Made by a program: the position numbers and the translations under genes. DNA of 63,867 nt, filler included, from Asterionella formosa (Eukaryota): the NCBI GenBank assembly GCA_002256025.1. It is 11 parts of 11 records of this genome, joined end to end, with 100 filler letters (N's around TTAATTAATTAA, not from the genome) between each part and the next. Parts side by side here need not be neighbours in the genome. Positions count along the whole stretch, not along the records: positions 24,892 to 31,006 come from NKIB01012817.1; 10 more parts are not named here. One strand, given 5' to 3'. Position 1 is the first letter of the stretch, and every line of letters starts with the position of its first letter. Below are positions 1 through 63,867 of this stretch, in pieces. The notes under the pieces are model-generated. The model ran no database searches. It saw only the letters and a program-made list of their open reading frames with translations, and had not been told where the DNA came from.

Positions 1-572
1 GCGGTGATGAAGGGATCAACGTAGAATGTTCAGTAAGTGCAGCTGTGGGTTCGTGAGTCGGTCTCAATGTAAGATCATCAGTTGGAGATGCTGTGGGATC
101 ATTTGTCGGTATCATTGAAGGATGCTCAGTAGGAGAAGATGCGGGTTCTGTAGTCGTTGTTGTTATAGAATTGTCAGTTGGAGTTGCTGTGGGTTCCGTA
201 GTTGGAGTCAGAGAAGGTACAACAGTAGGAAAAGCAGCGGCATCTACAATCGGATGCTCAGTAGGAGAAGTTGTGGGGTCCGCACTTGGTGTATTTATAG
301 GATGACCAGTAGGAGAATCTGTGGGATATACAGACGGGGCGTTCGTCGTGGATGGATGAGTAAAGAGGAAAAGTTGTGTCAGTCCATGGGGCCAATGTCA
401 ACTATAAAGTAGTAGAAGCGTATGGGTCCTTACTCCTTGGTGGTGACGAAATAAATGGAAAACCAATATTTGTCATTGTCGCCAGTTTTGGGCTCATACT
501 TGGTTCATTAAATGACGATCGGCAGGTCCCCATAAGATGGAAGAGGAAAACTGCAATCCCCAGCTGAAACAT
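1..572 (-). CDS. Secreted Pro/Thr/Ser-rich (PT-repeat, mucin-like) protein, 3' end runs off the window
   Basis: ATG at 572 gives the signal-peptide-like MFQLGIAVFLFHLMGTCRS. A putative GT-AG intron at 433-319 joins exon 1 in frame to SPTGHPINTPSADPTTSPTEHP...PTNDPTASPTDD repeats. The ORF track shows only antisense shadows here. Confidence 0.65.
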
Positions 573-1485
573 ATTTCCTTCTTTCCTCGATTTGTTGTTT
601 ACTGTTAAATTTATTGTTCAGTTTAGTAACATCAGTCGTAAGCCCGTAACTTGGGAAATGCCGTACCCAATTTGATATTTTGGAAATATAATTCTTGATT
701 CAGCGATGATTTGATCAATATGTGACAGAAGAAAACACGGAAGCTATTATGTAAATGAGGGACCTGGTACGAGGTATACCGTGTGATTGCTTTGGAAATT
801 GTGCGTTGGCAAGAACAAGTATTTCCTACCATTGAACGCGTGGTCGCCGGCAGGCAGACATGTTCGCCTACAGACTCGAAGATAACGAGAAATCGACGAT
901 TGTTATATATGTATGCATTTCTGCCGCTTCACGTGTAGGAACATTTCCTCTAGCTATACATTTCAACATCGCTCCTTAATTATCTATCGCGTGTTTTCAA
1001 GGCAGTATTGAATACAGCGCGGTGCTTCCATTCGAGCGAAATCGAATACCGGGTCCCGATACAACTCTTGTGAATGGTGCGCGCAGAGGAAGGAAAAGTC
1101 AGCAAGTTGTTGCGGTCATTTTGCTGAAATTGATAACGTGACGCAGGACAGGCGTGTAAATTAAAAACGTCATCAATTCGCTCTTGAAAATCGCCTTTGG
1201 TATGATTACTGGTACCAGGAGTAGCTAGAGCATCTCCATTGCATCAACCAAATACCAAAGTCAAACGCAGTTGAAAATATCAAAACACCTCACTTGCTTG
1301 AGAAATTTTTTCATCGTTAGTCGAAATTTTCTAAAAAATTTCCCACCACATCGACCAAATCCCAAAATAGTCAAATTTTGCACCCAAAATTTGAGCAAAT
1401 AGAAATAGAGCTATATTGTCTGTATATTTATATCGTTGATATAGCGGCATGTACTAAATAGCTATATAAACACAACATGAAACAA

Positions 1486-2460
1486 TGAGCAACAATAGCA
1501 ACTCATCTGATGATGATCACCTCTACCATTTCCGCAAGATTCATCATCAACAAAGAAGTGAGAACGGTGCAAATAAATGACAAAATAGGGGAGGAGAATC
1601 CAAGATTAGCAAGGCTACAAACGTGAATCATTTTCACGCAGAGTAGGACAAGCTTTTGAAGGATCTCACAAGAATGGCTGAATCGACTACACCGCTCCAC
1701 AACCTAAAAGTGTTTTGTAAATCAATAATCAGAAGGTATGGAACAGAGTGTTTTCGAGCTCCTGCAAAGGACAACATGAAAATGATTTTATGTCTCCATG
1801 AGGCAACGGGTTGGCTGGGACTTCTTGGTTCATCGGATGTGATGCAGTGGGAATGGAAGAATTGTCCCAAGGCACACAGAGGAGCATTTCAAGGAAAACA
1901 TGACGTGGCTACTGTTGCTTTGGAAGCTGCTGTTGACTGTTAACTTTGGTTATGGCACGCATGTTTGGAATGCCAAGTGCTAACAAAGATTTCAATATTT
2001 TAGATCTGGAAGGACTCCTGCCATCAACTTCACAATCAACAAGAAAGAACACAATCTACTAACTATTTGGTTGATGTCATCTATTCAGATTGGCACATTT
2101 TTGTTAAAACAATTTCGGAACCACAAGGTGCAAAGCGTACACGTTTTTCAATGGTTCAAGAGGCCCAACTGAAGGATTTAGAGCGAGCATTTGGTGTGTT
2201 ACAGGCAAGGAAGAGGATCCTAGCACTTCCATGCAAGCTTTGGTCAGTGGGTGCAATGGATCATGATGTCATCATTGCATGTATCATACTCCACAACATT
2301 ATTATTGAAGATGATGAGTGGGATAGACTAGGAAAGACACAAATGAATATTTATTTGATAAAATTCAGGATGGCTTTTTGGTTGAAAATGTGAATCACGA
2401 CAATGTGCATTTAAAAAATTGAAACTCACTTATAACACGTTTGCTTTCTCTAAGACCACG
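1486..2460 (+). pseudogene. PIF/Harbinger (plant-transposon-protein/ALP1-like) DDE transposase, frameshifted
   Basis: Motifs MAEST, GLLGSSDVMQWEWKNCPKA..GAFQGK, VALEAAVD, YSDWHIFVKTI and KDLERAFGVLQAR...ACIILHNIIIED occur in broken frames (ORFs 1656-1943 and 2067-2393). Confidence 0.85.
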
Positions 2461-2469
2461 GAGTTACAT

Positions 2470-2785
2470 GGGGAATTTCATAGCATGGCCTGTCAACAAG
2501 TCCGTGTGCTTCAATTCTTTGCCTGGCTTTTTCCCTATTCCTACCAATTTAAATAGCTCCATAGCTTATTCAACGTATTTACTCTCCATCCATCCCGATT
2601 TTGGAACATTTGCCACCTGCGCAAAATAGCCGAAGAACTTTGTGTTGTCTTGATTTATCGTTCCCCATCGAGCCGTGCATGCTGTTGACGTCCGCTCCTT
2701 GCAATCCGGGATGAGACCTACATTTGACCAGTCCCAGTGATTGAGTCTTCAAAAACATGATCCCATGCTGACAATGTTGAATAAA
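2470..2785 (-). pseudogene. PIF/Harbinger Myb/SANT-like (NAM-associated) accessory ORF remnant
   Basis: Manual translation gives LSAWDHVFEDSITGTGQ ... ERTSTACTARWGTINQDNTKFFGYFAQVANVPKSGW ... AMELFK, the typical Harbinger ORF2 pattern, with stops and a deletion. Confidence 0.7.
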
Positions 2786-3089
2786 CTATGCATTTAAGGC
2801 TACTTTAGTATACATGAAGATTGTACTGAAAATGCATTGCAACGATGTGCGCACTAATAAACCATAAATGTTTGGTTGCCGGCGCAAGCCACAATCTTCT
2901 TTTATTTGGCTACGGTCGGATTCTAATCGACCAAATACTTGATATTTGGTTGATAAGGGGGTCATCCTCAAACTAGACCAAAGCATGTTTGGTCTTGGTC
3001 GATGCGGCGGCTAAAATATTTTTGCTTTTTCGACCAACACATTGCATCATGACATGTAATGACTCACAGTAATTTTGATTTGTATGTAA

Positions 3090-3470
3090 AGACAATCACA
3101 TGGGAGACCTTATTATACCAGAACAATGGATTGAAAGGGTGATACAAGCTCTATGGCAAATGGACGTTATCGATAGTTGGAACCACAGAAATGAAGAATT
3201 ATATGGTAAAACAGAAGGAGAACAAATGAAAAGGATGGTGGCAGAGGTTGATTCACAGATAAGGGTACTTCGCTTGATATGATCAAGATCAAGGAAAAGT
3301 GCGTGAGGAGAAAGATATGTCCTTCTTTTTACTTCCAGTTGAAGTAAGAATTAAGCGTTACGATCTTATCAAGAACGTAAATGGGTTGAATCAGTCGACC
3401 TGGCTTTCAATGCCTGGTATCGTGCCAGGGTGGCAGAAATAACAGATGGAGCTCGGCTTCGCCTCGCACC
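3090..3470 (+). pseudogene. C-terminal fragment of a diatom non-LTR retrotransposon ORF (Ambal-like)
   Basis: WIERVIQALW..IDSWNHRNEELYGKT...QIR is followed after frameshifts by FLLPVEVRI..KWVESV. This resembles the W..RN...G C-terminus of stramenopile non-LTR polyproteins. Confidence 0.45.
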
Positions 3471-3937
3471 ACTATGGGACTCTGGAACTGATTTACATAC
3501 CGGGGGTATATACCTTTGTGCGTGGAGTGATATCGAAACTACATACAGCCACGTAGATACTATATAAATGTATAAATACAAACCATGAGCATACATGTTG
3601 GCATACTCCTGATGTGTGTTTTGCCCTTGAGCAAAATCATGTCTACATTCAGCAACGTAGATATGGTATTGAGGTTTAAATATCATTTTTGTTTGTTTAA
3701 AATGGATTTCTATCAATCTGGTGCCGATTCCTAGCTATTTCATTCAAATATTCAAATGGACACTCGAATCATGGGAATTCATAGTAGGAAATTCCTTGTA
3801 CCTCACCGTTTTACAACCTTAGCGACGTTTTCTCCGAACTAGGGTTTAGCCGGGGCCATGAAATCAGTCAAATTCAGTCACAACAGTGTACATTGGGGTG
3901 TCCATGACAATGAAGTATATGGGTTTACCTTTAAATT

Positions 3938-4008
3938 GTGTTATTTTTTCTATACACATTAAATATTTGTGAGTGTTGCGCCAGATGTACAAAGGAGGGT
4001 ACAGGTAT
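3938..4008 (-). repeat. Partial inverted copy of the pogo-like terminus at 24067 and 61718
   Basis: The reverse complement contains ATACCTGTACCCTCCTTTGTACATCTGGCGCAACACTCACAAATATTT...TAGAAAAAATAACA, which matches the other copies. Confidence 0.65.
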
Positions 4009-5158
4009 GTTACAATTTAAGGCGCTTCTTCCAAGCGTGCTCCAGTATCACAACCCTGGAATGATCTGTCACAATCTTTTTCGCGCCGTCTGTTTGCTCA
4101 TTATTCTAATAATATTATATATATAAATACTCTCTATATCCATTTAGATACTCAGACAACATCAAGTCGTTGGACACCTTTCGACATCAACAGCCTATCA
4201 GACACATTCTGATACAGATACGAGGCACCATGTTTAATTTTGCTGCATTTCAACCCTAGTTTAGAGGGAGAGTTTAAAACATAATATTGAGTCAGAGTAC
4301 TCAAACACAGACTTCTTACGAGTAAAACATAAATGTATATCGCTAAATGGAGCTTTCACCAATATACCGGTACACCCTTTCCATATGCTTAGATACAGTC
4401 ATTGACAAAAGTAGGGGGGTATACCGGTAGTTCACCGCAATATATCGTCAGGATATAGGATCTGATGAGATGTAGACTGGAAATTTCGGGGGAAATTACT
4501 TTATTTGGCATAGTAAAAAAACCGGAAGTTCCTTTCTCCAGTTTCTCGCAGAAGTTCTTATATACAGATGCTATTTGAAGGTTACTTATGTGTCTAAATC
4601 GCCTTCAGACCCAGCCAACGTTGAGCTATCGTCGTCCAAAAATTCGACAAAATCGGCCTTTTCTACCATCTCCAAAATATCAGAAACAGAACCACTTAGC
4701 ACCGAAACGTCATCATCTGAATCAGAGCCTTGTGATGCAATATTTAGTTGTCAAATTTCCAATACCAAAAATTCCATTGTAAGTGCGTGCAGTATTACTA
4801 AAGATGTACTGATTGCCTATTTTGCAAAATACTTCCCACCATGTGATTGTGTAAGGAATTGCAAACCCACACCGGCCACATTGGATACACATGTAACATT
4901 TCTTTGGATGTACCGGTAGGCTGGTACTATATCCAGTGCGGGTACCAGAGGATTACTATCATTGGAAATCATACGTGTGGTACCTGGTACCACTCGTTGA
5001 TTGCAATTTCAAATATTTGCCAAGCCGCCGGGTCGTATTTAAGAAAAGTAATCGTTGGTGAATATGCATAGCCGGTACATTGATGAACAATGTCTATGTA
5101 TATTTTTAGCTATTCAAAAAGGAATCTATGCACTGATTTGAATATTTCAAACGGAATC

Positions 5159-5208
5159 ATGTCATTCAAAAATAGCTCATATAATGTCATTCAAAAATAG
5201 CTCATATA
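5159..5208. repeat. 25-bp tandem duplication
   Basis: ATGTCATTCAAAAATAGCTCATATA occurs twice. Confidence 0.9.
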
Positions 5209-6023
5209 AATTCTTGGTTCCAGGGAATTTCGGCAACCCTATGCAATATTTTAATTTTTGCCTTTGTAATGTATAAATATGTATATATATTTATAGGGTT
5301 GACATGCAGCAACCTTAACCGTATGAATGTATGTACATAGTAATAGGTTCCCAATTCCAAAATGATTTTTGCAAGCACCCTACAAATGCAATATTTTATT
5401 TCGTGTACTAGGGTTTCGAAGAGCCCAAACTTTATTAAACAGAAGAAGTCGTGCAAAGAACAAGTCGACTCCAACAGTTGACAGATGGTATGAAAAGAAA
5501 TCCAGTCATTTGCACTATAGTCTGGTCATGTCTAACAAAAATGAATTGATACTAAATATATCGACAGAAGAAAAGTTGGCTTCTCAAATGGCCTTCCGAC
5601 TACGACTGCTCCCTGGTAGAACACTCGAGAACACAAACAAATAATTATACCGGCAGTCCGGAGTGGTCACGGAGCAGGCAGACGAGCTGGTTCAGTATCG
5701 GTATTGTCTTTGATATTATTTAGATAGATATAGGAATTCCGGTATGTCCTATAATTCCACAGTGGTCGGTTCAGCCAACAGCGGGGTTCTTATAATGGCG
5801 GTAGACTCAAGCATCGATTCTGAACTACGGGTATAATGTCCCTGAATCAAGGTGTTCATTCCACACATCCTTCTTTATTTCGTCAGCATCATAAATATAT
5901 ACCGGTATGTGCAACCAAGCAATCAAACGAAAACATCTTGCTTTGTATCACCAATTATACTTGAACGTACTCGAATCCTAAGCTTCCCTTTTGCAAACGC
6001 ATTCATCGTTTGTCCACATTCTC

Positions 6024-6128
6024 ATGAGCACCCAGCATTATCACCATCAGCCAGCAGCAATCCTCGAAGCAGCATCTTCATCACTTCCTCCTGCCATGTC
6101 GGCCCCTCGAGGTGGTACAGTCTCAGGC
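6024..6128 (+). CDS. Possible 5' end of a gene cut by the contig end
   Basis: ATG-initiated open frame MSTQHYHHQPAAILEAASSSLPPAMSAPRGG... with gene-like composition. Too short to assign. Confidence 0.3.
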
Positions 6129-6228
6129 NNNNNNNNNNNNNNNNNNNNNNNNNNNNNNNNNNNNNNNNNNNNTTAATTAATTAANNNNNNNNNNNNNNNN
6201 NNNNNNNNNNNNNNNNNNNNNNNNNNNN
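6129..6228. other. Artificial contig linker
   Basis: N44-TTAATTAATTAA-N44, with stops in all six frames. Confidence 0.99.
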
Positions 6229-6795
6229 AAACAAGGTTTAAACAGCTGGTGTAGGAGCTCGAAAAAAGGCATGGTCAAACCCACACAAGGTAATCAGAGC
6301 ATCATCATGCTTGCTGTTGAACAAAGTCCAGAATGGACTCGATAATGGATGCTGTAGTGCGTGGCGACGGATTTTGCCACTTCTTCTTCTGACCTCATGA
6401 ACAGTCAAACTTTCCCTGATCGATGGTGTCCTATTTACTGGTGGATAGCACATTGCTAACAGTAGCAATGTGATCATAATGTCATCATCATCATCATCAG
6501 GAGATGAGATGAAAGTCGACATCATGGTCAGTGACCAACGATGATGAATATATAGAACTCATGCATATAATGAACAAGAGGCGGCATAGCATACAAGAGG
6601 ATGCATCGATATGAAAATTTAACTGTTGAAAATTAAAGTTAAAAATATATATTATGTCAGAGAAGTAATCTAAAATATCTCTATTTTCAGAGCGCAAGGA
6701 CGATATTATGTAGCAGATCACCAGAATAATTTGTGTTATACTAATACACACATGATATAATAATTTTTTATTATCAGAGCGCGCCCAATAATGAA
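6229..6795 (-). mobile_element. 5' part of a Harbinger-like (DDE_Tnp_4) transposon; second copy of the family at 20300-20830
   Basis: Clear nucleotide similarity to 20298-20832. Encodes RRRSGKIRRHALQHPLSSPFWTLFNSKHDDALITLCGFD. Confidence 0.8.
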
Positions 6796-6998
6796 GTACA
6801 GGGACTCTGGGTACTTGACATTGTTTTTACATGTGGTATGATTTTTGTTCTCATTGGCATTTATTTCATTCGACAGATCACAAAGAATTGTCTACCACTC
6901 CACATTTACAGTCGCTCAGACAGATAATTACTTCCTCCAACATTACAGTACAAGCTCTCCTCATGGCTAATTATCCAACAATATGTAGTACATAGTAT

Positions 6999-7140
6999 AT
7001 GATGTCAACATGGTCCACCTTGATCATCATGGCTCTCTCCTCCTTGACGGCCCCTACCACCCTTTCTTTTCAGATTTCTCCTGTACATGAATGGCACTTT
7101 TATTTCCCATTCCAGATGGCAACTAATGATGATGATGATA

Positions 7141-7194
<54 letters not shown>

Positions 7195-7436
7195 TTAATG
7201 GTGATAGTACCAACAACGACCACCATATGCAGGATTTTGCCTGGCGCGCCGAAAAGATTCGATTGGAAGAAGCCAACACCAAGAGTTTCTTGAAACGTAA
7301 GCCACGAAAGTTGCCATATTTAGATGCTCGTCGATGGGTGCAAACCAATTTAGGTGCAAGTACCAAAAAGGAGTTTTATGATTTGGTGGCAAATGGGAAT
7401 GTTTTATCTCCATATTTATCAATGAACAACCTTTGA
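6999..7436 (+). CDS. Conserved diatom hypothetical protein with presequence and poly-Asp tract, probably 3'-truncated
   Basis: Hydrophobic N-terminus ending TLS-F, then (GAT)n poly-D, then globular WRAEKIRLEEANTKSFLKRKPRKLPYLDARRWVQTNLG..TKKEFYDLV.NGN. Confidence 0.55.
7125..7194 (+). repeat. (GAT)n microsatellite encoding poly-Asp
   Basis: Directly visible trinucleotide run. Confidence 0.95.
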
Positions 7437-8916
7437 TGCCTAGTAATCCTTTGCCTAATCAAGATCTGTGTTGGGTGCTGCTTCATTGCTATAGTCAACC
7501 AATGGACTATCCTGAAGTCTTTTACCATATCCCAGCTGATCCATTGATTGTTGAGTTGCCTGAACTTTTTTCCAATCATTTTCTGATCTGAGTTCCCTTG
7601 ACGTACTTGAAAACAATATTTTTGTATTCAATTATTCCTCCATTACAAAACAATCATTCTTTCCACATGGAATTATGATTGCGGCATATACAAGGAAAAG
7701 AAGGGACATAAATGGAGTTAGTGAAATCGCAGAGGATTAACAAAGCGAGTTGCCATTTCCTGTTGGCTCCAAAACTACAGTGAACAGATCTATTTTTTCA
7801 TTCATCGTGTCAGGGAAGAAGTGTAGTATAAAGCTCTCTCCTCAAAGAGACTCAATTTATATCCAAACAGCACAATCAACCTTTGTGATGTGAGCTGGGA
7901 AAGTTGGTTCTTTTTCCACAAATGGATGATTGATGAGCAAAAACAACGACGTGATGGTGGGGATGATGATTTTTTTATTGTGACCACCAAGAAAAGCCAG
8001 CAACGTGTTAAAATGTTCCTACCTTCACTTGCTACTACTAGTTGCAAGGCTATGTCTACTGATAAGCACTGGATTCGAATAGTGTCTTCTAGTAGTAAGC
8101 TTAAGAGTCTCTGGCGATTGTTTGGGTGGAATTTTGGATTGGGCACAACAAAGCCTGCCCCCCAAAAAGAGGATTCACAGCAAGTGCTGCCTCCTCTTTT
8201 TCAGACAGACGTTGTTAGGCTTTTGGCATCATGTCCTGCTCATTCCCCATGCAACTTGGGAGGTGAATTCAAGACTCGAATTGATGATAGAGGCGTTGAT
8301 TTTTCACATGACAGGCAATGTCAATTACTGTTTTTCATGCTTCGTTTCTGTGATGTTGATGGTGGTAGTAATGCGGTTTCTCCATTTGTTCACATTTGCT
8401 CCCTCGACAAGCAAAAACCAGCAACAACCAGCGACCATTAGTTTCAGCGGGGGATTGTCTTGTCAATAGGAATCAAAGTAGTGTTGTACATGTGAAAAAG
8501 TTGATGGCGTTTTGGTGACAGATGAGAAAATAAACCACCCCAATTTTGGATTGGTATTGACAATGTCACTAGCTGATGTAAACGAGTTGGCCTTGGCAAG
8601 TCTAGAATGATAAAAACTAATAGAACAAATCACAATAATCCATAGACTACTAATTGCAAACTACTCTCTATTCAATCTCATCTATATTTTCATCCTCGTT
8701 TACATTCTGATTTGTAGAAAAAAACCGGTCCCCAAAAACTGTCCTCCACATGACATATCTGGAAAGGAACATCCAAATCGGCTTATGTGTCCCTGTTTGA
8801 GTTTTGTCAGCGCTGGTATGTTACGTCGTTGAAACGTCATGTAGAAGTAGTTTCATCACGATGAAGCTAGACAAGACTACTGGTTTTTTTTAGACAAGAC
8901 TACTGGTACTCATATA

Positions 8917-9163
8917 TGTTGGAGAAAATATTTTAGGATAGAAAATCCCGGTATAAATTACCTACTACATATTGAATCGAATGAATCAAGAAAGAATATG
9001 GGACCAGAGAATTCGAAAACAATCTACACCAACAGTAAAAACCCATAATTCTATTAAAACTCTTAGGAACGATTACAATCGATCACGGGTAGCCTATTTG
9101 GTCCCTGACGTGTCCTTACAAAATACAAGAAAGCATAGAGTGCTTCGGGACGCAATTTCAACA
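8917..9163 (+). repeat. 5' LTR of a Ty1/copia (CoDi-like) element
   Basis: Bounded by TGTTGG...TCAACA inverted ends, just upstream of gag. Confidence 0.65.
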
Positions 9164-10863
9164 GTTTTAATAGAATTCGCCGGCCAGGAAGAGCCGTGAT
9201 ACCACAATCAACAACAGGCGGACCACTGAGAGTCCGGAGACAAGATCTGAGAGTACCAGACCATCCAGAGTCTGAAGAAGTTGCAGAGGGCGCATCATGA
9301 GTGGCAAAGGAAAGTTTACCAAGAAGGCTCAAGCCAAGGGCAAGTTTCAAGCCAAGGGAGGGAGCAATATTGCTTCTCACTCAATCAAGAAGTCAGTCAA
9401 TGACTATAACTACTACCTCGGATCATCGAAGCAGGCATCTGACTATGAGATTACTACTGAGTATCTCATCAACTACATCAAGAAAGTGTTTGATTATGGC
9501 AGCGACATTGGAATCACACTCAAGTCATTAGAACCAATCAACACATCGGTATGGAAGCCAAGAATGCAAGTGAGCATGGCAACAACAGAAGAAGATCGCG
9601 CCGCAGAGAATTCGCAATTTGAGATCGAGTTTAAGGCTGACTATTACACCTACAGTAAAAGGGTACAGGCCTACGAAAATAATAATACGAAGGCATATGC
9701 ATTGCTCTGGGAAAGATGCAACAAAGCCATGAAGAACAAGATTGAAGCGAGATCCGATTACAATAGGATCGAACATAACCCAATAACATTGCTTATGGCA
9801 ATGAAAGAACACGCGTTAAATTTTCAAGAGAATCGATATTCAATGTCGATCATTTTAGATGCGATGAGAACGCTTTTGTTCACAAAGCAAAAAGAAGGAG
9901 AAAGTCTACAAGAATACACCAAGAGATTCATGTGGCACGAGATGTGCTCAAGTCACACATGGGAGGACCCATTATCCTCACCAAGTTTGTTGAAGCCATG
10001 GAAGGATACAATGAGAACAACAATCACTTGGCAATGATCAATACCCGAAGACCACCACCGAATCAAATAATGTTCTCAGCAACCATCGGTTTGACATCAC
10101 AAATAAATCTAACTACAAGAAACCAGGAGATAATGATAAAGAGAGGAAACAAAAGGATGCAGGCAAGGAAGACGAAGATGTGAACTTATCGTTTGCACAG
10201 TTAGAAGGAAAATGTTACTGCTGCGGAAAAGCAGGTCACAAATCTCCTTCGTGCTGAGACAAGAATAAACCAAAAGAGGAATGGGCTATCAACAAGGCCC
10301 AAAGCCATGCACAGGCACAGGCTAATACATCCGACATGAGTACAGTTACCTCTGCTAATTCCAACAACCCGCCGTCATCACAAGCTTCACAACAAGCAAA
10401 TGCCAATCAATTTGGATGGACAGGAGCTCATATGAAACTACAATTTTGCCAAGCATCTGAGATGCGTGACTGGATACTATTGGATAATCAATCAAGTGTC
10501 ACAGTCTTTTGCAACCCAAAAATGGTTAATAACATTCGAATGTCAACCAACGGAAGCATGCACCTGGCCATAAATGGTGGATCCATGGTAACTAATATGA
10601 AGGCTGATCTTCCAGAATGGGGAGAAGTATGGTTTAATGAAAAGGCAATCACAAACATCTTCAGTTATGCCGAAATGGCAGATAGGTACAGAATTACCTA
10701 TGACTCTGAGAAAGAAGATGCATTCATTGTTCATTTGCCAGACAAAACAGTTCGATTTGAAAGAATTGGGATGAACTTATATGTTTTCAAGCCAACCACA
10801 AGAATTAGAGCGGAAGATGCTCAAATGTTAAATACACTTGAAGAAAACAAAACATTTTACACT
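8917..10863 (+). mobile_element. Ty1/copia (CoDi-like) LTR retrotransposon, 5' half, degenerate and interrupted
   Basis: gag (9297-; KAYALLWERCNKAMKNKIE, KQKEGESLQEYTKRF), zinc knuckle GKCYCCGKAGHKSPSC (about 10207-10255, followed by TGA), protease WILLDNQSSVTVFCN. Stops at ENKTFYT where another element begins. Confidence 0.85.
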
Positions 10864-11130
10864 CATCTAAGACGCCGTTTATGGCACTTTTTCAAATTTA
10901 TGTCTAAAGTGACGTATTTATGCTACTTTTCTAAAATATTATGCTACTTTTTTGGGAATTTATTTGGGTCAAACCAAAATTTATGTGTTCTAAAACAAAA
11001 TTTATTCTACTTATCTAATAATTATGTGATCAAACCAATAATTATGTGAGTTCACAACAATATTTTTTTCCAACTAGCCCTCATAACGGTATAATGGCGA
11101 AATTACGCCACTTCATGGCAATATTATGCC
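10864..11130 (+). mobile_element. Terminus of an unclassified DNA transposon inserted into the copia pol
   Basis: Starts CATCTAAGACG. About 250 bp match the reverse complement of 54600-54844. Confidence 0.7.
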
Positions 11131-11739
11131 GGTCTCACCACATGATTAAGTAAAGAGTACCTAATTTCGATTCAATTATTATTTTTTCCTCTATCACATT
11201 TTCCCTTGATATCGACTCCCAAAGAACAAACAGCACAAGCAGTTGTTGGCGCCGATATCCGCATCCACAAATGCCGTTGGTACAATCAATCATTCTTATT
11301 TGATGAATAACTATTTTAACAATTTTTTGCTTCAACTAATCATGTTATTGTTATAGTCGTTCATTGCTCAGCAACTGCAAAAATGTCAAATCTGTTCGCA
11401 ACAGCGTCGTTTTGATTTGAGCAGCTATAGATTATGTAGAAAAATTGTGCCATCGGCGATTGCAGTTTTCGCTGTTACTATCAATGCCATTGCAACTATT
11501 CTCTTACGGTTGTATTGCCTTTGTTGTGATTGATATATGTTCTTAACAGGAGAGCGTCGTTCTCAATTTTCGTAGAGATTTCCGCTATTTTCGTCATGGT
11601 CAAGGTTGAGACGACATGATGCAGGATGCTCCAGATGATCACAACAATTACACTATAGGATTTTGTGTAGTTAAAAGAATCGCAGTATCTCAGCTAAATA
11701 ATAATTTACGTTGTAGCGATTGCGAGGGCTACCCTCCAT

Positions 11740-12068
11740 TACCTGGTACCTGGTACCAGGTAACAGGTACTCCTACCTGATACCTGGCAAGGTACCAGCA
11801 GCCTTACTTTCTTCCTCATGTACCTTTTTAATCCTGGTATGTGCCTGGTACCAGGTACCTGGTTGTTGAATGGTGGTAAAATTGGAGGTCCTCAGGGTAC
11901 ACTCGTACAAGACCGCAGACTGCGCCAGTTTCGTTTGTGTGTTCGTTTTATTACCGGTAGAGGAGTCTGGCACATTTTATTAGGAAATGAGCACAATTGA
12001 CCGCGCCCATATTAAATTAATTAATTATAGACTTGTTTGTACCTGGTACCTGGTACATGGTACCAGTA
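11740..12068. repeat. Cluster of TA-CCWGG-TA palindromic units
   Basis: TACCTGGTACCTGGTACCAGGTA at 11740-11762, CCTGGTACCAGGTACCTGG at about 11844, TACCTGGTACCTGGTACATGGTACCAGTA at about 12039. Confidence 0.85.
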
Positions 12069-12352
12069 TCCTAGAATCATCATGATCACACTGGCGCCAC
12101 ATAAATTATAAAATCATGCCAAAATCAAGGAAACCGCCACGATGAAGGTTGCTTCTGCATGGTCAGTTTGATGTGATTGTGACTCTTTCTGATCTTCTAC
12201 TTCTCACACCTCTTACTCCTTTCTTAATTACAGCTTCTCATGAAAGAAAATTCAAGATTCAACGACGAATTGAGGTCGTTGTCAAGGTTGTTTTGCTGGA
12301 GCTTATCTTGGTATGATGTTGATTGTTATTTCATTTATTCCTTGCCTTTTGT

Positions 12353-12452
12353 NNNNNNNNNNNNNNNNNNNNNNNNNNNNNNNNNNNNNNNNNNNNTTAA
12401 TTAATTAANNNNNNNNNNNNNNNNNNNNNNNNNNNNNNNNNNNNNNNNNNNN
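12353..12452. other. Artificial contig linker
   Basis: N44-TTAATTAATTAA-N44. Confidence 0.99.
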
Positions 12453-12503
12453 CTTATCATACATTTGTATATTTTTATTGGCCACGTCTGTGAAACATTC
12501 CCC

Positions 12504-13563
12504 ATGGTTTCTTTTTCTTTCACCGCTCCCCGCACAACAGAAGATGAATTGATAGAGGAGAGAAACCTGTTATCTGTAGAGCAAAGGGAGCTCGACGAGG
12601 CAGACCTGTACGGGAGTCAAGGAACAGAAATTGTTGAATCTGAGGACGAGACTGCCGCGTGCTTGCATTACCTTCGGCAAATGTTGGCATCCGATGAGCT
12701 CGTGATGGATTCCTCAACGCCAATACACCAAGCTATGGAGCGTTGCCCCGATTATGTTATAAGTACAGATTTTTTGATCATGTTTCTGAGAGCGGAACGG
12801 TTCGACTCAAATGTAAGTGGACTATTTCGTATTATGACCTTCAAGCATTCATGTATACAGCAACAAGTCAGCTTTGGTTGTGGATAAAGAATAGCTTACA
12901 TTATTCATCACGATCGCACTATAGATGGCATTCAAACGCATTTGCATGTATTGGAAAGTTAAGATTGACCTCTTTGGAGACGAAGCTTTTCATATTCTCT
13001 CAGGACACGACCTATCAGACGACGATATGTCATCGCTGCAGCTGGGGGGCCTTTTTGTGTTACCCAACAAGGACGAGGCGGGACGAGCGATAATAATAAG
13101 TGATCGCTCCAAATGGGAATTGCGCCAGTCCCATAGAAAATCCTTCGCGCGAGCTTACTGGTTCACAATCCATCATGCCTTATCAGATGTAGAGACTCAA
13201 AAGAAAGGCTTTGTCATAATTGTTGGTATGAGTAGGACCTTTTCCCTCTATGAGTTCGACAGAAAAGTTTCCAATCTCATCATGAGTAGCACCTATCATG
13301 CACTACCGATCCGAATTGTTGCCGTGCATAACACGCTTCAGAGTAAAATTGTGCAACTCATTCAGCCTTTTATTTGGTGGGCGATGGGCAAAGAAGCACG
13401 CCGGAAATTCTCTCACCACTGTGGCCCCAAAAATGTCATAATTGGGCGCCTGGCCTCAGAATTTGGGATCGATGCCGACAGTATTCCGCAAGAGTTTGGA
13501 GGGACATTTGATTTCAACTATGAAGTATGGCTTCGTGAAGTGCTTCTGGCCGAAGGTTTATAA
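12504..13563 (+). CDS. CRAL-TRIO (Sec14-like) lipid-binding protein; exons 12504-12812 and 12925-13563
   Basis: FLIMFLRAERFD, phase-0 intron GTAAGT...CTATAG (12813-12924), KRICMYW..K..LFG, KDEAGRAII, ETQKKGFV, LPIRIVAVH, IPQEFGGT. Confidence 0.85.
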
Positions 13564-14060
13564 CACAAACCAAAAGTTCTTGGCATGTCCTTCCTTTCAA
13601 AGGGATGTTCATATGGATTGGGAATAATTATAATTCTGTCAGAGATAAGCATTGCGACCTCGTCACTTCGACAGTGAGAAGTACTAGCACATTGCCACCT
13701 CGTCTTAACACAAGCAAACTCAGGAAACCTGTAGTATGGGAACTTCCCCAGAAACCAAATGTACCAATGATTGCTACTCATATCTTCACCGAGCCTTTCA
13801 TTACTCAAGAAGATAAGTTTAATTGAGAGAAGCATGTTCTTCCGATATAGAATTGATCAATAACGGTCCGAAATTTCAACTTTTATCCCTGTTGTGGATG
13901 GGAGTTGCATTTGATTGTACCCGTACTTGGTTCACCTCACGAAGCCTGGAACACATATTATGATGTCAATGCTGTATCTCATTCAGTTTTAGTCTGCTTG
14001 TCGATGTAGTAATGCGAGTGGAGCAATATACTTATTCATACAGTCTTCCTATTAAAAAAT

Positions 14061-16898
14061 TTAGAATAGACTGGACCTGGAATAATTGGACGACACGTCG
14101 TAGGTTCGATTATTCTCACCAAAGTCGTCTTGATCCACCAACCCTTCTCGAAATGTCAATACCACAACTTCCTCCCCTTTGTTGATACGACCATGAGAAC
14201 CACCAGAAAGTAAAAAGTCTTGAGAGGTCTTGGCTCGTACAGTAATCCATGTGTCGTTTTTGTCGTTACCAGACGGATCTGATGTTATAATTTTGTAATA
14301 ACTGCAAGCTTCTGCGGTCAATCGAACTGTCGGTTCATGGTATTTTGAGAGTTCACTTGCCCTGGCGGGCAAAGCCTCTGTTTCGTCAAGTTTGGAGCTT
14401 TCGAAGGATACCGTTTTCTTCACAACACCAAGTCCACGTTGCAACAAAATAAAGCCACCATCGGCAGCTCCTTTTATCATTCGGCCTGTGTCGCGAGTTG
14501 CTCCCTTGATTAAAGCCCGACCAGGCCGACGACGAGCCGCTTTAGAAAATATGGCACCCAAGGGTGTGCACGAGTCAATGGCCTTTTGCAAGACGACTTT
14601 CCACTCCAAGTACTCCGTTTCATCTCGAAACGAGAGCTGACGCTCGCGTTCGTCTTTGGTCGTAATTTTGATGATGAATAAATGAGATTCTTGTTTGTCA
14701 TCAATCTGCTGGAGTTTGGCGCCCGCCAGGGCGATTTGGCCACGGAGGCCATGAGGACGTGGGCTGCCATTGGCGTAATACGAAAGGACACTTTCTGAAA
14801 TGACAATGTACCGATTCTTCCAATTCCTAAACGCTTTGCTTCGAGTCCTGACCCAGCCACTCAAATCGTCTTGAGAGTCTTTGTGAGTTGAATCAACCAA
14901 ATCGTCTTCAGTAGTATAGGCGACCTGTAGATAAACGTTAGCGTCTTCTTTGTATGGTAGGCAAATGGTAAGGTTGACATTTTGTGTCATTGTGTCGATC
15001 AAATGATGCGAGTCATCATGAGACCGTGACTGCCAAACTCCCATCAGGACATCTCGGGAGTATGTCAGCGCTTGCACCTCAGTCAACGTGTGTTCCTTAG
15101 TATGATCCCCAGACCGACCATATTCAAGCAAACAACGACTCAAAGTACCTAGAATACGCTCCGCACAATGCGGAGAATCCGCAAGAATTGCATGTCCGTT
15201 CAATACTACGGTGGTCTTTCCCAAAAATTTCCAAAAGTCTGCCACTGACCTACCCTTGGTTCCAGTATCTGTGCGTACTGACAGGTATGCGGTCGGCAAT
15301 CTTACATCGGTTTCCCACATTTCACCACATAGAGATAAGTAAGCGTCCTTGTCTTGACATAGTCGCAAATTATTTTGCATTCTCAAGAAGCGCTCGATGG
15401 ACAATTGGTAAGGTGCCAAGTCTAGTTCTTGTCTTGGCTTTCCTGTCATTCCAATTTTTATCTTCTTTATCCATGATTGTCGTTCTTCTTCAGAATTCGC
15501 CATCCACAAAACCTTCTTGTTATTGGATGTGTGTAGCTCAAAACAAAAGTTAACATTGTCGTTAACTTCCACTGCAGACGCGCCTTTCAAAACAATCGTC
15601 TTTCTTTCCTTCATATTTGAATCCTTATAATAGGAAAATGACCCATACCCAACTTCTACGTATTTGACTTTCCACGTCTGCCTACCTACAGAGTGTCCCA
15701 ATTTCTTAAGCGATCCTTTTTTCAAAATGACATCACCAAACGATTGATGCAACTCTTGGTCATGCAGAAGTTGCAATATGGCTCTCAACATGATGGTATG
15801 CTCTAACACAAAATGATTGGCATCTCGTGCAGTGACAATCTCAAGCTCCCCCGCATCCACCAATGAGGCCATGCAGGGATGCAATTGGCCGCTGCCTAGG
15901 AATGAATTAGGAATAATGGTAAATTTGTCAAAATCCACTTGCTCCTCGAGTTGCACAACCGAAAGTCCAGATAAATCGCTATGCATAGAATTTCCTTCCA
16001 TCAAATCTCCACTCCATTCACTGTCGGTGGATTCTGCTTCCTCTTGGTGAGCCGGTGGTGGCGGAGGCAACAGCAATTCTCGAGAGTGGTTCGAGTCACG
16101 CTCTTCATCATGATCCGATGCATCGAAAAAAATTGGCATATCTAGCATGGCGCGGGATGAATTGAGTCGCTTCGTGCCTGGATTGGTGGCATCGTCGTCA
16201 TCGTCGTCTGTGTTACTTGCCCATGGCTTGTCATCGGCAAAGAGGGCCGATATTCGTCCGCGTTCAAAGATCGACGAGGATGACGAAACGACGGACGATG
16301 ATTGATATATTTCCTTGGAGCTTCTACCTATGTATTGCAACGATCGGTTCAACGACGCGAGTCTTGATCGTTGCAAGCCGACTCGTTCGTCGTCATAGTC
16401 GGAATTGTCTGTCAAGATCATAATATCGTCTTCTTCGGCAGCTTCGTCATCGTCTAAGGAAGAGCCCTAACGATGTATTCGTGTGCGTGCAGAGCAACAA
16501 TGTAATTTGGTGAGCGGGGTGTATGAATCCATGATCAGAAATGGAACAACATTCGGAGCGCTCTTCCATGCCTTCCATCTGTGATTGAGTTGTGTCCAGA
16601 TACGTACCGTCAATACTTGAAACAGCGACCCGCTCTTGCGCCTCATGTTTCCTCCTACTATTAATGGAGGCTGCATTCTTTGCCGCCTGTACTCATCCGA
16701 ACTGTCACTATCAAACAAGGAGGCTGCATTCCGTTCGATTGCTTCCCGTTTGCTAATGGAGTGAACTGGGACAGACTTGGCACTGGCACTGCCAATGTGG
16801 CTCAACGGCGTCTCATGCCAGTCCACCAGGACACTACCACCTTCACTCGATTGGTTTTTGGGGGAGAGAGGCGGGGGGACCAAATCGTGGTTGTTCAT
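14061..16898 (-). CDS. Protein with two PH domains (about 898 aa); exons 16898-16608 and 16466-14061
   Basis: PH1: KKGSLKKLG..WKVKYV..FSYYKD...ANSEEERQSWIKKI. PH2: GWVRTRSKAFRNWKNRYIVI..VLSYY...EYLEWKVVL. A phase-0 GTACGT...TTAG intron (16607-16467) joins the two track ORFs. Confidence 0.85.
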
Positions 16899-17502
16899 GG
16901 TACATGCGAGCGAGAGAGTGGAGAATCAACAACTGAATATATATTTTCTTCTCTTTCAAAGATGGATCTGTACCATAGGTACGGGAAATGCTCTAATGGC
17001 TATTTTGGTGCCTTCGTATTGCTCTGCTCCCCGATGATTGAATAGTATACGTATGTAACTTACATACTAGTCGTAATATTCTACCGGTTCCTATGTATGA
17101 TGTGAGATATTCAGCTATATATAGCTGAAGCATTCCTGTATGTACAACACATACCGGTATTTGAAATAGCTGATGACGAGGAGGCGAGCGAGGTCAAAAT
17201 ATCATTAAAGCAGGCGTTGACCACATCAATATCGTACAGTACCTGGTACACCACCGGCATGTTTTACTGGCATGTATTGAGGTATGTAGTACGGTAAATA
17301 AGCTGGAAGTCCTATTACAGGAAAGAACGCTACCGGCAGTGCCGCTGGTATCAAAGCAAATGCGGCTGGACAGACCTACCAACAACAACAGAGCGAACAC
17401 GAGTGACATCATGCGATATTTGAGTGACCTGCAGTGGTGCTGGCACCCCTGTTTCGTCAAGTATACGTACGGGATTATATATCCAAACGAGACTGCCAAT
17501 AA

Positions 17503-17697
17503 CCAGCAAGTTGCGGTAATTTTGCTGAAACTACAGATTTAGCTATCTTTATCCCAGATAAAAATGTTAGTTTAAGCAAAATGACCGCAACTTGCAAGGT
17601 ACCTGCAAGTTGCGGTAATTTTGCTGAAACTACAGATTTAGCTATCTTTATCCCAGATTGAAATGCTAGTTTCAGCAAAATGACCGCAACTTGCTGG
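17503..17697. mobile_element. Two tandem ~96-bp MITEs (Tc1/mariner-type, TA target)
   Basis: Units 17503-17599 and 17602-17697 each have ~30-bp TIRs CC(A/T)GCAAGTTGCGGT(A/C)ATTTTGCTGAAACT. A TA separates them and a TA follows. Related copies at about 1100-1130 and 41832-41922. Confidence 0.85.
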
Positions 17698-17922
17698 TAC
17701 CCTGTACTCACCGGTCGTAGGTAATGATAAGAATATTATGTACGTTATGCTCTCCTAGATATACATGTATAAAAAATATGTTTGTATAACCCTATTCTAA
17801 AGGTAAATAATATGCAGGTATACTAAAAACATCAATCCAACAACCATCAACCAATTAATTATCAACAAAACGCAAACAAGCAACAATCAAACCATCATTT
17901 CGCCATCGCCATCGCCATCGCC

Positions 17923-18572
17923 ATGGAGGACATTGACGTTTCTACTCGACATAAAAAGGAACTGAAGTTCCTAGAAGGAGAAACACGAGCTGCAATCAAA
18001 AAGGCGAAAGGCGTCAAGGGGAAAAAAGGAAAGGAGTTGTTGACAAGGTAAGGAAGGGATTTGTCTGCAAACAAGACACCATGTTGTGGCTTGCTGACAC
18101 TAGTTGTTAGTGTCTTGATTGCTGAGTATGATTCGTAGTGAACTAACCCAGTGTATCATGAATAAGTACGGAAGCGGAGTACGCACAGAAACTAGCGGAT
18201 TTGCTGGAAACGCACAAACAAGAACTACTTGCTACTGTCTCCGGCATTCCTTGTGCCGACGTGGAAACCACCATAGCAATCACTGCAACGCCTTCAGAAC
18301 CAGAACAAACTGAGCCATCATCTGCATCCGAAAATAAAGAAACATCCGAGAAGGATCGGAAAATAGACAAAGCAAAACGGAAAAAAGAAAAACAAAAAGA
18401 GAAGGAACGCTTGTACCAGCAAGAACTTGCAGAACTGGATGCCAATGCTGGACCGTCAATGCGAAAAATGGAATTGGAATTATTGGAAGCGCAACTGATG
18501 CCACTTTCCTTGAAAATTTCTGAAATACAGTCGGATGGAAATTGCTTGTATCGAGCCGTAGCCGCTCAATGT
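17923..18572 (+). CDS. OTU-domain deubiquitinase (OTUD6B/Otu2-like), 3'-partial; exons 17923-18047 and 18167-18572
   Basis: RHKKELK N-terminus, intron GTAAGG...CTAAC...TAAG (18048-18166) that keeps frame, Lys-rich coiled coil, catalytic motif IQSDGNCLYRAVAAQ. Confidence 0.88.
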
Positions 18573-18672
18573 NNNNNNNNNNNNNNNNNNNNNNNNNNNN
18601 NNNNNNNNNNNNNNNNTTAATTAATTAANNNNNNNNNNNNNNNNNNNNNNNNNNNNNNNNNNNNNNNNNNNN
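18573..18672. other. Artificial contig linker
   Basis: N44-TTAATTAATTAA-N44. Confidence 0.99.
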
Positions 18673-19310
18673 CAGCTTCACAGAGTTAAGAAACCAGCCA
18701 ACTGGTGGGGACCCAACATGCCCTGCTGAGGTGAGATACACCAAACAAATCTTTCGAAGAATCAAGCAATGAGAAGACACAAGTGCTGAGACTGACTCCA
18801 CTGATCTTGGAATAGAGATCAAACAAGATGAGCCCAATTTTGATGATGATTTTATAGCGATTTCTGGGGAGAGTGGAGGCAATGGTGGAGCAAGCAACAT
18901 CTGCCGCTTATGGTAATTTCTCTGGTTCAAGATTTCCTCGACCTATGGTGTCCCCTCGATTTAGAGATAAGGCAGTGTCAAGCAATACTGGGCATGTTGA
19001 GAAAGTGCTTTCTCTTCTGTCGATGCAGTTGCTTCACAAGGCTACTAGAACTGATACTGATGATGATGATGTCAATCCTGGCATCATTGTTGAATGATGG
19101 TGTACCTCAAACAACCACCTCCACTGACAGTGCTGATCCCATTCAGGCAATGATGATTTCAATTATTGCTTTGAACCTGATTTCAATGCAGCAAACAATT
19201 CAAAACCAAAACTAACCTGAAGAGCAAGTTCCAATGCACAACAAACTTCATCTGCCTCAACTCAATGTCAAACACCAAAAACTAACAGTGGAAGCAGTAG
19301 TGATGGTGAA
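18673..19310 (+). pseudogene. Accessory ORF of a Harbinger-like element (DUF6818-like PTGDPxCP motif)
   Basis: QLHRVKKP/PTGGDPTCPAEVRYTKQIFRRIKQ* with a frameshift and stop, convergent with the transposase. Confidence 0.6.
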
Positions 19311-19399
19311 TAAATGAATAACCTTAAATTAATTCATTCTAATATAAAATAAAAGATGTGATGGTAAATAATCATGAATAAATAAATTCTATGAATTGC

Positions 19400-20590
19400 A
19401 TGGCATTTCTATCAGCATTCCTATGCAAATAGGGCATATACACTGCTGAAGCAACAATCTGGTTCTGACAAACTTTGCTAGCACAAAAGTTGTAAAGCAA
19501 TCAATAATTTGGATTATTAACGAAATTTGTCTTTGATTCTCAGAAATGATATCTGAAAGCATCGCATTTCCTATTCAGACAGCTGTCAGATTGAGGTGGC
19601 TTGGCGATTCACATCAAATCTTTGTTGAGGATTACTAATTACGACATCAACATTATTTTGATGCGATTTCAACAGTGCATCTGATTTCTTAGATGCAAAT
19701 GCTGAATCCACAACTACTTTTTACCTGTATCCCTGTAAACTGTTTCATTCTGATCATAGATCGATGACCAAATTGCCATGATGAGTAAGCAATGGAGAAC
19801 ACCAGGTGCATTGAAATATGAGCAGCAAATTTTGCCATCAGGCGAAAAAAGCAACATGTTTGTCACATAGTGTTATTGATTTATGAGTCCCTCCATTGTA
19901 GAAGTTGTTCTGCTGTGTTTCATTTCCAGCTCGTTGCAAGGCCAGTTTTATAACATCCATTGCTCCCCAAAAATTTGTTATAACTGGGTATTTCTGATTG
20001 ATCATGGTTGCAAGCAACAAGGGAACTCCATTTGCAGTAGGCAGTCTCACAATGGCATCTTTATGTGTCAGCAGTACGTTTACAACCATTCGCCTTGAAA
20101 ACCTCAACCAAACACTCAAAGAACCATGTGTTAAGCCAAAAATGATTTGAAGAATCATATAGGAACAATGAGTCCTGGTCCATGCTAACCCAAGCGCTAG
20201 AAAACTGATGGAACAGAGGTATCTTTGCCGAACTTTCTTGGTTGTTGAATTTCTAACTATGAAATCCGTATTTTTCCTACAGGGAGTCAAGCAATCAAAA
20301 CAAGGTTTGAACAGATGGTGTAGGAGCTCGAAAGAAGAATTGTCAACCAACAAAAAGGTTATTAGAGCATCATCATGCTTGCTGTTGAACAAAGTCCAGA
20401 ATGGACTTGACAATGGATGCTGTAGTGCATGGTGACAGATTTTGCCACTTCTTCTTCTGACTTGTCAAACTTTCCCTGAACAATGGCGTCTTATTTACTG
20501 GTGGATAGCACACTGCTAACAGTAGCAATGTGATTATAATGTCGTCATCATCATCATCATCATCAGGAGATGAGAGGAAAGTCGTCATGG
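19400..20590 (-). pseudogene. Harbinger-like DDE_Tnp_4 transposase, degenerate
   Basis: SPFWTLFNSKHDDALIT, LALGLAWTRT, LQIIFGLT..SLSVWLRF, WGAMD.IKL.LQ.AG..QQN.FYNG, followed by NAPGV and VVVDSAF remnants. Confidence 0.85.
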
Positions 20591-21544
20591 TCAGTGACTG
20601 ACAATGATGAAGGCAATATATGGAGCTCATGCATATAATGAAGAAGAGGCGGCATAGCATACAAGAGGATGCATCGATATGAAAATTTAACTGGTAAAAA
20701 TCAAAGTTAAAAATATATCTAATGTCAAATAAGTAATCTAAATTATCTCTATTATCAGAGCGCAAGGGCGATATTATGAAGCACATCAATAAAACAATTT
20801 GTGTTATAATACACACAGAGCGCACCCAATGATGATACACCATCCTCGCCAATACTTACAATACACGAAGGTTTTTACTTTATGGAAATCATAGCTAAAT
20901 TTTTCATTTACCACAAATTGCCCTGGTAACTCGGGGAACTGCGGTAGAAGACGTTTTTACCATAAGGAAAACAAAGCAAAATTACTCATTTACCGCAACC
21001 TCCTCTGTTCTGGTACCAGGGTACTCCCTTTGGTTGAAAATAGTTGCGTCAAATCGCTGGCACCACTAGTGCGAAACCAATTATTAATTGTGCATATGTA
21101 CATATTGCCAAATGCCTTTTTACATTGGCCGGCAACTCAAATATTTGTGGGAAGCAATCCGAATACAACAAGCCACTATCATAATCATAAATTGAATAGA
21201 ATAACTGTCATTTGGTATACATTCTACGGTTGTTGCACTAACATGGACCAACCGTCGGATATTTAACAGTGATTTCCTCAAAGCGAGCATACCGTCATTT
21301 TCTTTTTTCCCATCATTGCCACTTTCAGGGTCGCGCATTCCATAGTAATTGAACACAAGCTGCCGTTGTTCTAGTACTGTTATATCGTACTTTGTATGTA
21401 TGTTGAGAATAAATGGTTCGAAGAAATATGGGACCTCGTGCATCTGGGAGTTGACAGAAACTCCAAAGTACAAAAAGTCATGTGCAAAACCTGTGTTTCA
21501 TCTAAAATCAACCTCGTATCACATTTTCCAAAAAGAAGGGAGAG

Positions 21545-21693
21545 GTTGCTAAAGACTGCAAAAGTACGCAAAAGAATGCGAAGTTCGCAAAAGACCGCAT
21601 TAAAACGTCTTGTCTCCGGATTTCCTCGTTCTTTTGCGACCTTTTACAGTTTTTAAGGTCTTTTGCGGTCTTTTCGTTCGAACTTTCTCAGTG
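21545..21693 (-). mobile_element. CACTG-type (EnSpm/CACTA-like) terminus with subterminal repeats
   Basis: The reverse complement starts CACTGAGAAAG. Several AAAAGACCGC-like repeats occur in both orientations. Confidence 0.45.
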
Positions 21694-22539
21694 TGATCCT
21701 ACCAGGGACATCCGAAAAACGTGCATAAAACCATTTAACGGCAATACTTTGGGCGGGGTTAGATATTATTACCAAATCATACAGAACTTAATCTATTCAT
21801 TAAGAGCGCGTCGTGCAAGGGCAGGCACACTTCCGTGGGCAGAGGCTTGTCGGCTTGTGCTTGTGACCCTTGCTGCTTAACTTAAAAGTGAATAAGCATT
21901 TGGTGCTTAAGTTAAAAGTAAATGAGCGTCTGGTACTTAAGGCCAGTGCTAACAGTGGACAAAAACGCCAACCAAACAGTGTCTCGGTCTCTGTAACCCT
22001 AAAATGCGATGCTAACGGGAGTGAAAATTCCAATGCAAACGCGTTGTTTGTATTAGCTACTCGTAGGAGATTCCGTACCTATACATTATGCATCCCAATG
22101 AGTTTTACCTAAATTCATTACCACAGAGTAACTTCTTTCCAAAGTTACCTAAACGACGTAGTATTCCGTGTTGATTAGTACTTAGAATGTAGCAAGCACA
22201 ACCCAATTATTCTGCTTATCTTCGAGTCAGTATATATTGCATACTTGTATGAATATACTGGTATATATCCTGGGAATTCCGGGAAAGTCTGAATATTGGC
22301 AATCTTTTCTAACCAGAAAGTATGATCTGTAATTCATTAAGTTTGATTCATATATCTTACACTTTTAATCAAAGCATATTTATCATATGACAATTGAAGT
22401 CAATTAAAGGCCTACGAGAAAATGAATCATCTAATTATTATAAAATTTGTACCATATGTAATTTTTGTTTGACTCCCGCTAATTGAGGGACTGATATTTT
22501 TTATTAGTAGACGATCCTACCACCCCCTTATTGGCCGAA

Positions 22540-23620
22540 GCTCAAAACCAACATGGTTCACAACAAATGATCCCACAACTTGGCTGATACCAATTTGGAT
22601 CCAAATTGGTAGCAACATTTCAGACCTTATCCCTAACACCACCCACAGATACCAGTTTGTAAACCTGATTGGTACTAGCAAAAATAAGATCGATACCAAT
22701 TTGGATCCAAATTGGTAGCAACATTTCAGACCCTATCCCTATGGCTGGGTGCAATTTCTGGGGCCACAAGATAGGCCCCGTAGGCCTAGTATTAGCAAAA
22801 CCCCTGACCCTATGTTTATAATATTTCACACCAAAAAAGCTTGTTAAAATCATATTGACCATGTCTGTATTTTTTTCTCCCGCGCCGCTTGATTTATCAA
22901 CATAACCACCATGATCAGCGCTATCAGTCAGTAAACGCATCAAGCGGCGCAGGGGCACACAATTTCGTTTATATATGACCTATTTAGTGTTAAGCATGGC
23001 AAATCCACGCCTACATGACCAACCAATTCACGTGCAGAAGCTCTTGAGCTTGACAGTGGGCTATCTAGAGTTGAAACTGTACAGGAATGCCTCAAATACG
23101 GTCCCATAGCAGTTATAATTAAGCTACTACAACGATTTCACAACCATCGCTGTGCAATGGACTTCTATTTCAACTTCATCATGAATGAACTCAGCCATGA
23201 CAACAACAAGATTGAATAAAAAAATTATTTAAATGTATACATAACATTTATTCACATGTATATTAATTATGTACAAAATTTTACTTAAGCTAAAATTATG
23301 TTGTACTTAGTAGCTATTGTGGCTACCTAGTGTAGTTTCAGGATGCACCCAGCCAGAATGCCAACAATAGATGCCAGTTTGGAAACCCAATTGGTAGTAA
23401 AAATATATTTGATACCTAATTGGTAGCAGCATTTCATTCCCCAACCCGAGCACCAACAAAGATACCAATTTGGAATCCCGATTGGTAGTAAAAATAAATT
23501 GATTGGAATGCCAACAGTAGATAACAATTTGGAAACCCAATTGGTTGTAAAAATAAGATTGATAACAATTTGGATTAAAAAAACAAATTGGTAGCAAATT
23601 ATACCAATATGGTATTTCTG
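22540..23620. repeat. Two clusters of degenerate quasi-palindromic GATACCAATTTGG...CCAATTGGTAG repeats (22540-22745 and 23360-23620)
   Basis: GATACCAATTTGGATCCAAATTGGTAGCAACATTTCAGACC occurs at about 22586 and 22692, with several variants at 23370-23600. Confidence 0.75.
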
Positions 23621-24066
23621 TAAAGCTAAATAAATATCTACATGAAGGTTAGCCATATCTTACAATTTTTGCCAAATTGTTATCATAAATCCCAATTTTG
23701 GATTTCGGACTTAAAGAAAAGACGAAAAACATTCGAAATCTCAATATGGAGTCCAAATTGGTACTTCTCGGTCACTGTGAGCCTGGTACCAGGGTACTCT
23801 GGTTTATATCATGACACCGTGATGACTTTTTCCATTACTGAAACGAATGCAATGCTTCCAACAAAGACAATGGCCAAATACCTGGTACCAGTCAGTACCT
23901 GGTACCGAAACTAAGCAATCATACTCCGAGTACCCGTACTAAGATGTGTTAAAATCGCGCTTAAATTTATAAGCCCTACCTGTACCATGTTGTCATTCAT
24001 GACTCAAATCAGCGCTAGTGCGGCAAAGCCGATCTGTTCCATTCATGCTGGCCAACTCAGTCTTAA

Positions 24067-24190
24067 TACCGTAAAACCTGGTGTCTCGTATCCCCCCAGA
24101 TACCTGTACCCCCCTTCGTACATCTGGCACAACACCCCCAAATATTTTATGTCTACAGAAAAAATAACAGCATATTATTGTATTCTAGCT
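24067..24190 (+). mobile_element. pogo/Tc1-mariner-like terminus (TA-CCGTAAAACC)
   Basis: Similar to 61718-61840. Followed by a degenerate Cys/His-containing ORF. Confidence 0.6.
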
Positions 24191-24791
24191 ATTTATTAAT
24201 CCATTTACTATAATTGTATTCTTACCGGTCACCACCATGAAACAACAATCAACAACAACACGAGCGATGCCAATGACATTTGCGATGGCGATATCCTTGT
24301 CCTGAGATCTATTTCAAAAGTCGAAGCTGCAACTTGCATGCTTGTTGTGGAGCGATTATCAAGCTGAATGCTAAAGGCTCAGGCAGTTCTGGCCTTGATG
24401 TTGTCGGCTTGCCGGAAGTGTTCACAGAATCATTTCGTCTGCTGCCTCATGATGCAGAAATATTTCGTGCATGTCATGATTCTGGTCGAATAATCATATA
24501 AGTGATGTGGTTGGCTTATATTAATTTCCATCACGATCCAAGTCGTAGAGTCTACACAAGTTAATACCGTTGTAGGATTAGGTACAAATGGGTACACACA
24601 CTTGGAATTACTATTGATGCCATCACAAAACTCGGGCGCACCGGTGCACCAAAAACAGAAATTGTATTGATCATAGAAACTGTTTGAACCTACAACTAAA
24701 TATCTTTTAATATTGCTATTTACGTTTTAGACTACGGAGAAAACGGTGGTGAAGTTGGTTTGCTCGCAGTGTTGGATTATCAAAAAAGGTC

Positions 24792-24891
24792 NNNNNNNNN
24801 NNNNNNNNNNNNNNNNNNNNNNNNNNNNNNNNNNNTTAATTAATTAANNNNNNNNNNNNNNNNNNNNNNNNNNNNNNNNNNNNNNNNNNNN
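24792..24891. other. Artificial contig linker
   Basis: N44-TTAATTAATTAA-N44. Confidence 0.99.
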
Positions 24892-25137
24892 GGGGGGTGC
24901 ATAAGGTGAAAAGTTTGAAGTGTAGCTCTTGGAGCAAGGCTTGGAAGTCCGGGACCGGTACAGTGGCGGGAGTGGGGCTGTGGGCAAGCAAGGGCAAGGA
25001 AAAAATGTTTCAGGCGGAGGTCTACCCAACGAAGGATTTGGGCCAGGAGGAGTGGGGGGCGGTTGAGGTCGTCCCAGTATTCCATTGCCAACATTTCGCT
25101 ATGGCTGAGGGCATGAATAAACAGGCGGCAGTGGGTG
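24892..25137 (-). pseudogene. Continuation of the DIRS-like ORF1 beyond the inserted TIR element
   Basis: HCRLFIHALS...LLLAQILRWVDLRLKHFF is in frame with ...VFGPHNGLTT once 25138-28989 and the 2-bp TSD are removed. Confidence 0.6.
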
Positions 25138-26399
25138 CGTCTGCAAATAAAAACCATCATATTTCCATGATGCATCATGGGATTATGATCATCTGATTAA
25201 AATTTTTCGTTGTATCATCTAATTATTTTGATAAATGCCCTTGTAATTTAAATAGTAAGCCTTTTGATTATGGGAAATTAATTATTACATGTATTGTTTC
25301 TTTCAGGTTCCTTTATTTCAATTTCTTGGTAGGATAATGTACCAGTTAGAGTAATGTGGTTTGGCTCATCATCCTTGCCAATCCTCACTCTGATTCTTGT
25401 AACAATGACAAACCAGCCTTGTCGAAAGGAACGAGTTTGTGATAAAATCTTCATTTGTCGTTCAAGTCATCATATGTCTTCGATGAATCATCCTCTACAT
25501 TGCACAGTATGTTCGTACTATGCAATCCGTTAAGAGCTTGAAAAGAAATCCAATGAAAACGAAATGGCTCATCACATAAGACGAATATTTCCGGTCTGTC
25601 ACCAGAGTATCAATCAGTGTTACAACCTCGATCATAGCTAAACAACATCCATTATAGATCTGCACAATCTACTTCTCCATAACATCGTCTCTCTAACAAA
25701 AACGTAATCCATCTAGAATTGAAACGCAGCATAGCAGGCGATATGCACAAAGAAGCATGAGACTGTCTATTTATAGTAACACTGTGATCCTGGTTTCGTA
25801 ATTTTCATGCCTCATTAGATTTTCTTTGTCATTGTACTAGTTCCTTACCTTTAAAGACAGGAGCGTTTTCTTTGATGCATCTGGAATATTTCAATGGATG
25901 GCAGCAGTTGGATTTAGAAACAAACCTTGACAAAAGCACTGATACTTTGTAGATGTTCATGAAAAGCGAGACACTTTGACCTATCGAACACCAGCCAGTC
26001 TATACTGCAAAAATGCAAGAAGCACGAGTTGAATGACCATTTATGGATTCAAGTTTCAGTAGTGCAACAATGTAAAATATTAGAAACCGGAAGTCACATT
26101 TCATCTAATTACGGTTTTCATTAGCTGTACTAGCTAGTGTTGATTGGTGCGAGGAAGCAATGGTAGAATTGCTGCCAAACGGGCAGGGCAAACACAGAAA
26201 ATCCTATTAATTTTTCTCCCCAATGATCCCAGACCCTTCTTGAATGTCACTTGCTAGAGAAAATGGAGAACAGCCGCCGTGATCTGTTGATTGTTGCTTT
26301 ATGATGCCACTGACCCAAACCTTGCTCCAGAAATCTCAATGAGTTGCTTGTTTCTTGACTTAAATGCAAAAGGGATCGAAGCCAGTGGAAAATCAAAAG

Positions 26400-27117
26400 G
26401 GAACTAAAAATGATCTGCAAAAATCAGGACAATTGTGAAAGAGAAATGAAGGTTCTTGGGAGGAGAAGTAAAGGGATAATTGCTTCTGGTCTTGCGGGAA
26501 CAAGAATAGATTGACCCAAACAATGTTGACAAATAGGTACCTACGGGAAAAGGAAGCAATGCTTTCGACATCATCAATCTAGCTATACACAAGCCTGCGC
26601 CATCAAATGTCATCAATATAGCTACCTCGACTTCATCAATGAAGAAGTCAATGGGTGGAGCATGTGAGGAAAATCCGGGTTGAGGTTTTCTTGACGCCAA
26701 CGTGGACCTGCTTGGCTGAACTCCTTGAAGATGAAGGCATTGAGTAATCTGGGTCTGTGAAGCCAAAGGATAAAGAAAAATCTATGACAAGGGTGGTGAG
26801 ATAGTGTTTAGGAGGGGGGAGCAAAAGTTATCATAGCTGAACGCATTCGAAACTTGTATCGACAATAGATGGTGGCATACCATTGCTGCTCTTGGCTGAC
26901 AGCTGCCAAGTCAAGTACAAACACAACGAGGGTGCATAAAAGACAGTGCGATTTTAATCGACTGGCTGATACTTAGTTGTGAGACTCACCATTCTGCAAT
27001 GGGGTGGACTTTGATCATTGCTTCGTTCAAAGCACAATCAATTCGAATGCTGTCCAGTGAAACAGCCAATGAAAGCAATTGTGGCGAAAAAGCGCAGAAC
27101 AGATCAAGAGATTTCAT
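26400..27117 (-). pseudogene. Intron-rich gene remnant inside the TIR element
   Basis: ATG at 27117. Introns GTGAGT..GCAG (26989-26903) and GTATGC..ATAG (26880-26782) flank a 22-nt exon. The spliced frame joins ORF 26404-26766. Confidence 0.4.
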
Positions 27118-28094
27118 AGGAATTAAAATAACAACAGCAGGGCATATATGATGCACTGCTCCTTGTGTAGACTAGCTATATTTGATCATTTCCTTATTTC
27201 ATTCTATTCAGGTGCATGGATGACTCCTCCCGCCCTTTCATTAGATATGCAGATATGCAGCCATGTCGCGATAATTCTACAGGACCTATAGGATTGGTAG
27301 TCTGTTGCTCATCATTTCCGCATTGTATATACCAGTAGGAGTCATGTATGCATGCATGCTGCGATAATTCTTACAAGACATAAAAATTTGGTAGCTTGGG
27401 AGTTATCTCTTCCGGACTGTATACAGGGGAGGAAATGGTTGCATGCATGAGCAACGACTACTCCGGTATAAACTATGATCTTTAATCGATGATTCTTGAT
27501 TCGTTTATCCTATGATACCTTTGATCATAACATATTGATCATATGATGAACGGTGTCGTTGATGAGAAAATGAAAGATCAAAATTTATTTTCAGGAATCA
27601 GGATTAATTGATCTTAAAAATATGATCAAATGATCCTAAACACATTAGCATGTTCAGTTTTCCGCTACACTATTGTGGCATTTCCATGATTAAAATAATT
27701 CCCAGGAAGTATACAGTACTACCGGTAGGCCATATGAATTTTGGTCAATATGTCCATATACATAAATGTATGATTTCGACCATTTGAAAAATTGGTGCTG
27801 ATGACTCCCGTTTATTTGGGGGCTTAATAAAATCAGCCACTGACTTGTAGGTACAAGAATTGACTCATAAAAATATTGAAAAAAACTCAACACGTCGTGG
27901 AAAACAATGAACTCATCATGCATTGTATATATTTGAATTATGTATAATCAAAATTGATATTAGTATACACAGGATGTGCCGTATAATGAGCGTGTTTAAA
28001 GCTATGCAAATGTTCAACTATATATACATTTAAACTTCTTACAAATCTTTATATATATGTATTCATGGCTGAAATATTTGAAATCATTTTTTTA

Positions 28095-28417
28095 TGTTCC
28101 TTGTCATGCATACACTTTGCTCCTGAAATGAAGAATTATCACACATGATGACGCGGAAAACGAAAGTGATAATACAGCACAATGATACTTGCGGCTTAGA
28201 AGAGAAGGGCGGAATCAATTGATGGTAAGTCAAGAGCAAATGCCTTTCATGTTCCTTGTCATGCTGCATACACTTCCTGAAATGAAGGATCTCAAGCAAC
28301 ACATGATGCGAAAAACTGAAGTGACAATACAGCACGATAAGAATGAGTGAATATGATGGAGAAGGGCGGAATCAACAAGCTTTGCATAGCATCACGGTTT
28401 GTCAAGAGCAAATGCCA
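28095..28417. repeat. Degenerate ~155-bp tandem duplication inside the TIR element
   Basis: TGTTCCTTGTCATGC...CCTGAAATGAAG...AATACAGCAC...GAGAAGGGCGGAATCAA...GTCAAGAGCAAATGCC occurs twice. Confidence 0.8.
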
Positions 28418-28890
28418 GGATGATCAATTGCTGGGATTACAAATACGGAATGACTCAGCCCCTTTCAGTGATTCAATAGCAGCTCCTTTTCGATTTGGTG
28501 GCTGGCCAACCATCAATGTGGACAAAAGAAATCGGTAAGTGCTGCCTATCAGCCATCTTTGGATCAATCTGCAACTGTTAGAAAAACTGACACATATGTG
28601 TTGCTTCTTTCAGGATAATGGTAGACAAACAGTATTTGTAAGTTACAAACAGCAGTGTTGGAGCTCATTTATTGATTGATACTTTGCTTCTCATTCAATC
28701 TTCGACTGACACATTCTTCTACAGAAATATGCATCAGTTACTTCCTCAATTTGTGGTAAGTGAAGCAAGATAGAAGCGAAACGCATGTTGTTGTGTAAGC
28801 AAAACATGAACAGCTAACAATGAATTGCTTCTCTTTGTTAGTATGGCTGATTGGAACAACGAAACGGATTCTATAGTAATACATTGATCA
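28410..28890 (+). pseudogene. Micro-exon gene inside the TIR element
   Basis: Three GTAAGT...CTRAC...AG introns (28535-28613, 28638-28724, 28756-28841) separate 24- and 31-nt exons. The spliced frame reads APFRFGGWPTINVDKRNRIMVDKQYLNMHQLLPQFVYG*LEQRNGF. Confidence 0.6.
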
Positions 28891-28989
28891 TATTTTTGAT
28901 CAAAAAACTATTATATATGTAAAAATCCTGTGCCACTTAGCATATGATACCCTTGATCCTATATTCATGATAGTTTTTATTTACAGACG

Positions 28990-30640
28990 TGGTCAAGCCA
29001 TTGTGTGGCCCAAAGACCTCTGCCAAAACCAGGAGGAAGGATTTGAGTGTTATCAAGGCATGCCAGCCACATGGGGGGTGGGAGGGGAAGCTTGGAAGCT
29101 TCCTTGAGAGCAAGAACATCAGGGAGGGTGAGGGTGTTGGCGCCACCATGGAGATCTGAGGAGATTGGCAATAGGTCTTTGAGGTGAGCGTCAAGGGCTT
29201 GGGAGACATTTGTCACCAGAAACATGGTGAGGCCTGTGTCAAGATCATGGAGGTTGCCCACAAAATTACATCTGGTGATGGCATTTACGAGGGCGGGGGT
29301 CGCCACAGGGGAGTGGGTGGAGTCTAGGTTCTTTTCAATGGGGGCACACTGAAGGAAACATTGGTGGAGAACGTAGGCCGCTTCCCCTTTCAGAGCATCG
29401 GCTAGCTCATGATAGAGTGTGCATAGTTCCTCTTCGATGTCAACATCACAGAATTTTAGGAGGAATCATGGGATGGCCCCTTGGAAGCGGTGGGAAGGGA
29501 GTTTGGGGCTGGAGGTGGGGTCAGCAGGGGTGTCACAGGAGCGGAGCAAAGCATTGAGGGCCTGGGTCAGGGCAGCAGGGGCGCAAGGGAGCTGATTGAG
29601 GCAGAGGGTGATGGGGTCCTAGGTCCCTGTGAACCACTGTGGCTGTGTATTTGGCAATGGCTCCATTGAGAGGAGTGACAAACCAGCTGGGGAGGTGGGA
29701 GGAGGTTTCCCGGCAGGACGTCCATGGGGTCTAGGGGGTTTGGCCCCTTCCATACATTTGCGATTCGTCACCATGCAAGAATGTCGGTGTGAGCATCCCG
29801 GAGACCCTTTGCCAGGATCTGGCCGCCCAAATCCTGCCATGCTTGCCGGGGTCTGAGGTCCCGGTTGATGAGGATAGCGGCAAGGAATGGGGGGAGGTAC
29901 ATAGAGTGGCAAACATGAACTATTTCTGTGGTGCCCGGTTGGAGGGGAGCAGTTTCAGGAGGGGTTAAAGGGCCCAAGAACTCCCCAGGGCCTCCATGTT
30001 GGTCCCAATTGTGAAGGGCTTCATCCATTGTTTCGATGGTTGGGACATGTAATGGTTCAAGAGGAGCAAAGATCTCGTCACCAGCATAAACTAAATGGAA
30101 CTGTTGGGCTACTACATCCCCAAGCAAACCAAATACATAGTTGTCCCATGGAGTTGGAACACCCAGCCGGCCTGGATAACGGAAGATGCGATGTAGGCAG
30201 GTGACTTTGATTTTTCCATGGAGTTGGGAAGGACGGCGAAAGCTAGGTGTGGAGGTTCCCCACTAGTGATGGCAGTCATGAGGTCCTGGGAATTGACCGG
30301 GGTCGGGGTTTGAAGAAAAAGTTTTGCACAACAGGGGCATGATTTCCTCGATTGGCATCAAAGGTTGGGTCCTGAAGCCATTCAGAGTAGGATTACATGA
30401 TGGTTGAGAGTCAGATGTGCCAAAGGATGTTAGGTGTTTAGAATATTGTTCTGGTGGTGTGTAGTGCCAAAACTGTGCCCGTGGTGCCAAAACCTGGGCC
30501 ATGTCCAAGCCTGCGTATTTTGTAAGTTTCTGGTAGTACCCTCTTGTAATAGTGTAATAGTTGGGTATCCTTCGTCTGGAATAGCGTAATTTACTGTGGC
30601 GGAGAGGTGGATGGGACTTGGAAACAAGGGGGCACACTGA
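28990..30640 (-). pseudogene. ORF1 (gag-like) of a probable DIRS-like tyrosine-recombinase retrotransposon, frameshifted
   Basis: LHRIFRYPGRLGVPTPWDNYVFGLLGDVV, MYLPPFLAAILINRDLRPRQAW..LGGQI and ATPALVNAI..NFVG..HDLDTGL.MF recall ORF1 of diatom DIRS-like elements. No RT or YR is present in the contig, so the class is inferred. Confidence 0.5.
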
Positions 30641-31006
30641 TGGGAGCCACCACTAGCAGCCGAGGAAGAGGAGGAGGTTTTGAGACATTGTAATGAAAAA
30701 GGGCTTGTGACAAGTGTGACAAGGCGCGGCGTTGTGGATCGGTGAGGGGAGCTTCGATGAAGCGATCAGAAATGAGCTACGGCGGAAAGAGAAAGGTTCC
30801 GAAGTCTCAGAGGCAAGGGTTTCGACAAGACAGGCTTCCAACGGGATGGCTTGGCTGCTGTACCGAAGGGGGAGACTGTGATGGTCTCCGTTCCGGTCTT
30901 ACCAGTTGAATGACAATGGTGTGATTCAACAAATTTATGAAGGTTCCGATTCAACAGCCAGCAGTTTCTGCGAATTGGGGGGAGGGGGGGGGGGGGGGCG
31001 GGCGCC

Positions 31007-31106
31007 NNNNNNNNNNNNNNNNNNNNNNNNNNNNNNNNNNNNNNNNNNNNTTAATTAATTAANNNNNNNNNNNNNNNNNNNNNNNNNNNNNNNNNNNNNN
31101 NNNNNN
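31007..31106. other. Artificial contig linker
   Basis: N44-TTAATTAATTAA-N44. Confidence 0.99.
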
Positions 31107-31915
31107 ATCTTAAACTTATTTAGAGCCAAATCCATTAGGGAGTCCACGCTAAAATCGACTCTCCCATCATGATACTGATCCTGCTGTCCTACCATGTAGT
31201 CGTGGAAAACCTTGTCTTCAACAGCCTCATAGGCCGTAAACAAGTTAGTCAAAAGGTCAGAGGAGGTTTCACCGCGGGACATGAGGGCATCGCGCTGGAC
31301 ACGAACATGTAGGTTGAACTTTTCAATATCGCAATTTACGGACAGCATGTATTGGTCCAATGCACTTAGTGTTCGTCGAATTGTCGCCACAGTAGATCTG
31401 GTATCCACGGTGCACCTTGTGATGAGGAGTTTCAAGAATGCCGCTCCACTGGCTACCACAAAGGTGTGGTCAGTAGGTGATACCAGTCTGTACGTAGCGG
31501 AGTCTGTGGAGACTTTTAGTAGTGCCTCAAGTGATAAAGAATCATAGATGCACGTAAATAGTTGTGCACTGTTCTGTGCGTCACGCGTATGCGTATGGAC
31601 ATGTGCGGCTGCGTGAGCCACTACATTTGCCATAGACACTCTCCCATATTCAGTAATCAGGTTCCTCCCAATGTTCTGGTCATCGGGGACAGTAAGGATG
31701 GATGCCCACCCGAACGCATCCGCTCTCTGCTGCAAGGCTTGAAGAAAGAGGCGGAGACTTCCTGTTTCACCATCGAAGGTATGGTTGAGTTTCTCAGTAG
31801 CAGACTTGTACAGTTTCATCCCTTCGTTGGAGTTGTAATTCACAGGATCGGGGTTGGCAAGAGCCGGCGTGAGTGCAAAGACGAAGGCCGCAGGGGCATT
31901 GATTGCTTGAGCCAT
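31107..31915 (-). mobile_element. Gag of a CoDi-type Ty1/copia retrotransposon, intact frame, cut by the contig end
   Basis: FALTPA..YNSNEGMKLYKSAT..FDG, RADAFGW, NLITEYG, RDAQNSAQLF.CI..SL, DTRST...IR..L..LD.YM..DIEKFN, LLTNLF.AY....DK.F. Confidence 0.85.
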
Positions 31916-32396
31916 GTTGGGAGCGAGTCCGCGAAGTCGAGGAGATCGACGAAGAATGTTAGAAGGAAATCTGGAGACGACGTTTTGTCGTTGTAAGCGC
32001 AGGGGAAGCGTGAGGGAAACCACCGAATATCAAATACAAATAAACGTAGTTTAATAACCAATAAGACAGGATCAATATCGAACGAATCTATTTTAGTTAT
32101 ATGAGATAGTATCGTCATTTCCACAAAAGGCAACTCATCAACCATCAGTTGGATCGCTCACAAAACGGCAACAAGAGAAGACCGGGAACATTCGAATATA
32201 CATGAATGACACCTGGAACATCGCCCATACCACCTCTCAAATCGATACTGAGATCGCCACCAAACATTGTCAAGGAGGACCCAGCAGCTTTGATGGAAAC
32301 GGCATCGGCATCTGAAGCAAGTTACAAATCGAATCCAACAACAACCGAAAACAAACCCGGAAACCCATCAGATACTTTCATACCGGGATCGTAAGA

Positions 32397-32940
32397 CTAT
32401 TCACCCGTAGGAACTTCGAATAATCTCACAGAACCCAACCATCCAAAGTAACGCAGGTGACAAGTTTCCCCCATTTCCTTTGTAAATTCTTCACTAGTAG
32501 TACTAGCATGTATTGATTCAATAATCTGTTGGGCACTTTGTTCCATTGGTGCTCTCACATTGTCTTCCAAAATGATGTCAACATCTTCATTGACGCACTT
32601 TTTCATAGCAATTAAATGAGCTAACGTGCATTCAAGGACAAATCTGCCTACCTCGATTTAATCCCTTGGCTTTGCCCCATAACTCAACAGAATAGTGTAG
32701 TTTAGTATCGTATTCGCTTCCTCTAAGGTTGGCTGTGACAGCAACGTTCTTTAAAGCATTGTAGAAGCTGTCATCAGTAACAATAGTAGTAGTAGGTGTT
32801 GTTGTTCCCAACTCGTTTAGTTGTTGATCATGCCTCAAACTTGGTTTCATCGCTTTATATTCTTCCTCAGGAATGAGACCAGCTTCAAGAAGCAATTGGA
32901 AAGCACTTGGATCTTGTCCTAAAGGATTGAGCTGTTATTC
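32397..32940 (-). pseudogene. Degenerate coding fragment of unknown identity
   Basis: Two consecutive broken ORFs (32632-32895 and 32397-32606) with protein-like composition. Confidence 0.3.
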
Positions 32941-32951
32941 CACAAGAAAAG

Positions 32952-34178
32952 ATGATGGGCTGCGTCTTCAAAATTATCCTTCATTTCTCGAAGGAGATTT
33001 CGAATTTATATTTCTCGTTCTCCGCCCATAGAAATTACCAATGGTCGGAAGAGTTTTCTGTTGCTATTGCTATTGCTATTGCTATTGCTATTGCTATTGC
33101 TATTGCTATTGCTATTGCTATTGCTATTGCTATTGCTATTGCTATTGCTATTGCTATTGCTATGTTGGGGACCACGATGTTGGTGCAATTGCTCGGGTAT
33201 GTGTTTGTCTTTGTCTTTGTGTTTGTGTTTGTCTTGTCGGGGGCTTCGTTGTTGTCGCAGTTTTTGGCGTATGGGTCGATCTTGGATTCGGATTTGGCGG
33301 AAGTGTTGAATTTCGTGTCAGGGGCTGTGTTGGGGGAAATGTTTGGAGAATTGGTTGGGAATATTGAGAAATGGATCTTCGTTTTGGCCTTTTTTGTGTT
33401 GGTTCTGAAAAAGAGTTATTGTGTCAAGGCTTTGGTAGTGTTCGCTTTCAAGTTTTATGGCAATGGATGTGAATCAAGAAAGACAAAGGTCAAGGCTTCT
33501 GGGATGCAAGATGGTGTGGTTACAACAAAGGTTGCTGAATACATTTCCGACAATGAAGGCAAAACACAAGTTTTCATTTCCGACAATGAAGGCAAAACAC
33601 AAGTTTGTATGAAGGATGCTAGTGTGACTACTATTGTAAATGCAATGTCAGACCTTGTACTGAAAAGTACAAAGTCGTCAATTTGTTCTTACCCTGTGCA
33701 ACCTATGAAGTCCCCTCCTCGTCTGAGTGAGAATCCAGCCGAAGGGTCGCCAGCGAAAGTATTCAAGCTGACATGGCTGCCGACTGTCTCACTGCATCCC
33801 TACTATGCACCTGGAGACGGATTGGTACCTCAAGTGAACGTGAAAGCAAGTTCTGTTTCTGTTGCTCCGAAAGTCTATAGGGGGTCATCTTATGCTTGTC
33901 CTCTGCATACGGATTACTGGGTGGATTACAGGCCAGCCAAGGAATGCCACATGCGACGAGATGATTTATGGTTCCTACATTCCTACTTTTCTCTCAAATC
34001 ATGGAAATCAAGAAAGATGGAGATTAAGGCTATGCTAGATGGTGTGGTTGCAAGAAAGGTTGCTCAATACATTTCCGACAATGAAGACAGAATGCAAGTT
34101 TGTATGAAAGATATCAGTGTGAATGCTATTGTAAATGTATTTTCTGCACCACTTGAACTGAACAAAACTACTGAATGA
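32952..34178 (+). CDS. Uncharacterised 408-aa ORF with microsatellite-encoded hydrophobic tracts and an internal duplication
   Basis: Open for 1.2 kb. Contains (AI)n and (VF)n tracts and a repeated KVA.YISDNE..QVCMKD.SV module. Confidence 0.4.
   Translation: MMGCVFKIILHFSKEISNLYFSFSAHRNYQWSEEFSVAIAIAIAIAIAIAIAIAIAIAIAIAIAIAIAIAMLGTTMLVQLLGYVFVFVFVFVFVLSGASLLSQFLAYGSILDSDLAEVLNFVSGAVLGEMFGELVGNIEKWIFVLAFFVLVLKKSYCVKALVVFAFKFYGNGCESRKTKVKASGMQDGVVTTKVAEYISDNEGKTQVFISDNEGKTQVCMKDASVTTIVNAMSDLVLKSTKSSICSYPVQPMKSPPRLSENPAEGSPAKVFKLTWLPTVSLHPYYAPGDGLVPQVNVKASSVSVAPKVYRGSSYACPLHTDYWVDYRPAKECHMRRDDLWFLHSYFSLKSWKSRKMEIKAMLDGVVARKVAQYISDNEDRMQVCMKDISVNAIVNVFSAPLELNKTTE
33061..33162. repeat. (TTGCTA)17 microsatellite
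   Basis: Perfect hexamer run. Confidence 0.97.
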
Positions 34179-34609
34179 AGAACAAAAACTACCAAAACTA
34201 CCAAAACAACAAAAACAACAAAGACAACAACATGAAATTCTATCAAGTTCGGTTTGCTCGCTGTGAAATGTTTCCTTAGATGACACTCTTGATCGTTCAA
34301 GTAACAACTGGTTTGGGACCCAGTAACCCCTATGGGGGTACGCCCTCGAGTTCAATTGTCTTCTTCTGGTCTCATCTCACAACACCAGGTAGACCGTTCT
34401 CACAAACCAATCAGGCGGCGCGGCGAATTACAACAATGTATTATAGAGCTATAGAGCTATGAAGCTTTTCTTTTCGTGGATGACCATTTTGTATTATAGT
34501 AGAAGGCAATAACTTATTTTCGGGTATGACATGATGATTACTTTGTCTTATAGAAGCTATAGAATGATTGGAGTTATTTCATTTTATTGGTATCAGTAGT
34601 CTTGAATGA

Positions 34610-34730
34610 GAGCATCATCATTGGGTTTTAGGGTTTTAGACAACGAATATAGTGAACAACACTTGTTGCGATTCAAGACCTTAGCAACCATAACTGATTT
34701 AAAAACTGGGCACCAACAGGCTTAGTAACA
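34610..34730 (-). pseudogene. Myosin motor-domain fragment
   Basis: VGAQFLNQLWLLRS*IATSVVHYIRCLKP, then an 8-bp duplication (CTAAAACC), then PNDDAL. This matches the myosin VG.QF..QL..L...I..T..HY.RCLKPN motif. Confidence 0.7.
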
Positions 34731-35712
34731 GGCAACAGTTTCTCACCCGCCATACCATGATCACCCAGGGAACCAACGTATAAATTAAATGTTTTCAATA
34801 AGAGGGAAAAATCCCCGAAGGCTCTTTTCCAACCTGACATGAGTTTGTTTATGTCAACGTAATCTCCAGAGTTCAATGAATCGAGCATGCTTTCCACACC
34901 GGACCAGGCGTACAAGTATCGAATAGGCTTTTGATCGGGTACCTACACTGTTCAGCAGAAACTCAAATAGTGAGCAGATCAGAGAAGATGAAATAAAATG
35001 AAATCAGATCAGATGAAATCAGATGAAATCAGATCTGATCTCACGAAATAATCATCTCGTAATAAAAATCAAAAATCATCCAATGTTCCAACTTTGAATT
35101 ACATATTTGTTGAACAGTTGTTGATAGGAGGCACAGGCCTTGGACACTTCGCTACCCGATGATGGAAATATAATGGAACCATTTTGATACAGACAATGTA
35201 CAGTGGATTGTGTAGACACAAAATATCGAGAACTCTCATGGAAGCTTTTTTGCAGAGCTGATGTGACCGCACGCTCGCGTATTCGACTTTGGTATACTAC
35301 CAGGTACCGGTAGCATCAGAGCAGCTTCTGTCAAGTCGACAGGACAAGGAGGAGGAGTTAGCGCAGCAATTTGAGTGAATCGAAGAATTCATGGAAGAAT
35401 TCAAACGAGAAATTCAGACTTGTCATTGTATCGTGCATCGAGCTCGAGCATCTTATGTTGGTTCAATTTGTCACACCCCGCCGCCATCACAAGCGCCCTG
35501 TGGCGGTGGATTTTATGCGCAATTTCAAGTGCGAATGTTGTGCAAAAAAGAGTTAAGAGCGAATTCAGGGGAATTTGTCCCTTGACGACCAACAACTTAC
35601 TCCGAGTCCACCATTGTCTGCTACTGGTACCTGGTACCAGGTACCTAGTACCTGATACTGCAGCTGCTGCTGCAGAAGCGTGGAAAAATGGGGAGAATGT
35701 AGTAGATCCTTG

Positions 35713-35845
35713 TACATTTTTGGGGAGAAATTCTCCCCTTTTTTCTGCGCTGACGTTTATTCCCCTCTAGCTTTTAACACGTATGCTTTCTGCGGCCCCG
35801 TCAGCAGCGGCTTTTTGGGGAGACTTTTCTCCCCAAAAACATGTA
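35713..35845. repeat. Small inverted-repeat (MITE-like) element upstream of the Crypton ORF
   Basis: TACATTTTTGGGGAGAAA ... TTTTCTCCCCAAAAACATGTA; each end is itself a GGGGAGA/TCTCCCC hairpin. Confidence 0.55.
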
Positions 35846-36031
35846 GAAACAGGGTTCAATTTTGTACCATTGTAGGACTCAGATTGACACTACATGCATG
35901 ATATCTACTGCTAATAGCTGTACTGGTAGTACTAGGGGTTCCGAGGACTCAGTCAATTATGAACATCAATTGAGAACAACAACAATCAACAATATACCTA
36001 TGGAAGCGACCCACTGCCACATCAAAACATC

Positions 36032-37217
36032 ATGTCAGACAATGAAGAAATAGTTTGTGCATCTCAAGATAGATGCATGGTGAAGGAGCTTCCAAGGTCA
36101 ACTGCACATAACTGCCCGGGATGTGGGTATAGCATTCATGCTCTTAGCGGCCATTTGCATGAAGAAGCAGATATTCAGTTCAAAACAACATGCTTCCATT
36201 GCTATGAAAAGTTCGGTCGCGCCCTGATGGATCCAGATGATGCAACTGCATTGCAACAACTCCACCAACAAGATGAAGAGAGGAGACATGATTCCAATCA
36301 AGGACAAGAGGAGGGCATGGTAGTACTTGCACATGTCAATATATTGGATAGCATTTTACCACCAGAGATTGACAAACAAGGCAGCACTCGTATTAGAGAA
36401 CGTGATACACGAAAAGCGAAGAAGGAAGCAAATAAAATGAAGTCCTTACAGCTCATGAATTTAGCAAATATCAGAGGGAACACAAGAGCAAAATCAACAA
36501 AGAGGCGGCACCAGTCTGAACATGAAGTCTTTCTGTTATATCTTTATAAACATGAGGACCAGCTACTAGGACCGGATATGCTAGAGCAAATCAGATATAT
36601 CACTGATGATATTGACAACATTCCCATTCATATGAAGAAAACAAGATCAGTGATACGCAGTTTTCTTGAAAGGGAAGTCTGTACAGGATTGCATCCAATT
36701 AAATTTGAGGACTTAAAGCCTACAGACTTCGCAAAGTATCTTGGGACCCTCAGTAATCCAGTGACAGGCTGTCTACTTAGTCAGAAGATGTATAAAAACA
36801 AGAAAACATCACTTTACAACCTGTTTAAGAAGTATAAGATGAAGGTTACAGACGACTTTGATGATGAGCTGAAAGATCTCATTGCTGGCGTCAAACGAAT
36901 TGCAAGTAAGGCAAAACAAGATGGGATGGGTAGCCTTGAGGAAGGAAAACGTGAATTGACAATCGACCTGTACCGAAAAATAAGCATATGGTTGATTGAA
37001 GATGGCTCTCCATCAGCTGTTTTTGCACGTGCATTTTTATGTCTAACTTGGAATTTGATGTGCCGTGTTGATAGTACTGATGGTGTCTGTATCAAGCATT
37101 TGGTTTGGAGTCAAGATGCTGTGGGGATTCGATTTTCTCATACAAAAAATGATCAAGATGGCTCCAAGAATTTCAAGCCCCGACACTGCTACACCAACCC
37201 TGAAGATTTTGCATTGT
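36032..37217 (+). mobile_element. CryptonS-type tyrosine-recombinase transposase, 3'-partial, intact frame
   Basis: EGKREL..Y, FARAFLCLTWNLMCR (first catalytic Arg), L.WSQDAVGIRFSHTKNDQDG (catalytic Lys) and PRHCYTNP form the stramenopile CryptonS signature. The N-terminus is Cys/His-rich. Confidence 0.85.
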
Positions 37218-37317
37218 NNNNNNNNNNNNNNNNNNNNNNNNNNNNNNNNNNNNNNNNNNNNTTAATTAATTAANNNNNNNNNNNNNNNNNNNNNNNNNNN
37301 NNNNNNNNNNNNNNNNN
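37218..37317. other. Artificial contig linker
   Basis: N44-TTAATTAATTAA-N44. Confidence 0.99.
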
Positions 37318-37340
37318 TGCACATCCGATTTTGACGTTTC

Positions 37341-38228
37341 ATGCTCTTACTTCCACAAATCAATCTATCATCAGGAGCATTGTTTTTGAAGTGTTGTTGC
37401 ATGTTGGCAGCCTTGACAAGAACAACAGCAACACCAACGATTCCATCAGCATTTGTTCCCAGCATCACACGGCACTCACAAACTATCATCCACTCCATGA
37501 CGATCAGTAGTTCTACCGGTAGTACTGATCCATTACAAGAATTAGGGCTTCCTGTACCACTTATTTTAGGATCTGGGTCCTTTACTAGAAAGTTAATTCT
37601 CAAGGAAATGGGAATCGACTTTCACGTCATTAAACGTCCTATTGACGAGCAAACGTTGGGAGACAGAACTCAAGACTTACCCCAAGATTTGGTCTTGACA
37701 TTGGCCAAGGCGAAAGCCACTCATTTGATAAATGAATTACAAGCAGGACGGTGTAAGGAGGACTTGCCTAATGTTATTTCTAAAGATCGAACAAATTGGA
37801 TTGTCTTGACAGGAGATCAAGTAGTGACACACCAAGGAGACATTTTGGAAAAACCAAACACAATACAACAAGCAAAGGAATTCTTGTCCAGATATGCACT
37901 AGCTCCACCGAGCACTGTCGGATCGTGTGTGTTAACACATGTACCATCCATGGTACAGGTATCAGGAGTTGATACGGCTACGATTGTCTTTCATTCATCC
38001 ATTGCTGATTCAAATGAACAAGGGTTAGATTTGATAGATCGCTTGCTGCAAGATGATGCACCTGTTTTGGACTGCGCCGGTGGTTTGATGGTCGAACATC
38101 CATTCGTGAGAGAACATCTGGAACGTATAGAGGGAACCGAAGATTCGGTCATGGGCTTGTCCAAGAACTTGGTTATGACGCTTTTACAAGAACTCAAGGA
38201 AAAACTTCATCTGGAAAATTTGTTGTGA
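37341..38228 (+). CDS. maf: Maf-family nucleoside triphosphate pyrophosphatase, probable plastid presequence
   Basis: LILGSGSFTRKLIL..MGI.F, IDE, AKAKA, LTGDQVV..ILEKP, CAGGL, IEG.EDSVMGL. N-terminal PSA-FVP. Confidence 0.9.
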   Translation: MLLLPQINLSSGALFLKCCCMLAALTRTTATPTIPSAFVPSITRHSQTIIHSMTISSSTGSTDPLQELGLPVPLILGSGSFTRKLILKEMGIDFHVIKRPIDEQTLGDRTQDLPQDLVLTLAKAKATHLINELQAGRCKEDLPNVISKDRTNWIVLTGDQVVTHQGDILEKPNTIQQAKEFLSRYALAPPSTVGSCVLTHVPSMVQVSGVDTATIVFHSSIADSNEQGLDLIDRLLQDDAPVLDCAGGLMVEHPFVREHLERIEGTEDSVMGLSKNLVMTLLQELKEKLHLENLL

Positions 38229-38449
38229 TATAAAAGATAACAAAAGGAGGACAGAAAGTAAATTGCGCGCAAAACGACTGAATTTAGTATGCAGTACTCT
38301 AGAGTTAGACATTTGGCAGAAATCAATTGCACTATCATTTACAAGCAGCAAGCAAGGAAAAGGAGCGGAATTGTACATGCAAGAGAGAAACGACATGACG
38401 CTCCATCTCGCTGTCATCATCTGTTCAGTTTCATTCATTTCGTGTGGCT

Positions 38450-39076
38450 TTAATGAGGAAGGAAGAATCCAGGCATGGTAGGGACAGATCCAGGAAGGGC
38501 TACAGCTGAAAAAAAGGATGCCATTCCAATCATTGCAAGACGTCCGTTCTTGATCTCAGCAGCTTGAAGGCGAGGGAGGGACGATTCCTTGGCACGAGCA
38601 GCGCCCAAATCACCAGGCAAACCACCATAAATGTAATGAGGCTGACGCATCTCTTGGTATCCCTCCACAGCTCCAATAATGAAGAGGATTTGGTAAAAGC
38701 CCGCTTCTGGGATTTTGGAAAAGGTCTCGAATGGAGCCACCTTGGAGACATCTTCAAAGGAGACCCCAGCAGTAGGGGACAGCATTCCTCCGAAGTGGAA
38801 ACCACTCACTTGGGCCATCCAGCCAAGAGTGGCCATCATGGCAATACGGCCGTGCTTGACCTCGGCCGCTTGGAACCACCTGACACCACGATCATCCAAA
38901 CTGGTCATAAGACCAAGAGGGTCCCAAGGCTTGCCAAACGTCTCAGGAAAGTTGGCACCTTCGTTCGTGACAGGTTCCAAGTTCAAGGCAACAGTGCTGG
39001 AAGTTTGTCTGGAAGGGGCAAAGGCACAAGCCGACGTGGCCAAGCTAGCAAGGAGAAGAGCAACAGCCTTGGTCAT
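38450..39076 (-). CDS. FCP: Fucoxanthin-chlorophyll a/c light-harvesting protein (LHC family, possibly Lhcq-like)
   Basis: ACA-FAP presequence, WDPLGL, AEVKHGRIAMMA, AEIKNGRLAMIG, PGSVP. Confidence 0.95.
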   Translation of the reverse strand: MTKAVALLLASLATSACAFAPSRQTSSTVALNLEPVTNEGANFPETFGKPWDPLGLMTSLDDRGVRWFQAAEVKHGRIAMMATLGWMAQVSGFHFGGMLSPTAGVSFEDVSKVAPFETFSKIPEAGFYQILFIIGAVEGYQEMRQPHYIYGGLPGDLGAARAKESSLPRLQAAEIKNGRLAMIGMASFFSAVALPGSVPTMPGFFLPH

Positions 39077-40083
39077 CTTGATGTATTTGGGTTTGTGATT
39101 GGTCTGTCAGAAGGGGAACGGTGAAGTCATGAGAAAGATAGATCGGCCATGTTTGTCCCGTTGGTTTCCTCAACTGGACTAGTACTAGCTGCAGAACGTG
39201 GCCATTATCCGCTTCTGAAAGCTTAAGCGTCAGTCAAGAGTGTTACCGCTACACAACTGTCATGGTTGGTCTCACCTGAACGAACTACAGAGTGCGCGAG
39301 AGTTGCCGATTCCCGTTGCGAAACTATACCTGGTCTGTATGCAAAGATTTGCCTCAACTTCAAATGATCGCGTTAAGTACTCACTCCGTTTTAGGTACCT
39401 GGTAGCACTGGTATTCGTTTGACATCATTCACTGTATACCGGCCGGGTATATCAATATCCCAATTGGCTCCAATTGAAATTATCGACTCCCTCGAATGGA
39501 CGGAAATCCTTCTGAAAAAGTGCCCTAGCGTATATGTACGGGTATACAGTACCAGCGAAGGTCCGGTAATCGAGGTGCAGTTTTGCTTAATTTTTACTTA
39601 AGTAAAAAGCGTGTTTCCCCGGACCTTCCACAGGGTACCATGTACCGGGTACATAAGTAGAACGGAGCAGTACCTGGTACTATACTTGGAAACCTGGATT
39701 CTTGCGTCATCACAGTATCGCCAACCAGAGTATTTCGCATAGTTGCATGATGATTTGCTTCTGTTGCATATGTCATCATTGTCGTGTGTCGTCATCTCTC
39801 CGTCATTTCTGCAGTTGGCTGGATTCCACATACATTCGGTACTACGCAAAGGAATCTAAATAATGTGTGCTTCAGCCATGATGGCCCTAACACCTCCCTT
39901 TGCTTCTCGTCTGGCTACATGTATATATATCTTATGTGTCATGAACAACCAGCATACAAAACTGAGTTTCAGTTGCCAATGAACTCACGAAGTTCACATA
40001 GTAACCACGTTGCCTGTCGTCCTCGCCCTGCAAAACGATTGTACATTCATTGACACCCGAAACAACAACGTATTCATTCGACA

Positions 40084-40695
40084 ATGAAGTCCATACGTTC
40101 TCAAATTACATTTTTGTGTTATTTGACTTTGTTGCTTGTGTCTGCCGTTGCCTTTACTGCAACAACATCCTCCTCTCGTGATCTGACAGTACGGGTGAGG
40201 CCAAGGACTCCTCTCTTTTTGAACCCTCCAAGAAAGGGATCCTCCGGTCAGACAGGCGGTGGAAAGCTCTTGGATGAGTTTGCCACCTACAGTGGAGAAA
40301 TTCTTAACCCTTATGCTGTCCTCAAGGTAGATCGCAAGTGCTCCACGGCCGATGTGAAATTGGCCTACCGCCAATTGTCACGAAGGTACCATCCTGACGG
40401 AGCGCGAAACAGAGAACTATTGCCTGGTTATTGCAAAAATATGGAGGATGTCAGAGATGAGTGGGAACGTATCAAATTGGCATATGAAATATTAAGTGAT
40501 CGGAAGAGACGGGCCAAGTATGATAGACATGAAGCACTGTCAGATCCTGGTGCAGCTTTAGGGAGGGCAGTATTTTATGCAGTAGGAAGCGGTGTCGCTG
40601 GCATGGGAAAAAGTTTGTTCCATGTCGCAGGATTTGCGTTTGAAAAGACAAGGGAATATATTAACGAACAAGCAGAAAGTAGGTCGTCGCCGTAA
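40084..40695 (+). CDS. DnaJ (J-domain) protein with probable plastid presequence
   Basis: AVA-F presequence, NPYAVL...VKLAYRQLSRRYHPD, IKLAYEILSD..RR.KYD. Confidence 0.9.
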   Translation: MKSIRSQITFLCYLTLLLVSAVAFTATTSSSRDLTVRVRPRTPLFLNPPRKGSSGQTGGGKLLDEFATYSGEILNPYAVLKVDRKCSTADVKLAYRQLSRRYHPDGARNRELLPGYCKNMEDVRDEWERIKLAYEILSDRKRRAKYDRHEALSDPGAALGRAVFYAVGSGVAGMGKSLFHVAGFAFEKTREYINEQAESRSSP

Positions 40696-41074
40696 CGGCT
40701 GGAGTGAACTGTGAATTCTTTGTGGGTGTCACTATTTATGCAATGACAAATTAAATGAGAGAGCTTCGTATCATGGTTGTTCCGTATTGCTTGAAACTGA
40801 ATTTAGCATATAGCAGGCAAACAACATAAAAAAGTGACATGTATCTACATTTCGAGAAGCCCCCAAAATATTCGTTTTTAATAGGCTCCGATCAGTGAAA
40901 CTAAAATCAGTTGTGCTTGACTACATGGCGTGGGCACTACATACACAATTCACCGGATGATGGAATTTGCGGGCCATCGTCTTATTTACTCGTTCCAGTC
41001 CTCGCTGATGATTCTTTATTTGTCACCGTTGAATATTTGCTTGATTTAGACAGCCCACCCTCCCACGAATTCCT

Positions 41075-41473
41075 TCATTGTTTCATAGCCTCTCGTTCAC
41101 GTTGCTTCGCTTCCAACTTGTCAATGCGTCGTTTAAGATCTTCAACTCGATCACGTTGGTGCACTTGCATTTTCTGTAATTGTTGAAGCTCATGTTGCTG
41201 CCGCTCTTGTTCTACTGGCATCTCCTTCAGTACATCATTTTGTTCTCTACTGAGAACAAAGTAATTTGAAACAAGATGACGAGTGTTTCCAAACACGGTG
41301 AAGAATGCTTTGAATAACAACTGAAACAGCAACATCATTGCCATAAAGGGAGCGTAAACAATGCCGCCATTACCAATGTACGACGTCAAGGATTGTGATT
41401 GGTTGTCGGGAGGATCTCGGGGTATCACATGTCGGGAGTTGGGTCCTGGAGGGCTGTCTCTGGGATTACTCAT
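41075..41473 (-). CDS. Small hypothetical protein with one TM segment and a C-terminal coiled coil
   Basis: 132-aa ORF with hydrophobic APFMAMMLLFQLLF and a Q/E/K/R-rich tail. Confidence 0.55.
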   Translation of the reverse strand: MSNPRDSPPGPNSRHVIPRDPPDNQSQSLTSYIGNGGIVYAPFMAMMLLFQLLFKAFFTVFGNTRHLVSNYFVLSREQNDVLKEMPVEQERQQHELQQLQKMQVHQRDRVEDLKRRIDKLEAKQREREAMKQ

Positions 41474-41831
41474 TGTAGATTAAATAATAATACTGAGTTT
41501 CAAAAGCGACAGCAGCATGCCAAAAAGAGATTGATCGACTCGTTTTGTTTTGTTTTGTTGAATAAAAGGAGTAGCTCCTTGATGCTGCTCTCTTCTTGCT
41601 GCTTGCAATAGGACTTTTTGATGCGGTAGAGTTTTGTTTGTGGTGCTTCGTTTGTAGTTTGATCAAAGCTCTAATATCTATCGTTGTATCGTATGGGTGT
41701 ACAGATTACCGGTAAGGGAGTTGATGAGAATGGAGAACTCCAACCCGAATACCGGTATGATATATATATATAACGGTATATATCACAGATCACAGAGTAG
41801 CGGTAGTGGTATGTTGCTGCAATTCACCCTA

Positions 41832-41922
41832 CATTTTGCTTAGCTAAATAAAAAATTTATAACGGATAAAGATAGCTAAAACTTTATTTGGTTTCAGCAC
41901 AATTCCCGCAACTTCTTGCAGG
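41832..41922 (-). mobile_element. Degenerate copy of the 17503 MITE family
   Basis: GGATAAAGATAGCTAAA...GTTTCAGCACAATTCCCGCAACTTCTTGCAGG followed by TA. Confidence 0.65.
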
Positions 41923-42046
41923 TAAGTGATGATGACTCATTTTAGTCTATCGTTTCTATCATAGACGACAATCACCTTACTACGCACAACCACGGAAGTT
42001 TGAAAAGGACGAACTTGACAACCGGTGCCTGCTGCCTACTCAACCG

Positions 42047-43414
42047 ATGAACGAAGCAGAAAAGACCATCCCCTACATGGGTAATAAGGAAGCGATGATT
42101 GAAGCCCTGGATACAATCTTGGATCGCCTGGCTGATCACTACCCTTCGTCTCGTCCATTGAAACGACCACGTGGATTGGAGCTCCAGTACGACGAGATAT
42201 GCTCGATTCTCAAGCCGTGTCTGGTGGATCAGGGCAAGAATGTTTCACTGCTGCTTATGGGACCACGAGGATCCGGAAAGACGCAGCTCATTGAGGCATG
42301 CTTAAAATCAATTCAAGTACATCGAATTCGGATCGTACGACTGCATGGATTGGTATTGAAGGGAGACGACGTGGCTGTTGTGGTCAGGGAAATCATTCGA
42401 CAATTATATGACATTGCCTTTGCCGAAACTAAGAAGGACGGCGATCACAAGGCGACAAATGACCTCGTGCGATTGCGAGCAACATCGTTCACGTCCAGCA
42501 TCTCCTTGTTGGACGAAATACTCAACTTTATGAATGCTGAAAAGATTCCCATTTGTATCGTTTTGGAAGACTTTGACGCCATGATTGGATCGACGCCATC
42601 GATGGACAAACAATTGTTGAAGGATGAAATGACTATGAGCAACCGGCAATTGCTGCTCTATCACTTACTCGATCGTGTATCGTCCTCCCGTGGAACTTCT
42701 TTATGCGTTATTGGAACGACCACCAATGTAGGAGCGATCAGCCTCTTGGAAAAGCGCGTCAAGAGTCGAGCAGAAGGAGCATCAAACGTGTTCTACATAT
42801 CGCCATTTAAATCTTTTTCAGATCTTATGCACATTTTACAAAATACAACAACCACTGAAGTGGAGACACCTTTTTCGAAACAGTTGCAGGCTCTACTGTC
42901 TACAGATGAAAATTCGGCACATGACATTGTAAGACTGCGAAAGGTGATGCAGCGCAACTACGCGATATCCAAGGACCTGCGATGGTTTAACCGCGTTTTG
43001 TATTATGCACTATCGCTTTATCGAATGCAAATTTATTTATCGAATGAACTGCCATGCCTTACGGATAAATTGGAAGAAGCCCTGGTCGCACAAGGAGCAT
43101 CGTTTCATGGGATTGACGAACATTGCCACAACGCTCGCATTATGTTGCTAAAAGACCTTTCGGGTCCCCAAGTCGCGCTTGTCCTGTCTGCGCGGCGTAT
43201 TCTGGCTCGAGATGCAGAAAAAGAAGAGGTACCCAAGCCTTTGAATCTTCACCGGATGCTTCAAGAGTATCAATCCTACAAAGGGTCGGCAGATAGATTT
43301 CCAGAAAAAATCTTACGAGCGGTATTTTTTCAGTTGTTAGATATGGATCTCTTTCGACCATCCAGTGATCACAGCGGAGGTGCGCCCTTTCAATACGAAT
43401 ACTCTTGCTCCTAC
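42047..43414 (+). CDS. ORC4: Origin recognition complex subunit 4, 3'-partial
   Basis: N.SLLLMGPRGSGKT Walker A, RLHGL, REIIRQL, IVLEDFD Walker B, RQLLLYHLLD, LEKRVKSR. Confidence 0.88.
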
Positions 43415-43514
43415 NNNNNNNNNNNNNNNNNNNNNNNNNNNNNNNNNNNNNNNNNNNNTTAATTAATTAANNNNNNNNNNNNNNNNNNNNNNNNNNNNNN
43501 NNNNNNNNNNNNNN
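43415..43514. other. Artificial contig linker
   Basis: N44-TTAATTAATTAA-N44. Confidence 0.99.
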
Positions 43515-44104
43515 ACCAGGTACATAAAAAAGGAGGGTTGTTTACGTAGCTGGTCAGTAGAATACCGGTAATACCAAAACGCATTTGTATTCGCTCAATG
43601 GCATGCATGGTCCCAACGGCAACCTCCATCTTTCTTGTGCTCCTTTCATGCAATAATACTGGTATAAATACCGGTATACAATTTCTGCTCTACAGTACCA
43701 GTACCGGTATGCAAGTACTACCGGTACTCATTAAATAAACTCTACATAATATGTACAGTAACCCTCTGCTATAGTGTTCTTGGAACAATTATGATACGTA
43801 TACGAATATCAGTTAATAATGACTGTCGTTGTTGCTACTAGGTAAGTACCGGTACATAAAGCTCTGCTATAGATTCGAAGGTGAGATGTTCAGTACATGA
43901 TAGTATCGAAATCCACAGGCCAACGGAACGCCCACTATAAACCGGTATAATACCGGTATGTATATAATTAATCTGTCACCCAAATTGCTCAGCTGGCATA
44001 CCTTCCCCCTATTATCTAGACAACCGGTTGACTAGACTACTACAGATTTGTTTCTTATATGATTGTTTGTTGTGTTGTTTGCCGTCGACCAATAGCCAAC
44101 CAAG

Positions 44105-47100
44105 ATGAGCGCTCCTGCTCGGTCTCCCCGCATTGATCGGCATGGAGCCTCTGCGAAGACCTCGAGAGAGAAAACTGGCCAGAGAAGCGGCAAAAGCAGA
44201 GCAAGCGATGCAGAGCGTCCGGCTTCCATCGCTGACCCTGTCTCGGCTTCCAAGGAGGAAGTCTCTGACGACGGCGACGACGATGGCCTATTCCTGGGAT
44301 TCGGGCATCGGATGAGTACCGATGATCGGAGGCGCATGCGAGAGAGAGAGAGCGTTGGTGAGCGAGGAGAGGAGAAGTCAATGCCCGAAAGTGCGGCAAG
44401 TCGCCCCACTAATCGCCCTGCATCGACGTACGCGAATCGCTACAGCATCTCGAGCTCAGCTACCTCTAGGCTTGGAAGCTCGAATGCTAGTGAAAGTGCT
44501 TCAAAGCCGTCCACCAGGAGTACGGCGTACTCGCGGCAGCTGGAGAAGCGTGATCGAAGGACTTCGACCCGATCAGCAAGAGCAACTGAACCTTCAAGGA
44601 GCAGCATGGTCAGTATGCCCGATGATTTGACGGTGCAGACCGCCCCAGTTGCAGGAAGGATTATGGATTCATTGCGAGCGACTCATGGGGCTCAAGATTC
44701 AAAGACGTCGTCTGTATCGCGATACGAAACAGCGTCAAGAGGAGGGAGTGGTCACCGACGCGGACGCGAGGATGCCGACATTGGGAACATATCACGCAGT
44801 GGAGGACGGGAGCATTCGCCGGCACGAGAGTTTCGCAAGATTCGCGAAAAGCCAATTCAAGTAGAGGACAGAAACCTCGATCGCGACGAACGTCGTCGAA
44901 CTCGTAGTAACGACAGGAGTGCATCACCCTCCACGCATCGGACCAGTAGAGATGAAGATCGAGAACGACGACGGGAAGAACGCAGAAAGGAACGTGAGAA
45001 AGATGACTATCGTAGACGTACCCGCAGTCGAGACAGTACCATGTCACACTCCGATGAAAATTTGCAGGACGCACGCATTTCGAGTGATCGCTTCGACAAG
45101 ACTTCTCGTGAATACGATCGGAACTCCCGAGAAAGCAGGTCGGTGGCTACGACTAGCGACAGAGTTCGTTTGGCCCGTGATCGGACAATTCGTGCTAGAT
45201 CCCAAGAGCCGGAAATGGAGAATCGCGTGGCGCATCGCTCAAGTCGCCGGACTGAAAATCAAGAAGCAGATAATAAAAGCAACAACCATGAAACAAGATC
45301 ATCTCGCCCTCGAGAGGGCGATTCTGAGAGAATTCGTCGATCGAGATCTACCGACGAACCAGACTCATCCAGGAATGCGCCGACATATTACCGGCGTAGA
45401 GTACCATTGAATGACTCTAAAGGAACGTTGACTGGTGGCGACCGCGGCCAACAATCGGTACAAAGAAGCCGACATCACAGGCGAGGCAAGAGCAACGACG
45501 GTGATGAATCATCCATGTCAATCTATGCTAGACGAGATCGACTCAAATCAACATTAGACACGGATCAACCAATTGTTGTGCCTGCTATTTCTCGCTCAAG
45601 CAGATCGCTTCGGAGCAAGGACAAGGATGAACAATCAGGCCAAAGGGGTTCAAGCGACTCGTCGGATGACTCTGAGAGTGAAGAATCCATCTCTGAGGTC
45701 GTTGATGAACCGTCATCAAGCGATGAAATTGTAGAAAATTGGACTATTCGAGTATGTTTAATTTCTGCTGTCGATTTGCCTTTCAACATCGTCCCCAACA
45801 TCCCACTTTGTCCAGTATTTAAATTTGGTCTTGTCAAGCTGCCAGAAGATGAAGCTGAGCAATTAGCGGCTGAAGTAAGCTTGGAAACGAATTCTGGTAT
45901 CGGCCAAAACCGAGTGCTCACCACAAAGTCGTCAGTTTCTGAAAAATTAGATAAGTCTGGAATTTTGTCCTTCAAACGAGCCAGAGTGCGCTGCACGTCG
46001 AACAAAATCCTAAGCAAGCGTGACAATGGTGCAATGGAATTTCATGAGGAAATGAGGTGGGATAAGGTCAAGCGGCCAAACAGGACCGCCTTAGCAGTTG
46101 AACTATCTGCGCGCGCTACAGTGCCTCCTCCTAACTTCAACGAAAGCCCGTTGGCAAAGGAACCATCATATGTGCCTAGCGTTGCTCTTGGCATCATTGC
46201 CGAGCCACAATTGCCAGCTTCCTTCAATAGGGACCGATGGTCATCTAATGTTCATGAAAAAAAGGGCAGTTCTGGTCTTGACCTCGAGGACTTGTACCAG
46301 AAGGCTCTTGGCAAGCGGGCAAGCGATAGTTCGTTCATTTCTGGGGAGGCACGTAAAGATTTTTTTGCACCTCGCACTCAAGCAAATGGTGGATACGACA
46401 ATGCCAACAAATTAGGTATCAACTCTTTCATGAACAAATACAACGTTTCCCAAGGAGCGTCAACAGAACAACCAGAAGTGGTAGAAACTTCATCTCCGCC
46501 TCCTGAAGACGAAGAACCAGATGATGCTCCTTCAGCTGGAATTGCAGGGATGAGAGCGTTGTGGCGAAAGGGACGGCAGCAGTTTGAACAACGCCAAAAA
46601 GAGAAGAAGAAAACCACACCAAACGAAATTGAGGCCGCGACTGCAGCAGCAGCTGTTGCTCGCTTCTTGGTTGGCGGTTCAAATGAAGGTGATTCTGCAA
46701 AGCAGATGAATGGGCATGCGCCCGAGCCCGCAAGCGAACGACAACCAGTTGGACTCAGTTTGAACGAAAGAAGGAGAGATCCATTCGCGCCTTCAAACAA
46801 TGTATTGGGTTTGCCAGGTAGCATATTAAAACGGCCCTTGCCACAACTACCAATTGAAACGACTTTAGCAGACGACGAGAATGTTGCACTTGTAAGGGCC
46901 AGGAAGCGACGAAAAGTTGAAATGGGGACAGACCTACGGCTTGGTTCATTGATTATTCCATTGACTCGCTTACCGCTTGAAAAAGCTACCCGTAGCAATA
47001 AGGCGGCAAGAATCGAGCAATGGTATCAATTAGACACCACCAACAATTCTCTCACACCTTCGCAAAATCCAGCACGTCGCTCCCTTGCTGGAACGTCGAA

Positions 47101-49611
47101 ACTGACGACGAGGAGAAATCCTAGTGTCCTCCTAGAGATAAGCTTCTCATCGCCCGAGGTTCTTGATGAGAGCGAAGATGAACTCGAGGAAGGAAGCGAA
47201 ACGGATTCAGTCTCAGGTAATCACATTGGCACTGGAAAGGATTGGAACGAGGGAGATGCTTCCGCTGTCGGCTCCAAGTCGTTTTCAAGGAGGGCATCTA
47301 TGGAAATGAGAATACAGCAAAAGGCAACCGTCACTGCAACACCTATGATAGAAGAAGAAATACATAAACCTGAAGAAAAGAAAAAATTCGATGAAGACCC
47401 TGTGCTTGAGCCAGGAATATGTGATTTCATTGCAGTTGTCGGTGCTGCTAGTGTCGGCGATCAGCGAGGTGATGATGGTTCTAGAGGATGGATCAACTCG
47501 AACCCAGAATGTGTTATCCTTGAGCAATTCCCATCATCAGATGAATTTCACCACAAGCATAAGCGAAATGTTACTTTGAATATGAAGGCTGAATGGTTTT
47601 GTTTTCCTGAAGGCTGTAGGGTTTGGCGAGGCACGGAGCCCCCATCCCATATGGACTTGAACCTCAAGCGATTTTCAGCCTCCTCTCCTCCAAATATTGC
47701 TTCTTCAATTGCTGCATTTGATGCATGTTTGAACTGTACCACCTCGTTTTCTTGGTTCGTAATTCAGTCGAATGAAAAGGAGAATGACTTCAAGAACACG
47801 AAAACATACGGCGCAGTTATCAAGTTCTATGCGCCGGCGCCTGTTGGGATCGATGCTACTCAAGATGACTATGCTCAGCCAACTCTCAGTGGACATAACG
47901 ATAGACTTGAGCGTAGAAAAGGAGGCACTTCGTCGAGAAATAGGCTTTGGGTTCCGCTTGGTATTCTGCTGACATCGACACTTCCAATTGTCGGCCACAT
48001 GGAAGCGATGTTGCTTCGTTTGTGTGAGTCTCTTGCATCTAGAACTGGTGGATCCCTCCATTGGCTTTCTCAACAGAAAATTCAGCGAATAATCCATGAA
48101 GATATTGCCAACTTGATAATAAATTTCCAGAAACCCCTTCCTGGTGTACTTCATTGCTCCATTCCCTTCCTCACTGGTGAGCGACTACATATTACTGTTC
48201 CTCCCCCAACTGCACTTCCACAATTGCCCCATGGAGCTTCCGTGACATCTGTGTGCAGGCTTTTGGGATCAGAGGGACTGAATGTCCTTCTCGCTGCTGT
48301 TTTAACGGAATGTAAGATTCTAATTCATTCTGATGAAACAGCAAATCTTCCGATGGTTGCCGAAGTTGTCACAGCATTAATTTATCCTTTCAACTGGTCG
48401 CTTCCCTACCTACCTGTGCTTCCCGAGGGCATGGTTGAGTTCGTCGAAGCTCCCTTATCATATTTCATCGGGGTTCCAACTTGTCACATGAAACTGATTG
48501 ATGACAGCGTTTTGACAGAAATTGTTGTAATTAACCTTGACAATGGGTTTACTTCTCCTGATCACTATGATGGTCGACGTGGAAGTCGTCAATCCAAGAC
48601 ACCAACTCCTCTTCCTGCTTCTGTTGCCAGCAGCATTTCTAAGGCAGTTATCCGATTGCTGCGCGAGGAGGAAGAAGTGGATCAAGAATATGGTGCGAAC
48701 AATTTTCCAGGATCACGCGCATTGCCTCGCTTAGAGGCCGAGAGTTTGGCCGAACGAGAGTTCAGAATAGCCGTAGCTCTCCAAATCTGTGGGCTTGTGA
48801 GAGGCTACGATGATTGCCTGTTTAAGGTTTCCGCATCGCAACCCGTATTCAATCGAGATAAATTCCTACGGACGGCACCGGCGTTGTTTGAGGACAGGCG
48901 AGGAAATGCTCCTAACTCAGGAGTTGCAAGTGGTTCTCAGCGCATGTTATCTCAACGATCGAAACGTTTCTTGTCCCTCCTAGTGAATTGCCAGCACTTT
49001 CATCAGTTCCTCGAATCACTTGATCAGGAAGAGTGTGCCTTTTTCAATGAAGTGATGTATACTTTTGATATGCATGACGACCGAAGTGAAGACCACGGGA
49101 GTAATCATTTAGTTGGCTACGGGCCTTCCAAGCTTGAGGATGCTGTATCTCATCTAACGAAGGCTCTTCAGAAAGTTGAGGACAAAATCCCAACTTATCG
49201 TGTAGACCGAAAAGGGAAGAAGAAGAAAAGAGGTGGTGGAGGAGGGTTTGAATCTGGCGACGAGGACGAAGGTGGTATTGACGATTTGATCGATGGTCCC
49301 GATGCCGATGATATCACCTTCTCAGATGATGGAAATTTGATTAGCTCTTTTACAACAACACTCCTAGGTCAAGTGATGGCACTTACTGGACCAAACGCTG
49401 TCTCGGGTCAGAGGAGGCGAAAGTCAATTGATGATGACACGCTGTCTGTTGAGTCTGCTTTATCTGGAGAGCCTCGTGCAGTGAATACGGAGATGCTCCA
49501 GCGACTTGAGAAAAGCGCCTGGGAGTATAATAGATTGTTTGACATGGCTGCCCCATCTGATGAAAGCAGTGAAAGCGCTTCCAAACCAATCGTTGAGCTT
49601 CGCGAAAAGGT
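44105..49611 (+). CDS. Large DENN-domain (Rab GEF) protein with an Arg/Ser/Asp-rich N-terminus and a split C2-like domain, 3'-partial
   Basis: uDENN DFIAVVG..ILEQFP..WFCFPEG; cDENN AVLTECKILIHS..ALIYPFNWSLPYLPVLP..EAPLSYFIGV; dDENN FNRDKFL..FL..LVNCQHFHQFL. Confidence 0.9.
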
Positions 49612-49711
49612 NNNNNNNNNNNNNNNNNNNNNNNNNNNNNNNNNNNNNNNNNNNNTTAATTAATTAANNNNNNNNNNNNNNNNNNNNNNNNNNNNNNNNN
49701 NNNNNNNNNNN
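49612..49711. other. Artificial contig linker
   Basis: N44-TTAATTAATTAA-N44. Confidence 0.99.
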
Positions 49712-49726
49712 ACAATCAATTATAAT

Positions 49727-50190
49727 CTACATTAAATTTAATTCATGTAATTCCAACCTTTTTCTTTCAATATTACCTGGAGGTCTTTGCAAACCCATGT
49801 TAGCAATTCTTTCAAGAATAACATCTCGAATGACATAAGTACCAGGCATTACATCCGATTTCTCAACCGTTGGCAAATATCCCCAACCAAGTGGAGAATT
49901 GTAGACTGGGGTGATTTCAGCTAAAATCTCCTGGATGTCATCTGCCTCATCACTTCCAGGTAACCCAGAAATATCCTTATCAACTTTATTTTCGTCTATG
50001 ACATAATTGTGCAAACGTGCACATACCTCAAGCACTTTTGCAGTTGTTTCCAAGCCAGAAAACATTTTGTCTGTAACAAACTAAATGCCATCTCTATCCT
50101 AATCCGTAGCTGGGAAAGAAAGAAATTATAGGCATCTTGTGTTGTATAGAGGATCTTGCATGTCTGTGTTGACTCATGGCAAATCAAGAA
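49727..50190 (-). pseudogene. C-terminal fragment of a Harbinger DDE_Tnp_4 transposase
   Basis: QDAYNFFLSQLRIRIEMAFSLLQTK, then in another frame VCARLHNYVIDE. Confidence 0.8.
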
Positions 50191-50463
50191 TTAAGCAGGT
50201 ATGTCAGCTATATATTCCATACTGCTACATAATACGCGTAGTTTTCCTACATGGTTTTAGTAATGGAAAATTATCGAACTAGTCTGGAGGGAAGCCTGGA
50301 GGGATATGCACATGATTGTAGCCAGCCCGTAACCGTTGAATTTTCGTGATACTTTTTGGGTGATACAATTTCATTTTTATTTTTGTGGAGAATGGATTTT
50401 TTCGGTTTAAATCGAGTAGCCGTTACATGATACTTTTTCAAAAAAAATGATACCAAATCGAAA

Positions 50464-52007
50464 ATGATAAGAACGACCCTTAGTAGTACTGCGCCAGAAT
50501 TCCGTCAGATGGTTAAATTTGACAATGATGTTCTATCATCAACAACCAACTTTTTGGATCCTTTCTATGCTGACTTAATGATTTACTTACATTCTGGCAT
50601 GCCCATGGATCCTGACATAGCTAGTCTACAGGCGATGGCGTCAACACCAGTATGTGCTATTGACACACTGATATTATTTGTACATTCGCTGTCATTGTCA
50701 TTTACATTTTTATATTTTACTCACACAATAATATCATCAACAGCCTATCCAAGAACAAATGGATATCCTTGCTACTTAAGCAAGACTTGCAAATCAAATC
50801 GAAGCATGCAACACGCGTCTCAATGACAGAGCAATTGATCCCGAAGACAATGTTGATTTGCTTAAACACAAACTCAAGAGGCGTAATGAGCAAAGGCATG
50901 AGGCTAGGAATGCGAAGAGGCAGGCATTGGAATCAAAGAGATCAACAAGTGAGGATCTTGTTGTCGATGAGAGGAATAGAGCAGCAATCATGAGAGCTAG
51001 TAATGTTGCAATGTCATTGGTGGATAAAATTAAAGTGAAGAATCAAATGGATGCAATCACATTGGCCAAGTCTGCAAACTAATCTGGGTGGGAACTCCTC
51101 CTTCAGATTCTCATTGCAAATGTCTTTCCTGCAACTGTTCCAAGTAGTACTGGAACTGCTTGCGAGGTGGAAAACAATAGCATTTCCAGTACCAGCCACT
51201 CAGATGAATTATATATCATCGATAAAGCATTGAATGCTGATGTTGCATGCTCTCTTGAAGACAGAAACTCGTCATCTGATGAGGAGGACAATGAAAATAC
51301 GGATAGCGTTTGTGAATAATTTAGTAATTATATAATTTAATTAGCTCCAGATAATTTCATTTCTTTCGATGGCCTCTCTGTAGAGATGAACTAAATTAAC
51401 TCTCCTATTTATTTATGCTTGCTTTTCAATCGCAGTTGGAGCATCAATAGTGTCCTCCACATTATCACCATCAAAATCATTGCCAACAACAAATTCTTTA
51501 TTATTGTTTTCTAAAGCTTGAGCCATGATGCGATGCTGATGCCTTGTGTAGTATCCATCAGATCCACCCTCATTTGTTCCTCTTGGTCCAACACATCATT
51601 GACTAAGAAATTGTAGACAATATTTTGCCAAGGATCATCAGTAGAATCCCTCTGGGAGGACAGCAAGGAGGACAAGGAGGCCATGGCGGATGGGTCTGAG
51701 TGAGCGATTGTTGATTGCAATCACATACTGGTTTTTAATACATAAACGAATAGTCGGTCAAGTGAAGCTCTATTAATAATGTTATTCTTTTTAGTGCTTT
51801 GGGTGTGAAATCAATTTCCTGAACGTGACTAAAGTTTCCGACGAAAATCAACGAATTTCCTTATGTGGTGAGTTGAAAAAATTTTGAGTTTCAGGAAATC
51901 AAACCCGGAAAACTCACGTTTCCGACATGGCAAGGAACGGACAAGAATGATTTTCAGGAAAAAATATGAGTCACGAGGTTTTTTCCGGTGCAGTAAGCAA
52001 TGGCCTT
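50464..52007. mobile_element. Internally deleted transposon remnant, possibly Harbinger, with convergent ORF debris
   Basis: Broken charged ORF on + (50560-51320) and acidic ORF debris on - (51380-51700). The right end reads TAAGGCCATTGC on the reverse strand, like a TAA-GGCC Harbinger end. Confidence 0.35.
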
Positions 52008-52011
52008 ATAG

Positions 52012-52252
52012 ATGTAGTATGTATGTATCCATGTATTTATGTATGTATGTATGTATGTATGTATGTATGTATTTATGTATGTATGTATGAATGAATGTAT
52101 GTATCTATGTATCTATGTATGAATGTATGTATGTATGTATGAATGTATCCATGAATGAATGTATGAATGTATGTATGAATGGATCCATAAATGTATGTAT
52201 GAATTTATGTATGAATGTAGTTATGAATGTATGTATGTATGTATATATGTAT
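52012..52252. repeat. Compound (ATGT)n/(ATGA)n microsatellite
   Basis: Directly visible. Confidence 0.95.
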
Positions 52253-53759
52253 TTAGTAATTATGGGGTTTGTGTTTGGATCATCATGGTCAAGTACGAAA
52301 TTTATTGTCAATTTTAGGTAGACTTAAGTAATCATGGCAATAATGACGGCATGGTGATTTTTTGATTTTGTGCTTGAAAACTGTTTGGGATAGGGTTAGA
52401 GTTTCAATCAAAAACATCAACACAATGTTACTCCTAGAATATGTGGTCACCTCTTCAAGGTTTGCATATTTATTGTTTTAGTCTAGCTGCTTTTCTTGAA
52501 ACTAGATATTCATCAACCAGCAAAGTATGTGAACTTCGAACATCTGGTTTGTTCATCCATACTCGTCCATTGACTCAGTAGCGGGTATCGTGGCAAAATA
52601 AACTTGTTTCGACTACCACAAGGTGATGAGAGTACAATTGCTTTGTCAAAACTACTAGGGTTGAACTAAGGCCTTTCTTGTAAGCGCGATTAAATTAATT
52701 TAGCATGGACCTCATCCAGATACTAGCAATGGGAATAGGCTCAAGGACTGCTTTCTTGACTGGGTGGACAAGGGACAAAGCGAAAACGTTCGAATAGCAA
52801 TATGCACTGCTGAGCCAGATCGAATCTCTCCAGTCGATGTTGTATGTGAGTTTCTTGCATTTGATTTTGTTTCTTTTATCGAGTTGCTTCCAATGAACTC
52901 CTCAATTTGCAAATGAATAATGTTAAAAATCTCTTCCATACTTGGACGTTCAGCAATCTGATGCAACCAAGCAAGCGCTGTGAAGCATGTCTCGAATGCC
53001 TGGAGGCCAACATGCATACCCTTCGAGTGCAGTGCCACTATCCTTGATTTCTTGAGACTTCTTAGTCGAGTGTGTTTGATTGAGGGAAAGCATAGATCAT
53101 ATCAGAACTCTATCAGGAGAGAGTTTGACGAATATCTATTGTATACGTCAGTTTCAACTTAGGAGAACAAGTTGCAAACAAGGATTAACTAATAAGCTCA
53201 TAAATTGAACAATACTCTTACTTCTATTTAGATACTTCACCAGGTACCAGTAAATAAATGCTATAGATAGGCAACAGAGGTGGCTGCGAATAGAGTATCA
53301 TGGAACCAGTTTAAAAAAAATTCACAGTGTATACAAAGATTTTTTCTAATTTTGTAATTGTGACTATTTTCAGTACGACAAAATTGTTTCTGACGTTGCG
53401 CCGAATACTAAATATCTTGTTTTCGATTAGGTCTTGTGTTTTAGATAATCAGATAAATGTGTCGGAAAGTAGCAATCGGCCCAAAAGTGGCAAAACAATA
53501 TTATACCATTGAGCCGGCATCCCCCGGAAATACACATATACGTATGTGAATGGAAAAAACTTAATACCTATTTTGTTGCGTTTAACCTCCGGACAGGTTG
53601 CTATAGCAAAAAATGAATCAATTATTCACACTTAGTAGTAAATGAATGCACTATTTCTTTAAGGCAAAAAATCGAGCGAATTTTATATGTCAGAGACCGT
53701 AATTCACATCAGAAATTGCTTCTGACACACCAAAACTGAAGCAGATCGCGATCATCTCA

Positions 53760-54844
53760 TTAATAACGATGAAACCTAGTACTGCAAGAAAACACCCTCA
53801 ACCATCCGAAAAGTACAAGGTGACACCTAATTCTTTGGATAAGACTGTATTGTCGCTTATTTTTTAGTTAATATAGTAATGGAATTAGAAACTTTAAAGG
53901 CAAATAACAATGGCAAACTACCATATGATGCAATCTCGAATATTATTTCGTCTAAGGCGGCTACAATGACTTGGCAAACAAAACCTCCTATGTTTCAGTA
54001 CCATTTGCAGAAGCCAAATCAGGCTGGAAAGGCAACTAATTCACTGTTACAATTACCTGCTACTTTGACACTTAATGATTCACAGTCATTGGCAGGACAT
54101 ACCTAATTAATTTCTACCCTGACTGCAATTCACGTATTAATATCTAACTCCCCACTGATACATTCATGAGTAGTGATGGTTCAAGTGTTGCAAGGGTGAG
54201 AATAATAAAGAAAAAGAACAATAAGCAAATAATGAAGACTGAAGGGTGAGAAATAATGAAGAGAAAGAACAAAAAGCAAATAATGAAGATTTACTTACCT
54301 GTGATGATGTGGGGAATGTTCGTGAAAGTGACAACAATGAGGTCACTCTTTACGGCGACATGTATGGCTCAACGTTGCTCAACGAAGGACCAAAGATGCT
54401 TTGTTCCTAATCTGGCTGCCTATTGTAAAGTCTACAATCAATAATGACTAAACAATGTGCTATAATGTGTCTACTACTACGTGTGCTGAATTCTACTGTA
54501 TGAATCTTCCTCTTGCATCATGTGTTGTTCTTTGCCAGTTCAAATCAAAGAAATATGTCAGAGCGGAAAAAATAATAAGGGAATCGGAATTGGCAACTCT
54601 TTCTTTAATTATATGGTGAAAGCAGCATAATTTCGCTATTATACTGTTGCGATGGCTAGTTGGTCAACATATTTGTCGCAAACAAACAAAATTATTGGTG
54701 TGATCACATAATTATTCGATAAGTGAAATAAACTTTGTTTAAATCGAATAAATGACAGAAAAAGTAACATTATATTTTAGAAAAGTAGCATAAATACTTC
54801 ACTTTAGACATAAATTCGAAAAACTGCTGTAAGCGTCTTAGATG
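53760..54844 (+). mobile_element. Deleted DNA transposon remnant ending in the CGTCTTAGATG terminus shared with 10864
   Basis: NNGKLPYDAISNII...WQT..MFQYH resembles N-termini of diatom transposon ORFs. 54600-54844 is an inverted copy of 10864-11110. Confidence 0.55.
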
Positions 54845-55805
54845 CATGGCATGACTTTAGAAAAAGGCCTTTGGAATAGAGGAGCAAAACCAACCAGTAG
54901 GTAGAGTAATGACTCTTCAATTAGTGTCATCATGGTGAAGATTTATTATTGAGCCTCATCATCATGCTGAAACTACTTTCTACATGAAATTTCTACATCA
55001 AAACATACCAGCGCTAAAACTCCGAAAAAAATTATTATTGTTACTTTGCAATTTTCAACTTCTTCATCTTTCAGCCAATCTTGGCCACATTTCAGACTTA
55101 CGTTCACAAATGTGGCCAATATTGGCTGACAAATGAAAGAAATTGTTTTTGATCCACCCCTCATTTCCTCTCTCTTGATTGCAGCGACGAATCGAGATTT
55201 ACTAGCTTTAAACAATGCGTAGAAGTTAGAATTCTTTTTTACAACCAAAATTAATTGCCCTTTTAGTCACATCTAATTTGAGGCACAACATATTGTATGG
55301 ATGTGAATGATGCACACATTTATTTCAGGTATGCATACATACGTTCCTACGTTGTAGCGCGAATTACTACAGAATGGGTGTGACGACCAGACGGAGCTGT
55401 TTGGTGGCTGCGGGTCATATTGTTTCTTCCCGGTAGCTTATCGTATGGCCATGATTTCATTCACTCCAGACCGGAGGGCATTTTGACACAATTTCACCAT
55501 CCATCGTCGTTCATGCGGCATATCAGAATACATTTAATTAATGTACCGGTATGTGATACTAACGGTAATAAAGGCATCACCCTATCGTATGAATAAAAAA
55601 ACAAGCCTCTTCAAAACAGTCGGGAAAATAATTAGTCAGCCTCCATTTTAATTTTTGATGCCATAACGTGCACATTAGTATTTCTACAATTGCTGTACAC
55701 ATACATTTCGAAGAATGAAATCAGCGACTCGGACTGGGAGCACTCTTGTTCGACTTGCCAAGTCAAACTCTCGGCTCACATATCGGCTTCAAAACACGGC
55801 GAGGA

Positions 55806-55905
55806 NNNNNNNNNNNNNNNNNNNNNNNNNNNNNNNNNNNNNNNNNNNNTTAATTAATTAANNNNNNNNNNNNNNNNNNNNNNNNNNNNNNNNNNNNNNN
55901 NNNNN
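55806..55905. other. Artificial contig linker
   Basis: N44-TTAATTAATTAA-N44. Confidence 0.99.
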
Positions 55906-56398
55906 GTCCCGGTCACCGGTCACCGTTGCTCCTACCTCCCAAAAGCCAATAATTGCCTCACAGCCAACAACAACGGGGCCATCGTCAATGCCCTCGGTGA
56001 TGCCTGTACCAGGGAGTTCACCATCGCCGTCAACGGTAGTAACGAAGTCACCCTCGGCGGTGTTTAAGGGGAATGTTGATTTTAATTACTTCACCAATAC
56101 TCCAACTCACCCTTTTGTCGTCGACATTACTGATTTCGACTTCACTAGCAGACCATCGCAGCCTCCAATCGATTTTCCCAGCAAAAGCCCATCGGTGACC
56201 ACGACGGGTGCTCCAGTAGTCGATTCCCCCACCAACAATCCGACGATTACAGCGATACCCACGATTTCCTTTTCACCAAGCATGATACCAAAAGGATCAC
56301 CAACGCTAGCATTTCGGGATCCCATCTCCTCAAGTACACGGACTAGAATAATCGTTTGCTTGGTGACAGCAATCGGGATTGGATGGTGGATTTTGTAA
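55906..56398 (+). CDS. C-terminal part of a Pro/Ser/Thr-rich surface protein with a hydrophobic tail (GPI/TM anchor-like)
   Basis: PSS/PT repeats ending ISSST..IIVCLVTAIGIGWWIL*. The frame is open from the contig start. Confidence 0.65.
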
Positions 56399-56515
56399 CA
56401 CTGCTACTTACACGACATAACCAAGGGACTACATGATAAAGAAACCCCTCTCTTAATACAAGGAGAGAGCTCACAAATTAAATAATTATAGAAGACAATA
56501 AAGCTCGATTCTATT

Positions 56516-57919
56516 TTATATCTCGTTGGTATAGAGCCTCGGTCTACGCTTCGTCTGTGAAAATCCATTTGATCCGTCAAGGTTCGCCATCGAGTCCTTT
56601 CGATCTAACAAAACGGTCAAATCGTAGGACGACGTCCGACTATGCGTACTTTCATTATAGCGTCGCAATTCATCAAGTTGTTCTGCCTTGGTCTTCAACG
56701 TTTCCAATGACTTTCGTGTTCCTTGCTGGTATGGTGGAGCATTCGGGAACAGAAGTTGTCGAGTACGAATCAGCTGCTGCCAGTGGAGAACTTCAAATTC
56801 TTCTCGTACGTCAATTCCGTCCAGAGTGAGAAATGCGACAAAGGGATCTTCCAAAACTTGTATAGATTCAAAGAGCGCTGTAAGAGCCAAAGTGGTAATA
56901 ACAGAAAACGTAAGACCAACTGCCAGGGATCTGAGATCCTTTGCCAGCTGCGCAAAGGTTGGGGCATAAAAGGGGGGCAAAATAAGTGTAAAAAGCCTAG
57001 CAAAGGATCGAAGGGCTAGAGGGGTTCGATAGTGTTTGAACATGCGTAGTCCCTCAATGGCTTCTCCGATGAACCGTTCGTATTGCCGGATTCTAGACAG
57101 TTCACCTGAGGCAAGACCCAACTTCCGAAGTGTTTCAGCAAGTTGACTTAATCGGGTCAATCGTCGTGTGTACAATGAATCAAGCAATCTATATGATACT
57201 TTCAAGATTCGACAAGCCTCTTTGCGACCATGTGACGTTAGCCGATGACGAGACCGAGTCGCCGTTGGCAAAGACAGGTAGCGGCTGAGCTCGTCGCCGA
57301 TTCCAATTAACTGAGCCAGGACTGCATCTGAATGTGCTAGCCAGTCTACGTTGGGATGAGACGCGCGCCCACCATTCTCAAGATCCCATAGTGAGTGTGC
57401 AAGGAAAAGCTGATATGAAAATGATCTTATCTGAGTGATTCTAATCAACGCTTGTTCTCGCCTGGAAAAAGCCATGGAAATAGATGCTGATATCGGCGTG
57501 ACGACAGCGAATCCCAGTAGCGCCCAGTCCATACCTGATCCTATCCAAATTTCGCTATCCTTATAGTTGAAATACCAGAAGCAAGTTAGCCCGATCGAGA
57601 ATGCGCAAGCTATCATCGTGTCAAGCGTCACCAGATAGAAGGCAAAGACTTTTACTGCAGCCACATTCCCCAAGATGGTCAATAGTAATGGATTCGTTGT
57701 ATGATTCCTTCTCACGTCTATTTCTAGGTCTTCTATCGTTTTCTGGTTGTCACCGAGCAGGTTCGAAAGCCCAGCAATCCTTTCGGTATTCCTCGGTGAA
57801 TATATTCTCCTACGAGTCAAGTCCTCACTGTTGGTTCTATTGTGGGCATGTTCCGTGATATCCAGCTGTTTCGTATTGTCAGCGGCGTCACCCGCTGGGA
57901 TCTCCAACGTTCTCGTCAT
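56516..57919 (-). CDS. Bestrophin-like membrane protein
   Basis: Four hydrophobic segments, AF.RRE.AL, YRTPLALRSFAR, LEDPF...LDGIDV. Confidence 0.7.
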   Translation of the reverse strand: MTRTLEIPAGDAADNTKQLDITEHAHNRTNSEDLTRRRIYSPRNTERIAGLSNLLGDNQKTIEDLEIDVRRNHTTNPLLLTILGNVAAVKVFAFYLVTLDTMIACAFSIGLTCFWYFNYKDSEIWIGSGMDWALLGFAVVTPISASISMAFSRREQALIRITQIRSFSYQLFLAHSLWDLENGGRASHPNVDWLAHSDAVLAQLIGIGDELSRYLSLPTATRSRHRLTSHGRKEACRILKVSYRLLDSLYTRRLTRLSQLAETLRKLGLASGELSRIRQYERFIGEAIEGLRMFKHYRTPLALRSFARLFTLILPPFYAPTFAQLAKDLRSLAVGLTFSVITTLALTALFESIQVLEDPFVAFLTLDGIDVREEFEVLHWQQLIRTRQLLFPNAPPYQQGTRKSLETLKTKAEQLDELRRYNESTHSRTSSYDLTVLLDRKDSMANLDGSNGFSQTKRRPRLYTNEI

Positions 57920-58604
57920 AGTGCGGACGGAATGTGACTTGGATCTCCTCCTGCAAGTCTATATATATAATGAACAGGGCTCTGCCGATGCCTTGATTCG
58001 TTCCTTTCCTTTGTTGCTGTTTTTGTCTGATGAGAACCGTTCCTTGCGTGGAACCTGATTTGCATGATTGATAACCATCAGCCATATGCACTACTGGTAC
58101 TATTAACTTCGCGGAGGTGAGCGAGCATGTGACACCATCTAAAGTCACACATTACTACATCCCGGTAGTATGTGCGTAAATTGGCAAACCGGTATCATTT
58201 ATGCATTACTGTAATCTGTGAACTCATCCCCGTCTGGCCATCCTTCTCTCTCTACATCGCTCACAGCCAGTGTTTTGTACACAATATGTGACTGTATATG
58301 AATATACCAGTATATATATCAGAAACCGGTAAAAGCGATCAATTTTTCGTTTTGGCATTTCCCTCATGGAACGAATTAATCAACCGCATCAATGCCTTCA
58401 TCACTGAGAACAGAATCCCTTGATCGAGCACTCTCAACACCTCGTCCTCCTCCCCCCGGCCTCCAATTCGACAGAAAGCAGAGCTGCTATCGCTACGATT
58501 CCAGTTTGCGCAACAGACGAACTGGGTAGGCCGTCATTGGCACTGGCATTCCATGCGGGGCGCTTACCAAGGAAGAGCAAGACGACACGGGGTCATTTCT
58601 GGAA

Positions 58605-59360
58605 ATGATAAGAGCCCATTCACCGCAACTAGCAAACTATATAAGAGTCCACCATACCTCCTCTCGTATATTTGCCAATAGAATCGCTGGTTTAGAGTGC
58701 ACAAATGACAACAGCCGGCCTGCAATATTGCACCTGGTTCAGGGACGACGGGTGCAGCTGCTGGATTATACAGGAAACGAGGCTCCCGCGGACTTTCATG
58801 AAATCGCAGCAGCAATTCACCATGAAGTTCTCACAGGTACCTTTCATCGCATCTCACATTATGCTGACAACTCGAGATTCTTTCGTCTCGGTCGTTGTCG
58901 TCCCAACAAAGAATGTCAACGCATTGCACAAGACTTGGTGCAGCGGCTACAACCACGAAGACTCACGGTATTGCGTGTCACGGGGATAGGGAAAACGACA
59001 ATGCTCAGAGAAATGATTAATATTCTTCAATCATACTCCCACATTGGAGTCTTGAGTGCTACGGGAGAACTTTCCGACAGTAGAGTGGTAGATTTGAGGG
59101 CGAATGCAGTCAACTTGCCTTTGCTGAAATCTTTGGATGTGATTGTGATTGATACTGATCATGTTGAAGCAAAAATGTGGAGATGGATTCAAGGAGCAAG
59201 ATTACCTTGTATCATTGCTATGGATCAAGTCAGTACCTTGCCCAGGAGCATACGCCATGTAGTCGCCTCTCTCCATATTACTCAAAGTGGAACATCGAGG
59301 TATTCTTTAAGTCACCCTCGATGTAAAAAACAGAGACATATAGCGAAGCAATCCGGATGA
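58605..59360 (+). CDS. Divergent Ycf45/SpoIIIAA-like P-loop ATPase
   Basis: TGTFHRIS...RLGR, TGIGKTTMLREM, TGEL, DVIVID. The true start may lie upstream. Confidence 0.55.
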   Translation: MIRAHSPQLANYIRVHHTSSRIFANRIAGLECTNDNSRPAILHLVQGRRVQLLDYTGNEAPADFHEIAAAIHHEVLTGTFHRISHYADNSRFFRLGRCRPNKECQRIAQDLVQRLQPRRLTVLRVTGIGKTTMLREMINILQSYSHIGVLSATGELSDSRVVDLRANAVNLPLLKSLDVIVIDTDHVEAKMWRWIQGARLPCIIAMDQVSTLPRSIRHVVASLHITQSGTSRYSLSHPRCKKQRHIAKQSG

Positions 59361-59580
59361 CTTGGACAATGAGTGCAGTTATTCGTTTAAGTTTTGCCGG
59401 ATATTATAGCTTTAAATTGTTTGTTTGCGTTCTGTATGTGCACTATGTTGAGACCAACATGATGTAAAACATGCATATCGATGCATGTCTTACTCTGCCT
59501 CCATATATACATATGCCACATCGTACCTCACATTATTCCAAGGCTTTTATGATGGAAGAAAAATGATGAATACAAATGAA

Positions 59581-61581
59581 TTACAGCCGCTTTACGATAG
59601 GAGCCGACACCTTCATCTCGCCTTGCCTAGGCTTTGCTTTCTTCAAAGTCTTCCCTTTTCTGGTGTGATTTGATCTCTTGAGCTTTGTAAAATGCATTTC
59701 CAACCCAAGCCAGCTAAGGAACAGGTTGGCTCCTGAAATAATGGCCAAATGACGCATTGTGCTGGTATATGTAGATTTTTCTAGCCCCAAGGCCTCTAAA
59801 ATTTGGGATCCATTCTGCACCAAGCTAAAGGCGCCCATCTTGGGCAGATCGCGAATTCTACCCCATCGACTATGACCCTCCCTCAATTCCATACCCTTGT
59901 ATTCAGCCACACAAAGAGCTTCAATGGCCCATTTGATAGGGGACACTTGCTGCAGTAACTTGACCAACAGTGGCGGGCCATTGGTAGAATCAACTCCAGA
60001 AGGATTGATTATCCCAACAACCATGAAAATGACCATGAGAGGCACTCCAACAGCCATGGCAGAATCTGCCGAATCAGTCCAAGATCCTACGGCGAACCCC
60101 AAAGAAGCCCCGGCCACAGTCATGAGAGAAAAGGCAGCTGTCAAGTCCTTCCAACTTATTCTCAAGCCAGTTGCTAGTTTTAATGTAGTTGTGAACACCA
60201 CACCAAAGAATGTGTCCAAAGGAATCTCAGCAAAAGCCTTGCTAAGAAGATATTCCAACGACGAGTATTGTTCTCTCTCTTGTTCTCTTCCTACTACTGG
60301 TCGTTCTCGACTAAATAGATGAATTGTCTTCATTAAAGCCATCATGGACATGTTGATGACTCCAAAAGATAGTAGTGCTGTTCGGTCTGCAATAGACTTG
60401 ATTAGGGGTACACCACGCTTGACAGACGCAAAAATTTGACCAAATAAGAGAGCATTCCCCACTGAAGCACCGAGACGAAGCAAATTATATTGCGTATTTC
60501 GAATGTTTTGTCGCCACGATCGCTTCAATAACGAAGCAAATCGGCGTAGGATGGGGGCACGAGATGTGGGTGTCGACAACGACGAGGCCGAGTCGATCAC
60601 GGGATTGTATCGAGTCAACTTAGTCTGGGAAAAATTCCTAAAGGCGAGCATTAGCTCATCGATCCTCATTTCGTCTATCCTTCCTTGTTCGGCATCTTCG
60701 GTATCGACTGACACTAAATCAATGAAAAATTCAGCTGGATTGGTTTCTTCCGGACACTCATAGCCCAACCTTTGAAAGTACGACATGGCGTCAGAACGTT
60801 TCCCCACATAGCAAACTCTTCCACTAGGTCCTAACAGAATGAATCTATCCAGCATCCTCCATATGGATGCCCTAGGCTGATGCAGGGAAAGTAGAGCGGG
60901 GATATTTCGTTCCTTGGCCAAGTCCGAAATTAGTCGTACCACTTTATTAGCTTGTGTGCTATCCAATCCAGTGGTTGCTTCATCAGCCAAGAATAATCTT
61001 GGATTTCCCAACATTTCTAGCGCCAGTGAGAGTCGTCTCTGTTCTCCCCCACTCAACCCTCCTCCTTTGGCATCAGACATTAACCGATCACCAATCTTCC
61101 TATCCTGAACCAGCGTCAAACCCAAACTATCCAAAGACTTTTGTACGATAGCGTCTCTCTCAGTTCGCTTCAAGTCTGGGAACTCAAGAAATGAAGCCAG
61201 CTGCAGCGTTTCTTTTGCTGTGAGCATACCGAAGAACACATCTTGTTGATGTAAAAAGGCAACCAAGGAAGGAGACAACAACCGCGAACTGCTTCTGCTA
61301 CTGGCGTCGTCGTTCCACCAAAATTTACCAGACGACTTGAGGTCTCCAAATCGTCTTCCACCTAAAGTACGGAGAAGAGTACTTTTGCCAGACCCACTTG
61401 GACCAATAATACCACAAAGTTCTCCAGTAGCAATAAACCCAGAAAACGCGTGAAGCAATGTCACGTTGGACGACGTCTCTACAGACAAATCTTGCCAATA
61501 AATGCCCGCTGCTGCTGTTTCCACTGATTGGGACGGTAGGAAGTGGGTGATCAGGAACAGACAGACTGCTGGAACCTTCAT
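59581..61581 (-). CDS. ABCG (White-family) half transporter
   Basis: GPSGSGKST, LSGGEQRR, LFLADE.TTGLDS, SLHQPR, CP..TNPAEF, C-terminal ABC2 membrane domain. The likely start is ATG 61581 (MKVPAVCLFL). Confidence 0.93.
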   Translation of the reverse strand: MKVPAVCLFLITHFLPSQSVETAAAGIYWQDLSVETSSNVTLLHAFSGFIATGELCGIIGPSGSGKSTLLRTLGGRRFGDLKSSGKFWWNDDASSRSSSRLLSPSLVAFLHQQDVFFGMLTAKETLQLASFLEFPDLKRTERDAIVQKSLDSLGLTLVQDRKIGDRLMSDAKGGGLSGGEQRRLSLALEMLGNPRLFLADEATTGLDSTQANKVVRLISDLAKERNIPALLSLHQPRASIWRMLDRFILLGPSGRVCYVGKRSDAMSYFQRLGYECPEETNPAEFFIDLVSVDTEDAEQGRIDEMRIDELMLAFRNFSQTKLTRYNPVIDSASSLSTPTSRAPILRRFASLLKRSWRQNIRNTQYNLLRLGASVGNALLFGQIFASVKRGVPLIKSIADRTALLSFGVINMSMMALMKTIHLFSRERPVVGREQEREQYSSLEYLLSKAFAEIPLDTFFGVVFTTTLKLATGLRISWKDLTAAFSLMTVAGASLGFAVGSWTDSADSAMAVGVPLMVIFMVVGIINPSGVDSTNGPPLLVKLLQQVSPIKWAIEALCVAEYKGMELREGHSRWGRIRDLPKMGAFSLVQNGSQILEALGLEKSTYTSTMRHLAIISGANLFLSWLGLEMHFTKLKRSNHTRKGKTLKKAKPRQGEMKVSAPIVKRL

Positions 61582-61717
61582 GTTAGTTGCATCGAAAGAT
61601 CTAAAGTGGATTGGATGTTGGTGTTCATTAGCAGAGGAATATTGCAGCATACCTCTGATAAAGTCTTTCAACGGTGAACATCAACAGTAGGATGTTGGAA
61701 GATACATTTGTCCAATA

Positions 61718-61840
61718 TACCGTAAAACCCGGGGTCTCGTATTCCCCCAGAGTCTTGTACCCCCTTTGTACTTCTGACACACAACACTCCCAAAGATTTT
61801 GTGTGTACTGAAAAAATAACACAACGTAATTCTATTTATT
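61718..61840 (+). mobile_element. pogo/Tc1-mariner-like terminus (TA-CCGTAAAACC), about 140 bp upstream of the ABCG start
   Basis: Similar to 24067-24190. Confidence 0.6.
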
Positions 61841-61992
61841 CACTTTTATTTTCGGAATTTTAGCAGAATTCATGGGAATTCACATGCATTGTCTTCAATC
61901 CTCACGCTTGTACACGCGGGACAAAAGTATAGAGCAGTACGGTAATTTGTACTAGACTAGTAGAAATTGCCTAATAAGAGTAGACAAAGCTA

Positions 61993-62092
61993 NNNNNNNN
62001 NNNNNNNNNNNNNNNNNNNNNNNNNNNNNNNNNNNNTTAATTAATTAANNNNNNNNNNNNNNNNNNNNNNNNNNNNNNNNNNNNNNNNNNNN
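61993..62092. other. Artificial contig linker
   Basis: N44-TTAATTAATTAA-N44. Confidence 0.99.
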
Positions 62093-63333
62093 TGACTGCA
62101 TCCCGAATTGTATACAATTGATGGACTGTCTTACTAATTTGATACGATCCCCGAAAAGGATCACCCAAATCATAACACACCACACCAAGTGCTGAAAAGG
62201 TTCCAATTAACATGGTCCATAAAATCTTGAGTTGAATGGCATTCAAAAAAATTAAAACATCCAAATTGGTTTCCATCAAAAATGCCAAACAAATGCTAAT
62301 AGCAAGTGCTGTCAAGATACCAAAGTGTAATGCGGGGAAGGTTGACTGCAAACTAGAAATTCGCTGTGAACGTTCTGAATTCAGTCTCGTCACTGCAGCA
62401 TAACTCTCAGACACAATAATGGATGGCGTCTCTGACCGTGTCATACCATTCAAGGTGGTTAAGAATCCATTCATTTCTGAATCTCCCGCAACTAAATTTT
62501 GATATTCATTCCCTTGTTGTGATTCAGCAATCAATCGTGATGTGTATTGTAACAGATACGATCGACACTGTCGTTGTGTACTTTTGGGCTCAAAGGAATC
62601 CACCATGCTAGACAAGACTCGCAATTCTCCAGCTTCTGTATTAATTGCAGTTCTAACATCTTGTTGTCGCTGTCGTAAGGTTGTAAATGTATTGGAAAGT
62701 AGTGTAGCAAACAGAATAGTAATGGCAGGCACCACGACTCCATTGATTGCGGGTGCAATCATTTTGGCTTCATAGATCCCCCCATCCACAGCGACCCAAG
62801 TGTTTTGTGCTAAAAAATGAATCGTATCATCCGATACGGCTGCCACTGTTTCGTATGTGAAAAACGCCAAAATGGGAGATAGAATTGGAATATAAAATAA
62901 AAAGGCATCAATGAGTTGTGTCAATCGCAATTCATGTTCTGTCAGAGCGGAGGCAAAGGTCGAATCATCTTCCGATGCGAGCAAGCACGATTCTCCTTCG
63001 CATTGTGGATCAAAGTATGCAGTGGAAGGTCCTTCTAGAGACATGAATGGTTCGGCATGGTTGCTACTGCTGCTGCTGCTACTACTACTTTCGCCATTTG
63101 TTGCACTGACAGTACGTGAAACTAGGCCAAGCGGCTGACACGCCGGAGCGGAACTGCTGCCCCCTCCTAGAGAAAAGGCATGGGAGTTCGGAGGAAGTAA
63201 GAGGATGTAGTACATGCAGCAAAGCACAACTAAACTTGGGCAGTGCCGTGCGCCCCCAAGTGATGACTCTCTATTCGACGACAGGGTCGGCATTGCAGGC
63301 CCGACCAATTTGTCTCGGCTTTGACGGAACATG
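62093..63333 (-). CDS. DUF4239/bestrophin-like membrane protein with probable plastid presequence, 3'-partial
   Basis: SHA-FSL, ITILFATLLSNTFTTLRQRQQDVR.AIN.EA, R.SSLQS.FP.LH, DLGDPFRGSY. The start codon is uncertain. Confidence 0.7.
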
Positions 63334-63867
63334 AGCCTCGCTTGAACGAAAAATGAATCAGAGCCAAACTTGGACAAACACACAGCCGACAACTTCAGAT
63401 TTAACGAGAATTTGAATCCTTCTCTATGGAAACTGCAGATTGCAATGGGTTCTGTGGGAGTTGGTGACTTAAAGCGAATGATGATGACCACTAATGGTCA
63501 AATTGAATGTTGTAATGTATTTCCAAAAGTTTTATTATTTTGTCAGTTAATGTCATTATATCTGAGTGAATGCAGTTATAATACATACCAGTACTCCATA
63601 TATTGACTCAGTAACAGGTTACCATTCAAAAATATACATAGCATATGGTGTATTTTTACGGGACGCGAGCAAAGGATACCGGGGTTGTAGTTTGATGTCT
63701 CTCAATGAAATTGCAGCGGGAACATATGTATACAAACGGCAACGTAGGAAGTCGAATGTTAAAGACTGTAAGCTACCGTTATTTACTCCATATTCCGACT
63801 GAAAATGCTTAATGATTTTGTCGATCTGTTCGAAACCTGATGCATGTACTAAGTGTATGTTGCTACC

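Follow-up and report, generated by a model that had tools for sequence, protein, structure and literature searches.

The window, by which we mean the whole stretch of 63,867 nucleotides of Asterionella formosa DNA that was analysed, contains a host open reading frame (ORF) interrupted by 3.85 kb of DNA with short terminal inverted repeats (TIRs) that begin CGTCTG. The question raised by this locus is what kind of mobile element is found there and which enzyme moved it. The original prediction described a complete DNA transposon with a 2-bp target-site duplication (TSD) and no recognisable transposase, possibly from an undescribed lineage or a Pack-type gene carrier. Our analysis indicates that the element is a real but dead copy of a very abundant transposon, without a working transposase of its own, and that it is no new superfamily. 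It is very probably a non-autonomous derivative of Plavaka (CMCT clade) with CGT ends and a mariner-like cargo.

Ends, copies and target sites of the element

Direct comparison of the two ends bears out what had been described for them: the left TIR (CGTCTGCAAATAAAAACCATCAT) and the right TIR read inward (CGTCTGTAAATAAAAACTATCAT) are identical at 21 of 23 positions, with TG on both sides (Table 1). The left terminal region is rich in ATCAT and ATGAT motifs. Many other copies, whose flanks are unrelated, set both boundaries independently. A search of the genome with the right flank gave four matches, one of them the window's own contig. Among the others, C10853 (L163) is an uninterrupted paralog of the host ORF, i.e., an empty site, with one TG at the junction (VFGPHNSLTTHYRLFIHALR) and the frame open across it. 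Removal of the element and one TG had been predicted to rebuild the host frame, and this empty site agrees, point substitutions aside. The same insertion is present on C12481 at its full length of 4241 bp, with flanks reading TG/CG, and the fourth match (L164) has four additional bases at the site. The host ORF paralog had no match in Pfam. An alternative boundary, with the element starting at TCTG and a duplication of CG, was ruled out by the varied flanks found directly before CGTCTG and by the empty site.

Table 1. Features of the inserted element and its surroundings, in positions of the window
Feature	Position	Strand	Remarks
Interrupted host ORF, 3' part (low-copy decayed repeat)	24892..25137	-	
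Left target-site duplication TG	25136..25137	.	single TG in the empty host paralog L163
Left TIR (CGTCTG...), common to the longer Plavaka-bearing family C	25138..25160	+	
Left terminal region	25138..25585	+	~80% identity to the family C left end, ~400-450 nt
Sagan-like (IS630-Tc1-mariner) transposase fragment 1, decayed	25877..26121	+	profile positions ~410-486 of 1000
Sagan-like transposase fragment 2, decayed	26186..27048	+	profile positions ~720-1000
Micro-exon region, three GTAAGT donors (28535, 28638, 28756)	28361..28880	+	
Junction of an internal deletion (~420 bp against the 4.25-kb form of the family)	28880..28881	.	
Right TIR	28967..28989	-	
Right target-site duplication TG	28990..28991	.	
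Interrupted host ORF, 5' part, itself broken	28990..30660	-	upstream limit approximate

The family to which this copy belongs (family A, about 4.25–4.3 kb at full length) has at least 150 copies in the genome, as counted with an internal frame of 60 aa that gave 150 matches among the 150 scored of 343 candidates. A further protein search of the same genome (150 scored of 432 candidates) was saturated by family A. The rows of the family alignment have a median identity of 94% to the consensus. A degenerate pattern of the TIR had 255 exact matches in the genome, which take in the ends of the longer family C described below as well as those of family A, versus none for the reversed control. Compared with the family, the copy in the window is not complete, since it lacks positions ~3718–4138, about 420 bp near the right end. 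That the window is made of contigs of ~6.1 kb strung together via N spacers would favour an assembly artefact or a chance inverted repeat, but the element lies wholly within one contig (G000:C12817:247-4098) and, given the number of family copies, the empty site and the second occurrence of the same insertion, such an explanation is hardly credible.

When the left and right ends of family A were paired, 23 of the 42 pairings had an exact TSD of 2 bp and none had one of 3–10 bp, while 10,000 rounds of shuffled flanks gave a mean of 3.9 and a maximum of 12 exact 2-bp matches. The 42 pairings come from all the loci fetched, with the window's own pair left out, and include alternative pairings at nested ends (L087, L116 and L203), a duplicated site (L170/L172) and a truncated flank (L160). 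The 23 exact duplications are A/T-rich and comprise 12 different dinucleotides, AA (five) and TA (four) among them. For family C, three of six end pairs had an exact 2-bp TSD, one had a single mismatch and two did not match. The pairings that lack an exact duplication (19 of 42 in family A and three of six in family C) plausibly reflect decay, nesting or ends that were mis-paired. Altogether, the predicted boundaries and 2-bp TSD are sustained by the copies with unrelated flanks, by the empty site and by these pairings, and it was right to describe the element as a DNA transposon whose 2-bp TSD varies, for which the EnSpm/CACTA group is the nearest precedent. Among 174 distinct ends, 110 start with CGT, 29 with TGT and 19 with CAT; the latter two would be the expected products of CpG decay at a CG tip.

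Transposase remains within family A

An intact or long ORF was not restored by the majority or CpG-aware consensus of 39 family A copies, nor was an intact one present in the pile-up of 171 alignment rows, minority alleles included, and therefore family A was already broken when it spread, i.e., it is non-autonomous. Pfam gave no real match in 15 frames of three family A copies and the host ORF, and nothing in the three plus-strand frames of the window copy; the first search for homologues recovered only a copy of the same element. A profile built from 12 family A frames did find an intact fragment of 130 aa (P0005, E 1.2e-5), which matched 12 other family A copies with an hhalign probability of 97.6% (E 4e-12). 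Starting from P0005, 188 proteins were found, including full-length forms of ~1000 aa and proteins of the diatom Fragilaria crotonensis. The full-length homologues have conserved D542, D676 and E897-900 (numbering of P0010), the second Asp being separated from the Glu by a very long insert. We call them Sagan-like by the features described for Sagan, a divergent branch of IS630-Tc1-mariner (ITm) with a long D-E insert, TA targets and members in stramenopiles (as described in PMC3164196), a label set by these features and not by alignment to a Repbase Sagan sequence. Their neighbours in the ESM atlas carry DDE_3 with scores of 0.88 and below, to be taken as leads only. The species named among the homologues and the taxa of the atlas make a diatom host probable. 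With the AlphaFold model of P0010 (pLDDT 76, pTM 0.51) Foldseek found nothing at E<=0.001, Mos1 being the top hit at a non-significant E of 0.03, and a scan of metagenomes with P0010 gave two loci and no TIR pair.

With the profile of these proteins, frameshifted remains of a DDE transposase of ~1000 aa are recognisable in family A as two pieces, collinear on the plus strand. The first maps just upstream of the catalytic domain, with an i-E value of 1.3e-13 in the family consensus and of 7.5e-10 in the window copy against a profile of 22 homologues, so that the statement that no transposase was recognisable is not borne out. The second covers the end of the long insert, the region of the third catalytic residue and the C-terminus, and the window copy itself matches it weakly (i-E 0.02–0.2). 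Profile positions ~487–720, with the first two catalytic Asp, are absent from the remains. The Sagan-like piece had decayed before family A spread.

The same genome contains a Sagan-like family (family B) with a near-intact gene (L228), TIRs unrelated to CGTCTG and, in 18 of 22 ends, a terminal T preceded by TA. This is the ordinary ITm pattern, unlike the ends of the window element, as seen in this one of the several Sagan-like families of the genome. Because TA is the target of family B and its ends are unrelated, the Sagan-like pieces of family A are probably cargo, the gene of another transposon. Fragments of a foreign gene are carried, as the idea of a Pack-type carrier would have it, but the cargo identified comes from a transposon and not from a host gene; this account covers the element outside 25590-25870 and ~1.3 kb at 27050-28360.

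A longer family with the same ends

There were 179 TIR-like ends, and 29 of them differed from those of family A. Deletion or rearranged forms account for most, and about ten constitute a second family, C, that has the same TIR and resembles family A over the left ~400–450 nt (~80% identity) and the right ~160 nt (82%). Besides, L006 is a possible third type of end. Family C was read in larger pieces, a middle of ~4.5 kb and ends of ~2.0 and ~1.5 kb, and the Sagan-like profile found no match in the first ~2.0 kb, the last 1.5 kb or the 4.5-kb middle. The middle piece (L249, C15149:16300-20800) is located between CGTCTG ends that are ~9.8 kb apart (L042 on the left and L260 on the right), and two more copies (L178 and L192) tie it to the left end of family C, as C4143 does to the right region. 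On its minus strand there is a frameshifted transposase in which CRDC, a C(2)C motif, and HAMKH, an H(3)H motif, followed by a Glu, were located by eye; CRDC is found also in P0128.

Pfam had no match in the six frames of L249, and for P0128 the best E value was 0.16. The related piece L250, linked to family C by 88.8% identity to L249 over 1.5 kb and with its own ends unseen, matched the Plavaka family PF18759 with 30.6 bits (cut-off 26.3, E 2.6e-7), and 29 of its 30 neighbours in the ESM atlas belong to the Plavaka set (best score 0.97). Another Pfam Plavaka match, a weak one of 25 bits that is below the cut-off, lies on C10890 where it would be expected. Over the whole genome, 39 matches to Pfam Plavaka passed the cut-off and the transposase piece of family C had at least 150 matches; all the pieces that we obtained are frameshifted. 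Where a TIR of the family C type and a transposase match were found on one contig, 21 of 27 cases had the expected side, strand and a distance below 9 kb, counting among the TIR matches listed, some of which are family A ends, and with C4775 counted twice. The largest group of distances from the Plavaka gene to the left TIR was near 6 kb, and the right TIR was ~4–6.7 kb away, which suggests that family C is ~10–12 kb long at full length. The check that had been proposed was to look for longer copies with a transposase; family C, which is longer and encloses a frameshifted Plavaka transposase between the same TIRs, speaks against an undescribed lineage.

In family A and in the window no coding remnant of Plavaka was found by tblastn, and the descent from Plavaka therefore rests on the shared ends. 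The micro-exon region of family A is present in family C too, where the DNA is ~68% identical and the three GTAAGT donors are kept. In RNA contigs, which carry no strand or level information, the third intron (28756-28841) appears spliced: the corresponding micro-intron of L091 (4588-4671) is skipped in two libraries of one study, and the loose end of an RNA contig reads one micro-exon straight into the next. Spliced RNA from family A probably exists. Nesting is also apparent, with family A copies inside family C and inside Sagan-like genes.

Origin and classification

We propose that family A arose from a Plavaka ancestor similar to family C by loss of the transposase gene, and would have retained the CGTCTG TIRs together with ~450 nt at the left and the micro-exon and right-end region. 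The Sagan-like element would have been gained, probably by nested insertion, and later deleted down to pieces; fixed nested insertions have been described in the giant transposons of Ectocarpus (PMC12477816). The transposase of family C, or of a close relative, most probably bound the shared TIRs in trans and excised the element, and reinsertion at sites loosely biased to A/T, with the cuts staggered by 2 nt, would produce the NN duplication. It is this Plavaka enzyme acting in trans that would have amplified family A. The boundaries, the variable 2-bp TSD and the ends common to family A and the Plavaka-enclosing family C are observed directly; mobilisation in trans is what we infer from them.

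The only transposase remains within family A are Sagan-like, collinear and on one strand, and they could be taken to mean that family A came about by deletion from a Sagan-like IS630-Tc1-mariner element that has lost TA specificity, kept the 2-nt stagger and has CGTCTG ends of its own. ITm elements also make 2-bp TSDs (according to PMC10045372), those of family A are A/T-rich, and a contig from a metagenome (L225), on which a Sagan-like gene is whole, starts, at a putative end, with TA and then CGTCG. However, TA makes up only four of the 23 duplications, the TIRs of family B are unrelated and its targets are TA, and family C combines the same ends with a Plavaka gene and no Sagan-like match in the parts read. 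Inspection by eye of the first 100 of the 255 exact TIR matches revealed no P0005 match fittingly placed within them. We consider this origin very unlikely, and give equally little credit to its corollary, that a Sagan-like enzyme with relaxed TA specificity made the NN duplications, in which case the CGTCTG elements would be mariner relatives with near-random 2-bp targets and ends in common with a Plavaka-bearing family. An early reading, in which the element was a Sagan-like mariner whose targets had become relaxed, had been dropped on the ends of family B and the Plavaka evidence of family C.

A somewhat less improbable alternative, although still an unlikely one, is that a third, unseen transposase carries both families as passengers, be it of an undescribed superfamily or of another CMCT lineage, and that the Plavaka gene of family C is itself cargo or nested. 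The nesting seen in this genome and the fixed insertions of Ectocarpus would agree with it, and CGT does not appear in the passages of the published accounts that describe Plavaka ends. Against it, the orientation of the Plavaka gene is constant in the 21 of 27 cases, often at ~6 kb from the left TIR, and the TSD length and the YGTC start fit PlavakaA as it is described in PMC12730594. Derivation from Plavaka remains our preferred reading.

Plavaka, as described by Kojima (2025, PMC12730594), belongs to the CMCT clade and has C(2)C as well as H(3-4)H motifs. In the material examined here, these motifs, expected in the stretch that separates the second D from the E, were found in L249, the PF18759 transposase was seen via the partner family C only, and a variable TSD within the range of 2–5 bp is present in both families. 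A genome search with PF02992 (Transposase_21) gave no match, and control genomes were equally blank. The same description gives fungal PlavakaA 2-bp TSDs, TGT..ACA ends and starts of TGTCGG or TGTCGC, and PlavakaB 2–3-bp TSDs and CATCA..TGATG ends. The ends here are CGT..ACG, and so differ from both and from the CAC termini of canonical EnSpm/CACTA. As far as that description goes, PlavakaA and our element share the variable 2-bp TSD and short TIRs with a YGTC start followed by a run of A (TGTCGG/GCAAAAAT in fungi versus CGTCTGCAAAT here), and the family C transposase has the PF18759 match and the C(2)C and H(3)H motifs. They differ in the first base (T there, C here), in the host, a basidiomycete there and probably a diatom here, and in that family A is non-autonomous and contains a Sagan-like fragment. 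The element works like PlavakaA and lacks its terminal bases, and hence we file it under Plavaka/CMCT and not under PlavakaA.

The giant Plavaka families reported in red algae, where they are classed under EnSpm (bioRxiv 10.1101/2025.02.11.637652), are likewise large, high-copy and mostly degenerate elements of an alga, but in that report they measure 17–19 kb and have accessory genes (PAG1-3), while family C is ~10–12 kb and family A 4.25 kb. With Sagan as described, family A shares a fragment from transposases of ~1000 aa in which a very long insert separates the second Asp from the Glu; neither Asp is left in this fragment, and the family consensus has it broken. As a rule ITm elements duplicate TA (PMC10045372 and PMC7325037), as Sagan does, and the window element, flanked by TG, does not.

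Two things are unusual in this element, its terminal CGT, where described Plavaka groups have TGT or CATCA, and a host that is probably a diatom. In the literature that we found, Plavaka is known mainly from fungi and red algae, and among the records listed by a search for diatom Plavaka elements none was, to judge by its listing, a diatom transposon study. An abundant and unclassified repeat has now a name, and CGT..ACG termini and a probable diatom host are added to Plavaka. A mariner-type enzyme without TA specificity would, if true, be of far greater importance, but the evidence is against it. Family A is also a warning case, as a classifier based on homology would call it Tc1/mariner from its cargo, whereas the ends and the TSD say CMCT. 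Finally, decay of the terminal CpG is frequent (48 of 174 ends are TGT or CAT), and thus host methylation may directly erode the tip to which the transposase binds.

Insertion site and possible target preference of family A

The ORF interrupted by the window copy of family A, the non-autonomous elements with CGTCTG ends, is a low-copy, decayed repeat that may resemble ORF1 of diatom DIRS/Ngaro-type elements. The Pfam search with a paralog of this host ORF gave no match. Another paralog (L164, G000:C15315) carries four additional bases where the element inserts, reading TG, two bases, TG, which could possibly be an excision footprint or a separate small insertion. In L164 a right end of family C, the longer family that encloses a Plavaka transposase, is found ~190 bp from the insertion site.

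The raw counts at family-A end flanks suggest a weak, symmetric target bias, with C at -3 (33/91 and 32/83) and T at -6 (36/91 and 35/83) on both sides. The most frequent TSD, read left to right, was AA.

Internal duplications and a possible further end type

The family-A consensus contains two old internal tandem duplications, with copies 73-78% identical, and a similar duplication with a period of ~200 bp is located near the left end of family C. L006 has a possible third, further diverged right-end type (70% to family A and 79% to family C); the repeat beside it occurs at least 40 times.

Coordinates of the features described
Feature	Sequence	Positions	Strand
Host ORF	window	24892-25137, 28990-30660	-
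306-aa ORF	window	31108-32026	-
Long ORF	window	35963-37216	+
Dispersed repeat	window	6263-6743, 20331-20811
Dispersed repeat	window	24066-24184, 61717-61836
Repeat	window	33043-33168
Repeat	window	51977-52311
Tandem duplication	family-A consensus	2929-3057, 3084-3214
Tandem duplication	family-A consensus	2104-2179, 2197-2273
Possible third right-end type	L006 (G000:C14630)	1-345
L228	G000:C2747	4551-7940

Other ORFs and repeats in the window

The long ORF presumably resembles a Crypton-like tyrosine recombinase; in Pfam it matched nothing but an N-terminal zinc finger, and that weakly (E 0.009). The 306-aa ORF, without match in the Pfam search, presumably resembles the gag of diatom Copia retrotransposons. 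Two dispersed repeats are each common to two contigs of the window. In addition, there is a microsatellite with the unit GCTATT, as well as a tandem array of the TATG type.

A nearly intact Sagan-like element

L228 is a nearly intact Sagan-like element of ~3.4 kb with a transposase of ~1000 aa and imperfect TIRs of ~45 bp, targeting TA. About 40 left ends of this type were found in the genome. Homologues of the Sagan-like transposase, also of ~1000 aa and mostly lacking a Pfam label, are common in metagenomes.
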